From positions 2,484 through 66,483 of the forward strand of contig JBHJHJ010000003.1 of NCBI GenBank assembly GCA_050330955.1: a stretch of DNA of 64,000 nucleotides, read 5' to 3'. Below the pieces are notes generated by a model. That model made no database searches. It was not told where the DNA came from and was given only the letters and a program-made list of their open reading frames with translations. Position numbers and translations under genes: made by a program. This document shows positions 1-64,000 of the stretch, piece by piece (the first letter of the stretch is position 1; each line of letters starts with the position of its first letter). The DNA comes from Elainellaceae cyanobacterium. GTDB lineage: Bacteria; Cyanobacteriota; Cyanobacteriia; CAKZMO01.

Positions 1-121
1 GCGGAGTCGCCGGTTTTATATCAAATGCAATTTAATTCGTAGGGGCCACATCTGTAGGGGCATACAGCCGTATGCTCTTCTAGCATCAAAGGCCATAGAA
101 CCCTGCCGAAATCAGACCCCA

Positions 122-811
122 TCACGACGACATCACCGGCACCGCAGCGACAGAATCAGCATCCTCACCCATCGAATCGCTCTTAGCCGCACGGGCAGCG
201 CGGTGCTCAATTTCAGCCAGCTTACCGTGGACATGACCGTTACCATTGCGGGGCTGCAGCAGGCCATAGCCACCGTGGTTGCGCTCATAGATCACGTTGA
301 TTTCGCCAGTGCTGGCGTTGCGAAACATATAAAAATCATGCCCCACAAGCTGGAGCTGTTCCAGCGCTTCTTCAACGGCCATCGGCGGCATGGCAAAATA
401 CTTGGTGCGCACCACCTCCTGAGGCAGTTCCGGGGCACGCTCTTTTAGCAGTGTGGGCTCGACAGGCGCTTTGGCGATCGCCTCAGCAGTTTTGACAGGA
501 GTATGGGCTTTATCCTGGCGCTTCTCCTTGAACCGGCGCATCTGCCGCGCAATCTTGTTGGCGACAAGGTCAATGCTGGCATACAGGTTCTCGCTGCACT
601 CCTCCGCCCGCACCACAGCGCCACTGGCATAGACAGTAACCTCGGCGGCGTGCTTTGCGCTGATGCGAGGATTCCGCGCCACCGAGAGGTGCACATCTAC
701 CTCCATTGCTGCAGTTTGAAAGCGACTAACGGCTTTGACGATTTTCTGCTGCACGTAATCGTGAATTGCAGGCGTGACGTCAATGTTCTTACCTTGGATA
801 ACAAGCTTCAT
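122..811 (-). CDS. hpf: Ribosome hibernation promoting factor, long form (LrtA/HPF)
   Basis: N-terminal YfiA/S30AE-type domain ([24 protein letters not shown]...) plus the C-terminal extension typical of long HPF (..[28 protein letters not shown]..). GGGAGG lies 7 nt upstream of the ATG at 811, so the ORF-track start at 847 is probably 12 codons too early. Confidence 0.85.
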
Positions 812-965
812 ACAAGCTGCCTCCCATACACATATTTGGATGTCCATAGGTTAGCCTGAGATGTGTTCTAGGCGACACTGCAGTTTAAACTGCGTTGCAT
901 CTCTTGAAGATTCTTGACATCCGCCCGCCTGTAGATTTACGGCCTGAGATTTACAGGTTGAGACC

Positions 966-1766
966 CTAATCGATGCTGATGCGCGTGGGGCTATCGCCCG
1001 CAGCCGGGGGCGTCTGGGTCATCATGGGGCCTGCCACGCGGTAGTCGGCATAGAGGCGATCGCGCCAGTCAAAGAAAGGGGCGTAGGCCGGGTTGTCGGC
1101 AATGCCGGGGACGCCGCGTCCCTGCAGCGAGGCCGGGATGTCGACATAGGCCGCAGCAGGGAACTTGACGTACATCGTTAGGGCAGCCACTGAGAAGTCC
1201 GCTAGGGTGGGCTCGTCCCCAATCAGGTAGGGGCGATCGCGCAGCAGGAGAGTCAGGGCCTCTAAACTGCGCTCCACATCTACCCGCGCCGCTTTGACCA
1301 CGTCCGGGCCCAGGCCAAGGCTGCTGCCCACAATATCCAAAGCTTCGCGGGGCACCGCACCCACCAAACCTTTGAGGAAGTCTGGGGTCTGGGGCGGCAG
1401 CAGCGCCGTGCGGAGGTCTGGGTTTTGCCCAAAGGCGCCCAGCATGACTTTGCGGGCGTTGAGGCCGATGGAGTCGTCCGCCCAGGCCTCAAGTGCCAAA
1501 CAGTAGCCCCGCTGAACGGGGTCAGTGGGGATGAGGGAGCGATCGGGATAGGCGCCCTCTAGGTAAAATGCAATCCCAGTAGAATCAGCGATCGCTTCAG
1601 CCCCATCCTGCAGCACCGGGACCTGTCGCTGTCCCGACAGGCGATAGACATCAAGCTGGCCGATGCCCGGCGTCACTTCTTTCTTCTGGTACGTTAGTCC
1701 TTTGTAGTCCAGCAGAAAGCGGACCTTCTCGCAGTAGTGCGACATCTCAAACTGATACAGTTCCAT
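966..1766 (-). CDS. Glutathione S-transferase family protein
   Basis: N-terminal thioredoxin-like GST fold (MELYQFEMSHYCEKVRFLLDYKGLTYQ.. PVLQDG) followed by an alpha-helical C-terminal domain. Confidence 0.65.
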   Translation of the reverse strand: MELYQFEMSHYCEKVRFLLDYKGLTYQKKEVTPGIGQLDVYRLSGQRQVPVLQDGAEAIADSTGIAFYLEGAYPDRSLIPTDPVQRGYCLALEAWADDSIGLNARKVMLGAFGQNPDLRTALLPPQTPDFLKGLVGAVPREALDIVGSSLGLGPDVVKAARVDVERSLEALTLLLRDRPYLIGDEPTLADFSVAALTMYVKFPAAAYVDIPASLQGRGVPGIADNPAYAPFFDWRDRLYADYRVAGPMMTQTPPAAGDSPTRISID

Positions 1767-1954
1767 AGCGTTTCCTCAGCCTTTCCTCGAATGATTGCGT
1801 GAGCCGCTCTTAGGCCCTTTTGAGTCTGCCATACTCCAGGCAGCGCTGCTGAGACCATAAGGCGTAACTCATTCCTCAAAGTTGATGTACTCAAGCGGGG
1901 TTCAAATCAATGGATTGGCTCAGTTTTATTGCTGACGTTTCGCTATGATGACTC

Positions 1955-2872
1955 ATGTTGTTCTCTAAGCGTGGTGTGTCCGTGACTGGAATCCTCCAAA
2001 CCGTTGAAGAGGCGCTGCTGAATATGGTTCGGGACGGTGTTGCAACACTTCCTGCACTCATAGCAGCGATCGCCATCATTATAATTACGTCGTTTGTCGT
2101 CAGACCCATTCGTAGGGTGGCTGGGGCAACTGCTGACCGACTCTTTAACAGTGACTCGCTGCGCTCTTTGGTCAATCAGATGACCACGGTAGCCGTTTGG
2201 GTACTCGGCATACTGATAGCCGGGGCGGTGCTGTTTCCGGGCCTAGAGCCAGGGGACTTGCTGGGCTTGCTGGGCTTGAGTTCCGTTGCCATTGGCTTCG
2301 CCTTTCAGGACATTTTTAAGAATTTTCTGGCGGGGATTTTGCTGCTGCTCAACCAGCCCTTTCAGCTCAACGATCAAATCGTTGTCTCAGACTACGAGGG
2401 AACGGTCGAGGAAATCACCATTCGCTCCACCCACATTCGCACCTACCAGGGAGAGCAAATCGTCATCCCTAACTCTATCGTATTCACCAGCCCGATTACG
2501 GTATTGACCCACCGGGACTTCCGCCGCACCGATTTAGCGATTGGTCTTGACTATAATACGCCGCTGCCCAGAGCGCGTCAGGTTCTCCTGATGGCCCTCG
2601 CAGATATCGATGGCGTGCTCTCCCAGCCCTCAACAGAAGTAGATTTGGTGGGTTTTGGGGATAGCGCCATCGATTTTATTGTGCGCTACTGGACCCGTCC
2701 GGAAAAAGTTCACGTCAGACAGACCCAGAGCAGGGTGATCTTAGCGCTGAAGCAGGCTTGTGACGACGCCGACTTCAACATTCCCTATCCCATTCGAACG
2801 GTCTATCACTTTGACCAGGAAAAGTTTAGCGACTACTTCGAGGTGGCTCGGTCAGACGCGAACGGAGGCTAA
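1955..2872 (+). CDS. Small-conductance mechanosensitive channel (MscS family)
   Basis: N-terminal TM helices, then the MscS beta-domain signature (LNDQIVVSDYEGTVEEITIRSTHIRTYQGEQIVIPNSIVFTSPITV). The exact start is uncertain. Confidence 0.75.
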   Translation: MLFSKRGVSVTGILQTVEEALLNMVRDGVATLPALIAAIAIIIITSFVVRPIRRVAGATADRLFNSDSLRSLVNQMTTVAVWVLGILIAGAVLFPGLEPGDLLGLLGLSSVAIGFAFQDIFKNFLAGILLLLNQPFQLNDQIVVSDYEGTVEEITIRSTHIRTYQGEQIVIPNSIVFTSPITVLTHRDFRRTDLAIGLDYNTPLPRARQVLLMALADIDGVLSQPSTEVDLVGFGDSAIDFIVRYWTRPEKVHVRQTQSRVILALKQACDDADFNIPYPIRTVYHFDQEKFSDYFEVARSDANGG

Positions 2873-3057
2873 GAACCCATGTCTCAGGTTCAGCTCAGCC
2901 ATGCTGGCTAAATTTTTGGTAAAGTCATGGCGGACTAATAGGATTTTCCTTGATATGAAGCGAAAAGCCTGGGAGTATATGTTTTGTTGAGCCCGTATAA
3001 GGTAGATGAACTACGACTTGGACGCAGCGCTGATGAAGCGGAGCATCTAGGTAAACC

Positions 3058-5802
3058 GTGAGGAGTGCAACTTTGGTCGACGTGCGTTCTATATTGAATT
3101 CTGCTAAATCCGTTGGCAGGCTGCGTCAACGGACCCTGCTGTCTGCGTTCGGCCTGGTTGTGACGACGGCAGGCCTATTAGGGTTAGCTGATTCAGCAGG
3201 GGTTACGCTCCCAACTGCGATCGCCCCAGCCCATGCACTCACGCCTCGCTCCGACGGGTCGGTGCTGGTTCTGCAGTCAGATTCTGGGGAGCCGCTGTCC
3301 GAGGCCTGGCTGGCTGAGCGCTTTGGCTCTGCTGGCGTTAACTATCATCTCATTCGTTGGTCAGACCTCGCTACTGGAGGTGATTTAGGCGACGCATCAT
3401 TCACCCCAGAGACTGCTGCTGGCAGCGAGCCTCCTATTCTATTTCTCCTCAACGCCGAGATGATGTCTCGGCAGCAGATAGGGCTGCTGCGCCGCTTCCT
3501 AGACAGAGGTGGACGGCTCGTGGTTGCGGGGCGTATCGGTTTGGCCTCTTCCGATGCTATTCAGCAGGAGCTGCGATCGCTGCTGGGGGCCTACTGGGCG
3601 TTTCCGCTGCTAGAGCCCGCCCGTGTGGCGCCCGCTGCAGAGAGCGTGCCTAGTAGTGAACACGCGTTGATGGGCGGGGTCGTCGTGCCCCATGGTACCA
3701 ATAGCCAAGTCCTAGCGACCTGGACAGATAGCGCCGGTTCTCAAGATTCGCCAGCCGTTGTCAGAACGGGTCAGGTGCTGTTTTTAGGGTGGGACTGGGG
3801 CGCAGAGACTGACCTACGAATGGACAGCGCTTGGCTTCAGGCATCGGTTCTGCAGTTTGACCATAGCTTTGCTGTCGGGGGACCTGTAGACGATTCCAGC
3901 GATGAGGCTCACGGTACTGAATCAGCGCTTCAGGCTGCTACATCTCAAAGGACAAGATCCGCTCTGTCTGCCCAGGCCCCAAGTGACCAGGCCGCAAATC
4001 AGGAGGTCGTGCAGGAATCAGCGCCTGCGGCTCTTCCTATTTGGCCCCGTGAAGCGAACCTCATGACCCAGGAGCTAGAGAGCCTGATGGGTCGATTCGA
4101 AAGCGCGCTCTTGCTGGCTGAATCAATGGCGCCCTCGCTCAATGCCCAAACCAATGACTCAGTGCTAGTGGCATCGGCGGATTCAATTCAAATTACTGAA
4201 CGCGATGAGCCATCGGCGCTTGACAGACAATATTCTCTTCTAGATCAAGTACAGCGCACGCTAGACGAATTTCCGACGCTGGTGGCCCAGCAAGAGTACG
4301 GCGCTGCGCGTCAGGCTTGGTTTGAGGCCAGGCGCCTCCTGTGGGACAACTTTCCCACCGATAGGCCCGTGGCCCAGCCCGAGATCCGCGCCATCTGGCT
4401 CGACCGGGGGACGATTGTGGCGGCTGAGTCCCATGAGGGTCTGGCCCGTATCTTTGACCAAATTGCCCAGGCCGGCATCAACACCGTCTTCTTTGAAACT
4501 CTTAACGCAGGCTATCCCATCTATCCCAGTGAAGTTGCGCCACAGCGAAACCCGCTGATCTCAGAAGATTGGGATCCGCTGGCGTCTGCAGTAGAGCTAG
4601 CTCACGATCGCGACATCGAAATCCATGCCTGGGTGTGGGTATTCGCAACAGGAAATCAGCGGCACAACACATTGGTAGGCCAGCCATGGGACTATCTCGG
4701 TCCTGTGCTAGAACAGCACCCCAACTGGGCCAACGTAGATCAGCAGGGCAACCCGATTCCGCAGGGACAGACGAAGCCATTTCTAGATCCAGCCAACTCT
4801 GGGGTTCGGCGCTATCTGCTACGGCTCTTTGGCGAGATCCTGACCGAGTACGAGGTGGACGGCCTCCAGCTCGACTACATTCGCTATCCGTTTCAGGACC
4901 CCAGCGCGGGGCGCTCCTACGGCTACGGCACTTCCTCTCGCCGGGCCTTCAAGGCTCAGACCGGCGTTGACCCGGCGACCCTATCCCCCAGCGATCGCGT
5001 CCTGTGGGAGCAGTGGACTGATTTTCGCGTTGAGCAAGTGGATTCCTTTGTCTCGGCGGTCTCTCGCTTAATCGATCGTCGTCGCCCGGAGGCGATTTTA
5101 TCCGCAGCGGTGTTTCCCATGCCGGAGCACGAGCGCCGCCACAAAATCCAGCAGGGTTGGGAGCGCTGGGCCCGCGAGGGCAAAGTGGACATCATTGCCA
5201 CCATGAGCTACGCCATCGACACTCCCCAGCTTCAAGCGCTAGTGGACCCCTGGCTCGATTCCAGTCTGTCTCCAGCGTTGATCCTGCCGGCCATTCGCCT
5301 GCTCAATTTGCCCAATTCGCTGGCGCTGGACCAGATTCAGGCCCTGCGAGATCTGCCCGCTGGCGGGTATGCCCTATTCGCTGCCGAAAACCTGAACCAG
5401 AACGAGGCGCTGCAGCAGGTGTTCCAGCGGACCCAAGGTAGCATTGACGCGCCGGCAATTCCCTATCGAGAGCCCTTTGTAGCGGCGGTTGAGCGGTATG
5501 GGGTGCTGCAGCGAGAGTGGGATGTAGCCCTAGGAAACGGCAGGCTGTATATCGGTTCCCAGCAGCGGGAAGAATTTATGGAGCGGGCGATCGCCCTTGC
5601 TGATGAGCTAGAGGAGCTGTCGGAAGACCCTTCATCTAAAACCATAAGCGGGGCAAGACAAGAGCTCCAGAGCTTCCGCGCTCAGTTTAGCCAGTGGATG
5701 GCGCTGCAGGCTATTAACGGTCGTTATCGTGTTCAGACTTGGGAAAATCGGCTCGCAGCCATTGACAGTCTTTTAGCCTATGGGGAAGACCGTCTTGAGT
5801 AG
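3058..5802 (+). CDS. Large exported protein with a GHL10/DUF187-type glycoside-hydrolase-like domain
   Basis: GTG start and a hydrophobic N-terminal segment. The central/C-terminal TIM-barrel-like region carries motifs of the YngK/GHL10 family (GINTVFFETLNAGYPIYPS..; DIEIHAWVWVFATGN; LQLDYIRYP). Confidence 0.55.
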   Translation: MRSATLVDVRSILNSAKSVGRLRQRTLLSAFGLVVTTAGLLGLADSAGVTLPTAIAPAHALTPRSDGSVLVLQSDSGEPLSEAWLAERFGSAGVNYHLIRWSDLATGGDLGDASFTPETAAGSEPPILFLLNAEMMSRQQIGLLRRFLDRGGRLVVAGRIGLASSDAIQQELRSLLGAYWAFPLLEPARVAPAAESVPSSEHALMGGVVVPHGTNSQVLATWTDSAGSQDSPAVVRTGQVLFLGWDWGAETDLRMDSAWLQASVLQFDHSFAVGGPVDDSSDEAHGTESALQAATSQRTRSALSAQAPSDQAANQEVVQESAPAALPIWPREANLMTQELESLMGRFESALLLAESMAPSLNAQTNDSVLVASADSIQITERDEPSALDRQYSLLDQVQRTLDEFPTLVAQQEYGAARQAWFEARRLLWDNFPTDRPVAQPEIRAIWLDRGTIVAAESHEGLARIFDQIAQAGINTVFFETLNAGYPIYPSEVAPQRNPLISEDWDPLASAVELAHDRDIEIHAWVWVFATGNQRHNTLVGQPWDYLGPVLEQHPNWANVDQQGNPIPQGQTKPFLDPANSGVRRYLLRLFGEILTEYEVDGLQLDYIRYPFQDPSAGRSYGYGTSSRRAFKAQTGVDPATLSPSDRVLWEQWTDFRVEQVDSFVSAVSRLIDRRRPEAILSAAVFPMPEHERRHKIQQGWERWAREGKVDIIATMSYAIDTPQLQALVDPWLDSSLSPALILPAIRLLNLPNSLALDQIQALRDLPAGGYALFAAENLNQNEALQQVFQRTQGSIDAPAIPYREPFVAAVERYGVLQREWDVALGNGRLYIGSQQREEFMERAIALADELEELSEDPSSKTISGARQELQSFRAQFSQWMALQAINGRYRVQTWENRLAAIDSLLAYGEDRLE

Positions 5803-5830
5803 TAGGGGCACATAGCTGTGCGCCCCTACT
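5802..5830 (+). terminator. Stem-loop just after the stop of the 3058-5802 gene
   Basis: Inverted repeat GTAGGGGCACA..TGTGCGCCCCTAC with no clear U-tract, which is common in cyanobacteria. Confidence 0.35.
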
Positions 5831-5862
5831 AGAAGCTAAATTGGCGATGCTAAACAATAAGC

Positions 5863-6021
5863 TTAAAGCGCCTGACGTCTTGCCCGGACGTTGGGGTAGG
5901 GCGTGCCCTCAAACGGCTGAAACCCAACCGCTGGGTAAACCCCGTCATCAGGGCTGAACAGACGCAGTACCCCTTCCCAAACAAACTGCAGTGCGCGCTG
6001 TAGGCTATCGACAATGTTCAT
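5863..6021 (-). CDS. Small hypothetical protein (52 aa), missed by the 60-aa ORF cutoff
   Basis: Hand translation of the minus strand gives ATG..TAA: MNIVDSLQRALQFVWEGVLRLFSPDDGVYPAVGFQPFEGTPYPNVRARRQAL. Codon usage is GC3-rich like the neighbouring genes and it sits in an otherwise empty 350-bp gap. Confidence 0.3.
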   Translation of the reverse strand: MNIVDSLQRALQFVWEGVLRLFSPDDGVYPAVGFQPFEGTPYPNVRARRQAL

Positions 6022-6156
6022 GACGTTTCTCCTATTTTGAGCCGCTGCGAGGTGCTCTCGCGTGAGCTGATTTATCTAATCTTTACTGACTTCACCGGAA
6101 TTTTCCTTTAATTTTTATGCATGGCCTTTACCGTACTTAATGAAGCTTGAACAGCC

Positions 6157-7227
6157 ATGTCGCCCATTGTCTATATCGCGATTACAGACCACGGCTTTGG
6201 CCATGCGACCCGAATGGCTGCTGTTGCAGCGGAGATCCAGCGCCTAAAGCCCGACGTCACCCTGATTTTGGCAACCACTGCCCCCCGATGGCTGCTGGAA
6301 TCTTATATCACCGGAGACTTCATCCATCGTCCTAGAGGGTTTGATGTGGGGGTGGTGCAGAGCGACAGCGTCACTATGGATAAGCCCGCCACCTTGGCTA
6401 AGCTCCAGCAGATTCGCGATCGCCAAGCGGCTGTAGTCGCCAGCGAGGCCGGATTTCTAAAGCAAAATCGCGTCAGCTTAGTTCTAGCCGACATTCCGCC
6501 CCTAGCTGCACCCATTGCTCAGCGGGCCGGGGTGCCCTGCTGGATGGTGAGCAACTTCGGCTGGGATTTCATCTACCGCGCTTGGGGCGGTGAGTTCACT
6601 GCGATCGCCGACTGGATTGCCGATTGCTTTGGCCAGTGCGATCGCCTCTTCCGCTTGCCGTTTCATGAGTCTATGTCCGCCTTTCCACTCATGGAAGATG
6701 TAGGCCTCACAGGAGGCACGCCCCGCTGGTCTGAACCTGAGCTTCGCCAGCGCTTTGACCTTAATCCCGCAGCGGAGAAGACCGTGCTGCTGACCTTTGG
6801 CGGACTGGGGCTGGCCCAAATTCCCTATGACGGCCTACAGCGCTTTGAGGGCTGGCAGTTCATTACTTTCGACCGCACCGCCCCAGACCTGCCCAACCTG
6901 CTCAAGGTCATAGACCGGGGATATCGCCCGGTGGACATGATGCCGCTGTGCGACTGCATCGTGGGCAAGCCCGGCTACAGCACTTTTTCGGAAGCCTGTT
7001 TAAACGATGTCCCAATTATTTCCATCACTCGGGATGGCTTTGCCGAGGCCCCCATTTTGATCGAGGGCATTAAGCAGGTGTCCTATCACCACATTATCTC
7101 TCCTGAGCATCTCATGGACGGAAGCTGGAGCTTTTTAGAGGAGTCGCTGATGCCGCCAGCAACGCAGATTGTTCTGCCCAAAACGGGGAACCAAGCGATC
7201 GCTCAGGCTGTCGTTGAAGCCTGCTAA
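6157..7227 (+). CDS. GT-B fold glycosyltransferase (MGT/GT1-GT28-like)
   Basis: N-terminal ITDHGFGHATR motif, and C-terminal GxPGYSTFSE / nucleotide-sugar-binding-like region. Confidence 0.55.
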   Translation: MSPIVYIAITDHGFGHATRMAAVAAEIQRLKPDVTLILATTAPRWLLESYITGDFIHRPRGFDVGVVQSDSVTMDKPATLAKLQQIRDRQAAVVASEAGFLKQNRVSLVLADIPPLAAPIAQRAGVPCWMVSNFGWDFIYRAWGGEFTAIADWIADCFGQCDRLFRLPFHESMSAFPLMEDVGLTGGTPRWSEPELRQRFDLNPAAEKTVLLTFGGLGLAQIPYDGLQRFEGWQFITFDRTAPDLPNLLKVIDRGYRPVDMMPLCDCIVGKPGYSTFSEACLNDVPIISITRDGFAEAPILIEGIKQVSYHHIISPEHLMDGSWSFLEESLMPPATQIVLPKTGNQAIAQAVVEAC

Positions 7228-7942
7228 TAAGTTGCTAAAGCAGGCGATCGCAAATCGCTTGAGTATCAAGAGCCGATGAAGATTGGCTAAACCGGAACGT
7301 AACTCAGGTCACTTCGGAGCACATGGTAGCTTTACATACTTGCAGCCATGCGTGAAATATGTAAGGGTGTGGGCAAGTACGAACAATCAATATTTTTTGA
7401 TTCAGCTTGATGGGGCTTGAGTTGAAAAGGGTCGTTTACCTGCACATTTAGTCGCCCTGTATCACTAGCCTCCCAAAGGAGCTTTAAAGAAAGAAGGCTT
7501 TCAGAGAAATTACACGCGAAATACATCCCTCTGGAAACATAATCTGAAACGCCGCGTCAATCAACTCGTTACAACATTCAAAATATTCCCGTCAAACGTT
7601 TATGAAGCCATGGAGCAGAGCTGTAGAACTGCGTAAGCCTGCATGCTGCACCTTTGCGCAATGAGCTATGTTGTTCGACGTATGGTGAATGACTTTACTC
7701 TTTAAAACGCCAATAGATGTCCATGGCTTGCCTATAAGTTTTCCGGGAAGAAAGTTTTGCGATACATCATCTAATTAGCGGTTCATTCTACGACCTCTCT
7801 AACAGACGAGTGCGAAAGGAGTAGATTGTACTATTTACAGAATGATGTTTTGTGGTGCCTACCTGACAGACGATTCCAACTTCTATCAGTCTATGAACGA
7901 CTGAATATTTGTCTGTGCACCAACTCATCAGGAATTTAATTC

Positions 7943-10900
7943 ATGCTAGAAACTACAAGTAATCTTCAGTCAACTGGAACAAATATGGCAATGCATAGCT
8001 CAGACATGAACGGTACTCAAACTGTGCTTTGGTCTGATGCTAGCGAGTGGCTGGGCTTTACACCCAAAGATGGAGACGACGTTACGATTCCAACGGGGCT
8101 AAAGGTAATCCTTGATCAAGACACACCAGAGCTTGGAACACTCGCAATAAATGGTATTTTAGAGTTTGATCAAAAAGACCTTAAATTGACGGCTGACAAC
8201 GTGCTCGTTTTTGGTGAAATGGCAGCGGGCAGTGAAGAAAACCCGCACACTCACAAAACAGAAATCGTTCTCACAGGTAAATCGACCGATCCAGACGTAG
8301 TACTGGCCGATTGGATGGGTGAAGGCCATGGCATGCACGACAGCATGGACGGTGGTGAACACGCTAACCACATGACCAGTCCCATCAATAACAAGGCAGT
8401 TATTGTTGCCCCTGGCGGTAAGCTAAATTTGCACGGCGCTGAGGTAGATAGCTGGACTCAGCTGGATTCTACTGCGAATGCTGGCGATACGTCGATTACT
8501 CTTGCCGAAATCCCCGCAGGTTGGAACGTGGGAGATGCGATCGCCATTGCCCCAACTGATTTCAGCGTCTTCGAAGTTGAAGAACGGACTATCGCAAAAA
8601 TTGAGGGCTCTACTGTATTCTTTGAAGAGCCTCTAGAGTATCGTCACTATGGTGAGCAACAAGATTTAGGAAACGGCAAAGTGCTTGACATGCGGGCAGA
8701 GGTAACAAACCTCACCCGAAACATCAGCATCACTGGCTCTGACGAAGGCGAAAGTCAAATTCTAGACACTCAAAGCGAGCATCCAGACTACTATGCCCGC
8801 GCTGGCTATGGCGGCCATACAGTGTATTTAACAGGCGCAGAGGTAAAGATTGATGGTGTTGAATTCAACGGTCTAGGAAATTCAGGGGAATTAGGCAATT
8901 ACCCTGTACACTTCCATCACACAGGCGATGCCAGTGGCTCCTATGTCAAAAACTCATCGGTTCACCATACATTCCAGCGTGGCTTAGTCGTTCATCGGGC
9001 AGACAACCTACTGATTGAAGGCAATACGATCTTCGAAACGATGAGCCACAGCTACTACATTGAAGACGGGGTAGAAACGGGCAATCGATTTGTCGATAAT
9101 TTAGCCATGATGCCGCGTATGACGGCTGAGGCTTTTCGGATTGACAGCGAAAAGAAATCCCCAGAGCGCCCGACGGGCTTTTGGATTACTAACCAAACTA
9201 ATGCTTTTGAGGGGAATCACGCCGTAGGCATTCGAGGGGGCCAAGGCTTCTGGTTTAACGATCCCGACAAAGTTTCGGGCACAGGATTAGCAAGGAAAAA
9301 AGATACGCCGCTGCTTCAGTTTGAGGGAAACACAGCTCATACAATCAATTTCGACCGAGTTGAAGGCTTGGGCTATCCTCCTAAGTGGACAGGAATTGCA
9401 CTTGATATCGGTAAATCGTTCGATAATCATCCAGATAGTGCACCCATCAAAGACTTCACTGCCTGGAAAATCGGAAACATGGGAATTACGATTGGCCACG
9501 GAGATGAAGTAGATATCGAGAATCCGATAATCGCAGAAACGAGGGTATTTCTTCACACCAAGGACGGCGATCCTCTAAAGATTGTCGAGCCAACTTTTGT
9601 CGCCGAAACAGAAAATACTGTTGAGGGACGTGACATTCGCAGTATATTTCCCAATCACCCTAAGCCGGTCATGGTGGAAGCTGCACGACCCACTGAATTG
9701 GTTGACGCTACCATCATCGGCGCAGATCAACTGGTTGAGTCTTCATCGAGACCCAAGCATGAGGGTAATCTAACTGTCACGCTTGCTGAGAGTAATGGCA
9801 CCTCAGAGGAAACCGTAGAAGAGAGCGATACGGCTGAGCCTGCTGACGATGCGGCTGAAAGTCCACAGGATGCCACTTCACTCGATCTCGATAACGAGGA
9901 TATGGCTGCGGACAATGGCGGCGAGATGCAACCCGAGGAGGATTTTGCGTCAGAGATACCCAATTTAGAAACATCAAGCCCCGAAATGCCGTCTTCAGAA
10001 TCCGATAATCCAACAGGAGAAAATGGTTTGATGAAATTTTATCTTATCAATGCTGAGACAAATCAACTCATTAAACCGCTAACTTCGGGCGAGAGTGTTG
10101 ACCCAAATGCGATCGCAGCAAAAGAATTTTCTATCGTTGCAGAGCCCGACGCCGGTGTCTTTAACCAAGTCGGGAGCATCAAATTTTTCCTTAACGGTAA
10201 GGCGGTCAAAACGGAAAATACGCCTCCATATGCCCTGTTCGGCGATAGGAGTGGAGACTTTCATGGAGAGGCGTTCGAAGATGGCGCTTTTACTCTTGAA
10301 GTAGAAGCCTACAGTGGTCCAGACGGGACTGGTGATAAGCTTGTTGCTGCTGAGTTAACTTACGATGTAGCTGTAGGCACACCAGATACTACCGCACCAG
10401 ATTCAGGTAACACGGCGGTAGACACTGACGGCAGTGACCAACCTACTGAAAATCCTGAGCCAGAGGCGCCCAACACTGACGGCGATGCGGTTACAGACGA
10501 AAGCGCTGAGCCGACAGAGGGCGATGTGGATGGCAGCGTGGATATGCCCACCCAGACTGACGGTGAAGCAGGTGGTGCAACCGACGGCGCTGACGATTCG
10601 CCTACTGATGGTTCGCCTACTTCCGAGGTACCTGCTGAACCAGATACCTCAGGGTCAGAATCTGGTGGCGGTTTGAAGCTTTACCTGGTAGATGCCGGCA
10701 CAGATGAAATCATTGAAGAGCTAACCTCTGGCAAGTCCATCGACGCCGATACCACTGGTGCAGACGAGTTTTCCATCATTGCCGTCCCAGACAGCAGCCA
10801 GGTTGAGAGCGTAAAATTCTTCCTCAATGGTCAGGAAGTTAGGACTGAGAATACCCCTCCCTATGCGCTTTTTGGAGATACCGACGGAAACTTCCGTGGG

Positions 10901-13360
10901 GAGCTACTCGAAGATGGCGCCTTTACCGTTGCGGCAGAGGCTTACAGCGGACAAAATGCCACAGGTGAGAAGCTAAGTGAAGTTGAGCTAAGTTATGAAG
11001 TGAGCGGAGCAGCAGCCCCAACCAGCTCTGCCCCGATCGCTGAAACGCCTACAGAAGGCGGCGGCACTCCGACCACTCCAGAAGATGGCATCGACACTGG
11101 GTCTGGCGATCTAGGCGCAGACCCCACCCCGCCCACGACAAACCCCGACGCGCTGGTCAGTCAGTTTGACCACATCGTCTCGCACTTTGATGGCAACAAT
11201 AGAGACACTGACGACATTGCTGCGCTGCCCATCGCGGCTGCCTTAACCAACGCCAGTGGGTTGCAGGATAAGTCAACCTTCTTCTACGGCAACAACATTG
11301 GTGAGCCGAATATCGAGAGACAGGTTGAGGACATGCGCGCCAGCGCGGCGTTTGCCGAGAAGCTGGGGATCAAAACCCACGACTACCAATCTGGATTGAA
11401 TCAAACCACCGATGAGCTGGTGAAAATCTTCAACTCCGGGCAGAAGGTCCTTGTTTTGGAAGGGGGCCGCATGGAAATGACCTATCGGGCCTTCGAGAAG
11501 ACCGATCCAGACAAGATTAAGAACATCACGCTGCTCTCCCACTCCACCAACAACGAAAACTACACCAGAAATGGCAGCCGGACCTGGAGCGATTTGAAGG
11601 CCGACTTCCCGGAGGCCACGTTCATCGATATCGAGAATCAGAATGGGACAAACGATAGAAATGGCTTTAACAGCTCCAAGTGGAACTGGTTGGACAGCAC
11701 CAGTGACCCACTGCTTCAAGAGCTACGAGAGCACATGCTGGAGGCAGGCCGTAAGTACAATGAAGACAAATTCAACGACCCCTCTGATGCGGGTATGCAC
11801 TTCTTCGCCATCACTGGCAATGAGAATGGCGATCCGCTTGACGCAAAAGCTTTCTTAGAGGCTAACCCACCGTCCTTCACTTCCTCCCCACAATCTACAC
11901 CTGTATCTACGCCCGAACCTAGCCCCGAACCCGTACCAGTGCCGACATCCACTGACACAAGCTCAGATTCACTCGTCTTCATGGCTGAAAATGGTCAAGT
12001 GGTTATCGAGGCTGAGAACACCGAGCTGCAGGGCCACTGGACACCCAGAATGGTCGACGGGGAAGACACGGTACTGTGGGATCCGGCTTACAGTAAGGCG
12101 GCACGGGGTGAAGCTGGAGAGACGCTCTCCTACTCGTTTGTCACTGACGAGGCAGGTGATTACAATCTTGCCATGCGCTTCGGACGAGTCAAAGACGCCA
12201 TGAGCGATCGCGACCTACTGGAAAACGGCCAAGAGCGTACTGACACGGGCAACGATTCGTACATCTCACTGATCAACGCAGAGACAGGGGAAGTGATTCA
12301 GGACCAGGTCAAGGCATCGACTTACCTAGGCAGGTCTGACGAGGAGCTCAAGTGGGGAACCACCATTTCTGTCAATCACCAGAAATCGCCAGCGACGTTC
12401 AAGCTGGATGCGAACACCGAGTATCGCCTAGAGGTTACTGGCCGCTCGGATGGCTATGCCCTAGACCGAATTACCCTCAGCACTGATGGATTCCTCACTG
12501 ATGCAAACGTCCCTCAGTCGAGTACTCAGGTTGGTGCGAACGACACTGCTGTGCTGTCGTCCGGCCCGGCTAGTGCATCACCTGCTTTGTCCACTGTTGA
12601 GTCAGTCTCTCCTGAGTTCTCTGATTCGAACAGCGATTTCGCTGCAAGCGAACTCTCGCAGGAGGTACTAGAGCTTACCAACGCGTTCCGGGCCAAGAAT
12701 GGTCTTGCTCCCCTATCGCTCAATCAAGACCTCACCGAAGCGGCCCAAGACCATGTGCAAGATATGGCCGAGGGAGATTTCTTCAGCCATACCGGCCTGG
12801 ATGAGTCCACCATCGTTGACCGGGTTCAGGAAGCCGGATACATGCCTCAAACTGTGGGTGAGAACATTGCTGCGGGACAAATCACGGCAGAAGAGGTTGT
12901 GCAGGCCTGGATTGACAGCCCTGGCCACCGGGCTAATCTACTCAACGACCAGTTCACTGAGATTGGCATTGGCTACGCGTTCCTAGAGAACGACACGGGC
13001 AGCGTCAACTACAACCACTACTGGGGACAGGCCTTTGGGCAGAGTAGCGAGGCGAGTGACTTTGGCGCAGTACCTCAGAGCAGCGGCGATTTTGTCCGCG
13101 CCATGGCTGAGGCTGGGTTCAGCGGCGGCATGGGCTCGATGGGTGATGCTACTGGTGGTGGACAGACCTCAACCTTTGAGAGCAGCTATGGTCTAGCAAA
13201 TCTTGAGAGTGCAAGCGAACTTCAGGGTGCTGAGCTGTTCAGCGTCTCTGAAGGCATCGGTAACCAGACCGAAACGCATCAAGATGAACTGACGGCAGCG
13301 CATATCTGTGGAACCATGGCGGCATTCCCCATGCCTGAGGTAGACAGCCTGGCTGCCTAA
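7943..13360 (+). CDS. Giant (1805 aa) multidomain extracellular-type protein: G8 domain, parallel beta-helix, acidic linkers, 2 tandem repeat domains, CBM-like domain, C-terminal CAP (SCP/PR-1, YkwD-like) domain
   Basis: Single uninterrupted ORF. N-terminal G8-like pattern (W..W..P..GDDVTIP..LKVILD..LGTL.INGILEF). PbH1-like repeats (NSSVHHTFQRGLVVHRADNLLIEGNTIFET). Two ~110-aa repeats (..KFFLNG..VKTENTPPYALFGD..). CAP signature at the C-terminus (GHRANLL..; YWGQAFG). No N-terminal signal peptide is seen. GC is visibly lower than in the flanking genes. Confidence 0.8.
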   Translation: MLETTSNLQSTGTNMAMHSSDMNGTQTVLWSDASEWLGFTPKDGDDVTIPTGLKVILDQDTPELGTLAINGILEFDQKDLKLTADNVLVFGEMAAGSEENPHTHKTEIVLTGKSTDPDVVLADWMGEGHGMHDSMDGGEHANHMTSPINNKAVIVAPGGKLNLHGAEVDSWTQLDSTANAGDTSITLAEIPAGWNVGDAIAIAPTDFSVFEVEERTIAKIEGSTVFFEEPLEYRHYGEQQDLGNGKVLDMRAEVTNLTRNISITGSDEGESQILDTQSEHPDYYARAGYGGHTVYLTGAEVKIDGVEFNGLGNSGELGNYPVHFHHTGDASGSYVKNSSVHHTFQRGLVVHRADNLLIEGNTIFETMSHSYYIEDGVETGNRFVDNLAMMPRMTAEAFRIDSEKKSPERPTGFWITNQTNAFEGNHAVGIRGGQGFWFNDPDKVSGTGLARKKDTPLLQFEGNTAHTINFDRVEGLGYPPKWTGIALDIGKSFDNHPDSAPIKDFTAWKIGNMGITIGHGDEVDIENPIIAETRVFLHTKDGDPLKIVEPTFVAETENTVEGRDIRSIFPNHPKPVMVEAARPTELVDATIIGADQLVESSSRPKHEGNLTVTLAESNGTSEETVEESDTAEPADDAAESPQDATSLDLDNEDMAADNGGEMQPEEDFASEIPNLETSSPEMPSSESDNPTGENGLMKFYLINAETNQLIKPLTSGESVDPNAIAAKEFSIVAEPDAGVFNQVGSIKFFLNGKAVKTENTPPYALFGDRSGDFHGEAFEDGAFTLEVEAYSGPDGTGDKLVAAELTYDVAVGTPDTTAPDSGNTAVDTDGSDQPTENPEPEAPNTDGDAVTDESAEPTEGDVDGSVDMPTQTDGEAGGATDGADDSPTDGSPTSEVPAEPDTSGSESGGGLKLYLVDAGTDEIIEELTSGKSIDADTTGADEFSIIAVPDSSQVESVKFFLNGQEVRTENTPPYALFGDTDGNFRGELLEDGAFTVAAEAYSGQNATGEKLSEVELSYEVSGAAAPTSSAPIAETPTEGGGTPTTPEDGIDTGSGDLGADPTPPTTNPDALVSQFDHIVSHFDGNNRDTDDIAALPIAAALTNASGLQDKSTFFYGNNIGEPNIERQVEDMRASAAFAEKLGIKTHDYQSGLNQTTDELVKIFNSGQKVLVLEGGRMEMTYRAFEKTDPDKIKNITLLSHSTNNENYTRNGSRTWSDLKADFPEATFIDIENQNGTNDRNGFNSSKWNWLDSTSDPLLQELREHMLEAGRKYNEDKFNDPSDAGMHFFAITGNENGDPLDAKAFLEANPPSFTSSPQSTPVSTPEPSPEPVPVPTSTDTSSDSLVFMAENGQVVIEAENTELQGHWTPRMVDGEDTVLWDPAYSKAARGEAGETLSYSFVTDEAGDYNLAMRFGRVKDAMSDRDLLENGQERTDTGNDSYISLINAETGEVIQDQVKASTYLGRSDEELKWGTTISVNHQKSPATFKLDANTEYRLEVTGRSDGYALDRITLSTDGFLTDANVPQSSTQVGANDTAVLSSGPASASPALSTVESVSPEFSDSNSDFAASELSQEVLELTNAFRAKNGLAPLSLNQDLTEAAQDHVQDMAEGDFFSHTGLDESTIVDRVQEAGYMPQTVGENIAAGQITAEEVVQAWIDSPGHRANLLNDQFTEIGIGYAFLENDTGSVNYNHYWGQAFGQSSEASDFGAVPQSSGDFVRAMAEAGFSGGMGSMGDATGGGQTSTFESSYGLANLESASELQGAELFSVSEGIGNQTETHQDELTAAHICGTMAAFPMPEVDSLAA

Positions 13361-13424
13361 TTCAAGAGCCTGAGGAAGGTGCTTCCTTGTACTAAAAGGC
13401 GATCGCCTTCTGATTTTTGACAGC

Positions 13425-13460
13425 GTGAGCCCCCCTCTAGCGGATTAGAGGGGGGCTCAC
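13425..13460. promoter_or_regulatory. Perfect 15-bp-stem hairpin between the giant gene and phnI
   Basis: GTGAGCCCCCCTCTA gcggat TAGAGGGGGGCTCAC. A TTGACA hexamer lies just upstream at about 13414. It could be a terminator for the giant gene and/or a regulatory structure for the phn-like operon. Confidence 0.4.
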
Positions 13461-13542
13461 GTCGTAAAGTAGTAGTCATCCCGTGACATCTCAAATGCGA
13501 TGACACAATAGACATACATCCCCAACACCCTCCCGCCAACCC

Positions 13543-14706
13543 ATGCCCTACGTAGCCGTCAAAGGTGGCGATCGCGCCATACAAAACGCTGAGGCTCTGC
13601 TCAAGGCCCGCCGCCGCGGGGATACTAGCGTACCCGAGCTATCCCTAAAACAAATTAAGCAGCAGATGCACCTGGCCATAAATCGGGTCATGGCCGAGGG
13701 CAGCCTCTACGACCCGGACTTAGCGGCCCTGGCTATCAAGCAATCCTGGGGCGATTTAGTGGAAGCCGCTTTCCTCCTGCGGGCCTACCGCACCACCCTG
13801 CCGCGCCTCTACTACAGCCAGTCGCTAGACACCAGCCAAATGCACCTACAGCGGCGCATCTCAGCAATATTTAAAGACGCCCCCGGCGGCCAGATGCTAG
13901 GCCCTACCTTCGACTATGTGCATCGCCTATTGGACTTCAAGCTAGCGGCGGAAGGAAATGCTGCTGTGCCGCCCAGAACAGGCACCGCCTCAAACGGGGC
14001 TACCCCCCGCGTCGCCGATATCCTGCGGCAAGAGGACCTGATTCAGCCCGCCGCAGCGCCGCAGGAGTCAACGCCCTTCGACCTCACCCGCCATTCTCTC
14101 ACCACCCCTACCCGCCGAGACGCGCGGCTGCAAAACCTAGCCCGAGCCGACGAGGGCTTCTTGCTGGGGCTGGCCTACTCCACCCAGCGGGGCTACGGCA
14201 AAAACCATCCCTTCGCTGGGGAGATTCGCGTAGGAGAAGTGGAGGTGGTGCTCTGCCCCGAGGAGCTGGGGTTTGAGGTGGCGATCGCCGACATCACAGT
14301 AACCGAGGTGCAGATGGTGAACCAATTTACGGGCAACAAGGATACCCCGCCCCAGTTCACCCAGGGCTACGGCCTCACCTTTGGCTACACCGCGCGCAAG
14401 GCCATGGCTATGGCGCTAGTGGACCGGGCGCTGCAGGCTAAAGACCTGGGAGAAGCGATAGATGGTCCCGCCCAGGACGAGGAGTTTGTGCTCTACCACT
14501 CCGACAATGTAGAGGCCCAAGGTTTTGTACAGCACCTGAAGCTGCCCCACTACATCGATTTTCAGGCGGAGCTGAACGTGGTGCGCAAGATGCGGGCGGA
14601 CCACAACACCCAAAGTACCGGTGCCGTTCCGAGTAACGGCGATGCCCAAAGCAACAACGAGCTGGCAAAAGCGGCTCCCTACGACGGCGTGGAGTTCTTC
14701 GTGTGA
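13543..14706 (+). CDS. phnI: Carbon-phosphorus lyase complex subunit PhnI
   Basis: Near-colinear match to E. coli PhnI (MPYVAVKGGDRAIQNAEALL..RRRGDTSVPELS..; ..GEIRVGEVEVVLCPEELGFEV..; MAMALVDRALQA..AQDEEFVLYHSDNVEAQGFVQHLKLPHYIDFQAEL). Confidence 0.9.
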   Translation: MPYVAVKGGDRAIQNAEALLKARRRGDTSVPELSLKQIKQQMHLAINRVMAEGSLYDPDLAALAIKQSWGDLVEAAFLLRAYRTTLPRLYYSQSLDTSQMHLQRRISAIFKDAPGGQMLGPTFDYVHRLLDFKLAAEGNAAVPPRTGTASNGATPRVADILRQEDLIQPAAAPQESTPFDLTRHSLTTPTRRDARLQNLARADEGFLLGLAYSTQRGYGKNHPFAGEIRVGEVEVVLCPEELGFEVAIADITVTEVQMVNQFTGNKDTPPQFTQGYGLTFGYTARKAMAMALVDRALQAKDLGEAIDGPAQDEEFVLYHSDNVEAQGFVQHLKLPHYIDFQAELNVVRKMRADHNTQSTGAVPSNGDAQSNNELAKAAPYDGVEFFV

Positions 14707-15608
14707 TGCCTGATCCAACCCCCAAAGTACGGGCGAATGGCCATTCGCCCCGACCGGCTACCGCTACTACTGAACCCGGCTTCAACTTCGCCTACCTCGA
14801 CGAGCAAACCAAGCGCTCCATCCGCCGCGCCTTGCTCAAAGCCATTGCCATTCCCGGCCACCAGATCCCCTTCGGCTCTCGGGAGATGCCCATGCCCTAC
14901 GGCTGGGGCACCGGCGGCATCCAGGTCACCGCCTCAGTGATTGGCCAGACCGACATCTTCAAAGTGATCGACCAGGGGGCTGACGACACCACCAACGCCG
15001 TCAACATCCGCCGCTTCTTCCAAAAGGTATGCGGCGTCGAGACCACCGAACGCACCGAAGAGGCCACGCTGCTCCAAACCCGCCACCGCATCCCCGAAAC
15101 GCCGCTACGGGAAGGTCAAACGGTGGTGTACCAGGTGCCCATGCCCGAGCCCCTGTTCTTCATCGAGCCCTCTCGCACCGAGGCCAGCAAGATGCACGCC
15201 CTAGAAGAATACGGCCCCGTCTACGTGCGGCTCTACGAAGACATCACCCAGTACGGCCACATCGCCATGGCCTACGACTATCCCGTGGTGGTGCACGATC
15301 GCTACCTGATGAAGCCCAGCCCCATTCCCCGCTTCGACAACCCCAAGATGCATATGAGTCCGGCACTGCAGCTGTTCGGAGCGGGGCGGGAAAAGCGCAT
15401 CTACGCGGTGCCGCCCTACACCTCAGTGAAGAGTCTGGATTTTGAGGACTACCCGTTCACGGTAGAGCGCTGGGATAAGCCCTGCGCCATTTGTGGCTCG
15501 ACGGAGAGCTACCTAGATGAAGTGGTGACCGACGACCAGGGCGGTCGCATGTGGATCTGCTCGGATACGGACTACTGCAGCCAGCGACAGTCGAACGCTC
15601 CAGATTAG
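14706..15608 (+). CDS. phnJ: C-P lyase PhnJ (alpha-D-ribose-1-methylphosphonate-5-phosphate C-P lyase, radical SAM-like 4-Cys)
   Basis: FNFAYLDEQTKRSIRRALLKAIAIPGHQIPFGSREMPMPYGWGTGGIQ.., and the C-terminal Cys cluster CAICGSTESYLDEVV..ICSDTDYC. The ATG overlaps the phnI stop (TGATG). Confidence 0.9.
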   Translation: MPDPTPKVRANGHSPRPATATTEPGFNFAYLDEQTKRSIRRALLKAIAIPGHQIPFGSREMPMPYGWGTGGIQVTASVIGQTDIFKVIDQGADDTTNAVNIRRFFQKVCGVETTERTEEATLLQTRHRIPETPLREGQTVVYQVPMPEPLFFIEPSRTEASKMHALEEYGPVYVRLYEDITQYGHIAMAYDYPVVVHDRYLMKPSPIPRFDNPKMHMSPALQLFGAGREKRIYAVPPYTSVKSLDFEDYPFTVERWDKPCAICGSTESYLDEVVTDDQGGRMWICSDTDYCSQRQSNAPD

Positions 15609-15663
15609 GCGATACTTGAGAGAGCTTATTTGGCTAGCCCCTCCTGTAAATTTGTCGGATGCA

Positions 15664-16344
15664 ATGAGTCCACTCCTGCGAGCCCATCGCCTCCACAAGC
15701 GATTTATTCTGCACAACCACGGTACCGAAATCCCGGTGCTGGCAGGTACCAGCCTCACCGTAGAGGCGGGAGAATGCATTGCGCTGCAGGGCCCCTCAGG
15801 CTCCGGTAAATCTACCTTTATGCGATCGCTCTACGGCAACTATCGCGTTGACAGCGGCTCAGTGTGGGTCAGGCATGAAGATAAGTGGGTTGACATTCCC
15901 CAATTGCCTCCCCACGAACTGATCGCGGTGCGGCGGAGATCTTTGGGCTACGTCAGTCAGTTTCTGCGGGTGATTCCTCGGGTGCCGGCGCTGGACGTGG
16001 CCGCTGAACCGCTTGTCGCTTGGGGCGCCCCGCTGGAGGAGGCCCGTGAGCGAGTCGCCTGCCTGTTCGCCCAGCTCAATCTGCCGCGGCGGCTGTGGAT
16101 GCTGTCCCCCACCACCTTTTCCGGTGGGGAGAAGCAGCGGGTCAACATTGCCCGAGCTCTCGCGGTGCCCTACCCGGTGCTGCTGCTAGATGAACCCACT
16201 TCCGCCCTAGATGACGCCAACCGAGAGGTGGTCATTCGCCTGATGGAAGCCCGCCGCGCCCAGGGCTCTGCCTTGGTGGGCATTTTTCACGATCAGGCGG
16301 TGCGCGATCGCGTCTGTAACCGAACCTTAACGTTTGAAGGTTAG
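15664..16344 (+). CDS. phnL: C-P lyase pathway ABC-type ATPase PhnL
   Basis: Walker A GPSGSGKST, then WVDIP, then VSQFLRVIPRV, then signature FSGGEKQRVNIARAL, then LLLDEPTSALD, then GIFHD. This is the PhnL pattern, not PhnK. Start taken at MSPLLRAHRLHKRF. Confidence 0.85.
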   Translation: MSPLLRAHRLHKRFILHNHGTEIPVLAGTSLTVEAGECIALQGPSGSGKSTFMRSLYGNYRVDSGSVWVRHEDKWVDIPQLPPHELIAVRRRSLGYVSQFLRVIPRVPALDVAAEPLVAWGAPLEEARERVACLFAQLNLPRRLWMLSPTTFSGGEKQRVNIARALAVPYPVLLLDEPTSALDDANREVVIRLMEARRAQGSALVGIFHDQAVRDRVCNRTLTFEG

Positions 16345-16351
16345 AGTGATC

Positions 16352-17509
16352 ATGATCACAGCTCCAGCGACTATGACAGAACAGGTTCTGACCAACTATC
16401 GTCTGCAGCTCCCCGACCAAGAGGTGTTGGGTAGCCTGGTGGTGCGCGATGGCCGCATCGCCGACATTCAGCCCGGCGCAGTTTCCCAGGGGCAAGACGG
16501 GGGCGGGGATTACCTGCTGCCAGGCTTTGTGGAGCTGCACACCGACAATCTAGAGCAGTGTATGTCGCCTCGGCCCAGCGTGATGTGGCCGATGGACATG
16601 GCTGTGGTGCACCACGACCGGGAGCTGGCGGGGGCAGGCATCACAACGGTGTGTGACGCGATCGCCATCGGGGACGTGCTGCCCAACTCGGTGCGTATGA
16701 CCCAGTTCGATCCTATGATCGACGCCCTCAGCGGGGCGCAGCAGGCCGGACGCTTGGCGGTGGATCACCGCCTGCACCTGCGGTGTGAGCTGGGCTATGA
16801 AAACACCCACGACATTGTTGAGCGCTACGCCACCCACCCCCTGCTGACCCTGATGTCCCTGATGGACCACACGCCGGGGCAGCGCCAGTTTGCCAAAGTG
16901 GAGAAATACAAGGCGTATTATGTGGGTAAACACGGGGTCAGCCCCGAAGAAATGGACGACTTTATCCAAAAGCGCATCGAAGATCAGCGGCTTCACGCCC
17001 AGACCAACCGGCAGAAGCTGGCGCGGCTTGCTCGCACCCACGACATTGCTCTTGCGAGCCACGACGACGCCACGGTGGACCACGTGCAAGAGGCCATCGA
17101 TGACGGCGCGGCGATCGCCGAGTTTCCGACGACGCTGGACGCAGCTAAATCCGCCCACCGCCACGGCCTACAGATTTTGATGGGGGCTCCCAACTTAGTG
17201 CTGGGGGGCTCCCAATCGGGGAACGTCTCAGCGATGACGCTGATCGAGCACGGGCTAGTGGACTTGATTTCCTCAGACTATGTGCCCCAGAGCCTGCTGC
17301 AGGCGGTTTTTGTCATTGCCCAGCGTGGGGTGCTGCCTCTGCATGACGCGGTGAAGCTGGTGACCCTCAACCCCGCGAAAGCGATTGAGCTGGATGGCGA
17401 TCGCGGCAGCCTCGCGGTTGGCAAGCGGGCAGATTTTATCACCGTGCACCACGACGGCACCGTGCCCAGACTCACTAGCGTCAGCCGACAGGGAAGGCGT
17501 ATTGCCTGA
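16352..17509 (+). CDS. phnM: PhnM (ribose-1-methylphosphonate-5-triphosphate diphosphatase, amidohydrolase fold)
   Basis: LLPGFVELHTDNLE, ITTVCDAIAIGDV, HRLHLRCE, LMDHTPGQRQF, ALASHDDAT, EFPTT, and MGAPNLVLGGSQSGNVSA all align with E. coli PhnM. It is translationally coupled to phnL. Confidence 0.85.
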   Translation: MITAPATMTEQVLTNYRLQLPDQEVLGSLVVRDGRIADIQPGAVSQGQDGGGDYLLPGFVELHTDNLEQCMSPRPSVMWPMDMAVVHHDRELAGAGITTVCDAIAIGDVLPNSVRMTQFDPMIDALSGAQQAGRLAVDHRLHLRCELGYENTHDIVERYATHPLLTLMSLMDHTPGQRQFAKVEKYKAYYVGKHGVSPEEMDDFIQKRIEDQRLHAQTNRQKLARLARTHDIALASHDDATVDHVQEAIDDGAAIAEFPTTLDAAKSAHRHGLQILMGAPNLVLGGSQSGNVSAMTLIEHGLVDLISSDYVPQSLLQAVFVIAQRGVLPLHDAVKLVTLNPAKAIELDGDRGSLAVGKRADFITVHHDGTVPRLTSVSRQGRRIA

Positions 17510-17522
17510 CTCTAAACCAGTT

Positions 17523-18116
17523 TTGAGCTCAGACCCATCTCCATCAGGCTTCTCTGGCGCCGACGGCGATACGCTAATACCGCTGATTCTTTACGCCTGC
17601 CCCACTGGCCCGCTGGCCCAGCAGCTTGAGGTGTACTTTGAGCGCAGTCGGGTCCGCTATGGCCCCAATAAGGCCCATGCCTATATGCCTCACTGCACCC
17701 TAACCGGCTTTTTCCACGACGGGGCAGTCACCATTTCGGCCTATCTGCGCGCGATCGATGCGGCTCTAAACCAGCTGGAGCCCCCGCCGCGCCCCGTAGC
17801 CCGCGTGAGCGCGATGGCCTTCCATGCAGATTGGCACGGGCTTGTGGTCGAAGCGCCCTGGCTCAAGCGGCTAACGGCTCAGTTTGCTGAACTGGCGCCC
17901 TCGCCGCCCAATGAGGCACTGCGGCTTAAAGACTGGCTTCACGTCAGCCTGGCCTACGGGTTTGACCCAGCCCAGAATAATGACCTGCGCGAGCTGGCTC
18001 AGGCCCTAGTTGACCCTGAGACCCCCGCCGGCTGGGAGCTTCGGTTCTACCAGCGTCAGTCCGCTTGGATATGCCAGCAGAGCTGGACCCTCGAAGATAC
18101 GTTTCAACAGCAGTAA
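17523..18116 (+). CDS. 2H-family (LigT/CPDase-like) cyclic phosphodiesterase
   Basis: Two H-x-T/S-x motifs at the expected spacing (MPHCTLTGFF ... LHVSLAYGF). The ORF-track start at 17385 overlaps phnM in another frame. The true start is probably the TTG at 17523 or a nearby alternative, so it remains uncertain. Confidence 0.5.
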   Translation: MSSDPSPSGFSGADGDTLIPLILYACPTGPLAQQLEVYFERSRVRYGPNKAHAYMPHCTLTGFFHDGAVTISAYLRAIDAALNQLEPPPRPVARVSAMAFHADWHGLVVEAPWLKRLTAQFAELAPSPPNEALRLKDWLHVSLAYGFDPAQNNDLRELAQALVDPETPAGWELRFYQRQSAWICQQSWTLEDTFQQQ

Positions 18117-18139
18117 ACCCTAAACCAGGATTTTTCGCA

Positions 18140-18718
18140 ATGATTACGATCGATACCCTCATGATCACCCTCCGCGACCGGGGCGGCAGCCAATACGGCA
18201 GTGAGTCGGTGACCTACCTGGAGCATGCGTTGCAATGTGCCGCCCTCGCTCAGCAGAACAGTGAGTCGGACGCTCTGGTCGCAGCTTGCCTGCTCCACGA
18301 CATTGGACATATGCTGCACGAGCTTGGGGAAGACGTCGCACAGCAGGGGATCAATGACCGCCACGAACATCTGGCGCCGCGCTATCTCGCTTCCCTGTTT
18401 GGCCCAGCGGTCACCGAGCCGATTCGGCTTCACGTTCAGGCCAAGCAATATCTGTGCGCCATCAACAAGCGGTATTGGGACTCCCTCTCGCCAGCATCAC
18501 AAACGAGCCTAGAGCTGCAGGGGGGCATATTCTCCAAGGCCGACGCGAAGCGATTTATCTATCAGCGCTACGCCCCCGACGCCGTGAAGCTCCGTCTTTG
18601 GGATGATCAGGCTAAGGTCAGCGGACACAAAACCCCTGGTTTGGATCACTTTTTACCTGTCTTGCAGGCCTGTTACCTGTGCGATCGCGCCCATCAAAGT
18701 GCTCCTCTGGCGCTCTAG
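18140..18718 (+). CDS. HD-domain protein of the phosphonate-operon-associated clade (PhnZ-like, Phn_HD)
   Basis: YLEHALQCAALAQ..ACLLHDIGH HD motif in a ~190-aa protein, and its placement directly after phn genes. Start taken at MITIDTLMITL rather than the overlapping upstream start. Confidence 0.6.
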   Translation: MITIDTLMITLRDRGGSQYGSESVTYLEHALQCAALAQQNSESDALVAACLLHDIGHMLHELGEDVAQQGINDRHEHLAPRYLASLFGPAVTEPIRLHVQAKQYLCAINKRYWDSLSPASQTSLELQGGIFSKADAKRFIYQRYAPDAVKLRLWDDQAKVSGHKTPGLDHFLPVLQACYLCDRAHQSAPLAL

Positions 18719-19147
18719 CTACCATAGACCAAGCTGGATACGTGCCCTTGCGTTTGAAATCTGCTTTAAGATTATTTCAAACACAAGACTTTTGTATTGC
18801 ATGTACTGCTGAAAAGTGCTACCTTAGCTGACGGTGTTTTTCTGTCGGTGGTCTTTGCGGTGACCTTTGCTGCGCTATGTCGCTGGGGTTATGTGTAGGG
18901 TAGCCGGTACCGGTAAGTTGAAAATGTTCGACAGTCTTGCCGCTGTATCAGTCGGGTGTATGGCGATGCTCAATCGCTCGTGAGGTTCAAGTGAGATGAG
19001 GGGCGGAGTCAGTCCACCGCTCTTTCCACAAATCATGCAGAATTGCTATAGATAGCCTTGTGGTGACCATAGCACTGGTTTTGCTGAGCGGTTGTGAACA
19101 ATTCGGTGAATTCTCAGGTTAGGATTTCTATCTATATCGATTGATTT

Positions 19148-19417
19148 GTGATGGTCAGAAATTTATTGCTCTTTCTTCGAAAAAAGCTGATTTACATCCC
19201 AGTATTTGATTCTCAAAATGTAAAATTCACGCGACCGTCTTTACACCTGGGGCAGAAGGTACGAACCCAAACCGGCTATGTCGGCTACATCGTGGGCATT
19301 GATTTTTATCCAGAAGATGAAACGTGGGTCTACGGCCTCCACCCCGGCAGGCGAGCTGACGACGAGCCCGTAGAGCGGGATTTTTGGCTCTCAGCAGAGG
19401 AGCTTGAGCCGTTCTAA
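19148..19417 (+). CDS. Small hypothetical protein (89 aa)
   Basis: ORF in an otherwise AT-richer 700-bp gap. No recognisable motifs. Confidence 0.25.
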   Translation: MMVRNLLLFLRKKLIYIPVFDSQNVKFTRPSLHLGQKVRTQTGYVGYIVGIDFYPEDETWVYGLHPGRRADDEPVERDFWLSAEELEPF

Positions 19418-19452
19418 AACTCAAGGTCGGACTCAATGCTGATCCCACAGGT

Positions 19453-20970
19453 CTAAGTCAACCGACGACTTAGAAAATAGGTCTCCACAAGCCCCACGCC
19501 TTGGATGGTGGCATCCCCCCGCTGCTCAAACTCAAATTGCTCCCGCAGGGCGTGATACACCTCAGCCGTGACTTGAATCTTGCCCGGTATGCTGGTTTCC
19601 TCCATCCGACTGGCAATATTGACCGTATGGCCCCAGAGATCGAAAGCATAGGTTTTTTTCCCAATGACGCCCGCCACGACCGGACCAGAATGAAAGCCAA
19701 TGCGGATTTTGAAGTTTTTCCCGCTGGGTCTAGAAAACTGGGATATGGCCCTCTGCATGTCTAGGGCGAGATCAGCGATCGCCTGTAGGTGATTTGGCTG
19801 ATGGGACGAGACGTTGGCGCCCACCATGTAGGCGTCTCCAATTGTTTTAATTTTCTCTAGGCTATACCGCTCTACCAGACCATCGAAGATAGAGAAAATT
19901 TCGTTTAGCACTGTGACGACCGCCTTTGGCTCTGTCTTGGCCGCAAAGTGGGTAAAGTTCACAATGTCTGCAAATAAGACGCTCGCAGATTCAATGCTGT
20001 CAGCGATCGCATCAGGCCGACGCTTTAGACGCTGAACGACGGAAAGCGGCAGCATGTTCTGAATCAGGTTCTCCGCTCGCTGGCGCTCTTGCTTCAGCAT
20101 CTGCTCAAACTCGATGCGCTCGGTAATGTCTTGGGTCGTCCCTTCGTAATACTGCAGGTGACCTGCTACATCTCGTACCTCTCGTACGTTCTCGCTAACC
20201 CAAATGCGAGAGCCGTCTTTGCGGTAAACCTGAGAGACAGCGTCCATTACCTTTCCAGTCTGCTGTAGGTATACTACTAGCTCTAGCCGCCGCTTGGGCT
20301 GGACATAAATCTGCCGCCCGATATCCTGGGTACATTGAATCAATTCTTCAGGCGAGTCGTAGCCGTAGATTTGAGCCAGGGCCGGGTTGACGGTGATAAA
20401 CTGACCGGAGGCCGTGGACTGAAAAATTCCCTCGCTGGCAGATTCAAAGATGTTACGGTACTTTGACTCTGCGAGCTGACGATTGCGAACTTCTTGCCTG
20501 AGCTGGATATTCTTCGCCTCCAATAGTCTCGCCTGATACTGGGTCTGCTGCTGGAGATGATAAATCTGTAAGTGGGTCTGAACCCGAGCCACCACTTCCG
20601 CTGCCTGAAACGGCTTACTGATATAGTCAATTCCCCCCAAGCTCAGGCCTTTGACCTTATCTTCCGTTGCGCTTAGGGCACTGACGAAGATAATCGGAAT
20701 CGCTTTGAGCGCTGAATCCAGCTTGAATCGGTGGCAGACGTCGTAGCCGCTCATTTCCGGCATATTCACGTCGAGCAGGACCAAATCTGGGGGAGATTCA
20801 GTGGCGCTGCGCAAAGCCGCGGCACCACTCAAAGCTTTACGGATTTGATAGCCCTCAGGCTTTAAAATCTTGGTCAATACCTGAATGTTGTCTACTACGT
20901 CATCCACAATCAGAATCGTGGCTGATGTGATAGCGTCATCAACGCCCATAGGTTCCAGGGAAGTGGTCAT
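19453..20970 (-). CDS. Response regulator receiver - PAS - class III adenylate/guanylate cyclase
   Basis: REC (ILIVDD..LVLLDVNMPEMSG..K), coiled coil, PAS (IFQSTASGQFITVNPA), and CYCc (FADIVNFT..GDAYMV..GFHSGPVVAGVIG..FDLWGHTVNIASRME). Confidence 0.8.
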   Translation of the reverse strand: MTTSLEPMGVDDAITSATILIVDDVVDNIQVLTKILKPEGYQIRKALSGAAALRSATESPPDLVLLDVNMPEMSGYDVCHRFKLDSALKAIPIIFVSALSATEDKVKGLSLGGIDYISKPFQAAEVVARVQTHLQIYHLQQQTQYQARLLEAKNIQLRQEVRNRQLAESKYRNIFESASEGIFQSTASGQFITVNPALAQIYGYDSPEELIQCTQDIGRQIYVQPKRRLELVVYLQQTGKVMDAVSQVYRKDGSRIWVSENVREVRDVAGHLQYYEGTTQDITERIEFEQMLKQERQRAENLIQNMLPLSVVQRLKRRPDAIADSIESASVLFADIVNFTHFAAKTEPKAVVTVLNEIFSIFDGLVERYSLEKIKTIGDAYMVGANVSSHQPNHLQAIADLALDMQRAISQFSRPSGKNFKIRIGFHSGPVVAGVIGKKTYAFDLWGHTVNIASRMEETSIPGKIQVTAEVYHALREQFEFEQRGDATIQGVGLVETYFLSRRLT

Positions 20971-21406
20971 CTATGCAATCGCCGTTTCTACAAAGTTTGG
21001 GAGTTTGCCTATCCATGTAGATGCGTAGGTCGCTACAAAGCAAACGCAAGCTCACTCAACGCCCATAGCTCAAGTCTGCAAGTTTGTAATTGCCGCGTCA
21101 ATACGGTCGCAAAATTGTACTTAAAGGCGTAAGGGCTGTCCAGAAATCTCGGCTCAGTTGTAAGGACTGTGAAGACTGGCCTAATCTAGATAGGTTATTT
21201 GTGCGAAGAAGGTAAAGATTTGGCCAACGGTCGACCCAGCAAGCAGCGCCCTGAGTCACCCTGTGGAGGTATCCTTGTCAGCGCTTGATATCAGCGCTCC
21301 GGCGTTATCTAAAAGATTCAGTCCTTCCACGTCATTGCCTATTGCAACCCAATAGGGTTACATGACATAAACGGGTACTACTTTAGACACCTACAGTAAT
21401 GTAATT

Positions 21407-22489
21407 ATGACAATTTCTAATAAAACGGCTATTCTCACTGGGATTACAGGTCAGGATGGGTCTTATCTCACGGAGCTGCTGCTCGACAAGGGCTATGAGG
21501 TCCATGGAATTATCCGCCGCACCTCCACGTTCAATACGGATCGGATTGATCACCTGTACCAAGATCCCCATAATCCAGAGGCTAAGCTCTTCCTGCACTA
21601 CGGCGACCTGACTGATGGCACCACGCTTCGCCGCATTTTGGAAGAGGTTGAGCCTTCAGAAATCTATAATCTTGGTGCTCAATCCCATGTGCGGGTCAGC
21701 TTTGATGCGCCAGAATACACCGTTGACAGCGTTGCTATGGGCAACCTGAGGCTATTGGAAGCCATCCGGGACTACCGCCGCCGCACCGGTAATAACGTCC
21801 GGTTCTACCAGGCAGGCTCCTCTGAGATGTATGGCAAGGTTCAAGAAGTCCCTCAGAAGGAAACTACGCCCTTTTACCCCCGCAGCCCTTATGCCTGCGC
21901 CAAAGTCTACGCCCACTGGCAGACCCTCAACTACCGCGAGTCCTACGATATGTTTGCCTGCAACGGCATTCTGTTTAACCACGAGTCACCGCGCCGGGGT
22001 GAGACGTTTGTCACCCGCAAAATTACCCGAGCCATTGCCCGCATCATTGCTGGGAAACAAAAGGAGCTGTATCTGGGCAACCTCGACTCAAAGCGCGATT
22101 GGGGCTATGCCAAAGACTATGTCCGGGCGATGTGGCTGATGCTGCAGCAAGAGCAGCCCGACGACTACGTGATTGCCACAGGCGAGACCTACTCGGTGCG
22201 CGAGTTCCTGGAGGTGGCCTTTGCCCACGTGAACCTCAACTGGCAGGATTACGTTAAGTTTGACGAGCGCTATCTACGGCCAGCAGAGGTAGAGCTGCTG
22301 ATTGGTGACCCCACCAAAGCTAAAGAAAAGCTGGGCTGGGAGCCGTCGGTAACCTTTGAGGAACTGGTAAAACTGATGGTGGAAGCAGATATGCGATCGC
22401 TGGGTCTAATCTCGGTTAATAGTGGTACTAGCGCTAGTGATGCGGAGAATGCCACGGTACGCGATCGCATTGGGACTACTGCATTCTAG
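21407..22489 (+). CDS. gmd: GDP-mannose 4,6-dehydratase
   Basis: [35 protein letters not shown]; SEMYGK; [19 protein letters not shown]. Confidence 0.9.
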
Positions 22490-22763
22490 ATTTACCCTTA
22501 ACTTATTGCCCACATCGCCTACTGTGTTAGCGCCATTGCGTTTGGCAGTGATATCACTTAAGGCGGTTGGGCAAGGGGGCCTTAGGTCGCGCTAGCCTAA
22601 GGTCTCCTGAAAGTTTGTGACCCAAAATTTCTACTATTCACGCCACTTAAAAAAGATTGCCGATTTTGCTCAGCTCGTGGGCTAGAACAGCTGGCTCAAT
22701 CTAGCTCAATTTGCCGCACCCCTTGAAGGGGATTAGCCAGTCTGGCAATGCTAAATCGCGGAT

Positions 22764-22804
22764 GAATTCTGAATCCCCCCCTTTCGGAAATCATTCAGAA
22801 TTTC
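22764..22804. promoter_or_regulatory. 10-bp-stem hairpin in the AT-rich intergenic region upstream of the 23104 operon
   Basis: AATTCTGAAT ..17-nt loop.. ATTCAGAATT. Confidence 0.3.
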
Positions 22805-23103
22805 CGTGCATTCATAAGGCATGTCCATAAACGATTACATGTTTTAAATGCACTCCCTAAAATGCTATCGTGATTGTGAGAATTAGTACAGTAAGGTGTA
22901 ATCCCCTTATCTAAGTGCAAAAGTTTCCCTTAGAATTAAGGCTGTTCAAAAATTCAATGAGCTACGACGACGGCTCTCGGCTTCGTCTCGTGAAGGCCTG
23001 ATTTCCAGTCTATGGCGATCGCGCTGGTAGCTTATTGGTCAGTCAGCCTCACTGTATTTTATCTAGCCGAATTAGTGGCTCGGTTTTTAGCGGAGATAGC
23101 CTA

Positions 23104-23901
23104 ATGCAACCACCCAGTGCTCAACCACCCGCCCTGAGCATTCGTCGACTCGGCCAGCTCGGATTTGTGGGCTGGTTCAGAGGGCTTAGCGATCGAACGC
23201 GGTTAATTGTAATAGCCGGTTTGCCAGCCTGCGGCCTGTTTTTATTCACCATCGCGGCGCTGCTATTGAAGCCGCCTCAGCAGGTGGAGCGGCGCGACCC
23301 AGCCTCTGAGCGCGACACAATTTTAGCGGTGGCTCCCACGACCTTGGCCCAGATTGCGCCTAGCATGGGCGCCATTGAAAAGGCACAGCGGCTAATGGGA
23401 GTCATGCCCGTTTACGAGTCAGCCTTAGCCGACAAATCTCAGCTTGTGCAGTCAGAGCTGATTTTGCATGAGTCTCAGCGATTGCTGAGAGAGGCGGAAG
23501 AAGAAGCCGGGGCGGGGGAGCCCGAAGACATTGACCAGTATGGATTTTCCATGCCGCGCTGCCGCCAAATGATGGACACCAAGCGCTGCATTCTGCTGCG
23601 CTACGTTGGCGACGGCGTCAAGCTGATGGAGCAGGGGGAAAAAAGCCACGACGTCTATAGCTATGTGCAGGGCTACGTTCAGGCTCAGGCAGCAGCGCTC
23701 GCCCTATTCCCTGTCCAGCCCATGGACGGTGGCCAGGTGCCGGTGAATAGCTGGCTCAACTACCGGGAAGGACTGGCCTCCGTCATCCCTTACCTCCCCA
23801 GCACTGCGGCGGTGGGTCGGGGCCTTGGGGCCGAGCGTCAGCCCCTCAGCCCAGCGGAGAACCTAATCCGCCAGAATCCGCTGCCGGAGGAGGGAGAGTA
23901 A
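23104..23901 (+). CDS. Hypothetical single-pass membrane protein (first gene of a 4-gene operon)
   Basis: Start taken at MQPPSAQ, with GGAG 10 nt upstream. One TM (LIVIAGLPACGLFLFTIAALLL). Its stop overlaps the next gene's ATG (TAATG). Confidence 0.5.
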   Translation: MQPPSAQPPALSIRRLGQLGFVGWFRGLSDRTRLIVIAGLPACGLFLFTIAALLLKPPQQVERRDPASERDTILAVAPTTLAQIAPSMGAIEKAQRLMGVMPVYESALADKSQLVQSELILHESQRLLREAEEEAGAGEPEDIDQYGFSMPRCRQMMDTKRCILLRYVGDGVKLMEQGEKSHDVYSYVQGYVQAQAAALALFPVQPMDGGQVPVNSWLNYREGLASVIPYLPSTAAVGRGLGAERQPLSPAENLIRQNPLPEEGE

Positions 23902-25385
23902 TGGGGAAGTTCCTATCCAGCCGCATGCAGAAGCTGCTCACCTACCCCTTAGCAGGCATTGGCCTGTTTATGGGGGTGTACGGACTGCACAGCGCCCTCA
24001 CCCCCGACTACACCGTAGATGAGCAGGTGATCGACAACCTCTACGACAAAGCCCGCAAGTGGGAATCATTCGCCCTGACTGAATCTATGTCCAAGCGGGT
24101 CGAGGGGCTGGCGATCGCCTCCATTGGCCTGATTGCCATCGGCAGCGCGATCGCCCTGAGCAACGCTGAGCCCAACCGCCTAGTCCCCGAAAACGACAAT
24201 AAAACGCCCCTCGTCCTGCCCTCCCCCCAGGAGACCCGCGAGACGCTGATCAACCGGCTCAAGGTGCTGCTCTCCAACGAACTGTGGCTAAAGCAGATGA
24301 TTGGCGCTCCGCTGGTTATTGTGACGGGCGGTATGGGGGGCGGCAAAAGCAGCATTGCCAACGCCATTGTTGTGCTGCGCCAGATTCTGATGGCCAACGA
24401 CGCCCTGATCTTCGACCCTGACGCTGACGAAGATTTGGCGGCGGGCACCTGGCTCACCGGTCAAGTGTTCGGCACCGCTAACCAAGGGGAGTTTGGCGAC
24501 ATTGCCCGGGCCTACTTGCCCCTAGCGCTGTCCGGACGAACAAAAGGGGAGCCCGCCATTAGCGTCATTTTTGACGAGGTGTCCAAGTGGGAGCGCCTCT
24601 ACAATCTGGGCAACGAACTCAATCAGCTGGTGCAGTTTGGGGCTCAAGACATCCGCAAAAAGCGGGTGCAGTATATCTTTGTGCTCCACGCCGACAGCCA
24701 GATCACATCAGATATGATCCACTCCCAGCTCCCACCGGGGCTGCTGACTTCCCTAACCACCCAGGCCGCTATTGTCCATGTCCCCGTTAAAGCAGACGAC
24801 TTCGGCAACCCCGAGCCCATGGGCTGGGTGCGCTTCAAACCCCCCAACCAGCCCGATGTCAAGGACAACTACCAGCGGTATGCGGTTCCGGCGCTGCTCA
24901 AGCCCCAAGGTCTGCGCAATGAGAGCCAAAAGATTTTAGAGCACCTCGGCATCAAGCCCGACGTCAACCCTGGCCGCCTCATCACCCCCGAAATTGAAGA
25001 GCTGATTGGGCGCCGACTCAACCTTAGAGATCCTGAAAATATCGACCGGCTCAACCGCCTGGTCGAAGGCCCCACCGCCCCCGGCATCGACGCCTCAGAA
25101 AACCGCCACACCAGCGTGGACTGGCAATACATTCCGCACAACAAGGTTGTGGTGGCCTTCTTCCGCTACATCTTCAGCTCCGCTAGCCCGCTGAAAGCCG
25201 GCGAGGACGACTTCGACGTCAGCGAGCTGGCGGTTTGGAGCAGCGATCGCGAGATCGCGGTTCAGGACTTCAACGCATTTCTGGATATGGTCAATTACTT
25301 CAATCTCGGGCGTTATACTACGGAAGACAAAAGCCGGTGGACCCCAGTGATCTCACCTGATTGCCTGCCGCCGGGTGACCTTTAA
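23901..25385 (+). CDS. Membrane-anchored P-loop NTPase (2 N-terminal TM helices + Walker A/B; T4 coupling-protein-like architecture)
   Basis: TM1 LLTYPLAGIGLFMGVYGL and TM2 LAIASIGLIAIGSAIAL; Walker A VTGGMGGGKSS; Walker-B-like VIFDEVSKWE. Family assignment is uncertain. Confidence 0.55.
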   Translation: MGKFLSSRMQKLLTYPLAGIGLFMGVYGLHSALTPDYTVDEQVIDNLYDKARKWESFALTESMSKRVEGLAIASIGLIAIGSAIALSNAEPNRLVPENDNKTPLVLPSPQETRETLINRLKVLLSNELWLKQMIGAPLVIVTGGMGGGKSSIANAIVVLRQILMANDALIFDPDADEDLAAGTWLTGQVFGTANQGEFGDIARAYLPLALSGRTKGEPAISVIFDEVSKWERLYNLGNELNQLVQFGAQDIRKKRVQYIFVLHADSQITSDMIHSQLPPGLLTSLTTQAAIVHVPVKADDFGNPEPMGWVRFKPPNQPDVKDNYQRYAVPALLKPQGLRNESQKILEHLGIKPDVNPGRLITPEIEELIGRRLNLRDPENIDRLNRLVEGPTAPGIDASENRHTSVDWQYIPHNKVVVAFFRYIFSSASPLKAGEDDFDVSELAVWSSDREIAVQDFNAFLDMVNYFNLGRYTTEDKSRWTPVISPDCLPPGDL

Positions 25386-25420
25386 TCTAGTGTCCATTAA
25401 GTCACCCTCAAGGAGACACC

Positions 25421-25828
25421 ATGACCAAGCATACCGATGATCACGTCGTAATTAACGTAGACGGCGACGATGGCCGTCGCGATAGAAGCGGACCCATCAA
25501 TGAAATTGGCCGCGGCATGGGCAGCATTTTCTGGGGAATGCGCAACCCTATCCGCACTGGGCTGCGGGGATTTGGTTTGTTCTGCTCCGTTATGGGGTTA
25601 ATTACCGTGGGTGCTGGGGTTGTTTACATGGTGCAGGGCGGTGGTGGGCCAACACGGTTGAGTTCCCACCCTGTAGAACTGGGGCGCTGGGGCGCAAGAA
25701 ATCTAGTCTCTCCCCTGTTTGAACCCTTACTCAATCGTCCCCGTGAGTCGGACAACGTGATTACCGGCCCCCCCGAGAAGCCCATCGAATCCCTTGAGGA
25801 TCTCTACCGACAGGACTCTGAAGAATAG
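25421..25828 (+). CDS. Small hypothetical membrane protein
   Basis: One predicted TM (GLRGFGLFCSVMGLITVGAGVVYMV). Same strand as the operon, with tight spacing. Confidence 0.4.
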   Translation: MTKHTDDHVVINVDGDDGRRDRSGPINEIGRGMGSIFWGMRNPIRTGLRGFGLFCSVMGLITVGAGVVYMVQGGGGPTRLSSHPVELGRWGARNLVSPLFEPLLNRPRESDNVITGPPEKPIESLEDLYRQDSEE

Positions 25829-25846
25829 GGATTCTGAGGGCGAAGG

Positions 25847-26947
25847 ATGGCTCGGATTACCATCATTAATCAGCGGCTGTTCTCATCCCCCAGAGCGAGA
25901 AGGCAGCAGCGGTTAAGGGGGCTGTTATCGGCCTTGGTTTTGACAGCTTTGGTGGCGCTCCTGTGGGTTTCTCCTTGGGGCACATCCCTTTGGCAAGGGG
26001 TTCGCCACATCTATGCTCAGCTCCGGCTGAGAAATATTGGGCGTGTCGTCCCTGGAATCTACGGCGGCTATACCTTAAATCAGCACCAAGCTGACGTGGC
26101 CAACACCATTATTCGCGCAGGAATTGAGGCGGGGGCAAGCGAATATGACATTAAGGTCGCGCTGATGACGGCGCTGGCAGAGAGCGACCTTCAGGCTTTA
26201 GACTATGGCGACTTAGATTCGAGGAATGCCTTTCAGCAGCGCCCGTCCCAAGACTGGCCCGACACCACCGATACATTCACGGCGGCGCGGGCTTTCTTCA
26301 ACGGCCACGGCACCAATATCGGGCTACTGGATATCCGCGATCGCATCCGCCGAGATGCGGGGTCGCTGGCCCAAGAGGTGCAGCGGTCGGCCTACCCAGA
26401 GCGCTACGGTGAGTTTGAGCACATCGCTGAGGCCATTGTATTCGCGGCGCGCAAGCCTGGGGAGGAGTCTCTGTCCCTCACCGACGTTGCTCTAGGGGCC
26501 CTCAACGCCAGTCCGGGGGAGCAGGTGTTTCCCCTCAAAGGCAAAACCATGGCCTCCGCTGAGGTGACCAGCGAGTTTGGCTGGCGCTATGGGGGTGGCA
26601 GGCGCGACACGAGCGAGCGCAACTTTCACCAGGGCATTGACCTCGCCTGCGCCTACGGGGAACCCGTGACTGCGGTGGAGTCGGGGGTGATAGAGCATGT
26701 GGATACGGACCCCGACGGCTATGGGGCTCAGGCGATCGCGCTAATTGCTCGGGACGGCACCGAGTTTCTCTATGGCCATGTGCAGAAGCGGCTGGTGGGA
26801 AACGGTGAGCTAGTGAATGCGGGGGCGATTGTGGCGGAGTGCGGCAGCGAAGGGAACAGCAGCGGCCCCCATCTGCACTTCGAGATGTGGTACGGCAGCC
26901 AGCCGAAGGATCCGCGGGGCTATTTGGAGACGCTGGGGCCGAGCTAA
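25847..26947 (+). CDS. Membrane-anchored cell-wall hydrolase: lytic-transglycosylase-like region + M23 (LytM) peptidase domain
   Basis: N-terminal TM (LLSALVLTALVALLWV). A central region has an SLT-like E-S motif (VALMTALAESDLQ ... RAFFNGHG). The C-terminal M23 signatures are FHQGIDLA and GPHLHFEMWY. Confidence 0.75.
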   Translation: MARITIINQRLFSSPRARRQQRLRGLLSALVLTALVALLWVSPWGTSLWQGVRHIYAQLRLRNIGRVVPGIYGGYTLNQHQADVANTIIRAGIEAGASEYDIKVALMTALAESDLQALDYGDLDSRNAFQQRPSQDWPDTTDTFTAARAFFNGHGTNIGLLDIRDRIRRDAGSLAQEVQRSAYPERYGEFEHIAEAIVFAARKPGEESLSLTDVALGALNASPGEQVFPLKGKTMASAEVTSEFGWRYGGGRRDTSERNFHQGIDLACAYGEPVTAVESGVIEHVDTDPDGYGAQAIALIARDGTEFLYGHVQKRLVGNGELVNAGAIVAECGSEGNSSGPHLHFEMWYGSQPKDPRGYLETLGPS

Positions 26948-27063
26948 AGCCCGTTCCCTTAGTGATAGGATGACGTTGGCATTCGGGGCGATCGCCTTGC
27001 AGTGGAGCAGGCATCGGCTCCTCGCCAAAGGCTTGACGCGGACATCGTTACAGACGTGGATTT

Positions 27064-27843
27064 GTGGCTCAGAAAGTTGCCATTTTCAATACCAAGGGCG
27101 GCGTTGGCAAATCGGCAACCGCCACGAACCTCGCATCGGGTCTGGCGATGTTCGAAAAAGAGCGGGTTTTGCTGGTGGATATCGATCCCCAGGGCAGCTC
27201 AGCAGCGTCCTTGGGAATTTCGGTATCGGAGCTTGAGGTGCAGCTTAAGGACGTGCTCAAAAGCGATTCTACCGAGGACTGCAGGGCACTGCTGGATCGG
27301 GCCATTTTGTCTACGCCGAATGGCGTGGACGTGCTGCCGTCAAATTTGCTGCTGGCCACCGAAGAGCTAGCCCTGTGCGACTTGCCCAATCGGGAACAGC
27401 GGCTGAAGCGATCGCTCGCCCTGATCGAAGACGACTACGACTGCATGTTCATCGACTGCCCCCCCAACATCGGCATTTTTGCCCTCAACGCCCTCAACGC
27501 CAGCGACGGCGTCGTGGTGCCGGTGGACATGAGCTACGTCGGGCTTTTGGGAATGACGGGGGTTGAATATGCCTTTGACATGGTGCAGAAAAGCTCTAGC
27601 CACCAAGTGGAGCTGATTGGCGTATTAGCCACCCGCTACGACAGCCGCAAGAACATTAGCCGCGACGTGCTTCATACCTTGAAGGAGCGCTTTGGGGAAA
27701 AGCTATTCAAAACGGTGGTCCCAGACACGGTCAAGGTTTCAGAGGCTCCCCACTACGGCGTCTCTATCTTTGAGCATGACCCCTACGGGGCGGGAGCTTT
27801 GGCTTACCGGGCCCTGATAGACGAAGTGATGACCCGCTGGTAG
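27064..27843 (+). CDS. ParA/MinD-family ATPase (orphan, no cognate ParB adjacent)
   Basis: GTG start. Deviant Walker A NTKGGVGKSATATNLA; LLVDIDPQGS; DCPPN. Confidence 0.8.
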   Translation: MAQKVAIFNTKGGVGKSATATNLASGLAMFEKERVLLVDIDPQGSSAASLGISVSELEVQLKDVLKSDSTEDCRALLDRAILSTPNGVDVLPSNLLLATEELALCDLPNREQRLKRSLALIEDDYDCMFIDCPPNIGIFALNALNASDGVVVPVDMSYVGLLGMTGVEYAFDMVQKSSSHQVELIGVLATRYDSRKNISRDVLHTLKERFGEKLFKTVVPDTVKVSEAPHYGVSIFEHDPYGAGALAYRALIDEVMTRW

Positions 27844-27999
27844 CGTCAAAAGGCTACTCGGGGTTGCCCTGCATACGCGGTGAGGTTCAAGGCTGACCCT
27901 GGGAAAGAGGGTGGCCCTAGAATAAAAGTATTAACATTTTATTGCAAGCTAGTTGACAAGTTGGTATTTGTTTAGCATTACGCTGGCCCTCACCCCCGG

Positions 28000-28060
28000 C
28001 TCCTCTCCCAATTTTGGGAGAGGGGAGTCTGGTTCCCTTCCCTCAAAATTGGGGGAAGGG
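28000..28060. repeat. Pair of adjacent palindromic hairpin elements
   Basis: CTCCTCTCCCAATTTTGGGAGAGGGGAG and CCCTTCCCTCAAAATTGGGGGAAGGG are each near-perfect palindromes with an AT loop. The ORF-track ORF 27953-28141 is just a read-through of these. Confidence 0.5.
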
Positions 28061-28219
28061 TTAGGGATGGGGGCTTTCCAGGACGCTCAACAGATACACA
28101 AGTTGACCAGCATGCAGACAAAAAGGATTCAATCTTGGTGAACGAGCCATTTCAAGCAACATGGCCGGCACGACTATCCCTGATTGCTTCCTGACTTTAC
28201 TCACCAGATCAACCTATTT

Positions 28220-29125
28220 ATGACCAGCGCGACCCGTTTGCCTCAAGCTGCGAATATTTCTGAATCAATAGACGATGCCCTGTTACGTATCGTAGTTAGA
28301 AACGGCATTTGGCTTGTTGGCATTCCCTCTTGGCTCTATGGTCTTGTCGATCGGGGGATTGCTGCTGCTGCCGATGGGTATGTCTCCATGGTTGAGCTTT
28401 TCTATATCCTCAGCATCTCCGCGCTGTTCACGGGCTGGCTGTGGATGAAGCCCAATCAGTACCGCCGCTCAGACAACGCCATTACGCTGCAGCGCCATCA
28501 GCTCCAGTGGGGGGAATGCCCCAACTACCTACAGGCGGCCCGCGTTCGCATGGTCGAGCTTTACGAGCAGCATGTGGTAGGGCAGGCCTACGAGCTGCCG
28601 CTGCCCTACTACTGTCAGATCTATCACCTGCTCAACTTGAAGCACCTGGAAAGCGTCCATAGCTTCAGCCTAGGAAACCTCAAAGTGCTGGGAGTGAACG
28701 ATTTTCAAACCACGCCCGCTGGCGGCATCATCCGATTTCGCACGGCGCTGTCGTCTTCAGCCCACGTTTTGCGGCTGTGGCGTCAACCTGAGGTCGAGGT
28801 TGAGCTCGTGCTGCACGACTCCTACACCGTGGAGCTGCGAATTCCGGTCTACGGCGACAGGCGGATTATCGTACTGTTCAACGTCCTGCCGATGGCGAAC
28901 GAGCACCACCAGTTATTTATCGATATTTATAGTGATCTAAATTGGCCCAAGCTGCTGCTTGAGCCACTATTAGACGTGGCATCGTCGTTGACCCTGCTAG
29001 AGGATCTGTCCTACCTGCGCCAGCTCAGCGAGCGCAGAGAGCAGTCCGCCGCTGCAAAGCGACAGCAGCCTACCCTTTTTCTGCTAAATCGCTTTGTTGA
29101 GCTGTATGGTTCGACCTGGAAATAA
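28220..29125 (+). CDS. Hypothetical protein (about 300 aa, one hydrophobic segment)
   Basis: ORF downstream of parA. ATG at 28220 preferred over the TTG at 28184. No recognisable motifs. Confidence 0.4.
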   Translation: MTSATRLPQAANISESIDDALLRIVVRNGIWLVGIPSWLYGLVDRGIAAAADGYVSMVELFYILSISALFTGWLWMKPNQYRRSDNAITLQRHQLQWGECPNYLQAARVRMVELYEQHVVGQAYELPLPYYCQIYHLLNLKHLESVHSFSLGNLKVLGVNDFQTTPAGGIIRFRTALSSSAHVLRLWRQPEVEVELVLHDSYTVELRIPVYGDRRIIVLFNVLPMANEHHQLFIDIYSDLNWPKLLLEPLLDVASSLTLLEDLSYLRQLSERREQSAAAKRQQPTLFLLNRFVELYGSTWK

Positions 29126-29143
29126 TTCTGTAACAGATGCCTG

Positions 29144-29692
29144 ATGGCCTTTATAACTCGGGCAGAGCTAGACGCGAATACCCATAGACTATTAGCCTCG
29201 CCTAAAGATAGCGTTTCCATCGAGGCAATCTGCGTTCGTCCCAACTTTTCGCAGCGGCGACCCGTCGAAGAAGTGTTTCTTTGCTGTCGTGAAGGCGTGG
29301 TGGGCGATCGCTGGCGTCGTTCCCCCTGGCTGCGGCTTGAGAACGGCGAGCCCGACCCGCGTATCCAGGTCTCCCTCGCGAATTCCCGTCTGCTGAGGCT
29401 TATTTCCAAGGCTGGGCAAGCCATTACCTTGCCGGGGGACAATTTTGTCGCCGATATTGACCTCAGCGAGGCCAATATACCGGTGGGGCAGCGCCTCCGG
29501 CTCGGGGAAGCCGTCATCGAAGTCTCAACCGTTTACAACGACGCCTGCAGCAAATTTGCGGCACGATACGGCAAAGACGTGGTCGCCTGGATCAGAGCGC
29601 CCCAAAACCGGCACCTGCGGTTGCGCGGTATCTTCGCACAGATCGTTCAGTCCGGGCGCGTGACGCTGCGTGACAAAATCCAAAAGTGCTGA
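29144..29692 (+). CDS. MOSC domain-containing protein
   Basis: About 180 aa, with the beta-barrel MOSC pattern (..PGDNFVADIDL..GQRLRLGEAVIEVS..CSKF..) and a conserved Cys near the C-terminal region. Confidence 0.6.
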   Translation: MAFITRAELDANTHRLLASPKDSVSIEAICVRPNFSQRRPVEEVFLCCREGVVGDRWRRSPWLRLENGEPDPRIQVSLANSRLLRLISKAGQAITLPGDNFVADIDLSEANIPVGQRLRLGEAVIEVSTVYNDACSKFAARYGKDVVAWIRAPQNRHLRLRGIFAQIVQSGRVTLRDKIQKC

Positions 29693-29957
29693 TGGCACTG
29701 TCAAGTACGTCTAGCTACAAAATTCTCTGATCCCCGGGCTATAAATCTAAGTTAATTTACAGATTATTGATTTATGCATTATTGAGAGCAATTTTGCAGA
29801 CAGACAGGTTTTACTGCTTCTAGCTGCCGGGCCAGCGGCTGATTACCAGGGTGTACAAGCCATGCAAATAGCTACACCAACACCAGTTCTCAATCTAGAC
29901 AGGGTTTACATTGATGGGTCCGGTCGCTCAACAAACCTAACTTATGAGGAGGCCACG

Positions 29958-32762
29958 ATGTCGCTTAACCGTCGCCAGTTTTTTGTCCTAGGAACAGGGC
30001 TTGGGCTTGGAAGCCTAAGATTTGGTGCTGCCGCCCGTGCCGAAGCCGCAGGTATAAACGCCATACCGCGATCGCTTCAAGATTTCCCCACGCTTCTGGC
30101 CCAGGCCACGGGCGGCACGGTGGTTCCCGGTCGCCATAGCGGCTTCATGGTGCAGAGCGACTACGGCGTAGCCAACAACTTCGAAGTGGTGATCCACAGC
30201 CTCTCCGACGGGCTGGCCCAGCTCTACCGAGACAACGCCCAGCCCGACTTTCCCTGGGTTGGCCCCCTGCCCCCGGAGTACGTGTTCACCTGCGGCCCTG
30301 CGGGGGAGTCGGGGAAAGCCCTGCACGGCAGCTTCTTTGGCGCCGGGGACGCTTCCGACGCATCGCTGATTCAGAGCAACTTCAAGGACTTCGGCGCCAA
30401 GAACGGCCACCTGGAGCTGGTGGTGCGCCACGGCGATCGCCTGGCCCTATACTGGCGGGCCAGCTCCGCCCCCCTGCTGTGGACCGGTCCCCTCTACGTG
30501 CCCTCAGACTCTGTTCACACCGGTAATCCCGCCTTCATTCAAGGCGACTTTGACACCCTCGGTAACTTTGAGCTGGTCACCCCCCACGCGGGGGCAGGCC
30601 TGCTGCACTACGTCCGTTTTAATGACGTGCCGGAAGTGCCCTGGGCTGGGCCTACTGCCTTCGGTCAGGATCTGGGGCCAGTGGATGCGGTGGCGCTGAT
30701 CCAGAGCGACTACGTGGACGCCGGGGAGAGCAACGGCCACCTAGAGGCGATCGCCCGAGTGGGCAGCGATTTGTTCCTGCTGACGCGAGAGTCGAAGCCC
30801 CCCTACGGCTGGACCATTCAGCCCCAGGAAATCACCGCTGCAGTAGGCGGCCTAGCGGTCACGGGCGTACCCGGCTTCATCCAGTCCCAAAATCGCGACT
30901 TCCACGTCGTGATTCCTGTGGTAGGCGGCGGTTTGGCCCATCTGCGACGGCAAAACGGCGTGGACGAGACCTGGGTGCTGCAGAGCACCTTTGACGCGGG
31001 CTTGGATGCGGAGGCGGCATCGCTGCTGCAAAACCAGTTTGGGAACGGCCTAGAGCTGCTGGTCAAGCAGGGCACGTCATCCCAGTTTAAGCACTTCTTT
31101 GCCGGTGCAGAAGACTTGAATTGGCAGGCGGGCGGCGGGTTCGAGGAGACCCAAACCGGCGCAGCCAGCAAAGGGGAATGGACCGTGCCCTACACCCTAG
31201 ACTTTGGCACCGTAGGCATCCATGCCGCCCTGCTCAACACCGGCAAGGTGCTAATGGTGGGCTACGAAGACATCGTGGAAAACGAGAACAGCGCCGTCTC
31301 CATCCTCGACCCCAAAACCGGCCAGCAGGTGAGCGCCCTGCCCGACCCCCAGCGCAATAAGTTCTGCTGCGGCCATGCCTTTTTGCCCGACGGCCGACTG
31401 GTGCTGGCCTCCGGTAACGTGGGGGAAGCCAGCGCTAAGTCCCTACACACCTTCACCCCCAGCGGCGACGGCGGCACCTGGACTGATTTTGGCAGCATGA
31501 GCGGCGGCGTACGGTGGTATCCCACCTGCACTACCCTGCCCGATGGGCGCGTGTTCATCCTGGCGGGAACGGCCCAGGTGTTCACCACGATTCAGCAGTC
31601 CACCTGCTCCCAGGACTTTATCGGGGGCACCGGCATTCCCCGCACCATCAACAAGACCTACGAAATTTTTGATGGCAATCAGCCTGGGGACTCGGTGCCG
31701 GTGCCAGAGCTATTCGAAGACTGCGAAGATAGCTTGGGGCTCTACGGCCTCTACCCCTTCGTATTCGTCATGCCGGACGGGCGGCTAATGATTCACGGCA
31801 ACACTCGCACCTATTTCCTGGACGTCAACACCAACGCCGTCGAGCCGCTGCCCAGCCGCACCAACATCAAAACCTCCCGCACCTACCCGTCTGAAGGGTC
31901 CGCCGTGCTGCTGCCGCTGCTGCCAGAAAAGGACTACCAGGCCCGGTTAATGCTGATTGGCGGCGGGGTCTCCTGCTCCTTTGTGCCCTCCAGCAACCCC
32001 AACTGCGGCCAGGGCACCCCCATCACCCCCGATGGCAACCCCATCCAAACCGCCTGCTTCGACAAGCGAGACGACTGGCCCACCACCAACACTTGCGAGG
32101 TGCTGGACCTGAATGCCCCACAGCAGGGCTGGAGCTTCACCGCGCCGATGAAAAACGGTCGAGTGATGCCCGATGCAGTGCTGCTGCCCGACGGTACCGT
32201 GTTTGTCTGCAGCGGCAGCAGCACGGGCACCGCCGACGTGGCCCGCACGCCGGTACTCGAAGCCGAGATCTACGACCCCGACCAGAACCAGTGGACAACC
32301 GTGGCCTCTATGCACGTCCCTCGGCTCTACCACGCGGCGGCAATTTTACTGCCTAGCGGCGAGGTGATGACCTCGGGCACCGACAAGTTCTATAACATTG
32401 AGCCGTTTGACCACGCAGAGAACCGGGTGGAGGTGTTCAAGCCCCCTTACCTATTCAAAGGAGCACGTCCGGCGATCGCCGCTGTCACAAGCCAAGTGTC
32501 CTACGGCGACCTGTTCAGCGTCAGCACCCCCGACGCCGGGTCGGTGAAGTCGGCCTGTTTCATCGCGCCGGGGGCCAGCACCCACTCGTTTAATATGCAG
32601 CAGCGGCTGGTGGGGCTAGAGATCAGCAACCAAGGCAGCGGCGAGCTGCTGCTGAAGGCACCGCCCGACGGCAACATTGCGCCTCCGGGGTTCTACATGC
32701 TGTTTTTGGTGAATCAGCAGGGCGTACCGTCGGAGGCGAAGTTTGTGAAGCTGACCTCATAG
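29958..32762 (+). CDS. Tat-exported copper radical oxidase (galactose/glyoxal oxidase family) with an N-terminal 6-repeat lectin-like domain and a C-terminal DUF1929/E-set domain
   Basis: Twin-arginine signal MSLNRRQFFVLGTGLGLGSL..AAARA, with GAGGAGG SD 8 nt upstream of the ATG at 29958. Six ~50-aa repeats (..LIQS.F..G..ELVV..G..L.HY.R..). Kelch-like blades (LPDGRLVLASG, LPDGRVFILAGT, LPDGTVFVCSGS). The catalytic Tyr-His sits in RLYHAAAILLPSGEV, and there is a Cys in KFCCGHAF. C-terminus APPGFYMLFLVNQQGVPSEAKFVKL. Confidence 0.75.
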   Translation: MSLNRRQFFVLGTGLGLGSLRFGAAARAEAAGINAIPRSLQDFPTLLAQATGGTVVPGRHSGFMVQSDYGVANNFEVVIHSLSDGLAQLYRDNAQPDFPWVGPLPPEYVFTCGPAGESGKALHGSFFGAGDASDASLIQSNFKDFGAKNGHLELVVRHGDRLALYWRASSAPLLWTGPLYVPSDSVHTGNPAFIQGDFDTLGNFELVTPHAGAGLLHYVRFNDVPEVPWAGPTAFGQDLGPVDAVALIQSDYVDAGESNGHLEAIARVGSDLFLLTRESKPPYGWTIQPQEITAAVGGLAVTGVPGFIQSQNRDFHVVIPVVGGGLAHLRRQNGVDETWVLQSTFDAGLDAEAASLLQNQFGNGLELLVKQGTSSQFKHFFAGAEDLNWQAGGGFEETQTGAASKGEWTVPYTLDFGTVGIHAALLNTGKVLMVGYEDIVENENSAVSILDPKTGQQVSALPDPQRNKFCCGHAFLPDGRLVLASGNVGEASAKSLHTFTPSGDGGTWTDFGSMSGGVRWYPTCTTLPDGRVFILAGTAQVFTTIQQSTCSQDFIGGTGIPRTINKTYEIFDGNQPGDSVPVPELFEDCEDSLGLYGLYPFVFVMPDGRLMIHGNTRTYFLDVNTNAVEPLPSRTNIKTSRTYPSEGSAVLLPLLPEKDYQARLMLIGGGVSCSFVPSSNPNCGQGTPITPDGNPIQTACFDKRDDWPTTNTCEVLDLNAPQQGWSFTAPMKNGRVMPDAVLLPDGTVFVCSGSSTGTADVARTPVLEAEIYDPDQNQWTTVASMHVPRLYHAAAILLPSGEVMTSGTDKFYNIEPFDHAENRVEVFKPPYLFKGARPAIAAVTSQVSYGDLFSVSTPDAGSVKSACFIAPGASTHSFNMQQRLVGLEISNQGSGELLLKAPPDGNIAPPGFYMLFLVNQQGVPSEAKFVKLTS

Positions 32763-32828
32763 GTTAAGCAAATAAAGAGGAGCGCTCCTTAGAAGGCGCT
32801 CCTCTTTGCGTGGGTTTTGACCACATAC

Positions 32829-34070
32829 TTAGTGATGGTGGTGGCCGTGGTCATGGCTGTGGTGGCTATGGCCGTGGCTATGCCCATGAGCACCATCGTG
32901 GCTGTGGCTGTGGCTGCCGTGCTGCTGCGCTTGATGCACCGCCAGCGCCCGATTCACCGACATCGACTGCTCAGAGAGCAGATCCTCGATGTGGCGATCG
33001 GCCCAGTCTGCCGCCATGCGCATGAACTCGGGGTGGTCGTTGGCGCAGTCCATCTGTACGTAGGTCACATGGGGGTGCTTCTTGCGCAGCCCTTCGATGA
33101 TGTGCTCCACGTCCAGCAGGGTCTCGTGGTTTTCGGTGGCAAAGCCGATGGGCATAAACACCAGCGACGTTGCGCCCAGGTCAATCAGGTTACGGGCCGC
33201 CAGATCCGCATTGGGCTGGGTCCACTTAATCATCGGGGTCTGGTGGTTGAGCCAGCCCACCGACACCAGCGGGTACTTGTAGATCAGCTGTTCCCGCACG
33301 CTCTCGTACAGCGCCTGGCTCTCGTCGATGCCGGAGGTGAAGCCCTTGGCCTCGTGGGGACAGCCGTGGTTCATCAGGACGATGCCGGTCTGAGACGGGA
33401 GATGGGCCACCGCCAAGTCGCGGTGGATCTTCTCCTCCACCATACGGGCCATCAGCGAGATGTAGGCAGGCTCGTTATAGAAGGAGGGAATGTAGCGGGT
33501 GCCTTTGAGCCAGTGCTCAGGGCCATCGGCTAGGTCGGACAGGGCGCTATTGACCTGCTCTACGGCGATGCCGCTGGTGAAGATGGAGTCCACCACCAGT
33601 AGGGGATAGATCAACAGCTTGTCAAAGCCCTGGTCGCGAATGGTCTCTAGCACCTGGTGGGGCAGGTGGGGAGCGCAAAAGTTGAACGCCTTAAAGACAG
33701 AGACGCGATCGCCCCAGCGCTGCTTTAGCTCTTGCTCAATGCCGGCCCGCTGGCGCTCAAAAATGGCGTTGTGAGGGGAAATAAAGTTGCCGTGCTGGTG
33801 GCTCCACTCGTGCAGATCAAACATCGCCAGCAGCTTAGCTAGGGGCGGATAGATCCAGGTGGGAACCGGGGCAAATTTGGCCGTCAGCAGATTGAGGGCC
33901 TGTTCGTTGTAGTTCGCAAAGTCTTCGTAGCTTTCGACTTCGCCGTAGCCCATCAGCAAAACCGCAACGCGGTCTTGGGTGTTGGAATCAGAAGCTACAG
34001 ATTGGGGAGACTCGGGAGAAACAACCACGCGGTAGAACCTCTTGGCAAATTGTCTTTCGTAGTCTATCAT
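32829..34070 (-). CDS. Class II chelatase-fold protein (CbiX/CbiK/HemH superfamily) with a poly-His C-terminal tail
   Basis: Two alpha/beta half-domains (VAVLLMGYGEVESYEDF.. and TGIVLMNHGCPHE..). The 40-residue tail is about 50% His (HGSHSHSHDGAHGHSHGHSHHSHDHGHHHH), reminiscent of CbiX-long metal-storage tails. Confidence 0.45.
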   Translation of the reverse strand: MIDYERQFAKRFYRVVVSPESPQSVASDSNTQDRVAVLLMGYGEVESYEDFANYNEQALNLLTAKFAPVPTWIYPPLAKLLAMFDLHEWSHQHGNFISPHNAIFERQRAGIEQELKQRWGDRVSVFKAFNFCAPHLPHQVLETIRDQGFDKLLIYPLLVVDSIFTSGIAVEQVNSALSDLADGPEHWLKGTRYIPSFYNEPAYISLMARMVEEKIHRDLAVAHLPSQTGIVLMNHGCPHEAKGFTSGIDESQALYESVREQLIYKYPLVSVGWLNHQTPMIKWTQPNADLAARNLIDLGATSLVFMPIGFATENHETLLDVEHIIEGLRKKHPHVTYVQMDCANDHPEFMRMAADWADRHIEDLLSEQSMSVNRALAVHQAQQHGSHSHSHDGAHGHSHGHSHHSHDHGHHHH

Positions 34071-34221
34071 CCCCCCTCTGGGGATGTGGCGGAACGTGGC
34101 GCTTAGTTGCGGTAATATTATGTTTCCTTTAGAAAGGCGCTCTCGCTGTAGCCTGCTGGGGTTAGTCGCTGCGATCGCCCCGTAACGTGGATCTTCAGGC
34201 CATCACCCCCCAGAACTTAAC

Positions 34222-34995
34222 CTAAGTCGCCTGAACCAAGCTGGTGGGATTGAGCGGCTCAGCGGTGAGGTACTGCTGCTTCACCCGCAGCAGCTTGCGG
34301 GCCGCCGCCATCAAATCGTCTTGGATAAACGTGGGCTGGAACCGCGCCAAATAGGCCCGACTGCGGATGCCGCAGGTGAGGGCAATAGTAGAGATGCCCA
34401 GGCGACGCCCCGCTAAAACATCCGCCTCCGTATCCCCCACCATCCAGGCGTGGTTGGGATGGCCGTAGTCTTGGCAATAGTCTTGCCAGCACAGCTTCAG
34501 CAGCTCGGTTTTGTAGTCGGCGCTGTTGCGGTAGGCGGCCCGGTCTTCTGGCGTTCCCAAAATTCGCGTAAACAGGTGGGCCAACCCATGCTCCTGCAGC
34601 AAAGACACTACCTGCTGCTGCGATCGCAGCGTGACCAGCATCAGGTCAATACCCCGCTCGTGCATCAGCGTCAGCCCCTTCCTGGCGTTGGGGTGGAGGC
34701 AGTCGTGGTGCAGCAGGTCGGGGTGGTTGACGATTTCCTCAACCAGATCGAAAAACTGCGCCATCTGGTGAGGTTTGACGCCGGACTGCTGAGCGATGTC
34801 TTTGTCTGGGATGCGGTGCTGCTTGAGATGCCAGAACCGGGCCTTGGTCAGCGGCTGAATGGAGGGCTTGTCGAGCTGCTCTAGGACGCGGCGATAGGTG
34901 CTGTAGTAGCGATCGGATACGTCGACGATAGGCCCGTCAAAATCGCAGAATACGGCAAATCTAGGGCATTGATTGGGTGTCACGTTCGCCCTCAA
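34222..34995 (-). CDS. HAD-superfamily hydrolase
   Basis: Motif I FAVFCDFDGPIVD near the N-terminus. Later motifs LVTLRSQQ and MVGDTEADVLAG are also present. Confidence 0.7.
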   Translation of the reverse strand: MRANVTPNQCPRFAVFCDFDGPIVDVSDRYYSTYRRVLEQLDKPSIQPLTKARFWHLKQHRIPDKDIAQQSGVKPHQMAQFFDLVEEIVNHPDLLHHDCLHPNARKGLTLMHERGIDLMLVTLRSQQQVVSLLQEHGLAHLFTRILGTPEDRAAYRNSADYKTELLKLCWQDYCQDYGHPNHAWMVGDTEADVLAGRRLGISTIALTCGIRSRAYLARFQPTFIQDDLMAAARKLLRVKQQYLTAEPLNPTSLVQAT

Positions 34996-35278
34996 ATTTC
35001 GATTGACTCAAGCGGTGCCGCTGGCAAAGGGGGACATCACTAGCGCGCAGTGGTATTACGGATCTCGGATAAATTCCGCTTTGTTAATACTGGCACAAAC
35101 TTATGGGCATCGGGGTGCGATCGCCCCAGTTACACCATGTCTTAATTTTTAGAGCCGCTGGCTTAAAGGTTGGGGATCGTGCGAGGGCACAGCCTGCCGT
35201 GCGGCTACCCCTCCTCGCGCTCCAGAATTAGAGTAACGGGGCCGTTGTTCTCAAGGCGATGCCCATTTATCGGCTGTG

Positions 35279-35563
35279 TCAGGTGAACCGCGATCTGCGA
35301 TTGGAACGCACTGCAGCAGGGCAGCTGATCATCATGCCGCCGACAGGGTGGGAAACTGGCAACCGCAACCTTGTCTTTGCATCCTGCTCATCCTGTAGAA
35401 GTGAATCTGCTGCAGCCAAAGGGTTTCTCAAGGCGTTATATACATTTCCTGGCGGCTGGTTAAGTTGAGCTACGTTCTCCGCCACTCTGCGTGTCGCTTT
35501 ATTTAGCTGGTTAGATTGAACATTATCCATAACCCTACGTGTAGGTTCACTCGACTCCATCAC
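35279..35563 (-). CDS. Small protein with internal ~12-aa repeats (low confidence)
   Basis: Three ~36-40-bp degenerate direct repeats at the DNA level (35480-35615) translate on the minus strand to RRVMDNVQSNQLN / RRVAENVAQLNQ / NVYNALRNPL. Confidence 0.25.
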   Translation of the reverse strand: MMESSEPTRRVMDNVQSNQLNKATRRVAENVAQLNQPPGNVYNALRNPLAAADSLLQDEQDAKTRLRLPVSHPVGGMMISCPAAVRSNRRSRFT

Positions 35564-35849
35564 TACCCTACGTATAGCTTCATTTGGCTGATTAAGCTGC
35601 TTTACACTCTCAATAGCTTCTAATATGAATTCGCTTTGCTGAATAAGATGTGGAAACCTCTGATAATTGGATTATCTAAATTCTCGTCAGCCAGCAGCTT
35701 CATCATAAAGCGTTACCCTAGTCCCACCAACTTGCGCTACCCCATCAGAGTTCAACGCCAAAGGCGCAAGTTCCGCCTTGATTGCAAGATTCATAAGCCT
35801 GTAGTGTTCACCGCATCATCGCCACGGCTCCATCTTAAAGGCGATCGCC

Positions 35850-36125
35850 CAGCACCGACATTTGAGGCGCCATCGACGACGCTTCAAGTGCCAGCCCCGA
35901 CACCTGAAGTCTCACCACCGACGCCTAGCCTGTCATCGGCGGCACTTGAAGCGACAGCACCGGCCCGTAAGGTCTCAGCCCCGACACTCCACATATCACC
36001 GACGACACTTGAAGTCTCACCACTGACAAAAAAAGTGAGAGCAACGGCACCTGAAGTCTCATTGGCGACATCTGAAGTGAGGGTCGCGACACCTGAAGTG
36101 AGGGCGATGGCATCCAAAGTCCCAT
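35850..36125. repeat. Degenerate short tandem repeats with alternating complementary cores
   Basis: Units such as gacacctgaagtctcacc / gacacttgaagtctcacc / acctgaagtgagggt recur about 6 times. CTCAC and GTGAG cores alternate, so hairpins are possible. All overlapping ORFs (35636-36127+, 35884-36117-, 35925-36149-) are low-complexity. Confidence 0.5.
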
Positions 36126-36161
36126 AGGCCCAGAGCGGCCTTCGGACAACCTAGCCCAGCT

Positions 36162-36602
36162 TTACGACGCGTCCTTCGCCCCGGCGCGGAAAAACTGCTT
36201 CAGAATCTCCGTTGGCTTGCGGTCCCACGTATCTTCATGGCGATAAATCAGCCCCCGCTCATTCAGGCTATAGGTGGACTGGCCATTAAAAAACACCTCC
36301 GCCCGCCAGGGCACCCTCAGCGTTCCTCGCACCGTCCAGTCTGCCAAAATTACGTCTGGCGAGTGAGAATAGACATCGTGCAGGTCAAAATGTAGGTCCG
36401 TGAAAAACAGCCCGCCGTGGAACCGCAGGGTCCAGAAGATGATGCGGTAGTTAAACTTGCCCTTGAAGGTGTTTACCGGGTCGGTGAAATAAATGTCTTG
36501 GGTGTAGATGTCGTAGGAGATATCCTCCTCAAACAGGGTGGGCAAATCCTGCTTGAGCACATCAATGGTTTGGGAGACCGGCATTGGCGTCGTCGCAGTC
36601 AC
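36162..36602 (-). CDS. Conserved hypothetical protein (146 aa)
   Basis: Clean ORF with host-like codon usage. No catalytic motifs recognised. Confidence 0.45.
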   Translation of the reverse strand: MTATTPMPVSQTIDVLKQDLPTLFEEDISYDIYTQDIYFTDPVNTFKGKFNYRIIFWTLRFHGGLFFTDLHFDLHDVYSHSPDVILADWTVRGTLRVPWRAEVFFNGQSTYSLNERGLIYRHEDTWDRKPTEILKQFFRAGAKDAS

Positions 36603-36640
36603 GGCGTGCCTCCTGATTTAACACCTTTAGTGTAGACAAA

Positions 36641-37492
36641 TTACACAAACACCGCTGTGCGATTGCCGTATACCAGCACCCGATTTTGCAGGTGGGCCCG
36701 CACCGCCCGCGCCAGCACCACCCGCTCTAGGTCTTTGCCCTTGCGAATCAAATCCGCCACCTCATCCCGATGGCTCACCCCCACCACATCCTGCTCAATA
36801 ATTGGCCCCTCGTCTAAATCCACCGTGGCGTAGTGGGCCGTTGCGCCAATGATCTTGACGCCGCGCTCGTGGGCCCGCTGATAGGGGTTGGCTCCCGCAA
36901 AGGCCGGCAAAAAAGAATGGTGAATGTTGATTACCCGGGGAAACTGGGCCAGGAGCGACGGGCTGAGCACCTGCATATATTTTGCCAGCACCACCAGGTC
37001 GATCTGGTACTGCTCTAGCAGGGCCAGCTGCGCCGCCTCCGCCTCCGCTTTCGTCTCTGGGGTGACCGGAACGTAGTGATAATCGATGCCAAACTGCTCG
37101 GCCACGGAGCGCAGCCGCTCGTGGTTGCTGATTACCAGGGGAACCTCCGCCGAAAATTCCTTGGCCTGCTGTCGCCATAGGAGGTCCAGCAGACAGTGGT
37201 CCTGCTTGGTCACCCAGATGGCCATCCGCGGCACCGCGTCGGAAAAGCAGATCTGCCAGCGGGCTTTGAGGGGCTGGGCGATCGCCTCGAAGGCCGGGGC
37301 AATTATGGGACGCGGCAGGTTGAATCCCGCTAGCTCCCACTCCATGCGGGTGAGGAATAGCCCCGCCGTCATGTCGGTGTGCTGCGCTGCGTGGATGATG
37401 TTGCCGCCGTTGGCGTAGATGAAGTTGGCGATTTTGGCGACAAGCCCCTGCTGGTCGGGGCAGGAGAAGAGGAGAACGGCGGTCGGGCTCAT
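36641..37492 (-). CDS. purU: Formyltetrahydrofolate deformylase
   Basis: N-terminal ACT-like region (AVLLFSCPDQQGLVAKIANFI), then the formyl-transferase core (NIHHSFLPAFAGANPYQRAHERGVKIIGATAHYATVDLDEGPIIEQDV). Start at MSPTAVLL removes the overlap with the upstream gene. Confidence 0.85.
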   Translation of the reverse strand: MSPTAVLLFSCPDQQGLVAKIANFIYANGGNIIHAAQHTDMTAGLFLTRMEWELAGFNLPRPIIAPAFEAIAQPLKARWQICFSDAVPRMAIWVTKQDHCLLDLLWRQQAKEFSAEVPLVISNHERLRSVAEQFGIDYHYVPVTPETKAEAEAAQLALLEQYQIDLVVLAKYMQVLSPSLLAQFPRVINIHHSFLPAFAGANPYQRAHERGVKIIGATAHYATVDLDEGPIIEQDVVGVSHRDEVADLIRKGKDLERVVLARAVRAHLQNRVLVYGNRTAVFV

Positions 37493-37502
37493 TGTTTGCA
37501 GC

Positions 37503-38009
37503 TTATGCGGCAGATTTTTGGAAGTAGTATTCCCAGGCTGCAACGCAGGCCGCCGCTTCAGGGGTCTCCTCTTCCGGGAAGCGGGCCATGAAGTCTTTAT
37601 CGGTCTGGGCGCAGTAGGGGCCTTCTTTGATCTCTAGCATAGCGGTGTTGGGGGCGAGGGCCACCAGGGTGTGGTAAGTTCCCTCGGGCAGCTCGATGGC
37701 GCGCACCGGGCCGCGATCGCTTATGCGGTGCTGCCGAATCACCTGGCCCGCGTCGTCAAAGACTAGAATGCCGATGGCGCCCTGCAGCACCAGAAAGAAC
37801 TCAAACCCGTTTACCTCGGGGGCGCGGTGGTGGCGGTGCGGCCTGACGTAGGTACCGGGCTGCATGACGTTGATGAAGCGCTGCACCCGCTCGTCAAGTT
37901 CGTGGAAGTTATGATTTTTCCGCAGGCGAGGGCTAGCGGCGGCCTGCTGCGCCGTTTCGTCAATTAGCGCTTGGGTCAGCAGCTTGTCGGTCAGCGATAC
38001 GTGGGTCAT
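37503..38009 (-). CDS. Cupin-fold protein (WbuC-like)
   Basis: Cupin motif region YVRPHRHHRAPEVNGFEFFLVLQGAIGILVFDD. Confidence 0.5.
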   Translation of the reverse strand: MTHVSLTDKLLTQALIDETAQQAAASPRLRKNHNFHELDERVQRFINVMQPGTYVRPHRHHRAPEVNGFEFFLVLQGAIGILVFDDAGQVIRQHRISDRGPVRAIELPEGTYHTLVALAPNTAMLEIKEGPYCAQTDKDFMARFPEEETPEAAACVAAWEYYFQKSAA

Positions 38010-38172
38010 GGCGTTTTCAGGAGTGTTGAGGCTTGAATTCCGTCCAGTATAACCGCGCGCTATTTTTGCCCTATGGGGTGATCTAAGCTACATATTCACC
38101 AAACCCGATGCCTGAAGCGATCGCAATGGATAGGTCCGGGCACAGCCTGCTGTTCCCCTAGCAAGGGGGCAG

Positions 38173-38796
38173 CTAAAATTCAATGCCGGGCTGCGCTTTT
38201 ACGCCCTGCTCCCGAAACGGGTGCTTCACCAGGGTCATTTCTGTTACTAGGTCAGCCTGCTCGATCAATTCTGGTGGAGCGCCGCGCCCCGTCAAAATCA
38301 CGTGGGAGTCTTCGGGCTTTTGCGCCAGGCCATCAGTCACCTGCGCCACCGAAAGGTAGCCCAGCTTCAGGGCAATGTTGACCTCATCCAGCAGAGTCAG
38401 CTTGACCTCGGGGTTGACAATAAAGCTTAAGGCTTTTCCCCAAGCGGCTTCCGCCTTGGCGATGTCGCGATCGCGGTCCTGAGTTTCCCAGGTGAACCCT
38501 TCCCCCAGGGCATGAAACTCAAGCTGGTCTTCCCACTGGCTGAGGACGGCTTTTTCTGCGGGCTCCCACGCCCCTTTGATGAACTGCACGATGGCGACCC
38601 GGTAGCCGTGCCCCAGCGATCGCACCACCATGCCCAGGGCGGCGGTGGTTTTGCCTTTGCCGTTTCCGGTGTGAACAATAATTAGCCCTTTCTCGCGGTT
38701 GCGCTCGGCCACGCGCTGCTCCTGCACTGCCTTGCGGCGCTGCATTTTGCGGCGGTATTGTTCTTGGTTGAGGTCGCTGGTGGTGGGTTCGGGCAT
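38173..38796 (-). CDS. cobO: Cob(I)yrinic acid a,c-diamide (corrinoid) adenosyltransferase
   Basis: P-loop HTGNGKGKTTAALG, then QFIKG, then LLDEVN, then the HVILTGRGAP pattern of BtuR/CobA/CobO. Confidence 0.85.
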   Translation of the reverse strand: MPEPTTSDLNQEQYRRKMQRRKAVQEQRVAERNREKGLIIVHTGNGKGKTTAALGMVVRSLGHGYRVAIVQFIKGAWEPAEKAVLSQWEDQLEFHALGEGFTWETQDRDRDIAKAEAAWGKALSFIVNPEVKLTLLDEVNIALKLGYLSVAQVTDGLAQKPEDSHVILTGRGAPPELIEQADLVTEMTLVKHPFREQGVKAQPGIEF

Positions 38797-38973
38797 GGCG
38801 TTGATGCGTAAATCCTGGGGGCTCTAGCCTACCGCAATTTGAACCATCTCAGATGAAGGGCAGAAGCAAGCCAGAAGCAAGCAGGCCGCTAAGGGAAATC
38901 TGACCTTTGATTTACCCTATTCTCAGCCGCGATCGCCATCATAGAGCTATGTAATGCTATCAGCACCAGACCC

Positions 38974-40059
38974 ATGCCCACTCGCCGCAAGCTGCTCAGA
39001 CGATTTGGGTTTCTAGGGGGCGCCGTCCTTCTGCCCTCTGCCCTGAAAGCCCTCGGAGATGCATCGTTCAAATCTTCGGGTTCGCCCGCGCCTACACCCA
39101 AACCAGCGGCACCAATGACATCCCCCATTGCGCTGGCTGCGCCTGCCGTAGCGGCGCCGAACCCCCACCGCGTCGTAGTCATCAGCACCACGGACCGAGC
39201 GGCAGGGGTGCGTCAGGCCATGGCGCTGCTCCAGCCCGCCAGCTTCAGCGGCAAGCGAGTGTTTATCAAACCCAACTACAACACCGGAGACCCCGCCCCC
39301 GCCGCCACCGACCCAGCCGTGCTAGAGGCCGTGGTGCAGGAAGTCCAAGGGGCAGGGGCCAGCCAAATCACCGTCGGCGATCGCTCTGGCATGGCCGACA
39401 CTCGCAGCGCTATGCAGCAGATGCAGGTGTTTACGCTGGCCAACCGCTATGGCTTCACCCCCCTGGTGTTCAACGAGCTGGGGCGGGGCGACTGGCAATA
39501 TTTTCCCAGCGAGGGAACCAACTGGTCCCGCGGATTTGCGATCGCTAGACCCGTGCTCAACGCCGACGCGATCGTCAACCTCTGCTGCCTCAAAACCCAC
39601 CGGTTTGGTGGCCACTTCACCCTGTCGCTGAAAAACACCATCGGCATGGTGGCCCGGTACGTCCCTGGCGACGGCCACGACTACATGCGCGAGCTGCACC
39701 GCTCCGCCAACCAACGGCTGATGATTGCTGAGGTGAACCGCGCCTACCGCCCCGCCATGGTGCTAATCGACGGGGTAGATGCCTTTGTGGGGGGCGGGCC
39801 AGAGCAGGGGCAGCGGGTGCGGGCCGGGGTGATGCTGGCGGGGACAGACCGCATCGCCGTGGACGCCGTGGGCATTGCGATTCTGCGGATGCTGGGGACG
39901 ACGCGGGACGTCTCTAGCGGCTCCATTTGGAGCCAGGCGCAAATTCGCCGCGCCGCTGACCTGGGCCTGGGGGCGGTTGGCCCTCAGCAGATTGAGTTTG
40001 TGACGGGGGATGAGGCGGGCGATCGCCTGGTGGGGCAGCTGCGACCTTTTCTCACTTAG
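38974..40059 (+). CDS. DUF362-family protein with N-terminal Tat-like signal
   Basis: MPTRRKLLRRFGFLGGAVLL.. followed by VFIKPNYN..., then the IVNLCCLKTH and IAVDAVG motifs of DUF362. Confidence 0.5.
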   Translation: MPTRRKLLRRFGFLGGAVLLPSALKALGDASFKSSGSPAPTPKPAAPMTSPIALAAPAVAAPNPHRVVVISTTDRAAGVRQAMALLQPASFSGKRVFIKPNYNTGDPAPAATDPAVLEAVVQEVQGAGASQITVGDRSGMADTRSAMQQMQVFTLANRYGFTPLVFNELGRGDWQYFPSEGTNWSRGFAIARPVLNADAIVNLCCLKTHRFGGHFTLSLKNTIGMVARYVPGDGHDYMRELHRSANQRLMIAEVNRAYRPAMVLIDGVDAFVGGGPEQGQRVRAGVMLAGTDRIAVDAVGIAILRMLGTTRDVSSGSIWSQAQIRRAADLGLGAVGPQQIEFVTGDEAGDRLVGQLRPFLT

Positions 40060-40157
40060 CAAAGCGGCCAGCGCTACAGATTCTCCGTCCTCCCGTTTCA
40101 TCACCTTAAACTGGAGGGTGTGGTCTATGGCCACAGCGCCCTCTACCTCATCGCGCC

Positions 40158-40631
40158 ATGACGATTGAACTACTTTTTAACGCCGCCAACCTTTTCGTGC
40201 TCCCCTTCTGGGCCCTCATGGTCATAGCGCCGAGCTGGCCGGTGACCCGCCGCGTCATGGCCTCCATGCTGCCCTTCGTCGCTCTCGCGGCGCTCTATGT
40301 CTACTTTTTTGTCCTCAGCATCACGCCGGAGTCGGCCCAGTCTTTCAGCAGCGCTGGCCTGTCGGACATCGCTGCTCTGTTTGCCGACGAGCGCGTTGCC
40401 GCCACGGGCTGGGTTCACTTTTTGGTGATGGATTTGCTCGCCGGGCGGTGGATCTATCAAGATGGGCAGGCCCACCAAATTTTTACCCGCCACTCCCTAG
40501 CGCTGTGTCTGTTTGCGGGGCCGATGGGGCTACTGTCCCATATCGTCACCCGCTGGATCGTCAATGCCCGGCGGCCTGCTTCCGAAGATGGCGCAGAGCC
40601 CACGGAAGCCGCGCCATCCACAGCAAATTAG
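40158..40631 (+). CDS. ABA4-like/DUF4281 small membrane protein
   Basis: NLFVLPFWALMVIAPSW and four predicted TM segments, about 150 aa. Confidence 0.5.
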   Translation: MTIELLFNAANLFVLPFWALMVIAPSWPVTRRVMASMLPFVALAALYVYFFVLSITPESAQSFSSAGLSDIAALFADERVAATGWVHFLVMDLLAGRWIYQDGQAHQIFTRHSLALCLFAGPMGLLSHIVTRWIVNARRPASEDGAEPTEAAPSTAN

Positions 40632-40749
40632 CTTTTCTGCAGGGCTTTGGCCCCGCAGTGCGGCAATTTGAAGTAGCTGCAGCAGTAGCCGTAAATGATG
40701 GGATTGTGTCACCATATGAGGGACGCGTCGCAACTCCACATCAAGACCT

Positions 40750-40959
40750 ATGAACGAGCTTTCACCTTTGCTGAGGGAACTTTCTGGCCATCCCGTAGCC
40801 TTTCTAGGTGGCTTTTTCTCCGGTGCCTTTCGCCTCAGCCTCAACGAAGATCCGGTTAAGAACTGGCTGATGCAGCATAACGTCAACGGCCCTGTGCAGC
40901 CGGTCTCCACCCAGCCTGGGGAGAACGGCAGCGGCCCCCAGTCTATCTCTATTGATTAA
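40750..40959 (+). CDS. Small hypothetical protein (69 aa)
   Basis: ORF immediately upstream of the 40977 gene on the same strand. No motifs. Confidence 0.25.
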   Translation: MNELSPLLRELSGHPVAFLGGFFSGAFRLSLNEDPVKNWLMQHNVNGPVQPVSTQPGENGSGPQSISID

Positions 40960-40976
40960 TTAGTTCTCTTGACTTT

Positions 40977-42398
40977 ATGAAAAACTGGCGGTTTCTGATT
41001 CAGCAGGAGGGCGATCGCGAGTGGTTGCCCCTTGAATCTCTTGAATCGGAAATTTTAGAGGGTCGCTATCGCCTCGTGGGTCAGTCCCAGCGGCAGCGGT
41101 ATCCAGTTCAAATTCATCTGGTTTACCGGGATTTGGAAGGGGCTGCACCCCGCCATCATCGCCGGGAGAGTCAAACCAATGATCAAGGCCTCGTGGGGAT
41201 CTTCCCGTTTACGCGGCTCCAGCCCGGCCTCTGGCAGGTGGTATGTCAAATAGATACCGGTTCTGTTGCGCTTCATTTACAGGTAGTTCCCCAAGAAGGC
41301 GTCTCAGATTTGGAGCCCGAGCTCGACCTGTCGAGCTTTCCCCAGCTCCGCACCGAGGTAAGCCAGGCCGGGCCGCTCCTTAAGTCCCCATTGACTGCAA
41401 CCTCATTAACTGCGGCCCCGTCTGCTGAGTCCTTGTCTGCTGAGCCCTTACCTGCTGAATCCCCGTCTCTTGAGAATGAGGGCCAGCCGGTTGAAGACAA
41501 CGTCGCAGAGGTGGCGCGCGAGATTGACGGGGCTATGGCTTCGGTGGCAGATCTGTTTCAGACCGTAGAAGACATGGCAGACCAGGTGATCAACGCCATG
41601 GCCGCTCGCCTGTCAGACGGCGGCTCCCTAGGCTCTACGCCGAACCCTGCCCCTGCTTCTTCGTCGGCGTCATCGCCGGCGTCATCGCCCACCGCCCAGG
41701 CGCCTGATCGCCAGGCACCTCATCCTCAGGGGACTGGCCCTCAGACGCCCAACCCCCAGCCGGTCCTGCCAGCCACCATCGAACTTCAGTCCTCCGCCTA
41801 TACCCTGCACCAAGGGCAGCCGCTGACGCTTCAAGGGACAATCTCAGGCGAGGGGGCCGCGCAGCTCCCCGCCACGCTCTCCCTGACGATAATAGAGCCC
41901 CACGCGGGAGAGGCGATCGCTAAGCAGACCTATCCCGAGGCGATCGCCCAAATTCCCCAAAGCTTTAGCTGGGCTGTTTCTGCCTCCATACCGGCTAAGG
42001 CACAGCTTGTGCTGGCGCGGCTGTCGCTGCGCTCAACTGCGACACCCCAGCCTTGGCCCTTGGCTGAGTGCTCCTTTGCCATCATGGTGCTGAGTGAAGA
42101 GGCCGACAATCCGTTTCTTCTCCTCCCTGCCGACCCAGCTAACCAGGACGGAGGCCGCCAGCTTGAACCCCAAAAAACTGCTCGGCGCTCCTCCCCTGTT
42201 GAGCTGCCGCCATTTCTTAAGGGCAAAGCGACCGTTCCTCCAGAAACGAGAGCTGCTGCCCTTGCAAAAGTAGCTGAGATGAAGGGTGTAGCCGTGCACC
42301 AGGAACCGCCTTCTGATTTAGACGAAGCTGCCGAAACCGCAAATCCGTTTCGGTATCCCAGCGGCGTTGAAGATTCGGACGATGCCACAGGGTCTTAA
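40977..42398 (+). CDS. Hypothetical protein with a long Pro/Ser/Ala-rich low-complexity middle
   Basis: 473-aa ORF with host-like composition. No recognisable domain. Confidence 0.5.
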   Translation: MKNWRFLIQQEGDREWLPLESLESEILEGRYRLVGQSQRQRYPVQIHLVYRDLEGAAPRHHRRESQTNDQGLVGIFPFTRLQPGLWQVVCQIDTGSVALHLQVVPQEGVSDLEPELDLSSFPQLRTEVSQAGPLLKSPLTATSLTAAPSAESLSAEPLPAESPSLENEGQPVEDNVAEVAREIDGAMASVADLFQTVEDMADQVINAMAARLSDGGSLGSTPNPAPASSSASSPASSPTAQAPDRQAPHPQGTGPQTPNPQPVLPATIELQSSAYTLHQGQPLTLQGTISGEGAAQLPATLSLTIIEPHAGEAIAKQTYPEAIAQIPQSFSWAVSASIPAKAQLVLARLSLRSTATPQPWPLAECSFAIMVLSEEADNPFLLLPADPANQDGGRQLEPQKTARRSSPVELPPFLKGKATVPPETRAAALAKVAEMKGVAVHQEPPSDLDEAAETANPFRYPSGVEDSDDATGS

Positions 42399-42632
42399 AC
42401 CCTTACAGCAATCCTGAATGGTTGGGGCGAGAGAGTAAGCGCCACTCATCCCTGCTCCCGCCTACATGTTGTGGGCGATTGAGTATCGCGATACGTTGGT
42501 TTAACAATGTTAAAAATTCTTAGCAGATAGGCTGTGGCTGCAGGATTCACAGTACAGTCGAATCTACGGATATCCGCCACTGCCTTGAGCGGGCGGTCTT
42601 TTATACCTTTGTTGCATTCTGTAGGAAATATT

Positions 42633-42749
42633 ATGGCAGCATCCTATTTACCTTCTATCCTAGTGCCCATCGTTGGGTTGGTGTTCCCCGCGGTTGCGAT
42701 GTCTCTTCTGTTTATCTACATCGAGCGCGAGGATGCGTCTGGCATCTAG
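42633..42749 (+). CDS. psaI: Photosystem I reaction centre subunit VIII
   Basis: [38 protein letters not shown] matches the PsaI consensus (..AAS.LP.I.IPVVG..P.V.M.LLF.YIE..) closely. Taken from an internal ATG of ORF 42534-42749. Confidence 0.8.
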
Positions 42750-42777
42750 AGCGAAGATGCATCTGGCATCTAAAGCG
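42732..42777 (+). repeat. 24-bp tandem duplication spanning the psaI stop
   Basis: gatgcgtctggcatctagagcg aa gatgcatctggcatctaaagcg. It duplicates the last codons and stop of psaI. Confidence 0.6.
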
Positions 42778-42820
42778 GCATTGGCCTCGATTAACACTAG
42801 TATTTGTGGAGAAAAATAAA

Positions 42821-43333
42821 ATGACGCAGATCCCTGAATTTGTTCCTAACCCTCCGAAGCTTGAGCAGGTTACCCCTCCAGATAGTCCTGAGGTGGGTAA
42901 TCTAGCGACCCCAATCAACTCATCGGCGTTCACGCGGGCCTTTATCAACAATTTGCCGGCCTACCGGGAAGGTCTATCTCCCCAGCGGCGTGGGCTGGAA
43001 ATTGGCATGGCTCACGGCTACTTGCTTTACGGCCCATTTGCTCTGCTCGGTCCGCTGCGCGGCTCCGATGTCTCTGGGTTTGCTGGGGCTGCTGCAGCGA
43101 TTCTACTGGTGCTGATTCTAACGGTTTGTCTGTCGCTCTATTCCAGTAACGGCGTCAAAAAACCCATTTCGACCTTAACGACCCCTAACCCTCCCGAAGC
43201 GTTGAGTACGGTCGAGGGCTGGAGTGAGTTTGCGGGTGGCTTCCTCGTAGGCGGTATCGGCGGCGTTATTTTCGCTTATCTCTTGGTTCAGGTGCTGGAT
43301 GCGGGCGTATTTGACGTCATCGGCATGGGATAG
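42821..43333 (+). CDS. psaL: Photosystem I reaction centre subunit XI
   Basis: PINSSAFTRAFINNLPAYREGLSPQRRGLEIGMAHGYLLYGPFALLGPLR, with C-terminal TM helices. Start at MTQIPEF (the ORF-track start 42806 is also possible). Confidence 0.9.
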   Translation: MTQIPEFVPNPPKLEQVTPPDSPEVGNLATPINSSAFTRAFINNLPAYREGLSPQRRGLEIGMAHGYLLYGPFALLGPLRGSDVSGFAGAAAAILLVLILTVCLSLYSSNGVKKPISTLTTPNPPEALSTVEGWSEFAGGFLVGGIGGVIFAYLLVQVLDAGVFDVIGMG

Positions 43334-43341
43334 GTTTCACC

Positions 43342-43378
43342 ACAGCGTCAGCGAGAACCCGGTTCTCGCTGACGCTGT
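43342..43378. terminator. Bidirectional terminator hairpin between psaL (+) and the convergent peptidase gene (-)
   Basis: Perfect 18-bp inverted repeat ACAGCGTCAGCGAGAACC c GGTTCTCGCTGACGCTGT, 9 nt after the psaL stop. Confidence 0.6.
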
Positions 43379-43442
43379 ATTGTTTAGATCAATATTATTT
43401 AGCTGGACTTAGACTCAAAGCACCGATCCAAGGCACTGCAGG

Positions 43443-44033
43443 TTATGAAGCCCGCTTCAACAGAGGTTGGCTCGGCGGGTACGGTCTGGGAATGGCGACG
43501 GGATGATTAGGCCGAAGATTGAACAGCAGGTCATTGAGACGATCTAGAACCTGCGTGAAATCGGCGGCGATCGCGCTGCAGTTTTGCGGCGTCAGTCTAG
43601 GGACGTGGATGAATAGGCCAAACGTGCCCGAATGGTTCTGCAGGTGGCTGAGAACGTCGTAGTAAAGGCGGTTGCAGACAAATCGACCTGCGTCGTGGCT
43701 GATTTCTGTGGTCGATAGGCCTTTCTGTAGCGCGGGCAGGGGTAGGGGTGAGTGTATTGCCCTGGTTTCCCCCACAGCCGTTGATTCTAGTCCTAGCTTG
43801 TGCCTTGGCTCGCCCATGCCGCAGCACACCACGGCAGCAGGCTTGTAAGCCTCTATCGCCTCAATCACCTGCTGAGGCGCCTGTTCAAAGTGGACCGGAA
43901 GTCGACGTAGAAAGCGCAAAGTTGAGAGCTGAGGATAGGTCGCGCCCACAATTTGCAATAGGTCATCAGACGCGTTGGAAGGCTGGTCAGCTCTCCAAAC
44001 CTGGAACGAGGTTAAAAGGATGTCTTGAAACAT
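43443..44033 (-). CDS. Pyroglutamyl-peptidase I (peptidase C15)-like protein
   Basis: ILLTSF..PSNAS N-terminus, then the DAGRFVCNRLYY catalytic-Cys motif, then HVP His motif. Confidence 0.6.
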   Translation of the reverse strand: MFQDILLTSFQVWRADQPSNASDDLLQIVGATYPQLSTLRFLRRLPVHFEQAPQQVIEAIEAYKPAAVVCCGMGEPRHKLGLESTAVGETRAIHSPLPLPALQKGLSTTEISHDAGRFVCNRLYYDVLSHLQNHSGTFGLFIHVPRLTPQNCSAIAADFTQVLDRLNDLLFNLRPNHPVAIPRPYPPSQPLLKRAS

Positions 44034-44467
44034 GGCACGGCCAGCCTAAAAATTCTTACGTCGGAAAAGAGGGCTTGTCAGTGAGGTGATGCTTCTCATG
44101 GGCGATTAGCTAATACAATTGCCGATGAACCTAGCAGGGAAATGGCCTGCGAGCAGCCATCTTGCGGGTCTATTCCTGCGCGGTCTGCTCATACATGGTT
44201 TACTGCTACGTGGTCTACAAACGATGACTACCGTAAATGCACTGCATAGATTCAGTCTATGGAGTTTATAGATATACCCTCAGCCAAATGCGTAAGCTTA
44301 ATGCTTATTTAATAAAGGGATCGTGACAACTTATCTAGACTTTAACCTTGGCTTATCACCTTACTACGTTTTTGCTGCATTACGCCCATGTCGCAGGTTA
44401 GCTGATATAAACGGAAACACCGTAAAATACAGGGCCAGCTAGCCAATTGAACCTGAGGGGCTTACGA

Positions 44468-45223
44468 ATGAAATCGATTTCTGGATTCACCGTTAAACAG
44501 TTAGAGAAAGTCGTACCGTATATCGAGAGAGCGGTGCCAGCCTACTCCAAAGTCGGAGAGTCTGTCTTTTTTTCTAAAGAGCAATTTCCTTGGGCCACGC
44601 ACTTAGAAGCGCACTGGACCACGATTCGTAAAGAGTTAGACAGTGTTCTAGAACGGGTTGACGAACTGCCAAACTTTCAAGATATTTCGAAACGACAGTA
44701 CCGGATTGCCAACGACAATCGTTGGAAGACCTATTTCTTCTGGGCCTTTGGCTTTCGCGCCGAAGGGAACTGCCAGCGCTGCCCTGAGACGACAGCGCTA
44801 CTAGAGAAAATTCCAGGGCTCAAGGTGGCTTTTTTTTCGATCCTAGCGCCCGGAAAACACATTCCTCGCCATCGGGGCAAGCACAAGGGATTGATCCGCT
44901 ACCATCTGGGGCTCAAGGTGCCAGAACCTGCTGACCAGTGCTATATCCAGGTCGATGATCAAGTCGCCCGCTGGCAAGAGGGCAAGAGCCTAATCTTTGA
45001 CGACACCTATTATCACGAGGTCTGGAACAACACAGAGGGCTACCGGGCCGTTCTGTTTTTAGATATTGTGCGTCCGATGCGGTTTCCCCTGTCCCTGGTC
45101 AACTGGCTGGTGTGTCGCTTGGTGGCTGCGTCGCCTATTGTGCAGGACGCCCGGAAGAGCCACGACGCCTGGGAAAAGAAGTTTGAGGCCACCGCACAGC
45201 GTGAGCGGGTTACAGAATCGTAG
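44468..45223 (+). CDS. Aspartyl/asparaginyl beta-hydroxylase family 2OG-Fe(II) oxygenase
   Basis: HIPRHRGKHKGLIRYHLGLKVP..; IFDDTYYHEVWNNT. ATG at 44468 preferred over the TTG at 44447. Confidence 0.75.
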   Translation: MKSISGFTVKQLEKVVPYIERAVPAYSKVGESVFFSKEQFPWATHLEAHWTTIRKELDSVLERVDELPNFQDISKRQYRIANDNRWKTYFFWAFGFRAEGNCQRCPETTALLEKIPGLKVAFFSILAPGKHIPRHRGKHKGLIRYHLGLKVPEPADQCYIQVDDQVARWQEGKSLIFDDTYYHEVWNNTEGYRAVLFLDIVRPMRFPLSLVNWLVCRLVAASPIVQDARKSHDAWEKKFEATAQRERVTES

Positions 45224-45232
45224 GCGACCCCG

Positions 45233-46429
45233 CTATTTACTAAGCTTCATGCCCGACGCAGCCGGGATTGACCAGCTAATGAGACCAACGCCCATTGCTA
45301 GAATGCCGGCCACGTAAAACACGGGCGGCAGGCCCGCGAACTTCCACACGGGGCCCAGCAGCAGCGGCGATAAGAACTGACCTAGGGAGTTAGTGCCTGT
45401 ACCGATCGCCAGCACGCTGGATCGAATCTCTGGCGGAGACAAGGCCGCAAGGCCGTCGTAGATGTTGGGAATCGTGATGCCGAACCCCATGCCAAACAGC
45501 ACTGCCGCTGGCACGATCGCCCAGAGCTGATCCAGCAATGGAATCGTGCAGAGCATGGCTCCCATGACGATGAACCCCAGCCCAACGGTTGGCCCGGTGC
45601 CAATGGCCTTGGCAACCCTGCTGGCGGCGATCGCCGAGACCACTGCAGCGCCCACAGCGCGAATCGCTAGCACAAAGCCATTTAGCGCTGGGCCGGCGTC
45701 AATGGCGGCCTTGAGGTATAGCGGCGTGTAGATGACCACCGCATAGACAACCGCTGCCGCCAGGGCAATGCCCGCATACAGCCGCAGAACAGCAGGCTGG
45801 CGAATCACGCGCAGCAGCGCTTTGGGGCTGGTGACTAGGCTACTTGCCCGGTAGTGCCCCTCCCGCAAAATCAGAAGAGACAGCAGGGCAACCGGGACGC
45901 CAAACCCATAGAGATAGAAGGCAAACGACCAGTGGACCGAGCCCACCCATCCCCCAACCAGGGGAATCAAAATGCTGGCCGTCGTCATGGCGCTTGTGGC
46001 GTAGCCCAGGATGCGGGTGCGCGCCTCACCCTCGTATAGCGTGCTCAAAAGCCCAATGCTGGAGGCCGCGATGCCGGCGCTGGCAATGCCGAGCAGGACG
46101 CGGCTAAGGAGGAGCGGCGCTAGCTGCGTCATGAATCCACCGGAAACGCCAAAAGCGCTGTAGCACAGCAGAGACGTGACCAGGACGCGGCGCTTGCCCA
46201 CGCGGTCTGCTACTAGCCCCCACAGTGGCGTGAACAGGGCGATCGCTAAGGCGTGAATGCTGACTAGGGTGCCCGCCCAACGGGGGTCAAGCTGGAGCTG
46301 CTGCACAATTTCTGGGAGTACGGGGGAGACCACGCCGCCTGTCATCGTGGTTAAACAACCCGCCCCGACTAAGACACATAGCTGCGTGAATCGTTGACGG
46401 AGGGGGGAAGTCAGGAGCTTCGGTGGCAT
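45233..46429 (-). CDS. MFS transporter
   Basis: 12 predicted TMs and the MFS loop motif (GLVADRVGKRRVL). Start at the ATG (MPPKLL); the TTG at 46459 is also possible. Confidence 0.8.
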   Translation of the reverse strand: MPPKLLTSPLRQRFTQLCVLVGAGCLTTMTGGVVSPVLPEIVQQLQLDPRWAGTLVSIHALAIALFTPLWGLVADRVGKRRVLVTSLLCYSAFGVSGGFMTQLAPLLLSRVLLGIASAGIAASSIGLLSTLYEGEARTRILGYATSAMTTASILIPLVGGWVGSVHWSFAFYLYGFGVPVALLSLLILREGHYRASSLVTSPKALLRVIRQPAVLRLYAGIALAAAVVYAVVIYTPLYLKAAIDAGPALNGFVLAIRAVGAAVVSAIAASRVAKAIGTGPTVGLGFIVMGAMLCTIPLLDQLWAIVPAAVLFGMGFGITIPNIYDGLAALSPPEIRSSVLAIGTGTNSLGQFLSPLLLGPVWKFAGLPPVFYVAGILAMGVGLISWSIPAASGMKLSK

Positions 46430-46487
46430 AACATCAGATTTTTTAAGGTGGCGCAGCAACCAGTACCATGGCCTGCGGCTGTGGCAA

Positions 46488-46541
46488 AGCCCAGTGAGAT
46501 CTAAAAGCCCAGTGAGACCTGAAAGCCCAGTGAGATCTAAA
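46488..46541. repeat. 3 x 18-bp perfect/near-perfect tandem repeat in the divergent promoter region
   Basis: agcccagtgagatctaaa / agcccagtgagacctgaa / agcccagtgagatctaaa, between the MFS gene (-) and the Rieske oxygenase gene (+). Confidence 0.65.
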
Positions 46542-46847
46542 ATCTACGGGCTTCTGAAGCAAGTGAGTAAGGGGTAGCAGAGGAATGCACTCGCGCAGGC
46601 TAGTATTCTTTAAAGAAACTTGTGATTACCCCGCATACTCGGATATGTCAATCATGCGTTACTGTTTATAACATACTTGCAGGGAGGTGACACTGGCTTA
46701 ACAGCCCACTCACCGCCGCTCCCACTCTCCTGGTGAGGTAGTATACATTACTGCGATTTTCAAGCGCCGCTCTCGGCGTCGCTTTGGCCCGCAGCGGTAC
46801 AGCGACACGCTGGCTTGCAGACCCATTCGAGAACAGAAGGCTTACCC

Positions 46848-48053
46848 ATGGACCTGGCACCAACGCTCAAAAGCGAGAGAGTTCAAACCGCCATACGAGA
46901 AATTGGGATTAATCCCAACTATTGGTATCCCCTGGGCTGGTCGAATCAGCTTAGGCGAAATCAGGCCGTTCAGGTTGTGGTCTGGCAACGCCCGCTGGCG
47001 GTCTACCGGGACGGGGCGGGGGCGCTGCATGCGCTGGACGATCGCTGTCCCCATCGCGGTGTCGAGCTGCATCGCGGCAAAGTCGATGGCGAGCATTTGG
47101 CCTGTGCTTACCACGGGTGGACGTTTGATGGGAACACAGGGGAATGTGTGGACATCCCCTACCTGTCGCCTGAGCAGAAGCGGCCCTGCGTCAGCGTCCG
47201 CAGCTATCCTGTCCAGGAAAAATATGGGCTCATGTGGGTGTTCCCAGGGGACGCCGACTTGGCAGAGACGCGATCGCTGCCTGAGGTGAGTGAGTGTGGT
47301 CAAGACGGATGGTTCATGGTGCCGATTACGGCCCACTTCAAGGCCCACTTCTCGGTGTGCAACGAAAACGCCATGGATGTGTTTCACGGCTTTTTGCACC
47401 AAGATCTGCAGGGTTGGTTTGACCCCGTTCTCCTCGACCTCAAGGCAACAGACAGCGCTGTCAGCGCCAAGTATCGCGTGTCCTACAAAGGCCTACTGGC
47501 GAAATTTCTGGGGCTAGCTGAGCGCGCCGATGAAGTCACCACCTTACCTATTTCCATTAACTATCGCTATCCCCACTATGCCAGCTCCCTCGAAGGCATA
47601 TCTTCGGTCTACTTGATGCGCTTGCCGGTTGGCCCAGCGGAGAGCCGTTCGTTTGCACTATTCTTCTTCAGACTCCGTCTGCCTCAGTGGCTCATCAAGC
47701 TCACTTACCCCATCCTCAGCCGAGTTGTCCGCCGGTTTATGCTGCGGCCCTTTCTAGCCCAGGATGTGGAGATGATGGAGAGCGAACAGCGCCAGTATAT
47801 GCGCTGTCCTGAGCGATATGTGGAGATTAATCCCGCGATAATTGCCCTCCAGCGCGTTATGGTGCGGCAGTATGAGCAGTCTGGCGCCCAGATCGGCGTC
47901 TGGTCCATGGTGAACGAAAGTAGTGGTCCACCCAAAGCGCAGCGTGCTGAGGTATCCTCAATGGCTATATCGCAGACGAGACGCGATGCTCAGACAGAGC
48001 TATCGGCATCCCGCAGCGAAGCGGTGCCAACTTGTGGTTCTATTCCAGAATAG
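46848..48053 (+). CDS. Rieske [2Fe-2S] non-heme iron oxygenase, PAO/Tic55-like
   Basis: Rieske CPHRGVELHRG..17..CAYHGWTF, then a mononuclear Fe region (..NENAMDVFHGFLHQD..), then a C-terminal TM-like tail. Confidence 0.75.
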   Translation: MDLAPTLKSERVQTAIREIGINPNYWYPLGWSNQLRRNQAVQVVVWQRPLAVYRDGAGALHALDDRCPHRGVELHRGKVDGEHLACAYHGWTFDGNTGECVDIPYLSPEQKRPCVSVRSYPVQEKYGLMWVFPGDADLAETRSLPEVSECGQDGWFMVPITAHFKAHFSVCNENAMDVFHGFLHQDLQGWFDPVLLDLKATDSAVSAKYRVSYKGLLAKFLGLAERADEVTTLPISINYRYPHYASSLEGISSVYLMRLPVGPAESRSFALFFFRLRLPQWLIKLTYPILSRVVRRFMLRPFLAQDVEMMESEQRQYMRCPERYVEINPAIIALQRVMVRQYEQSGAQIGVWSMVNESSGPPKAQRAEVSSMAISQTRRDAQTELSASRSEAVPTCGSIPE

Positions 48054-48383
48054 AACTGTCACAGCCGTCTGTGGGGAGTAAATCGATGTCTGGCAAAGTG
48101 AGGGGAGGTTTCGCAATGTAAATCTGCTGGAGTTGCCTGCACCAGTTATAGTCTCCAGCGTATGTACAGGAGTGAATGGGGTCAAATCGCATCATCCTGG
48201 CGGTTGGTCTCTCTAACCTACTAGGTGCTCAAGGGATAAGCATGTCAGGATGAAGAAATGCAACGCCGAAGGTTGACTGGTTCAGATTGCGGTATGGGAA
48301 ACCCATTCAAGGTCGAGACCACGCCTGGGCGACGATTTGCAAACGCTCGCGAGTTAAACAGTTAAGGTGAGGGGAGTTTTACT

Positions 48384-49682
48384 GTGGAAGTTGTTCAAGA
48401 ATACGTTCAGCGTTGGTACGAAAGCGGCCTCGAGCCTGACGAGTACATCTGTCTGGGTCGGCAAGGCAACCTTGTAGATATTGAAGACGCCGCGACAGGT
48501 AAGCGGCATCAGGTGACGACATTTTGTACAAATGACGTTCTGGGGCTGGTTCAAAACGAGTCTGTTCAGGACGCGGCCATCGAGGCTATACGACAGTACG
48601 GCACCTCGAATAGTTCCTGTGCAGTTCTGAGCGGTCGAATCGACCTGCACCGCCAGCTCGAACAGGAGATTTCGGAGTTCAAGCACCTGGGCCATACCCA
48701 GCTATTTCTCAACGCCTGGATGGCGCTACAGGCGCTAATGGACGCCTTCTGTCACTTGGCAATTCCCGTTCCCGGCTTTCAGCATACCCGGGAGACTTTA
48801 ATTCTCAGCGATGTCCTAAATCATGGCTGCATCATCTCTGCTATTACCAACGCCGGAACTCGTTCAGGGAAAATGTTTGGCCACAGCCCCCGGGTGCGGG
48901 TGCGGGCCTACCGCCACTGCAGCAGCGAAGACCTGGCCCGAAAACTAAAGCGCTATGCGCAGCCTGACGATCGCATTATGGTAATCTCTGACGCCGTGTT
49001 CTCCATGGATGGGGACTTGGCGCCGCTGCCCGAGATGATTGAAGTGATGTCAGCCTATCCAGGCAGCGTGCTGGTGATGGATGAGGCCCACGCCAGCGGG
49101 GCAATCGGCGCGACGGGGCGCGGCATCTATGAGTACTACGACATCACGCCCCAACATGCCCTAGACAAGGGAGTGGTTCCGCTAATCATGACCACCTTCT
49201 CTAAGTTCGCCGCCTCTGCAGGCGCCGCCATCAGCTCTCCTGTCCCAGAGCTGAAGCCCCTGCTGCACGTGTCGCCCACCTCCATTGGGACCATCTCGCT
49301 GCCGGCCCCAATTACGGCTGCCGCCCTCGAAAGCATTCGCCAGGTGCGGAAGCGCCCGGAGCTGGTGCGCCGTCTGCAGGAGAACACGGTCTATCTGCGA
49401 TCGCAGCTTGAAGAGCGGGGCTTTGAGTGCATCGGGGAGACCAACGTCATCCCGGTGATTTTGCCCGAAGACGTGGACCCAAAGCTGTTTGCCCGCACCC
49501 TGATGTACGACTACGGCATCTGGGTTTCCCCTATCTGGTTCATTGCCAAACCCCGCCTGCGGATCACGGCTAACGCGCTCCACACCCGCGAAGAGATGAA
49601 CCGACTTGTGGAGGCAATGAGCGCTATTCGGGACGCGATGCACAAGCCCGAGCTGGCCCAGCCCTCACCCTCAGTAGCTTAG
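48384..49682 (+). CDS. PLP-dependent alpha-oxoamine synthase family enzyme (AONS/KBL/SPT-like)
   Basis: GTG start with AAGGTGAGGGGAG SD. SDAVFSMDGD..; DEAHASG; PLP-lysine motif TFSKFAASAG. Confidence 0.7.
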   Translation: MEVVQEYVQRWYESGLEPDEYICLGRQGNLVDIEDAATGKRHQVTTFCTNDVLGLVQNESVQDAAIEAIRQYGTSNSSCAVLSGRIDLHRQLEQEISEFKHLGHTQLFLNAWMALQALMDAFCHLAIPVPGFQHTRETLILSDVLNHGCIISAITNAGTRSGKMFGHSPRVRVRAYRHCSSEDLARKLKRYAQPDDRIMVISDAVFSMDGDLAPLPEMIEVMSAYPGSVLVMDEAHASGAIGATGRGIYEYYDITPQHALDKGVVPLIMTTFSKFAASAGAAISSPVPELKPLLHVSPTSIGTISLPAPITAAALESIRQVRKRPELVRRLQENTVYLRSQLEERGFECIGETNVIPVILPEDVDPKLFARTLMYDYGIWVSPIWFIAKPRLRITANALHTREEMNRLVEAMSAIRDAMHKPELAQPSPSVA

Positions 49683-49736
49683 GGTTGTGGCAGTGTAAGT
49701 TGGCATGGCGGAGCCTTAGCCTTGCCTAAGGTCTCG

Positions 49737-50510
49737 TCATGCCAAGGCGGATGAGCCAAAGTCTGGGGGGATATCTTGAAGTCGTCCTGGCCCAACTGCC
49801 TTTAGAGCTTCCGACAGCTGCAAGCTGCCGCTATAGAGCGCCCGGCCTACGACTGCGCCGCTGACGCCCACGGGCTCAAGGGCCAGCAGGCTAAGCAGAT
49901 CTGAAACGGTGCTGATTCCGCCCGACGCAATCACGGGTACCGAAACGGCCTCAGCTAAAGCCCTGAGGGCTGGCTTGTTTGGGCCTGTGAGGGTGCCGTC
50001 TCGGTAGATGTCGGTGTAAATCAAGGCGGCAACGCCGCAGTTCGCCATCCGCTGCGCCAGCTCGATGGCGTCGACGCTAGAGGTTTCAACCCAGCCTCGC
50101 GTTGCCACCTTGCCCTCGCGGGCGTCAATGCCGACCACAATCTGCCCCGGAAACCTTTGGCACAGCGCCTCAACCAGACCTGGATCTTCTACTGCGGCGG
50201 TGCCCAAGATCACTTGCGCGACGCCGCGGGACAGGAGGTCTTCGGCTGTTCCTTGGGAGCGGATGCCTCCCCCGACTTGAACCGGTACGGGAGCTGACTG
50301 GGCGATCGCCTCAATCAGGCCGTAGTTGGTGGGCTGCCCTGTTTTAGCCCCGTCTAAATCCACTAAGTGAAGCCGATTGGCCCCCTGATGGATCCACTGC
50401 TGGGCAACGGCCAGCGGATCTTCGCTGAAGACTTCTGATTTTTGATAGTCCCCTTGGTAGAGGCGCACGCAGCGCCCCCCGAGCAAATCGATAGCAGGAA
50501 TGACGTCCAT
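49737..50510 (-). CDS. hisA: ProFAR isomerase (1-(5-phosphoribosyl)-5-[(5-phosphoribosylamino)methylideneamino]imidazole-4-carboxamide isomerase)
   Basis: [22 protein letters not shown]..; LHLVDLDGA; VQVGGGIRS; VILGTAAV. Confidence 0.9.
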
Positions 50511-50717
50511 AACAGGCTCACGTAGGTCAGGTGTTGAAGCGTGCCGCACGCCACAAGATTAAAGAATATCGTATTGAAAATATCGTAGCGGCTGACGCGG
50601 TTAGGCCCAGCGGAGGTGCGATCGCCCCCGCTCTAGCGCTAAGATCATCTTAGAGTCAAGCATCCGCTTAGACTTTGTCTTAAGTCAACCCTTACAGCGA
50701 TCGCTCGGATAAACCCA

Positions 50718-50930
50718 GTGTCAGCTATTCCTAACCAGCGACTACAGCGCTTACACCAGTGCGGCTATGCTTTTATCGGCGCTGGTACATTCATGCTGCT
50801 CTCCTGGGTCAATCCGCTGGGCGGCTCCCTTGATGGACTCCAAGGTGGCGCAGTCTTCCTGGCGCTCGTGGTCGGGTTAGGAGCCTATCGCCGGCTGAAG
50901 CAGGGCTCAAAGACGTCTGGATCCAAGTAA
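50718..50930 (+). CDS. Small hypothetical membrane protein (70 aa)
   Basis: Two hydrophobic segments. Low confidence. Confidence 0.25.
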   Translation: MSAIPNQRLQRLHQCGYAFIGAGTFMLLSWVNPLGGSLDGLQGGAVFLALVVGLGAYRRLKQGSKTSGSK

Positions 50931-51002
50931 GCCATAATGCAGCGCTCCACACTGCAGGGCTTGCTTCACTGACCTTAGCAGGGCTCCCTTACGCCGTATC
51001 TA

Positions 51003-53438
51003 ATGCAAACAACCCCCCCTTCAGATTCTATTCAACCTGCTGACATGCCACCCGCTGGATTATCTAAAGCTGGCGGCGATGTCCCCAAGACCCTAACCCT
51101 CAGCGTCAGCGGCATGAAGTGTGCCGGCTGCGTCCAGGTGGTTGAGCGCCGTCTAACCCAGCACGCCGGGATCAGCGCGGCGACGGTCAATCTTGTGACC
51201 GGGAAGGCCTGGGTGGAGCATGACGCTGAACTAGACAAAAGTGCCCTAGTTCAACAGCTGGCTGAGCAGCTCTCCGAGAGTGGGTTTCCGGCGCAGCCGG
51301 TACTGCCGGGGGAGTCAGCCGCACAGGCGGAGGATCACGCCGAAAAGCAGGCTCAGCTCAAGCGGCTGGCGATCGCCGCGCTGCTGCTCATTTTGTCGCT
51401 GGTGGGGCACGCCGGAGAGCTAGGCTGGTTTCGGCTGCCGGTTTTGAGCAATATCTGGTTTCACTTTGGTCTGGCCACGGTGGCACTCATCGGTCCGGGG
51501 CGCGAAATTCTAGTGGATGGGTGGCAGGGGTTTCGGCGACTGCTGCCCAACATGAACTCTCTGGTGGGGTTAGGCATGGTGACGGCCTACGGCGCAAGCG
51601 TCGTGGCGCTGCTGTATCCTCCCTTGGGCTGGGAGTGCTTCTTTGATGAGCCCGTGATGCTGGTGGGGTTCATTCTCCTGGGCCGGACGTTAGAGCATCG
51701 TGCCAGAGCCCGGGCGGCGGCGTCCTTTAAGGCGCTGCTGGCGCTGCAGCCCACGCAGGCACGACGGCTTCTTGCCAGCAAGGCGACGATCGCATCTGGG
51801 TCGGGGCGGTTCGATGTCTCTCAAAGCCAGATGATCCCCGCCGAGGCCCTCCAGGTAGGGCAGGTACTTGCGGTCTTGCCCGGAGAGAAAATTCCGGCAG
51901 ACGGCGTGATTCTCCAGGGCAAAACCACCGTCGATGAGTCGATGCTAACGGGGGAGTCCCTGCCGGTAACTAGAGGCGTCGGAGATAGCCTCAGCGCGGG
52001 CAGCGTCAACCAGACGGGGGCGATCGCTCTGGAGGTGACCCGCGCCGGTGATAGCACCACGCTGGCTCAAATTATTCAGCTGGTGGAAACGGCCCAGACC
52101 CGCAAAGCGCCGATTCAGCGGGTGGCAGACACCGTCGCGGGCTACTTCACCTATGCCGTATTAGCGGTGGCGGGATTAACCTTTTTGTTTTGGTACAGCG
52201 TCGGCACCGACCTCTTTCCTGAGGTGCTGCAGGCCGGTGCAGCCCACCTGCACCACGCCGCCCACCCCACCCATGGGGCCACCGCCTCTCCCCTAATCGT
52301 CAGCATCAAGCTAGCGATCGCGGTGCTAGTGGTGGCCTGCCCCTGTGCCCTTGGGTTGGCGACGCCCACCGCTATTTTAGTGGGGTCCAGCATCGGTGCC
52401 GAACGAGGCGTCTTGATTCGCGGTGGGGATGTGTTAGAAACGGTGCATCACCTAGACACCGTGGTGTTCGACAAAACGGGCACCCTAACTCAGGGGCAGC
52501 CGGCGCTCACTCGCTGCCTTGTGCTGCAAGATGTGGCGGCGAACCAGCCCCTAACCCAGGACAGGGCGCTACAGCTGGCCGCCGCTGCTGAACAGGGCAC
52601 GAACCACCCCATCGCGATGGCGATTCAAGCTGCTGCCGCTCAGCAAGGCCTGCCCTCACTGGAGGCGCAGGATTTTCAGACTTCTCCCGGTGGCGGTATA
52701 TCTGCTGTGGTCCAGGGCGCTCAAATCCACTTTGGATCTCCCGCGTGGCTGCGGGAGCTGGGCCTGAGAAGCGTCGATGGGCTGACGCACTGGGCCACCG
52801 CCAACGAAACCGTTGTGGTTCTGGCCGTTAACCATGAGGCGGTGGCCGCTTTTGCCCTGCAAGATCAAATCAGACCAGGCGCAGCCCAAACCCTACAGCG
52901 CCTACAGCAGATGGGTCTGCAGGTGTTGATGCTCACGGGCGATCGCCTAGAAACCGCACGGTCGGTTGCCGCTGACCTAGGACTCACTGAGGCACAGGTT
53001 TATGCCCAGGTGAAGCCCGAGCAGAAAGCGACCACCATTGCCCAATTCCAGGCTCAAGGGAAAGCGGTTGCTATGGTGGGCGATGGCATCAATGACGCTC
53101 CTGCACTAGCTCAGGCTGACGTCGGCATCTCCCTCAGCAGAGCCACCGATATTGCCGTTGAGACCGCTGACATTATCCTAACCACTAACCACCTGGTGGA
53201 CGTGGTTGAGTCTATCCACTTGAGTCAGCGCGTGTTTAACAAAATTCGACAGAATTTATTTTGGGCATTTGCCTACAACACCCTAGGGATTCCGGCGGCT
53301 GCAGGTCTTCTCTTTCCCCTATCGGGAGTATTGCTGACACCAGCAACGGCGGGGGCGCTGATGGCGCTGAGTTCGGTCAGCGTTGTGGGCAACTCACTTC
53401 TGCTGACCCGCCACGGGCCCTCTGAGGGCGATCGCTAA
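51003..53438 (+). CDS. Cu(I)-translocating P1B-type ATPase (CtaA/PacS/CopA-like)
   Basis: HMA domain LTLSVSGMKCAGCVQVVERRL; TM CPC motif VACPCALGLATP; DKTGTLT; GDGINDAP. Confidence 0.9.
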   Translation: MQTTPPSDSIQPADMPPAGLSKAGGDVPKTLTLSVSGMKCAGCVQVVERRLTQHAGISAATVNLVTGKAWVEHDAELDKSALVQQLAEQLSESGFPAQPVLPGESAAQAEDHAEKQAQLKRLAIAALLLILSLVGHAGELGWFRLPVLSNIWFHFGLATVALIGPGREILVDGWQGFRRLLPNMNSLVGLGMVTAYGASVVALLYPPLGWECFFDEPVMLVGFILLGRTLEHRARARAAASFKALLALQPTQARRLLASKATIASGSGRFDVSQSQMIPAEALQVGQVLAVLPGEKIPADGVILQGKTTVDESMLTGESLPVTRGVGDSLSAGSVNQTGAIALEVTRAGDSTTLAQIIQLVETAQTRKAPIQRVADTVAGYFTYAVLAVAGLTFLFWYSVGTDLFPEVLQAGAAHLHHAAHPTHGATASPLIVSIKLAIAVLVVACPCALGLATPTAILVGSSIGAERGVLIRGGDVLETVHHLDTVVFDKTGTLTQGQPALTRCLVLQDVAANQPLTQDRALQLAAAAEQGTNHPIAMAIQAAAAQQGLPSLEAQDFQTSPGGGISAVVQGAQIHFGSPAWLRELGLRSVDGLTHWATANETVVVLAVNHEAVAAFALQDQIRPGAAQTLQRLQQMGLQVLMLTGDRLETARSVAADLGLTEAQVYAQVKPEQKATTIAQFQAQGKAVAMVGDGINDAPALAQADVGISLSRATDIAVETADIILTTNHLVDVVESIHLSQRVFNKIRQNLFWAFAYNTLGIPAAAGLLFPLSGVLLTPATAGALMALSSVSVVGNSLLLTRHGPSEGDR

Positions 53439-53735
53439 CCGTCAGACTGGAAAGTTTATAGAATTGAGTTACTCTAGACTAGAGCAGCGGCCTTTGGTGG
53501 GTCGCCGCCTTATATCAGCTCTTTGTGCGCGTCAGTTTTTCGTAAGTGTTGGGTGTAGCGAGATTCTGAAAGATGTCGCAAAGGCTCTCATCGATGAGGG
53601 CATTTGTGCGCTCCGTCATCTGTGTAACGCAGTGCTTTAGGCCAAAAATGCCCTAGGGAATAGAGCCGACGTGATACATCTTAAAGCGCCACTTCTACAT
53701 GTGTTAATACGATAAATCGGTACTCTAAACTAGCA

Positions 53736-54191
53736 ATGCCCTCGGAAGCGCATCAAAATCATCTCTTAATTATCGAAGATAACAAAGGCCGCCGGGAGTT
53801 TATCCTCGACAGCCCTGTCTACTCGATTGGCCGAGACCCCAAGTGCGATATTCGCCTGGTTTCTCAGTTCGTTTCACGCCGTCATGCGACGCTTGTGCAG
53901 TTGCCCAACGAAGATGGCGGCCATTACTATCGCATTGTTGACGGTAACCTCAAGGGCAAGACAAGCGCCAATGGGTTGCTGATTAACGGACGCAAACTCC
54001 AAGCGCACGATTTAGAAGACAATGACAATATCGTCTTCGGCCCCCAAGTCTATGCCACCTACTACATGCTCAAGCGGGACGCCGTTGTTACCATCCCGCC
54101 TGTGGATAATGAATTCGATGATGTGACGCTGATCAGTCCAAACATGGTCGGTGATCCCGAAGACGATCAGGAAGACTCTGAGGATGAATAG
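53736..54191 (+). CDS. FHA domain-containing protein
   Basis: YSIGRDPKCDIRL..FVSRRHATL..NGLLINGRKL..NDNIVFG, followed by an acidic tail. Confidence 0.7.
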   Translation: MPSEAHQNHLLIIEDNKGRREFILDSPVYSIGRDPKCDIRLVSQFVSRRHATLVQLPNEDGGHYYRIVDGNLKGKTSANGLLINGRKLQAHDLEDNDNIVFGPQVYATYYMLKRDAVVTIPPVDNEFDDVTLISPNMVGDPEDDQEDSEDE

Positions 54192-54196
54192 CGCAA

Positions 54197-54556
54197 TCAC
54201 GCCATTTCATCGACGAGCTCTAGGTACTGATTTTCGGCGATCGCCTGATTAACCAAGTTAAATTTTCGGCGACAGTGGTTGTCCATGTGCAGCGGCAGTT
54301 CCTCATTTTTGATCACAAAACTCATTTCGAGGTTGCGCTCTACTTCAGTCTCTACCCGGTGCGGGTAATTGCCGATGACCACCTCAACCGTAACCAGCTT
54401 AGCGAAGTTGACGCCCCCAGGAGCCTCCTTCGCGACAAGGTAATCACCTTTCTCGTAGATAACATTAAAGTTGCAGGCCTGAAGGACATCTGTGAGCAGT
54501 CGTCGAAGATTGTTGAGCGATGTCATTGACCTACATGCACTGACGTAACGAGCCAT
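54197..54556 (-). CDS. Hypothetical protein, convergent with the FHA gene
   Basis: ORF 54197-54577. ATG candidates at 54556 or 54526; the track start is a TTG. No motifs recognised. Confidence 0.4.
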   Translation of the reverse strand: MARYVSACRSMTSLNNLRRLLTDVLQACNFNVIYEKGDYLVAKEAPGGVNFAKLVTVEVVIGNYPHRVETEVERNLEMSFVIKNEELPLHMDNHCRRKFNLVNQAIAENQYLELVDEMA

Positions 54557-55030
54557 GGTTGAAAATAGCAGAGTCAAGGTCTAAGTTAAACAGTTGTTAG
54601 TCAAACGTGTATAGCCAGATGCACATCGAAAGCTGTCCTCAAGCTGCCCCTTGATGGATGATAGAGCACCCTTGAAGGCGGTCCTCCCTTAAAGGCTAGA
54701 TCAAGAACTCCTCGTGGGTGAGGGGGGTAGCGGCTTAGAATATAATTGGTATGTTCGTACGCGTGACGTTTCGCTTGATTGGTAAACGAATACAGCGCTA
54801 TGAATCGGTGTTGCATCTAAGCGATCGAGGTCGAAACCCAAGCTTAAGGTAGGCTCTAACCCATACGTCTTGCCACAAGGCTAGTATATGCAGCTAGATT
54901 TTTCAAGTTGTTTAGCCGCGTCTTTGCCACAGGCTTAGGTGCGGACCAATCTCCTGTAGAGGATAAAACAGCAGCATGTTGAGAAGTGACGAGGTTTAAA
55001 CTGTGAATCTGTAGTTGAGAGCAAGCGAGT

Positions 55031-55732
55031 ATGCAGGGCAAGCTGATTGTATTCGAGGGGATAGAAGGGTGTGGAAAGACGACACAGCTTCAGCGCTTAC
55101 AGCAGTGGCTAACGCAGCTCATCCCAGAGTGCCGTGTTGTCATGACCCGCGAGCCCGGTGGAACTGCGCTGGGGCAATCCCTGCGCCATATCCTACTAGC
55201 GCCTGCTGGAAAAACCTCTCAAGCGCTTGACATCCATCCGTCTACGGAGCTGTTGCTGTACGCTGCCGACCGGGCCCAACATGTTGCAACCCAGCTCATC
55301 CCAGAGCTAAAGTCGGGCTCGATTGTGCTTTGCGATCGCTTCACCGATTCCACAGTGGCCTACCAAGGATTTGGGCGAGGCTTGGATCGATCCACTATCG
55401 ATAACCTGAATCAAATTGCCACAGGAGGGCTGCAGAGCGATCTGACGCTGTGGCTTGATTTGGCAGTCGAGCAAGGGCTGGCGCGGGCTAAAGGACGCGG
55501 CCAAGCTGACCGCATGGAGCGGAGCAGCGCCGTCTTTCATCAGCGCGTGCGCGAAGGCTTTGTGGCGCTAGCGGCTGAATACCCCGATCGTATTGTTCGC
55601 ATTGATGCCAGCAGCAGCGTAGACCAAGTGGCCTGCGCTATTCAAGCGGCCTTAAAGCCGTATATAGATCGGTGGCAGCTCAGCGCTCCAGCCCGTCGCC
55701 AATCCTACCGGCTCGAATCTAAGTCAACGTAA
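55031..55732 (+). CDS. tmk: Thymidylate kinase
   Basis: MQGKLIVFEGIEGCGKTTQ P-loop; DRF; LID region. Confidence 0.9.
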   Translation: MQGKLIVFEGIEGCGKTTQLQRLQQWLTQLIPECRVVMTREPGGTALGQSLRHILLAPAGKTSQALDIHPSTELLLYAADRAQHVATQLIPELKSGSIVLCDRFTDSTVAYQGFGRGLDRSTIDNLNQIATGGLQSDLTLWLDLAVEQGLARAKGRGQADRMERSSAVFHQRVREGFVALAAEYPDRIVRIDASSSVDQVACAIQAALKPYIDRWQLSAPARRQSYRLESKST

Positions 55733-55743
55733 CCTGAGTCAAA

Positions 55744-56751
55744 ATGGATCTTTTCTCCACCCTCGTCGGACAGCCTCAGGCAACGGCCTTGCTTACTCAA
55801 GTCCTCTCCCGTGAGCGCATTGCGCCGGCCTATCTATTTGTGGGACCAGCCGGGATCGGGAAGCGGCTCGCAGCACGCCAGTTCGCTGCCGCGCTGCTGG
55901 CGCCTAAGCGGGGCTCATCTGCCTTAGAGGCGACCAAACCAGACGCAGCAAACCCAGAAGGCGACGCAGAAACAGCCGAGCTAAAGTTCTATCCCGACCT
56001 CCTCTGCGTCGAGCCCACCTATTTGCATAAAGGACAGCGGCTGACCGCTGCTGAAGCAGAATTGGCTGGCTTAAAGCGGCGATCGCCCCCGCTAATTCGC
56101 CTAGAGCAAGTGCGGGAAATCACCCGATTTTTGAGCCGTCCCCCGCTGCAAGCCCCCCGGTCGGTGGTGGTGCTCGACGGCGCGGAGGCCATGGCCGAAG
56201 CTGCTGCCAATGCCTTGCTTAAAACCTTAGAAGAGCCTGGGAACGCAACGCTGCTGCTGATCTCCCACAACCGGGATTTACTGCTGCCGACCTTGATCTC
56301 TCGCTGCCAGAGTATTCCATTTCAGCGGCTTAGTTATGAGGCAATGACAACCGTGCTGGCGCAGCTTGGGGAAGACGCGCTGCTGCAGCGTCCCGATTTA
56401 TTAGCCTTGGCCCAGGGCAGCCCAGGACAGGCGATCGCCGCGCTGCAGCAGTGGAATAATTTGCCGGAAGAGCTGAGATTGGCCTTGGCCCATTTACCCA
56501 CAGATTTGCGGCAGGCGTTGACCCTGGCGCGTCGCGTTACCACGGTGCTCGACGTTGAGGCCCAGCTCTGGGTAATAGACTACCTCCAGCATCAGGACTA
56601 TTCGGCTCACCCCGCTTCGGGTGAAGGTTGGGCTACGGCTCAGCGTCGCCTGAAGATTCTAGAGCAGGCTCGTCAGCAGCTTCAGCGCTATGTGCAGCCG
56701 AGGCTCGTGTGGGAAGTTGCGTTTATGTCCCTCGCAGAGGCCCTGCCGTAG
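55744..56751 (+). CDS. holB: DNA polymerase III delta-prime subunit
   Basis: GQPQA..L......R.APAYLFVGPAGIGK; conserved tmk-holB adjacency. Confidence 0.85.
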   Translation: MDLFSTLVGQPQATALLTQVLSRERIAPAYLFVGPAGIGKRLAARQFAAALLAPKRGSSALEATKPDAANPEGDAETAELKFYPDLLCVEPTYLHKGQRLTAAEAELAGLKRRSPPLIRLEQVREITRFLSRPPLQAPRSVVVLDGAEAMAEAAANALLKTLEEPGNATLLLISHNRDLLLPTLISRCQSIPFQRLSYEAMTTVLAQLGEDALLQRPDLLALAQGSPGQAIAALQQWNNLPEELRLALAHLPTDLRQALTLARRVTTVLDVEAQLWVIDYLQHQDYSAHPASGEGWATAQRRLKILEQARQQLQRYVQPRLVWEVAFMSLAEALP

Positions 56752-56776
56752 GTTAGATTTTGCTAAAAGCGATACG

Positions 56777-58213
56777 TCAGAAGCGATACGTCAGCGCTAG
56801 CGCCCAGTCGTCCTCGGACTGCGTCAAGCTGATCTGCTGAATGAATTCTCGAAAGTAGAACCGACGCTCTGTTTCTGAGAGATCAAGCCAGAACTGGGGA
56901 AGTGAAACCGTCTGCGTGATAGACAGTAAGCTAGCGGGGGGAAGCTGCCCGACTTTGGCCTGTAGGGCCGCGATCTCGGTCTGCAGCCGGTAAGCCCGGA
57001 GGGTGCTCGTCTGCTCATCTAGGATACCTTGGTCTTTGAGCGGACCGAGCTGCGCTAAGATATGCTGCTTCTCAGCAATCTGATGGGTTAAGTTCATCTT
57101 GATGGCCTCCACGGGGGGTGGGGCAGATTGGCCAACCGTGTGGGCCAACTCGCTACAAATCCGCGCGATGGTTCGCTCTAAGACCTCAGCATAGGGTAGG
57201 GACACGCAGCGATTCCCCTCGTTAGATTGGGGGCCATAGGGGCAGTGACTTGGTCGCAGATAGAGATAAGTTTTAATCCGCTGACGGCCTCGCTTGCAGG
57301 TGGTCTGGCCCACGGTCATCGGGGTCTGGCAACGACCGCAGACCACTAGCCCCGCCAGCGATCGCGGCGCGGTGCTAGTCCGGGGCCTGAACTGCCGATT
57401 ACGACGCATAACCCGGTCAATTTGCGCGGCTTCGTCCCTCGAAAGGATGGGGGCATGGGTATTGGGAATAACATCGCCATTGTGATAGGCCAAATCACCG
57501 CGATAAACGGGGCTAGAGAGCCAGCGATTGCCGGTCGACACTGAAATTGTTTTGCGGTGTACTTCAGCGAGGTGACGTACCGCTCCCCGCAAGGAGCCGT
57601 ACAGTAAGAAGTGGTCAAAAAAGGCCCTGACGACTGTAGCAGCGCTGCGATCGAGGCTGTAGCGGTCGGGGCCGCGCCTGTAGCCATAAGGGGCTTTTCC
57701 CGGAGGGGGCTGTCCCTGGATGCGGGTTTTGGCGTGTCCCTGCTGAATGCGCTGCCGCCGCTGCTGCTGCTCTATCGCTTGGGCAAGCTGCAGCCCTGAG
57801 GAGAGTGCCTCAGCATCTACTGGACTGCCTAAAGCGGGAGTATCTAGAGCGGGAGGATTTAGAGCGGAAGGATTTAGAGCGGGAGGATTTAGAGCGGAAC
57901 TGTCCAGAGCGGAACTGTCCAGAGCGGAATCTACAACGGCTTCTGCGGCAACCCGGACTGGAATATTAAGCTGAGAGAATTCTGCTAGGCGATCGCTCAC
58001 CGCCTGTAGAGATTCACCCAAATCAGCAAGCTGGTAGACCAGGACAACGTCTACCGCTTGGGGATTTTGGCGACAGTCTTGGACCATTTGCTGGAGCTGA
58101 TGGCGGTCCTGAATGTCCTGATAGACCCGGTCAGCCGACTGCCGCCACTGGTTGAGCGGATCAGTACTCGACTCAACGGCGGCATAGGGGCGGTAGTGGT
58201 AGGCAAAGATCAT
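56777..58213 (-). CDS. Large serine-recombinase family homolog with apparently degenerate catalytic N-domain and a pentapeptide-repeat insertion
   Basis: Recombinase domain plus zinc beta-ribbon (GLVVCGRCQTPMTV..CKRGRQ..YLYLRPSHCPYGP) and a C-terminal coiled coil. The N-terminal YAAVESSTD / LADLGE sits where resolvases have YARVSTxxQ / LDRLGR. Confidence 0.6.
   Translation of the reverse strand: MIFAYHYRPYAAVESSTDPLNQWRQSADRVYQDIQDRHQLQQMVQDCRQNPQAVDVVLVYQLADLGESLQAVSDRLAEFSQLNIPVRVAAEAVVDSALDSSALDSSALNPPALNPSALNPPALDTPALGSPVDAEALSSGLQLAQAIEQQQRRQRIQQGHAKTRIQGQPPPGKAPYGYRRGPDRYSLDRSAATVVRAFFDHFLLYGSLRGAVRHLAEVHRKTISVSTGNRWLSSPVYRGDLAYHNGDVIPNTHAPILSRDEAAQIDRVMRRNRQFRPRTSTAPRSLAGLVVCGRCQTPMTVGQTTCKRGRQRIKTYLYLRPSHCPYGPQSNEGNRCVSLPYAEVLERTIARICSELAHTVGQSAPPPVEAIKMNLTHQIAEKQHILAQLGPLKDQGILDEQTSTLRAYRLQTEIAALQAKVGQLPPASLLSITQTVSLPQFWLDLSETERRFYFREFIQQISLTQSEDDWALALTYRF
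57832..57935. repeat. About 7 copies of a 15-bp tandem repeat (AGCGGRA-N8) inside the recombinase-like CDS
   Basis: agcgggaggatttag / agcggaaggatttag / agcggaactgtccag ..., encoding (S)ALDSS / ALNPP / ALNPS pentapeptide repeats in frame. Confidence 0.65.
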
Positions 58214-58225
58214 TACCGCTGGCCC

Positions 58226-59032
58226 TTAGTTCACTAGCTTGCCCTTCAAGATCGTCACCGCTTGTCCCCGCAGCCCGACGCGATCGCCCCGGCAGTAGAC
58301 CTGGATCTCTCCGCCGCGGGGGGACGCTTGGTAAGCCGACAGGACGTCTTTCCCAAGACGGTCCTGCCAAAACGGTCCCAAGGCGCAGTGGGCCGACCCG
58401 GTGACGGGATCTTCATCAATGCCCGACCCCGGTGCAAAGAAGCGGGAGATAAAGTCGTAGCCGGCATCAGCACTAGGTTCCAAGCTTGACTCGGTAAGGC
58501 TGGTGACGATTACGCCGCGTACAGGCAGCGATCGCAGTTTGACAAAGTCAGGCTGGAGCTGACGCACCGCCGCCTCAGACGGGAGTTCTATCAGGTAATC
58601 AAACCGGCTTTTTCCCGCAAAAATAATCTCTGCTCCCAAGGCTTCCGCTAGCCCCTCGGGAGCAGCGGTCTCAAATATCGGCGTGGCAGGGAAATCCAGT
58701 TCGATCCACCCGTCCACTTGACGAGCGGTGAGCAAGCCACTGCGAGTTTCAAACTGGGCAACTTCAGCAGGGGGCAGGTGTCCTTCGGTCCACAGCACGT
58801 GGGCACCGGCCAGAGTCGCGTGGCCGCAGAGGTCCACTTCAGTTTGGGGGGTAAACCATCGCAGGCTGAAGCGATCGCCCTGGCGGATTAGGAACGCCGT
58901 TTCAGACAAGTTCATCTCCTGGGCCACCTGCTGCATCCAGGCTTCAGGGCGTGGTGAGGTCAAAATACATACCGCAGCCGGGTTGCCAGCAAACGGACGG
59001 GCGGTGAAGGCATCAACCTGGCTGATTTGCAT
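58226..59032 (-). CDS. PhzF-family isomerase (DAP-epimerase fold)
   Basis: MQISQVDAFTARPFAGNPAAVCIL; GGAG SD upstream of the ATG at 59032. Confidence 0.8.
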   Translation of the reverse strand: MQISQVDAFTARPFAGNPAAVCILTSPRPEAWMQQVAQEMNLSETAFLIRQGDRFSLRWFTPQTEVDLCGHATLAGAHVLWTEGHLPPAEVAQFETRSGLLTARQVDGWIELDFPATPIFETAAPEGLAEALGAEIIFAGKSRFDYLIELPSEAAVRQLQPDFVKLRSLPVRGVIVTSLTESSLEPSADAGYDFISRFFAPGSGIDEDPVTGSAHCALGPFWQDRLGKDVLSAYQASPRGGEIQVYCRGDRVGLRGQAVTILKGKLVN

Positions 59033-59092
59033 AGCAAAGGACTCCATGGGTGGGGGTGAGAGATACCGCGATAGCAACAGGAGTAGCCCCCC

Positions 59093-59875
59093 TTACTCTA
59101 AACCAGGCAGGGTGGATTGGAGCGGGGGTGGAGCCAGTGGCGGTAGGGACTCCAGCGGTGGACCAGAGGCGAGCTTGTGGGCATGACGGGTAGTTTCAGG
59201 GAGGCGATAGCGGGTGGTGCAGCCCATCACGTAATCTACGGCGCTCTTTAAACTAATGCGATGCCCCGGTGAGATGTAAAGGGGCTTCGTCCCATGCCGC
59301 GTTCTTAGCACCGCGCCAATGACTTCGTCCCGGTGCCGTAGAGGAACCCATTCCCCTTTTGGTTCTGGCACCTCTTCGTGGGATCCTATCAGCCGCGACT
59401 TGGCTACGCCGATGGCCGGAATGTCGGTCAATAGCCCCAAATGACAGCCAATGCCAAATCGGCGGGGGTGGGCCAGCCCTTGCCCGTCGCACAGCAGTAA
59501 ATTGGGCAGCACGGCGAGCTGATTGAGGGCTTCTAGCACCGCAGGAATTTCGCGGAAGGACAGCAGCCCTGGAATGTAGGGAAACGTCGTCGGACGGCGG
59601 GCGATCGCCCGGTCTACGACCGTTAGGCTAGGGAAGGCCAGCACAGCAACCGCTGCCCGCGTCACGCTGCCCCCTGACTCAAAGCCCACATCAACGCCAG
59701 CCACGTGGGTCACCTCGTCAAGCTGATCCTCTAGAATGACTTGGCCCTGAAGCTGGTGCTGTAGGGCGATCGCCGCTTCCCGGGTTTCGGGCCATGGACC
59801 GAGGTCAAAGTGGTGCGTCACTGCCGGTGAATTCCCTACACGACAAAAGGCAGACCGAAATGGCCTGCCTCTCAT
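59093..59875 (-). CDS. nfi: Endonuclease V (deoxyinosine 3' endonuclease)
   Basis: [15 protein letters not shown]; [10 protein letters not shown]; [25 protein letters not shown]. The N-terminal start is uncertain. Confidence 0.85.
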
Positions 59876-59933
59876 CCTATCGTGCTTGCTGAAGAGCGAT
59901 CACCGGCAAGAGACGGCGATCGCTCAGAGCACT

Positions 59934-61316
59934 CTAGCGGCCAACGCCCACGTACGAGAATCCAGCAGCCTCAACCGCCTTGCGGTCTAGGAAGTTGCGG
60001 CCATCGATCATGATGGGTGAATTCATCACCTTGGCGAGGTCTTCGAAGTCGATGTCCTTGAACTGTTTCCAGTCGGTTACCAGCACCAGAGCGTCGCAGC
60101 TATCCGCCAACAGCCTGATATCTGTTTCAACGCTGACGTTGGATAGACCATGGCGCATCCCCGTTTGGGAAACCAGCGGGTCATAGGCCTTGACCTTTGC
60201 GCCGAGGCGAGTGAGCTGCTCCACCAGCGTTAGAGCCGGTGCGTCGCGCATGTCGTCGGTATCGGGCTTAAAGGTCAAACCTAGAAGACCAACGGTCTTA
60301 CCCTTCAAGATTTTGAGCACCTGCTGCAGCTTTTCAACCACAATTAGCCGCTGCCGCTTGTTTACGTCCACGGCGGCCTTCAGCAGTTGGGCGTCGTAGC
60401 CATAGTCGTCAGCGGTATGGATTAGGGCCGCTACATCTTTCGGGAAGCAGGAACCGCCCCAGCCCAGACCGGCCTGCAGGAACTTCTTACCGATGCGGGA
60501 ATCAAGGCCGATGCCCTGAGCCACTTGGGTCACGTCGGCGCCGACGCGATCGCAGATATTGGCGACTTCGTTGATAAAGCTGATCTTGGTCGCCAAGAAC
60601 GTGTTGGCGGCGTACTTGACCATCTCAGCCGAGCTGAGGTCAGTCGTGACCACAGGCACCGTGGGCATGGAGGAGTCTTCAGCAAACTGGCGGGACACGA
60701 TGGGCGCGTAGAGGTCTTTCATCATGGCAATGGCGCGATCGCTGTTGCCGCCTAGCACGATCCGATCGGGGTTAAACGTGTCGTAGATTGCAGACCCTTC
60801 CCGCAGAAACTCGGGGTTACTGACCACGTCAAAATCGACCTCGGGGAGAGCGGGCTCGCCGCCACCGCCGGCAGGAACCAGCTCCTTCTGACGTTCAGCG
60901 ACGCCGTCCATCACAATCATGCGGACCCAGTCGCCTGAACCGATAGGAACGGTCGACTTGTTAACAATGACCTTGTAGCCGCCGTTTAGGTGAGACCCGA
61001 TACCGCGGGCTACCGCCTCAACGTAGCGCGTGTCGCTCTCGCCCGTAGGTAGCGGTGGAGTTCCTACTGCAATAAATAAAATCTCACCGTGACCGACGCC
61101 AGCACCCAAGTCAGTGGTGAACTGAATACGCCCGCCCTCAATAGCCTCATGCATCAGCTCTGATAAACCAGGCTCAAAAATGGGCGATTGTCCAGACTGC
61201 ATCAGCCGAACTTTTTCTTCGTTGTTATCAACGCAAATGACGTCGTGGCCGATTCGAGCAAGGCAGACGCCCGTTACAAGACCAACGTATCCAGTACCAA
61301 TAACACAAACTCGCAT
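59934..61316 (-). CDS. ugd: UDP-glucose 6-dehydrogenase (nucleotide-sugar dehydrogenase family)
   Basis: MRVCVIGTGYVGLVTGVCLA..GHDVICVD; catalytic Cys region GWGGSCFPKD. Confidence 0.85.
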   Translation of the reverse strand: MRVCVIGTGYVGLVTGVCLARIGHDVICVDNNEEKVRLMQSGQSPIFEPGLSELMHEAIEGGRIQFTTDLGAGVGHGEILFIAVGTPPLPTGESDTRYVEAVARGIGSHLNGGYKVIVNKSTVPIGSGDWVRMIVMDGVAERQKELVPAGGGGEPALPEVDFDVVSNPEFLREGSAIYDTFNPDRIVLGGNSDRAIAMMKDLYAPIVSRQFAEDSSMPTVPVVTTDLSSAEMVKYAANTFLATKISFINEVANICDRVGADVTQVAQGIGLDSRIGKKFLQAGLGWGGSCFPKDVAALIHTADDYGYDAQLLKAAVDVNKRQRLIVVEKLQQVLKILKGKTVGLLGLTFKPDTDDMRDAPALTLVEQLTRLGAKVKAYDPLVSQTGMRHGLSNVSVETDIRLLADSCDALVLVTDWKQFKDIDFEDLAKVMNSPIMIDGRNFLDRKAVEAAGFSYVGVGR

Positions 61317-61458
61317 AGACTTACTCCTTATATATCCTAGAGGTAGAAAAAATGATACATGCGCACCGAATCAAACTTGATAATGAAGCCATAGCCCCAA
61401 GCAACTCTTCGTTATGCCCTCAAGGCCCTGGATTTTGGCATTATCCCAACGAAGACAG

Positions 61459-62412
61459 CTAAACCTTAACCTGTTCGCAATGGGTCGAATCAATGCGATC
61501 GCGGAAATCGTTGATGGTGTACTTCAATCCCTCAGCCAAAGGGACTGTAGGTGACCAGTTGAGGAACTTTCTCGCTTTGGTGATATCGGGCTGACGACGA
61601 CGAGGATCGTCTTGAGGCAGTGGCTTGTATTGAAGCTCTGCGTCGGGATTTATCATGCCCTGAATCGCCTGGGCGAGTTCTAGAATGGTGTACTCGTCTG
61701 GATTGCCCAAGTTGATTGGACCGATATGGTCGCCATTCATCAGCTTCATCAGACCTTCGACTAGATCTGATACATAGCAGAAGCTGCGGGTTTGAGAGCC
61801 GTCTCCATACACCGTTAAGGGCTGCCCCCTAAGGGCTTGAACCACGAAGTTGCTGACGACTCGGCCATCGTTTTCCAACATGCGCGGTCCATAAGTATTA
61901 AAGATGCGTGCAACCCGAACCTCAACGTCATTCTGACGGTGATAGTCAAATGCCAGGGTCTCAGCAACCCGCTTGCCTTCGTCATAACAGCTCCGTATAC
62001 CGATAGTATTGACGTTGCCCCGATATTCTTCAGGCTGCGGATGAACATCTGGGTCCCCGTAAACCTCAGACGTCGAAGCCAGGAGTAGCCGAGCTTTGAT
62101 GCGCTTGGCCAAGCCCAACATGTTGAGGGTGCCCATCACGTTGGTTTTGATGGTTTTTACAGGGTTGTACTGGTAGTGAACTGGAGACGCTGGGCAGGCC
62201 AGGTGATAGATCTGATCAACCTCTAAGCGAATGGGCTCAGTAATATCGTGGCGGATGAGCTCAAAGAAGGGACTGTCTAGCCATTTGAGAACGTTGGTTT
62301 TGCGGCCAGTGTAAAAGTTGTCAAGGCAAATCACCTCTTCTCCAGCTTCCATAAGCCGGTCAATGAGATGAGAGCCGATGAAACCGGCGCCTCCAGTCAC
62401 AAGGATTCTCAT
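61459..62412 (-). CDS. UDP-glucuronate decarboxylase (UDP-xylose synthase), SDR family
   Basis: [16 protein letters not shown]..; DNFYTGRK.N; YHLACPASP; STSEVYGDP. Adjacent to ugd. Confidence 0.85.
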
Positions 62413-62993
62413 ATTCTTCTCAATTTCCTATAAATAAATTTGTATATTGCAAGCCCGCACCTGCTAAGGAGTCCAACATAACAACTAACGCAGATTTCGC
62501 AAAAAGCAGGCGTGCGTGAGACGAGGACGCGATAGTAGGACCTACTCCCGCAGCTATGACTCAGACTAGAATCTGTAAGCCTGAGCTTGGGCGGCTTAGC
62601 ACGAGTAAACAGCTCAGAAACACCACACAGTTAAAGATACATCCACAACAATGCATGTTAAGTGAGCCGTTTGAAGCAGCGAGAGCCCACAACGATGACT
62701 TTGCAAGATCTTTGAACTTCTGCTGCCCTTGCCTAAGATTCGAAGAAGATTTTATTGTCGACCACCTTACATCAGACATTGGCGCTGGCGGTGGCCGATG
62801 GTAGATCTCAAGCCGAAGATAGACATTGCTGAGTATTGCCGAGGGCGCGATCGCATAAGGGGCTAGGTACTGGTAAAATTAAGTTAGTTGAAGAGACTAC
62901 CCTTCTAAACAATGGAAGGTTTACATGCACGGCGCTGGTGTGGCTCCATACACGCGACAGGTGGTGCATACGGAACTAGAGTACGGAGAAAAT

Positions 62994-63395
62994 ATGCAAT
63001 TTAGAACATCATTTCAAAGACTGGGAATCCTGGTGTCTGTTCTCTTGGTAGCGATCGCTACTATTCTTGTCCCGGCATCTCCGGCGGCAGCAGAGACCTA
63101 CGAAGTTAAGATGGGTGCTGACTCTGGCCAGCTCAGATTCGTTCCTAACGATCTGACCATTAGCCCTGGCGATACGGTCAACTTTGTGATGAACAAGCTT
63201 GCACCTCACAACGTTGTCTTTGACAAGACGCCTGGCGGCATCAGTGCAGATTCGCTCTCTGCAAAGAACCTCATGTTCGCTCCGGGTGAAACGGCCACGG
63301 TTTCCTTCCCTGGCGATGCTCCCACAGGTGAGTACTCATTTTATTGCACCCCTCACCGTGGTGCTGGTATGAACGGTAAGATCACCGTCCAGTAG
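62994..63395 (+). CDS. petE: Plastocyanin
   Basis: Signal peptide, then type-I Cu ligands (..PHNVVFD..; YSFYCTPHRGAGMNGKITVQ). Confidence 0.9.
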   Translation: MQFRTSFQRLGILVSVLLVAIATILVPASPAAAETYEVKMGADSGQLRFVPNDLTISPGDTVNFVMNKLAPHNVVFDKTPGGISADSLSAKNLMFAPGETATVSFPGDAPTGEYSFYCTPHRGAGMNGKITVQ

Positions 63396-63543
63396 GGCAT
63401 TTTAGCCATCGCCAGAAGTCTTTGTGCGATGGCTCGCCGCTTCGCTCCAGGATTGTTCGGTTTAGCACCAAAAATGTCCTAAGCGAAGTGGCCAGCGATA
63501 TAGTATGACGACTCGCGTTGTCTAAGCGCTGGTCTTATCGAGG

Positions 63544-63584
63544 GCGGCAAGGCTCAAGCCTTGCCGCTCTTAATGCTTTTTATT
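63544..63584 (+). terminator. Rho-independent terminator after petE
   Basis: GCGGCAAGGC tcaa GCCTTGCCGC followed by TCTTAATGCTTTTTATT. Confidence 0.6.
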
Positions 63585-63620
63585 AGAGCATGGGATTTCG
63601 GCGAAAAAACCTCCACCGAG

Positions 63621-64000
63621 CTACTCCGTATCGGAGCTGCTGTTTAAATAAGTGTACCTATCCAGGGACTGGGCATAGTTTTTCAGCAGCTTGCGCGATT
63701 CCTTCAGCGTAATAGCACCCTCTTGAAGGGCCGTTTCGGCTCGTAGTCGAATTTTCTCTAGCATATCTTCCGCGTTGTATTGCACATAGGCCAAAACATC
63801 AGCAGTGGCGTCGCCTTTAACCAGGTGGGTGACGCTGTAGCCGCTGGGGGCTAGATTGACATGGACGGTGTTGGTGTCTCCAAACAAATTGTGTAGACTT
63901 CCCATAATCTCCTGATACGCGCCGCCCAAGAACAGGCTTAAGTAGTAGGGTTGGTACCTGAGAGGGGGGGAATTCCCATGATCCGGACTTTGGCAGTTGG
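63621..64000 (-). CDS. speA: Biosynthetic arginine decarboxylase, C-terminal part (gene continues beyond the window)
   Basis: ..YYLSLFLGGAYQEIMGSLHNLFGDTNTVHV.. is characteristic of the SpeA C-terminus. The reading frame stays open to position 64000, so the ORF-track start at 63929 is an in-window artefact. Confidence 0.7.
   Translation of the reverse strand, partial: NCQSPDHGNSPPLRYQPYYLSLFLGGAYQEIMGSLHNLFGDTNTVHVNLAPSGYSVTHLVKGDATADVLAYVQYNAEDMLEKIRLRAETALQEGAITLKESRKLLKNYAQSLDRYTYLNSSSDTE

Follow-up and report, generated by a model that had tools for sequence, protein, structure and literature searches.

The 64,000-nt window of DNA from a filamentous Elainellaceae cyanobacterium contains a complete gene (29958..32762, + strand, from the ORF list) that encodes a 934-aa fusion of an N-terminal β-propeller and a copper radical oxidase (CRO) and ends in a TAG stop codon. 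The encoded protein is 100% identical to a public entry of 934 aa (i.e. P0085), annotated as 'galactose oxidase-like domain-containing protein [Elainellaceae cyanobacterium]'. The ORF list gives the extent of the reading frame as 29862..32762 (+) and hence an alternative start at ATG 29862. ATG 29958, the start chosen in the initial annotation, was preferred because a Shine-Dalgarno-like GAGGAGG, read from the sequence at 29946..29952 (+), lies 5 nt 5' of this codon and because the orthologues all begin at an equivalent M-x-x-N-R-R. The upstream ATG was rejected on these two grounds and, with the length of P0085 in agreement, ATG 29958 is likely to be the true start.

The gene is flanked by ParA, MOSC, ferrochelatase-like and HAD genes, with an upstream intergenic gap of 265 nt. 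A terminator scan detected a GC-rich hairpin of 14 bp with a T-run after it (32773..32808, without strand assignment); this structure separates the oxidase gene from the ferrochelatase-like gene, which is convergent, and is a probable bidirectional terminator. It had by far the longest stem among the terminator-like sites of the region, the total number of which was not above that of shuffled sequences. No neighbours were conserved across five related loci (i.e. L001-L005), indicating the absence of a conserved operon. With a 265-nt gap on its 5' side, a hairpin on its 3' side and non-conserved neighbours, the gene would be monocistronic. The G+C content of the gene (0.63), considered as a potential sign of horizontal transfer, was the highest of thirty-two 2-kb bins but exceeded other bins (0.61-0.62) by very little.

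A Tat-type signal peptide is visible in the first 30 aa (29958..30047, +), consisting of NRRQFF, a hydrophobic VLGTGLGLGSL and AARAEA with a putative cleavage site. The N-terminus (i.e. MSLNRRQFFVLGTGLGLGSLRFGAAARAEA) was judged by inspection only to contain the RR motif, the hydrophobic region and the A-x-A site. The motif is kept as NRR[ED]F[LF] in 17 cyanobacterial orthologues. Neither of the Tat-signal HMMs (TIGR01409 and PF10518) matched the protein at E<=1 to 10, such short models being insensitive. The earlier claim of Tat export is supported by a visible and conserved motif and not by an HMM match, and these features suggest export of the protein to the periplasm or lumen.

The catalytic part of the protein is a kelch-type propeller (aa 403-836; 31164..32465, +), which was identified with Pfam Glyoxal_oxid_N (PF07250; 86 bits, cutoff 37.5, E 2.7e-24) and Kelch_6 (42 bits, cutoff 25.3, E 6e-11), through matches to GlxA and galactose oxidase (GalOx) in the PDB and with Foldseek. 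A C-terminal GO-like E-set domain (aa 837-934; 32466..32759, +) follows and was detected by PF09118, formerly DUF1929, over aa 837-931 (91 bits, cutoff 25, E 6.2e-26). Both the kelch-like blades and the DUF1929-type tail recognised in the initial annotation were thereby recovered. The best sequence match in the PDB was Streptomyces GlxA (4unm; E 8.6e-45), and Foldseek with a full-length model retrieved CROs at E ~1e-30 (e.g. CgrAlcOx, 5c86, TMt 0.84).

An HMM alignment with GlxA 4unm paired the motifs FCCGH, RWYPT, RLYH and ASTH of the protein with FCTGH, RWYPT, RNYH and ASTH, respectively. Cys470 (31365..31367, +), the predicted thioether partner of Tyr521 in a Tyr-Cys cofactor, aligned with GlxA Cys121. 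Trp520-Tyr521 (31515..31520, +), predicted to be the equatorial Cu-ligand and radical Tyr with its preceding Trp, aligned with Trp288-Tyr289, and Tyr791-His792 (32328..32333, +), the predicted axial Tyr and Cu-ligand His, with Tyr501-His502. The predicted second Cu-ligand, His876 (32583..32585, +), is located in the E-set domain and aligned with His589. All six residues (i.e. C470, W520, Y521, Y791, H792 and H876) are invariant in 59 homologues with 34-85% identity. These include the Cys of KFCCGH and the Y-H of RLYHAAAILLP, which had been picked out as hallmarks of the enzyme class. Because the Tyr-Cys and Cu-ligand residues align and are invariant in these homologues, an active-site objection to the CRO identity fails. 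The hallmarks had been described as those of galactose oxidase and glyoxal oxidase alike: the RWY motif and the Glyoxal_oxid_N match place the protein with the latter, whereas the Trp preceding the Tyr does not correspond to the GalOx context and identity to the fungal AA5 CROs is about 20%. By sequence, aa ~403-934 are a CRO of the GlxA/glyoxal-oxidase type.

GlxA of Streptomyces lividans/coelicolor (4unm) is also bacterial, carries the Cys/Trp-Tyr/Tyr-His/His set in the same motifs and has the same organisation of kelch propeller and E-set. As the closest solved relative, with RWYPT and FC.GH motifs in common, GlxA raises the question of functional equivalence, in which the cyanobacterial enzyme would cooperate with a glycan synthase resembling cellulose synthase in laying down or modifying a specific envelope glucan as in Streptomyces, where GlxA works with CslA on apical glucan (PMC11022532). 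Such equivalence is improbable. The match to the NCBIfam GlxA equivalog (NF052501; E 3.5e-65) was partial and scored 220.5 bits against a cutoff of 800, so that on this sequence criterion the protein is not a GlxA orthologue, and identity is only ~30%. GlxA lacks both the N-terminal, PLL-like six-bladed propeller and a comparable Tat RR signal. Its gene is adjacent to cslA, whereas no cslA-like gene or any glycosyltransferase or glycan synthase adjoins the gene here or in L001-L005. A GlxA/CslA-type operon was rejected because the five related loci share no neighbours.

The region between the signal peptide and the oxidase contains six repeats of ~52 aa (aa 57-402) that are significant and far above chance. 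Local alignments of repeat pairs gave z-scores against shuffles of 13.4 (repeats 1 and 3), 19.8 (2 and 4), 9.6 (3 and 5) and 7.6 (1 and 2), and an iterated single-blade HMM returned exactly six units (aa 60-105, 134-187, 189-241, 243-298, 303-351 and 352-401). The six-fold repeat of the initial annotation is thus substantiated; its extent is corrected from the first ~450 aa to aa ~57-402. The repeats alternate between subtype A (blades 1, 3 and 5) and subtype B (blades 2, 4 and 6) in a 3x2 pattern. Boundaries were assigned on the + strand from the repeat z-scores, the blade HMM and AF2 (i.e. the AF2 strands for blade 1), with the type A blades 1, 3 and 5 at aa 57-112 (30126..30293), 189-242 (30522..30683) and 303-350 (30864..31007) and the type B blades 2, 4 and 6 at aa 133-188 (30354..30521), 243-302 (30684..30863) and 351-402 (31008..31163). 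The motif Q-S-x-F-G / G-N-x-E / W-R-D-N / P-W-x-G-P is highly conserved from blade to blade; its Glu is replaced by His in blade 5 and its Arg by Ala in blade 6, which is divergent. Blades 1 and 2 are separated by a cyanobacteria-specific 19-aa insertion (aa 105-123; 30270..30326, +) that contains Cys113 and is missing from >70% of ~800-aa homologues. The insertion had a pLDDT of <50 in a model of the isolated domain and of 69-80 in the full-length model, where it forms a β-hairpin (strands 107-113 and 116-122).

An AF2 model of the isolated N-domain exhibited six 4-stranded blades (pLDDT 85.9, pTM 0.86). A Foldseek search of the PDB with this domain returned propeller lectins for all of the top 31 matches (i.e. 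PLL, PLL2-5, PHL, AFL/FleA, AOL, AAL and RSL; probability 1.00, TM 0.5-0.78). The nearest solved folds were Photorhabdus PLL and PHL (E 1.8e-9 to 3e-8, probability 1.00, TM 0.5-0.65), followed by a tier of AFL, FleA, AOL, AAL and RSL (E 2e-7 to 3e-5, TMt up to 0.78). The TM-scores to lectins are modest (0.55-0.65), a level usual between any two propellers. Structure prediction of this region, which the initial annotation had called propeller- or lectin-like, thus yielded a confident six-bladed β-propeller with lectins as its nearest solved folds. Foldseek ranks 32-49 included enzymes (e.g. glycoside hydrolase BT3686, PL25 ulvan lyase, a putative neuraminidase and NanB; E 1e-5 to 2e-4), which would fit a propeller that is itself catalytic, the protein then being a bifunctional enzyme with a six-bladed domain of the glycosidase, lyase or sialidase-like type. 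This proposal is very hard to sustain, as the TM-scores of the enzyme matches (0.36-0.48) are below those of the lectins, conserved residues are repeated in each blade and are not arranged as one asymmetric active site, no enzyme family was matched by sequence in Pfam, NCBIfam or the PDB, and the domain is attached to enzymes as accessory modules are.

Sequence searches were then set against the structural matches. Pfam and NCBIfam searches of the N-domain (E<=1-10) assigned no family and produced only chance-level matches (e.g. a delta-60 repeat at E 0.002, which fell well short of its cutoff), and the AAL-family model PF07938 had no match to aa 1-400 in Pfam at E<=1. A profile HMM of the N-domain family detected no lectin among all PDB sequences, its sole match being a spurious SH3-adapter (E 0.59), and phmmer with the well-conserved relative P0033 had no matches in the PDB. 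Because neither the family HMM nor the P0033 search found a PDB relative, the domain could not be linked by sequence to any lectin of solved structure. In precomputed domain lists, PF26607 (Beta-prop_PLL) matches the orthologues P0095, P0096, P0127, P0132, P0135, P0138, P0147 and P0154 and stand-alone relatives, but not P0085. The domain, which the initial annotation could not assign to a lectin family, belongs to a distinct, strictly six-bladed, uncharacterised family on the fringe of PF26607.

Two groups of lectins were compared with this family. The PLL family (PLL, PLL2-5 and PHL, with DUF346 repeats) has similar four-stranded W-motif blades with one conserved Trp per blade, and the inter-blade sites of PLL-type lectins use a conserved Trp (PMC6943638). 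The PLL lectins are seven-bladed and stand-alone (PMC6943638), whereas the present propeller is six-bladed and its family occurs mostly in fusions with enzymes; sequence identity is 13-16%, with no HMM-detectable relation to PDB chains. The AAL family (AAL, AFL/FleA and AOL, and the RSL/BambL trimers) resembles the propeller in having six blades, a similar size and an Arg, a Glu/Gln and a Trp per blade, and the fucose-binding inter-blade sites of AAL and AFL contain conserved Arg, Glu/Gln and Trp/Tyr (PMC3858362). Going by the motifs, however, the Arg and Glu of AAL and RSL are on other strands and in a different order along the blade, and there is no relation at the sequence level (10-14% identity). 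The 3x(A+B) repeat resembles the trimer-of-two-blades logic of RSL, but within one chain. By analogy, the repeated Q-S-x-F-G / G-N-x-E / W-R-D-N / P-W-x-G-P motif parallels the sites of multivalent propeller lectins.

The propeller family comprises ~900 representative clusters at 50% identity, and 234 of 300 members were strictly six-bladed. Its fusion partners, located on either side, include DUF4185, astacin, matrixin, M14, subtilase, papain, GH18 and GH46 domains and also Amidase_2, tyrosinase, multicopper oxidase, patatin, thiol-activated cytolysin, LamG and Ser/Thr kinase domains, and >15 unrelated enzyme families are represented. One protein (P0042) has the reverse order of CRO and propeller, and the domain also occurs alone in proteins of 306-340 aa. 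Fusion to so many different enzymes is typical of a targeting module, and the earlier suggestion of an analogous targeting domain is strengthened accordingly. The fungal AA5 CROs are alike in catalytic fold and residues and in carrying a binding module N-terminal of the catalytic propeller (CBM32 in Fusarium galactose oxidase; WSC or PAN_1 in the Colletotrichum and Pyricularia enzymes), and CBM32, WSC and PAN_1 are the only CRO accessory modules listed in a review (PMC11611005). The accessory module here differs in being a six-bladed β-propeller of ~350 aa, as compared to a jelly-roll CBM32 or a small WSC or PAN domain. A literature search found no paper on a CRO fused to a β-propeller lectin-like domain; the fusion itself is uncharacterised, while both of its parts are of known kinds.

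The full-length model (934 aa, pTM 0.88) had no low-confidence linker at aa 396-407, which suggests that propeller and oxidase are packed directly and rigidly against each other. An influence on the shape of the active site would account for such packing just as well. The propeller could then be a structural or regulatory cap, contributing to a substrate channel, a gate for the Cu site, oligomerisation or protein docking without independent carbohydrate binding, an explanation that we regard as rather unlikely. The fixed interface implied by the model, the loss of motif residues in blades 5 and 6 and the conservation of the propeller-CRO order in at least three phyla speak for a cap. Occurrence of the six-bladed domain alone and beside >15 unrelated enzyme families is, on the other hand, what characterises an autonomous binding module, and binding can go together with rigid packing because GalOx packs a genuine carbohydrate-binding CBM32 rigidly against its catalytic domain (PMC11611005).

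Proteins of the same architecture carry a Tat signal in filamentous cyanobacteria but no signal in Chloroflexota, Actinomycetota and Longimicrobium. A scan of a genome collection with the full-length alignment retrieved, among the matches listed, mostly CRO-only proteins and at least three loci of the same architecture (Chloroflexota and Solirubrobacterales); cyanobacterial orthologues were absent among these matches, which therefore do not provide a clean taxonomic census. At least hundreds of CRO-only relatives were among the matches listed, from Acidobacteriota, Planctomycetota, Verrucomicrobiota, Myxococcota and even archaea. Approximately 40 homologues of the propeller-CRO architecture have no signal peptide, and the same appeared to apply to many other members of the propeller family, for which the census used a crude hydrophobicity heuristic that should not be over-read. 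The absence of signals would be unexpected in a module that targets extracellular glycans. It also favours the cap, on the argument that an extracellular glycan is not a universal target because many homologues have no signal peptide, and it cautions against presuming such a target for the whole family. PLL, RSL and LecB-type lectins likewise lack signal peptides.

Taken together, we favour, with a probability of roughly 0.55, a Tat-exported two-module enzyme in which a GlxA/glyoxal-oxidase-type CRO is rigidly joined to a six-bladed propeller that probably binds glycans. This enzyme would be located in the periplasm or lumen of the filamentous host. A mononuclear Cu would be held by Tyr521, Tyr791, His792 and His876, with Tyr521 serving as the radical carrier after predicted formation of a thioether link to Cys470. 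[quoted passage not shown] The propeller would be a multivalent ligand-binding module, with a glycan as its probable ligand and up to about four intact inter-blade sites predicted from the repeated Gln/Glu/Arg/Trp motif. The module would tether the oxidase to a substrate polymer in the cell envelope, the sheath or the exopolysaccharide (EPS), as do CBM32, WSC and PAN in fungal CROs.

A bolder proposal, which we advance tentatively and as the less probable outcome, is that the 'QSxFG-GNxE-WRDN-PWxGP' propeller represents a new and widespread bacterial carbohydrate-binding module family, apart from PLL and AAL, that presents sheath or EPS glycans to the CRO. If so, glycans of an EPS rich in fucose, rhamnose or O-methyl sugars would be examples of those presented to the attached oxidase, which would be a glycan-targeted enzyme that cross-links or remodels the cyanobacterial envelope and the first CRO of bacteria for which a polymeric substrate is defined, and the propeller would be a new CBM family.

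To our knowledge, GlxA and one Arthrobacter-type galactose oxidase are the only bacterial CROs with solved structures, and the physiological substrates of these enzymes are essentially unknown. Bacterial CROs are abundant in genomes, and a ligand-recognising accessory domain is the best available handle on their natural substrate. Should the propeller be only a structural cap, the present findings would be an ordinary refinement of annotation. The enzyme might serve as a biocatalyst for polysaccharide oxidation. If the propeller is a lectin, it would define a new type of carbohydrate-binding module, shared by many peptidases, glycosidases and oxidases and by a cytolysin, and its ligand would point directly to the substrate of this oxidase family.

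The oxidase gene occupies an ORF at 29862-32762 on the forward strand and starts at the ATG at 29958, behind a Shine-Dalgarno-like GAGGAGG (29946-29952, same strand). As an equivalent start is present in all cyanobacterial orthologues, this ATG is, on comparative grounds, the true start, in agreement with the initial annotation. The 934-aa product is identical to a public protein (i.e. P0085) already in the databases under the generic name 'galactose oxidase-like domain-containing protein [Elainellaceae cyanobacterium]'. An upstream MOSC-domain gene ends 265 nt from the oxidase start, and downstream a 14-bp GC-rich hairpin with a T-run (32773-32808), probably a bidirectional terminator, separates the oxidase gene from a convergent gene; the oxidase gene therefore looks monocistronic. 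No conserved gene neighbourhood was found across this locus and five related loci (L001-L005). The product of the convergent gene (32829-34070, reverse strand) belongs to the ferrochelatase family (PF00762, E 6e-37; weak CbiX match) and has a 30-aa His-rich C-terminal tail (HGSHSHSHDGAHGHSHGHSHHSHDHGHHHH). Rather than the housekeeping HemH, this protein may be a metal (Co/Ni) chelatase. The reverse strand also carries, at 38173-38796, a gene for cob(I)alamin adenosyltransferase.

The catalytic module was examined over residues ~403-934, where the Pfam domains Glyoxal_oxid_N, Kelch_6 and GO-like_E_set (formerly DUF1929) all matched above cutoff. The closest solved structure was Streptomyces GlxA (4unm, E 8.6e-45); alcohol and galactose oxidases of fungi came next. 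Counting positions along the printed alignment and using the published GlxA numbering, Cys470, Trp520-Tyr521, Tyr791-His792 and His876 correspond to GlxA Cys121, Trp288-Tyr289, Tyr501-His502 and His589; the active-site Tyr, His and Cys thus all align with their GlxA counterparts. Across 59 aligned full-length homologues (34-85% identity), these six catalytic residues did not vary. A full-length AF2 model (pLDDT 88.4) matched copper radical oxidase (CRO) structures at E ~1e-30, with a domain-only match to CgrAlcOx at TMt 0.84. Given the domain matches, the aligned invariant residues and the model match, the original assignment of the protein as a CRO is correct. The RWY motif, shared with GlxA, marks the oxidase at the sequence level as being of the GlxA/glyoxal-oxidase type, whereas a score of 220 bits, far under the GlxA equivalog cutoff of 800, rules out a GlxA orthologue. 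It is improbable that the oxidase works alongside a glycan synthase in the manner of GlxA.

The N-terminal domain consists of six repeats, as initially annotated: repeat-unit alignments reached z-scores as high as 19.8 against shuffles, and an iterated single-blade HMM counted exactly six blades (residues 57-112, 133-188, 189-242, 243-302, 303-350 and 351-402). The repeats end at residue ~402 and not at ~450 as first proposed. Two unit subtypes alternate in a 3x(A+B) pattern (blades 1, 3 and 5 versus 2, 4 and 6), and the family consensus shows the same alternation. In the 51-aa blade consensus (GAVSLIQSNFGTPGNLEVVAPRAGGGLAHYWRDNDPPFPWSGPTVFGSGLL), a Gln/Glu/Arg/Trp motif is intact in blades 1-4, the Glu is replaced by His in blade 5 and the Arg by Ala in blade 6. 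Pfam, NCBIfam and a family HMM run against PDB sequences returned no match for this domain. The precomputed Pfam entry PF26607 ('Beta-prop_PLL') matches several orthologues and stand-alone relatives and not the window protein.

Structure prediction supported a propeller- or lectin-like reading of the repeats. An AF2 model of the domain (40-sequence alignment; pLDDT 85.9, pTM 0.86) had six four-stranded blades, and Foldseek ranks 1-31 against the PDB were all propeller lectins, i.e. the seven-bladed Photorhabdus PLL/PHL family in the top tier (E ~2e-9, TM 0.5-0.65) and the six-bladed AFL/FleA/AOL/AAL/RSL fucose lectins in the second (E 2e-7 to 3e-5). Enzymes such as BT3686, a PL25 lyase and sialidases appeared at later ranks with lower TM than the lectins, and a propeller that is itself catalytic is very unlikely. 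Inter-blade sites of AFL/AAL have conserved Arg, Glu/Gln and Trp/Tyr (PMC3858362) and those of the PLL family a Trp (PMC6943638); the per-blade Gln/Glu/Arg/Trp conservation resembles these sites, a parallel and not a proof.

A search of 1.84 billion proteins yielded about 900 cluster representatives of the propeller family (E<=1e-3). The family is strictly six-bladed: six blades were present in 234/300 members and the others look truncated, with the exception of one with 18. This protein (P0222; 1025 aa) comprises three tandem six-bladed propellers. Stand-alone propellers are ~306-340 aa. Fusion partners at either end include peptidases (astacin, matrixin, M14, subtilase, papain, kumamolisin, reprolysin), GH18, GH46, Amidase_2, LamG, DUF4185, tyrosinase, multicopper oxidase, patatin, thiol-activated cytolysin and a Ser/Thr kinase. 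The kinase fusion is P0159; the cytolysin, tyrosinase, multicopper oxidase and patatin fusions are among representatives P0203-P0286 of the family alignment (A3). The propeller-cytolysin fusion resembles lectinolysin, in which a cytolysin carries a lectin domain that binds fucose. Since the propeller occurs both alone and fused at either end to many domains, it behaves, judging by these architectures, as an autonomous targeting or binding module. A metagenome fragment (P0042) has the reverse order, with the GO-like E-set of the CRO end preceding a six-bladed propeller, so CRO and propeller have come to be joined in either order.

The same architecture was found at ~935 aa and 58-85% identity in filamentous cyanobacteria (Elainellaceae, a Leptolyngbya MAG, Egbenema bharatensis) and, among the matches listed, at ~800 aa and 35-48% identity in Chloroflexota, Dehalococcoidia, Longimicrobium, Acidimicrobiales and Solirubrobacterales. 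All cyanobacterial proteins have an NRR[ED]F[LF] Tat-type signal, about 40 homologues of the ~800-aa group (P0104-P0146; Chloroflexota, Longimicrobium, Actinomycetota) begin at blade 1 without a signal peptide, and four proteins (P0150 and P0152-P0154) have Sec-like signals, giving three predicted localisations for one architecture. An in-frame stop lies 10 codons before the start of the L003 gene (6001-8427). An H2O2-producing CRO in the cytoplasm would be unusual. CRO relatives consisting of the catalytic part only (31-33% identity) were detected in archaeal MAGs (Halobacteriales and Nitrosopumilus; L014 and L080), and CRO-domain relatives also occur in many bacterial phyla, both among the matches listed. 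The cyanobacterial proteins have three insertions of their own (residues 105-123, containing Cys113; 552-559; and 674-699, with Cys683 inside and Cys673 and Cys700 flanking), which could be disulfide-stabilised periplasmic loops.

In the full-length model (pTM 0.88), blade 6 leads into the first CRO strand without a low-confidence linker. We infer from this model that the propeller-oxidase interface is fixed, because a floppy two-domain protein this large could not attain such a pTM. A propeller serving purely as a structural or regulatory cap is a less likely reading. The favoured reading, at a probability of roughly 55%, is a Tat-exported CRO held on a polymeric substrate by a propeller that serves as a multivalent module for binding a ligand, probably a glycan. 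The folded enzyme would be exported via the Tat pathway and would oxidise a primary alcohol or hydrated aldehyde, reducing O2 to H2O2, while the putative glycan-binding module would keep it on an envelope, sheath or EPS substrate. The CBM32, WSC and PAN domains of fungal CROs are analogues of this proposed anchoring role (PMC11611005).

Oxidase and propeller are each of a known kind; no description of a fusion between a CRO and a lectin-like propeller domain was found in the literature searched, and the six-bladed family has no characterised member. This family is a candidate new carbohydrate-binding module family, and the main value of the fusion lies in offering a route toward the natural substrates of bacterial CROs.

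Follow-up and report, generated by a model that had tools for sequence, protein, structure and literature searches.

A catalytically degenerate XisF-type large-serine-recombinase homolog from an Elainellaceae cyanobacterium belongs to a discrete cyanobacterial family

The open reading frame (ORF) described here was identified in the window, the stretch of 64,000 nucleotides of Elainellaceae DNA that was analysed, and its features are listed in Table 1. It lies beside holB, nfi and a gene of the PhzF family, and its GC content is 0.58 as compared to 0.58-0.60 in these neighbours, in agreement with the housekeeping neighbourhood and host composition noted in the initial annotation. No att-like or flanking repeats were detected around the ORF, where local inverted repeats occurred at chance level, which bore out the earlier impression that att-like inverted repeats were lacking, and neither tRNA genes nor mobile-element genes were located nearby. 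Large serine recombinases (LSRs) are marked by linkage to a mobile element and to att sites, and neither was found here. The tmk-holB/phzF-nfi neighbourhood was common only to the window and its two closest relatives (L001 and L002), and the only widely conserved neighbour across the family, a VOC/glyoxalase gene found at 48 of 74 loci, was missing from this window. Conserved synteny was rejected as a functional clue on these grounds.

Table 1. Features of the ORF and of the protein that it encodes, in window coordinates
Feature	Position	Strand	Remarks
Complete ORF, 478 aa	56777..58213	(-)	Catalytically degenerate XisF-type LSR homolog, Elainellaceae ortholog
N-terminal resolvase-like domain (NTD), aa 1-100	57914..58213	(-)	Fold kept, catalytic residues lost
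Degenerate nucleophile motif A4-Y5-H6-Y7-R8-P9	58187..58204	(-)	Opposite canonical G-Y-A-R-V-S
L62-A-D-L-G-E67	58013..58030	(-)	Opposite canonical L-D-R-L-G-R (gamma-delta Asp67, Arg68, Arg71)
Seven in-frame 15-bp units, aa 97-131	57821..57925	(-)	Disordered, length-variable linker
Long helix E equivalent, aa 136-165	57719..57808	(-)	Contains (near-)invariant Q-G-H-A-x-x-R
Recombinase domain (RD), aa 169-280	57374..57709	(-)	Best-conserved part of the protein
Zinc-ribbon core, aa 281-340	57194..57373	(-)	Invariant Cys292, 295, 324, 336
Long helical hairpin, aa 341-436	56906..57193	(-)	Equivalent to LSR coiled-coil region
C-terminal motif PQFWLDLSExERRFYFREFI and final strands, aa 437-478	56780..56905	(-)	Nearly invariant in the family
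Perfect 14-bp tandem duplication over stop codon	56767..56794	not assigned	Protein C-terminus unchanged

The window protein matched the Pfam Recombinase profile (PF07508) at 33.1 bits (cutoff 21.1) and the Resolvase profile (PF00239) at 27.0 bits (cutoff 23.3), the latter only in part (profile positions 39-104 of 145), while Zn_ribbon_recom scored 24.1 bits and was marginally below its cutoff of 25.3. The four zinc-ribbon cysteines were invariant in 104 relatives. An AF2 model with a mean pLDDT of 86.5 included an NTD of strands beta1-4 with helices between them, beta1 being formed by residues 2-8, followed by the long helix of residues 136-165, and a helical hairpin (residues 368-422) that aligned with the A118 coiled coil. 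The top Foldseek matches of this model were the SPbeta, A118, PhiC31 and Bxb1 integrases (E down to 1.8e-15), and the catalytic domains of Sin, gamma-delta and Tn3 were also matched (ranks 23-46). The resolvase-like fold with a long helix E and the RD with a four-cysteine zinc ribbon carrying a coiled-coil insert, both characteristic of LSRs, were thus present, and the PF07508 match, the invariant cysteines and the modelled likeness to the SPbeta, A118 and PhiC31 integrases supported the earlier description of the recombinase and zinc-ribbon domains as intact.

The catalytic residues were not retained with the fold. Alignment to the nearest XisF relatives set Y5-H6-Y7-R8-P9 opposite the canonical Y-A-R-V-S, with Tyr7 in the place of gamma-delta Arg8 and a proline in that of the Ser10 nucleophile. 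The initial annotation had equated AAVESSTD with ARVSTxxQ, a register that the XisF alignment and the modelled beta1 indicated to be wrong by approximately five residues, a correction that leaves serine and arginine still missing from the catalytic positions. Gamma-delta Asp67-Arg68...Arg71 corresponded to A-D-L-G-E (Arg68 to Asp64 and Arg71 to Glu67), the SG loop was deleted, and the Arg45 equivalent, R37, was kept as R or H. LADLGE (aa 62-67) was placed opposite L-D-R-L-G-R in three independent alignments, namely an HMM comparison with gamma-delta resolvase, hhalign with phage integrases and MAFFT with XisF, and therefore both arginines are replaced as originally proposed. The hhalign comparison, made against six phage integrases invariant for Y-R-V-S, S, R and R..R, gave a probability of 99.9 and the same catalytic-site substitutions as the other alignments. 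Alignment to the resolvase family had been proposed as a check, and non-catalytic residues were found at Arg8, Ser10, Arg68 and Arg71 in all three. The window protein lacks both the nucleophilic serine of LSR enzymes (Ser10, ending beta1 within Y-x-R-V-S) and their active-site arginines and SG loop. The same columns were degenerate among 307 non-redundant relatives: the Arg8 column was Tyr in 289, the Ser10 column was Asp in 260 (85%) and Ser in only 2, the Arg68 column was Glu or Asp in 292 and the Arg71 column was Asp, Glu or Asn in 301. The family consensus reads A-Y-x-Y-[S/T]-D at the nucleophile motif and L-E-E-L-G-D opposite L-D-R-L-G-R. Judged from these alignments, the catalytic positions are substituted across all 307 relatives examined.

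A perfect 15-bp array of about seven copies had been described between the domains. The array is real, with TRF reporting a period of 15 and 6.7 copies at 57829-57929, but it is imperfect (87% matches), and it is located inside an NTD loop ahead of helix E, in a region predicted to be disordered (pLDDT below 50), rather than between domains. The seven units read ALDSS, ALDSS, ALNPP, ALNPS, ALNPP, ALDTP and ALGSP in order, with unit 1 repeated exactly in unit 2 and unit 3 in unit 5. Family members differed in linker length between 0 and 67 aa, the window linker being the second longest among the 307, and the linker of one other member (P0084) also contained a repeat, independent of this one. 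These properties would fit a contingency (hypervariable) locus, the type initially suggested, with within-population variation in protein length that has functional consequences. Such a locus is characterised by a perfect or near-perfect tandem repeat that differs in copy number between close strains and thereby changes or switches expression, and this combination was not found here. Copy number was equal, without gaps, in three assemblies that were 99.95-99.98% identical, a comparison across different sequencing runs in which sampling was very thin, two of the assemblies being Logan contigs of the same strain. The protein was thus not seen to be length-variable, and the proposed comparison of read sets returned no variation. 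A scan of metagenome contigs for copy-number variants, made with exact 24-mer flanks, found nothing, the 90%-identity cluster of the protein consisted of one sequence, and the closest relatives (64-65% identity) were without the array. The unit is a multiple of three and the array remains in frame, so on/off or frameshift switching of the gene would not result. A contingency locus is not supported, since the linker is disordered and length-variable and copy number was equal in the three assemblies, and this explanation is highly improbable. The expansion, lying in a flexible linker, is harmless.

Homologs numbered more than 2,400, and at least 552 species genomes encoded a family member, including Thermostichus/JA-3-3Ab, Gloeomargarita, Synechococcus PCC 7336, Nostocales, Oscillatoriales, Chroococcales and Chroococcidiopsidales, with Microcoleus a further non-heterocystous lineage. 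The family is phylum-wide in the sense of many orders, universality not being proven, and the lack of PCC 6803, PCC 7942 or PCC 7120 entries among the matches listed from cluster look-ups and homolog searches does not show that these strains lack the gene. In an exhaustive profile search full-length members scored 340-653 bits (the window protein 634) and full-length outsiders at most 118, the next full-length proteins being true XisF equivalogs, active recombinases in which YxRVS and DRxxR are intact. Pairwise conservation within the family was 78% for the RD, 72% for the C-terminal motif, 64% for the zinc-ribbon domain (ZD), 57% for the NTD and 22% for the linker, and 69 residues were invariant across the 104 relatives from many orders. 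The NTD of the window protein itself was more diverged than usual (37% vs the family mean of 57%), and the protein carries all the family motifs listed: N-terminal A-Y-x-Y, L-[EAD]-[ED]-L-G-[DEN], Q-G-H-A-x-x-R, P-P-P-G-K-A-P-Y-G-Y-R, the four cysteines and PQFW.DLSE.ERRFYFREF, the last of which served as the C-terminal membership motif. A neighbour-joining gene tree recovered the cyanobacterial taxonomic orders, and searches of 50,697 phage records, of 72,556 plasmids and of the viral contigs of IMG/VR were all negative for the family. The window ORF therefore represents, in Elainellaceae, a discrete cyanobacterial family of orthologs that is transmitted vertically across many orders. The literature on inactive, domesticated or exapted recombinases, XisF homologs, catalytic-serine loss and cyanobacterial core genes yielded no description of it, and the family is apparently undescribed. 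PADLOC defence models gave no match. The domesticated LSR derivative suggested for this single ORF was thus supported by the substitutions in 307 relatives, the discreteness of the family, a tree that follows taxonomy and the absence from phage, plasmid and viral sequences, and domestication with catalytic loss holds for the whole family, a stronger statement than was initially made.

These distributions bear on two other explanations. One is that the ORF encodes an ordinary active LSR of a cryptic integrated element and that the substituted motifs are an alignment artefact, which would agree with the complete LSR architecture, with the label 'recombinase family protein' or 'DNA invertase Pin-like' that it bears in every annotation, and with a match to the PHROG 95 'integrase' at 3e-41. 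Non-catalytic residues at four positions in three independent alignments and in the 307 relatives, host-like GC without flanking repeats, tRNA or mobile-element genes, vertical descent and absence from phages, plasmids and viral contigs all oppose it, and an active enzyme is already largely refuted, with scarcely any probability remaining. The other is that the ORF is a decaying, pseudogene-like remnant without function. The loss of catalytic residues and the unusually diverged NTD of the window copy would be expected of such a remnant, but an intact ORF of 478 codons, the 69 residues invariant in 104 relatives, a fold predicted with high confidence and orthologs kept from Thermostichus to Nostocales would not, and decay is already very unlikely, its probability being next to nil.

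The nearest sequence relative is XisF, the fdxN-element excision recombinase of Anabaena/Nostoc (NCBIfam NF041201), which is equal in length and has the same domain order. Its N-terminal start M-x-[IV]-[GA]-Y aligned to the window protein without gaps, and its C-terminal FW..L....R.f..fi.ri is a weaker form of the family motif. Y-x-R-V-S, the SG loop and D-R-x-x-R, all absent from the window protein, are intact in XisF proteins, which score 104-110 bits over the whole Pfam Resolvase profile as compared to the partial 27-bit match reported above. On the XisF equivalog model (cutoff 375 bits) the window protein scored 110.6 bits and other family members 138-147, whereas true XisF-like outsiders scored 421-438. 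XisF sits in a mobile-element-like insertion that it excises; the window gene, unlike XisF, is chromosomal, vertically inherited and without flanking sites. The kinship with XisF and the retention of three elements that serve LSRs as interaction surfaces (helix E, coiled coil and C-terminal motif) would be compatible with a protein that assists or antagonises active XisF-type recombinases and so controls developmental or element excision by site occupation or inactive heteromers. This role is decidedly unlikely, as many lineages without heterocysts (among them Thermostichus, Gloeomargarita, Microcoleus and Chroococcales) possess the family, which is inherited far more uniformly than mobile-element recombinases and has low identity to XisF (110-147 bits on the XisF model).

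Phage and element integrases (A118/LI, 4KIS; SPbeta SprA, 9DXH; PhiC31, 9RAH; Bxb1, 9IU9) share the fold and modules of the window protein, including the RD, zinc ribbon with coiled coil, helix E and resolvase-like NTD, at merely 13-17% identity. The catalytic Ser/Arg, att sites, recombination directionality factor context and phage context of these integrases are absent from the window protein. The small serine recombinases (gamma-delta/Tn3 resolvase, Sin and Hin) aligned through the NTD fold and the beta3 L-x-x-L-G; all of their catalytic residues are substituted here, and the C-terminal DNA-binding region consists of the RD and ZD instead of a helix-turn-helix. Known examples of exapted mobile-element recombinases, such as Xer and Hin, keep catalysis (PMC8987985). 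The family resembles these in that a mobile-element enzyme was taken up by the host and then inherited vertically, and differs from them in having lost the chemistry and kept only the DNA-binding scaffold.

The preferred explanation, to which a probability of about 0.72 is assigned, is that the window ORF is the local ortholog of a family derived from XisF-type LSRs that lacks cleavage chemistry and encodes a non-cutting, site-specific DNA binder. The most likely role would be that of a non-catalytic protein for site-specific DNA binding or DNA bridging, because the residues for cutting are lost while the domains that grip DNA are kept; both binding and bridging are inferred from this domain retention and from solved LSR-DNA complexes (4KIS, 9DXH and others). 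An ancient, vertically inherited family would have arisen from an XisF-type LSR, losing the nucleophilic serine, three active-site arginines and the SG loop (replaced or deleted in the relatives examined), with purifying selection probably retaining the resolvase-like fold, helix E, the RD, the four-cysteine zinc ribbon, the coiled-coil hairpin and the C-terminal motif. Dimerisation would still occur through the NTD and helix E, the RD and zinc ribbon would probably grip a specific DNA site of ~40-50 bp as an LSR does on its att site, and the coiled coil may bridge DNA sites. The protein would not cut DNA and would therefore serve in a site-specific DNA-binding, architectural or regulatory capacity, the 15-bp repeat presumably being a lineage-specific in-frame expansion in a disordered, length-tolerant linker and not a switch. 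Apart from the HIP1 palindrome GCGATCGC and the heptamer repeats of Nostoc, a k-mer search for the cognate site upstream, in intergenic stretches and downstream in 80 orthologous loci recovered nothing.

It was also considered whether the NTD has become a new enzyme or sensor, in which the strand end of Tyr5, Tyr7, [Ser/Thr]8 and Asp9 and the acidic Glu63-Glu64...Asp67, which took the place of the arginines, would make up a site that accepts a metal, ligand or phosphoryl group and that gives a non-canonical DNA transaction or regulates DNA binding. The replacement residues are conserved (Tyr7 94%, Asp9 85%, Ser/Thr8 88%, Glu64 87% and Asp67 85%), the NTD is far better conserved than the linker and its fold was confidently predicted. 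Since the NTD is conserved and its consensus includes an acidic cluster (Asp9, Glu63, Glu64 and Asp67), it may hold a new activity beyond that of a dimerisation scaffold. The window protein, however, has Arg8, Pro9 and Ala63 instead of the consensus, and P0002, P0003 and P0005 also vary; with several residues of the acidic site missing from the window protein and its clade, they would be dispensable at least in that lineage. To our knowledge, no enzyme with the serine-recombinase fold works by such a site, and a new NTD activity of this kind is unlikely.

Building on the preferred DNA-binding role, a broader and more tentative proposal, which is possible but doubtful, is that the RD and zinc ribbon of this catalytically dead LSR would read a phylum-conserved DNA element, that the acidic NTD would be newly regulatory or enzymatic, and that the protein would act as a core factor in chromosome organisation or gene regulation, frequently in company with a small protein of the VOC/glyoxalase fold.

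Serine recombinases are taken as markers of mobile DNA and mined for genome-editing tools. Given a vertically inherited, non-catalytic family, the 'recombinase family protein' labels in cyanobacteria are misleading, and pipelines for mobile elements and LSR mining would collect these proteins as false positives. For engineering, the family could supply natural DNA binders on an LSR scaffold that do not cut. It would be an unusual exaptation, a serine recombinase taken up by the host with its chemistry lost, and it points to an unstudied, widely conserved putative DNA-binding factor. The biology of the cyanobacterial chromosome, including polyploidy, compaction and segregation, is poorly understood, and if the broader proposal is true the family would add to it a core organiser of the chromosome or regulator of genes that has so far gone unrecognised.

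The minus-strand ORF combines Recombinase and zinc-ribbon matches with a partial Resolvase match (Table), and its best NCBIfam model was XisF, the fdxN-element excision recombinase, at 110.6 bits and far under the 375-bit cutoff. The protein fell into integrase phrog_95 (PHROGs) and matched no PADLOC defence model. The tmk and holB genes are convergent with the ORF, while a PhzF-family gene, nfi (endonuclease V) and a UDP-glucose-dehydrogenase-like gene lie upstream on the same strand with gaps of 12-58 bp. The GC content of the ORF (0.58) was similar to that of its flanks, no tRNA genes were found across the 64-kb window and, as the initial annotation had reported, no att-like inverted repeats were found around the gene. 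Also observed were a region of lower GC and, upstream of tmk, a gene whose FHA-domain product has an acidic tail. A perfect 14-bp tandem duplication (AAGCGATACGTCAG, twice) in the 25-bp gap to holB extends across the ORF stop codon and is silent, since the protein ends ...LTYRF* either way (TTC-TGA or TTT-TAG).

Table. Coordinates of features in the window, the ORF protein and compared loci
Feature	Location	Strand	Detail
ORF	56777-58213	minus	478 aa
Resolvase PF00239	aa 33-95		27.0 bits; partial, profile positions 39-104 of 145
Recombinase PF07508	aa 191-272		33.1 bits, cutoff 21.1
Zn_ribbon_recom	aa 286-346		24.1 bits, slightly below 25.3 cutoff
15-bp array	57829-57929 (TRF); in-frame units aa 97-131		period 15, 6.7 copies, 87% matches (TRF)
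14-bp duplication	56767-56794
HIP1 palindrome	55500-59500, e.g. 56079, 57358, 58280, 58871		GCGATCGC
FHA-domain protein	53736-54191
Lower-GC region	54-55 kb		GC 0.485
VOC/glyoxalase gene, example	L008 5524-5883		one of 48 loci
Ser recombinase and thymidylate kinase	L083 730-2951		Nodularia phage vB_NpeS-2AV2

The canonical active site has been lost. Three independent alignments were concordant on the catalytic positions. The family profile against PDB sequences placed 'vllvrrleelGdsvqev' opposite gamma-delta resolvase 'VILVKKLDRLGRDTADM'. Six annotated phage serine integrases, in which Y, R, V, S, D, S, R and R..R are all invariant, aligned with the family by hhalign (probability 99.9), with the canonical Asp (gamma-delta D36) retained as D33, the Arg45 equivalent retained as R37, the SG loop absent by deletion and D-R-x-x-R substituted. 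The N-termini of the family and the nearest XisF-like proteins aligned without gaps (MAFFT L-INS-i), placing canonical G-Y-A-R-V-S opposite A-Y-x-Y-[S/T]-D in the family and A4-Y5-H6-Y7-R8-(P9) in the window protein; this alignment includes what we take to be the gamma-delta resolvase sequence, residues 45-126 of which were corroborated by the PDB-profile alignment. In the window protein, therefore, Arg8 is replaced by Tyr, the Ser10 nucleophile by Pro and D67-R68-L-G-R71 by A63-D64-L-G-E67, leaving no Ser nucleophile and none of Arg8, Arg68 and Arg71. The initial annotation had paired AAVESSTD with ARVSTxxQ, a register about 5 residues off (beta1 of the AF2 model comprises residues 2-8), although its conclusion that catalytic residues were lost holds. 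Across 307 non-redundant relatives, the Arg8 column contained Tyr in 289 and Arg in none, Ser10 was Asp in 260 and Ser in 2, Arg68 was Glu in 268 and Asp in 24, and Arg71 was Asp in 260, Glu in 21 and Asn in 20. The basal or divergent members P0265 (Gloeomargarita) and P0258 read W-D-R-L-G-D, with the Arg68 equivalent retained and Arg71 gone, a possible intermediate in active-site loss.

The protein belongs to a family and is not one decayed gene. A word-indexed search returned more than 2,400 homologs, the best 120 of which were all 421-495 aa, were cyanobacterial wherever named and bore no annotation beyond 'recombinase family protein' or 'Pin-like invertase'. When 1.84 billion cluster representatives were searched exhaustively with the HMM, a sharp score gap separated full-length members (340-653 bits) from the next full-length proteins (at most 118 bits). 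Unlike the family, these XisF-like outsiders retain YxRVS and DRxxR, match Pfam Resolvase end to end (104-110 bits) and score above the XisF equivalog cutoff in three cases (421-438 bits) and slightly below it in two (363 and 368 bits), whereas family members reached only 138-147 bits. No description of an inactive or domesticated cyanobacterial serine-recombinase family was found in the literature, database names for the members encountered were all generic, and the serine recombinases treated in the sections consulted of a 2022 review of mobile-element exaptation (PMC8987985) were active ones only.

The full DNA-binding and oligomerisation scaffold has been kept, and purifying selection acts on the gene. 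Among family members, pairwise identity was highest in the Recombinase domain (78%) and C-terminal motif (72%), lower in the zinc ribbon (64%), the N-terminal domain (57%) and both helix E and the coiled coil (55% each), and lowest in the linker (22%). Sixty-nine positions were invariant among 104 sequences, including the four zinc cysteines, PPPG-x-x-PYGY-x-R and D-L-S-E-x-E-R-R-F-Y-F-R-E-F. The AF2 model was confident (mean pLDDT 86.5, pTM 0.76), with the SPbeta, A118/LI, PhiC31 and Bxb1 integrases as best PDB neighbours, and its N-terminal domain alone resembled the Sin, gamma-delta and Tn3 catalytic domains.

With each GTDB species represented by a single genome, a scan found relatives encoded in at least 552 genomes. 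Named hosts included Nostocales, Oscillatoriales/Microcoleaceae, Coleofasciculaceae, Chroococcidiopsidales, Pleurocapsales, Chroococcales (Snowella, Gloeothece, Rippkaea), Leptolyngbyales, Elainellales, Synechococcus PCC 7336, Gloeomargarita and the early-branching Thermostichus/Synechococcus JA-3-3Ab (ABD00507.1). One member, P0510, carries the label 'Candidatus Obscuribacterales bacterium', which denotes a non-photosynthetic cyanobacterial relative; the sequence may have been mis-binned, or the family may be older than oxygenic cyanobacteria. The gene is vertically inherited without mobile context. In a neighbour-joining tree of 60 orthologs, Nostocales formed a single clade adjoining Chroococcidiopsidales, Microcoleus, Leptolyngbyales and Pleurocapsales formed separate clades, and the window protein grouped with Elainellales-related MAG sequences. 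No family members were found in IMG/VR or by tblastn against 50,697 phage records and 72,556 plasmids, where the matches were ordinary LSRs at 22-33% identity from residue ~159 onward. Synteny with tmk, holB, phzF and nfi was common only to the two closest relatives, which is consistent with long residence in the chromosome and reshuffling of the neighbouring genes over time. In a Nodularia phage the gene next to an active Ser recombinase encodes thymidylate kinase, and tmk is two genes away from the ORF in the window; this resemblance is probably coincidental, given that tmk/holB synteny is so confined.

The 15-bp array, previously described as perfect, is real and well above chance but imperfect, encoding seven in-frame units (ALDSS, ALDSS, ALNPP, ALNPS, ALNPP, ALDTP, ALGSP) in a loop of pLDDT below 50 that joins the core of the N-terminal domain to helix E. 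Linker length across the family was 0-67 aa (median 24), that of the window protein (54 aa) being second longest of 307, and the closest relatives (64-71% identity) lacked the array. P0084 carries an unrelated tandem repeat at the same linker spot ('SQVNSQVDSQINSLINSQ...'), and the repeats of P0088 and P0116 ('PIAPDPIEPDPIAPNLIE') are pentapeptide-like and lie in a zinc-ribbon loop. Surface loops of the family repeatedly take up independent in-frame repeat expansions. A possibly length-variable locus of contingency type had been proposed. Two Logan assemblies from other runs were 99.95-99.98% identical to the window over 4.3-5.2 kb with zero gaps, the 90% cluster of the protein held one sequence and a metagenome scan for the repeat flank gave no match; these few sequences provide no evidence of length polymorphism, and the in-frame unit makes phase switching impossible.

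In 48 of 74 orthologous loci the adjacent upstream gene, in the same orientation and often separated by 0-8 nt, encodes a VOC/glyoxalase-superfamily protein (PF00903, ~120 aa), which suggests an operon partner; no homolog was found in the 64-kb window. No target DNA site was found near orthologs, the sole enriched motif being the cyanobacterial palindrome HIP1, which is repeated in and around the gene; there is no evidence connecting HIP1 to the protein.

The earlier view of a domesticated recombinase derivative is borne out by active-site loss, the kept scaffold and vertical inheritance, with DNA binding expected by analogy, and we interpret the family as an offshoot of XisF-type LSRs that was exapted and became catalytically degenerate. 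From domain roles in solved LSR-DNA complexes, a dimer would bind a specific DNA site and its coiled coil may bridge sites, leaving the DNA uncut. Where the arginines once stood, conserved replacement residues now make up an acidic cluster, which allows for a new role of the N-terminal domain, although several of these replacement residues are missing from the window protein's own clade.
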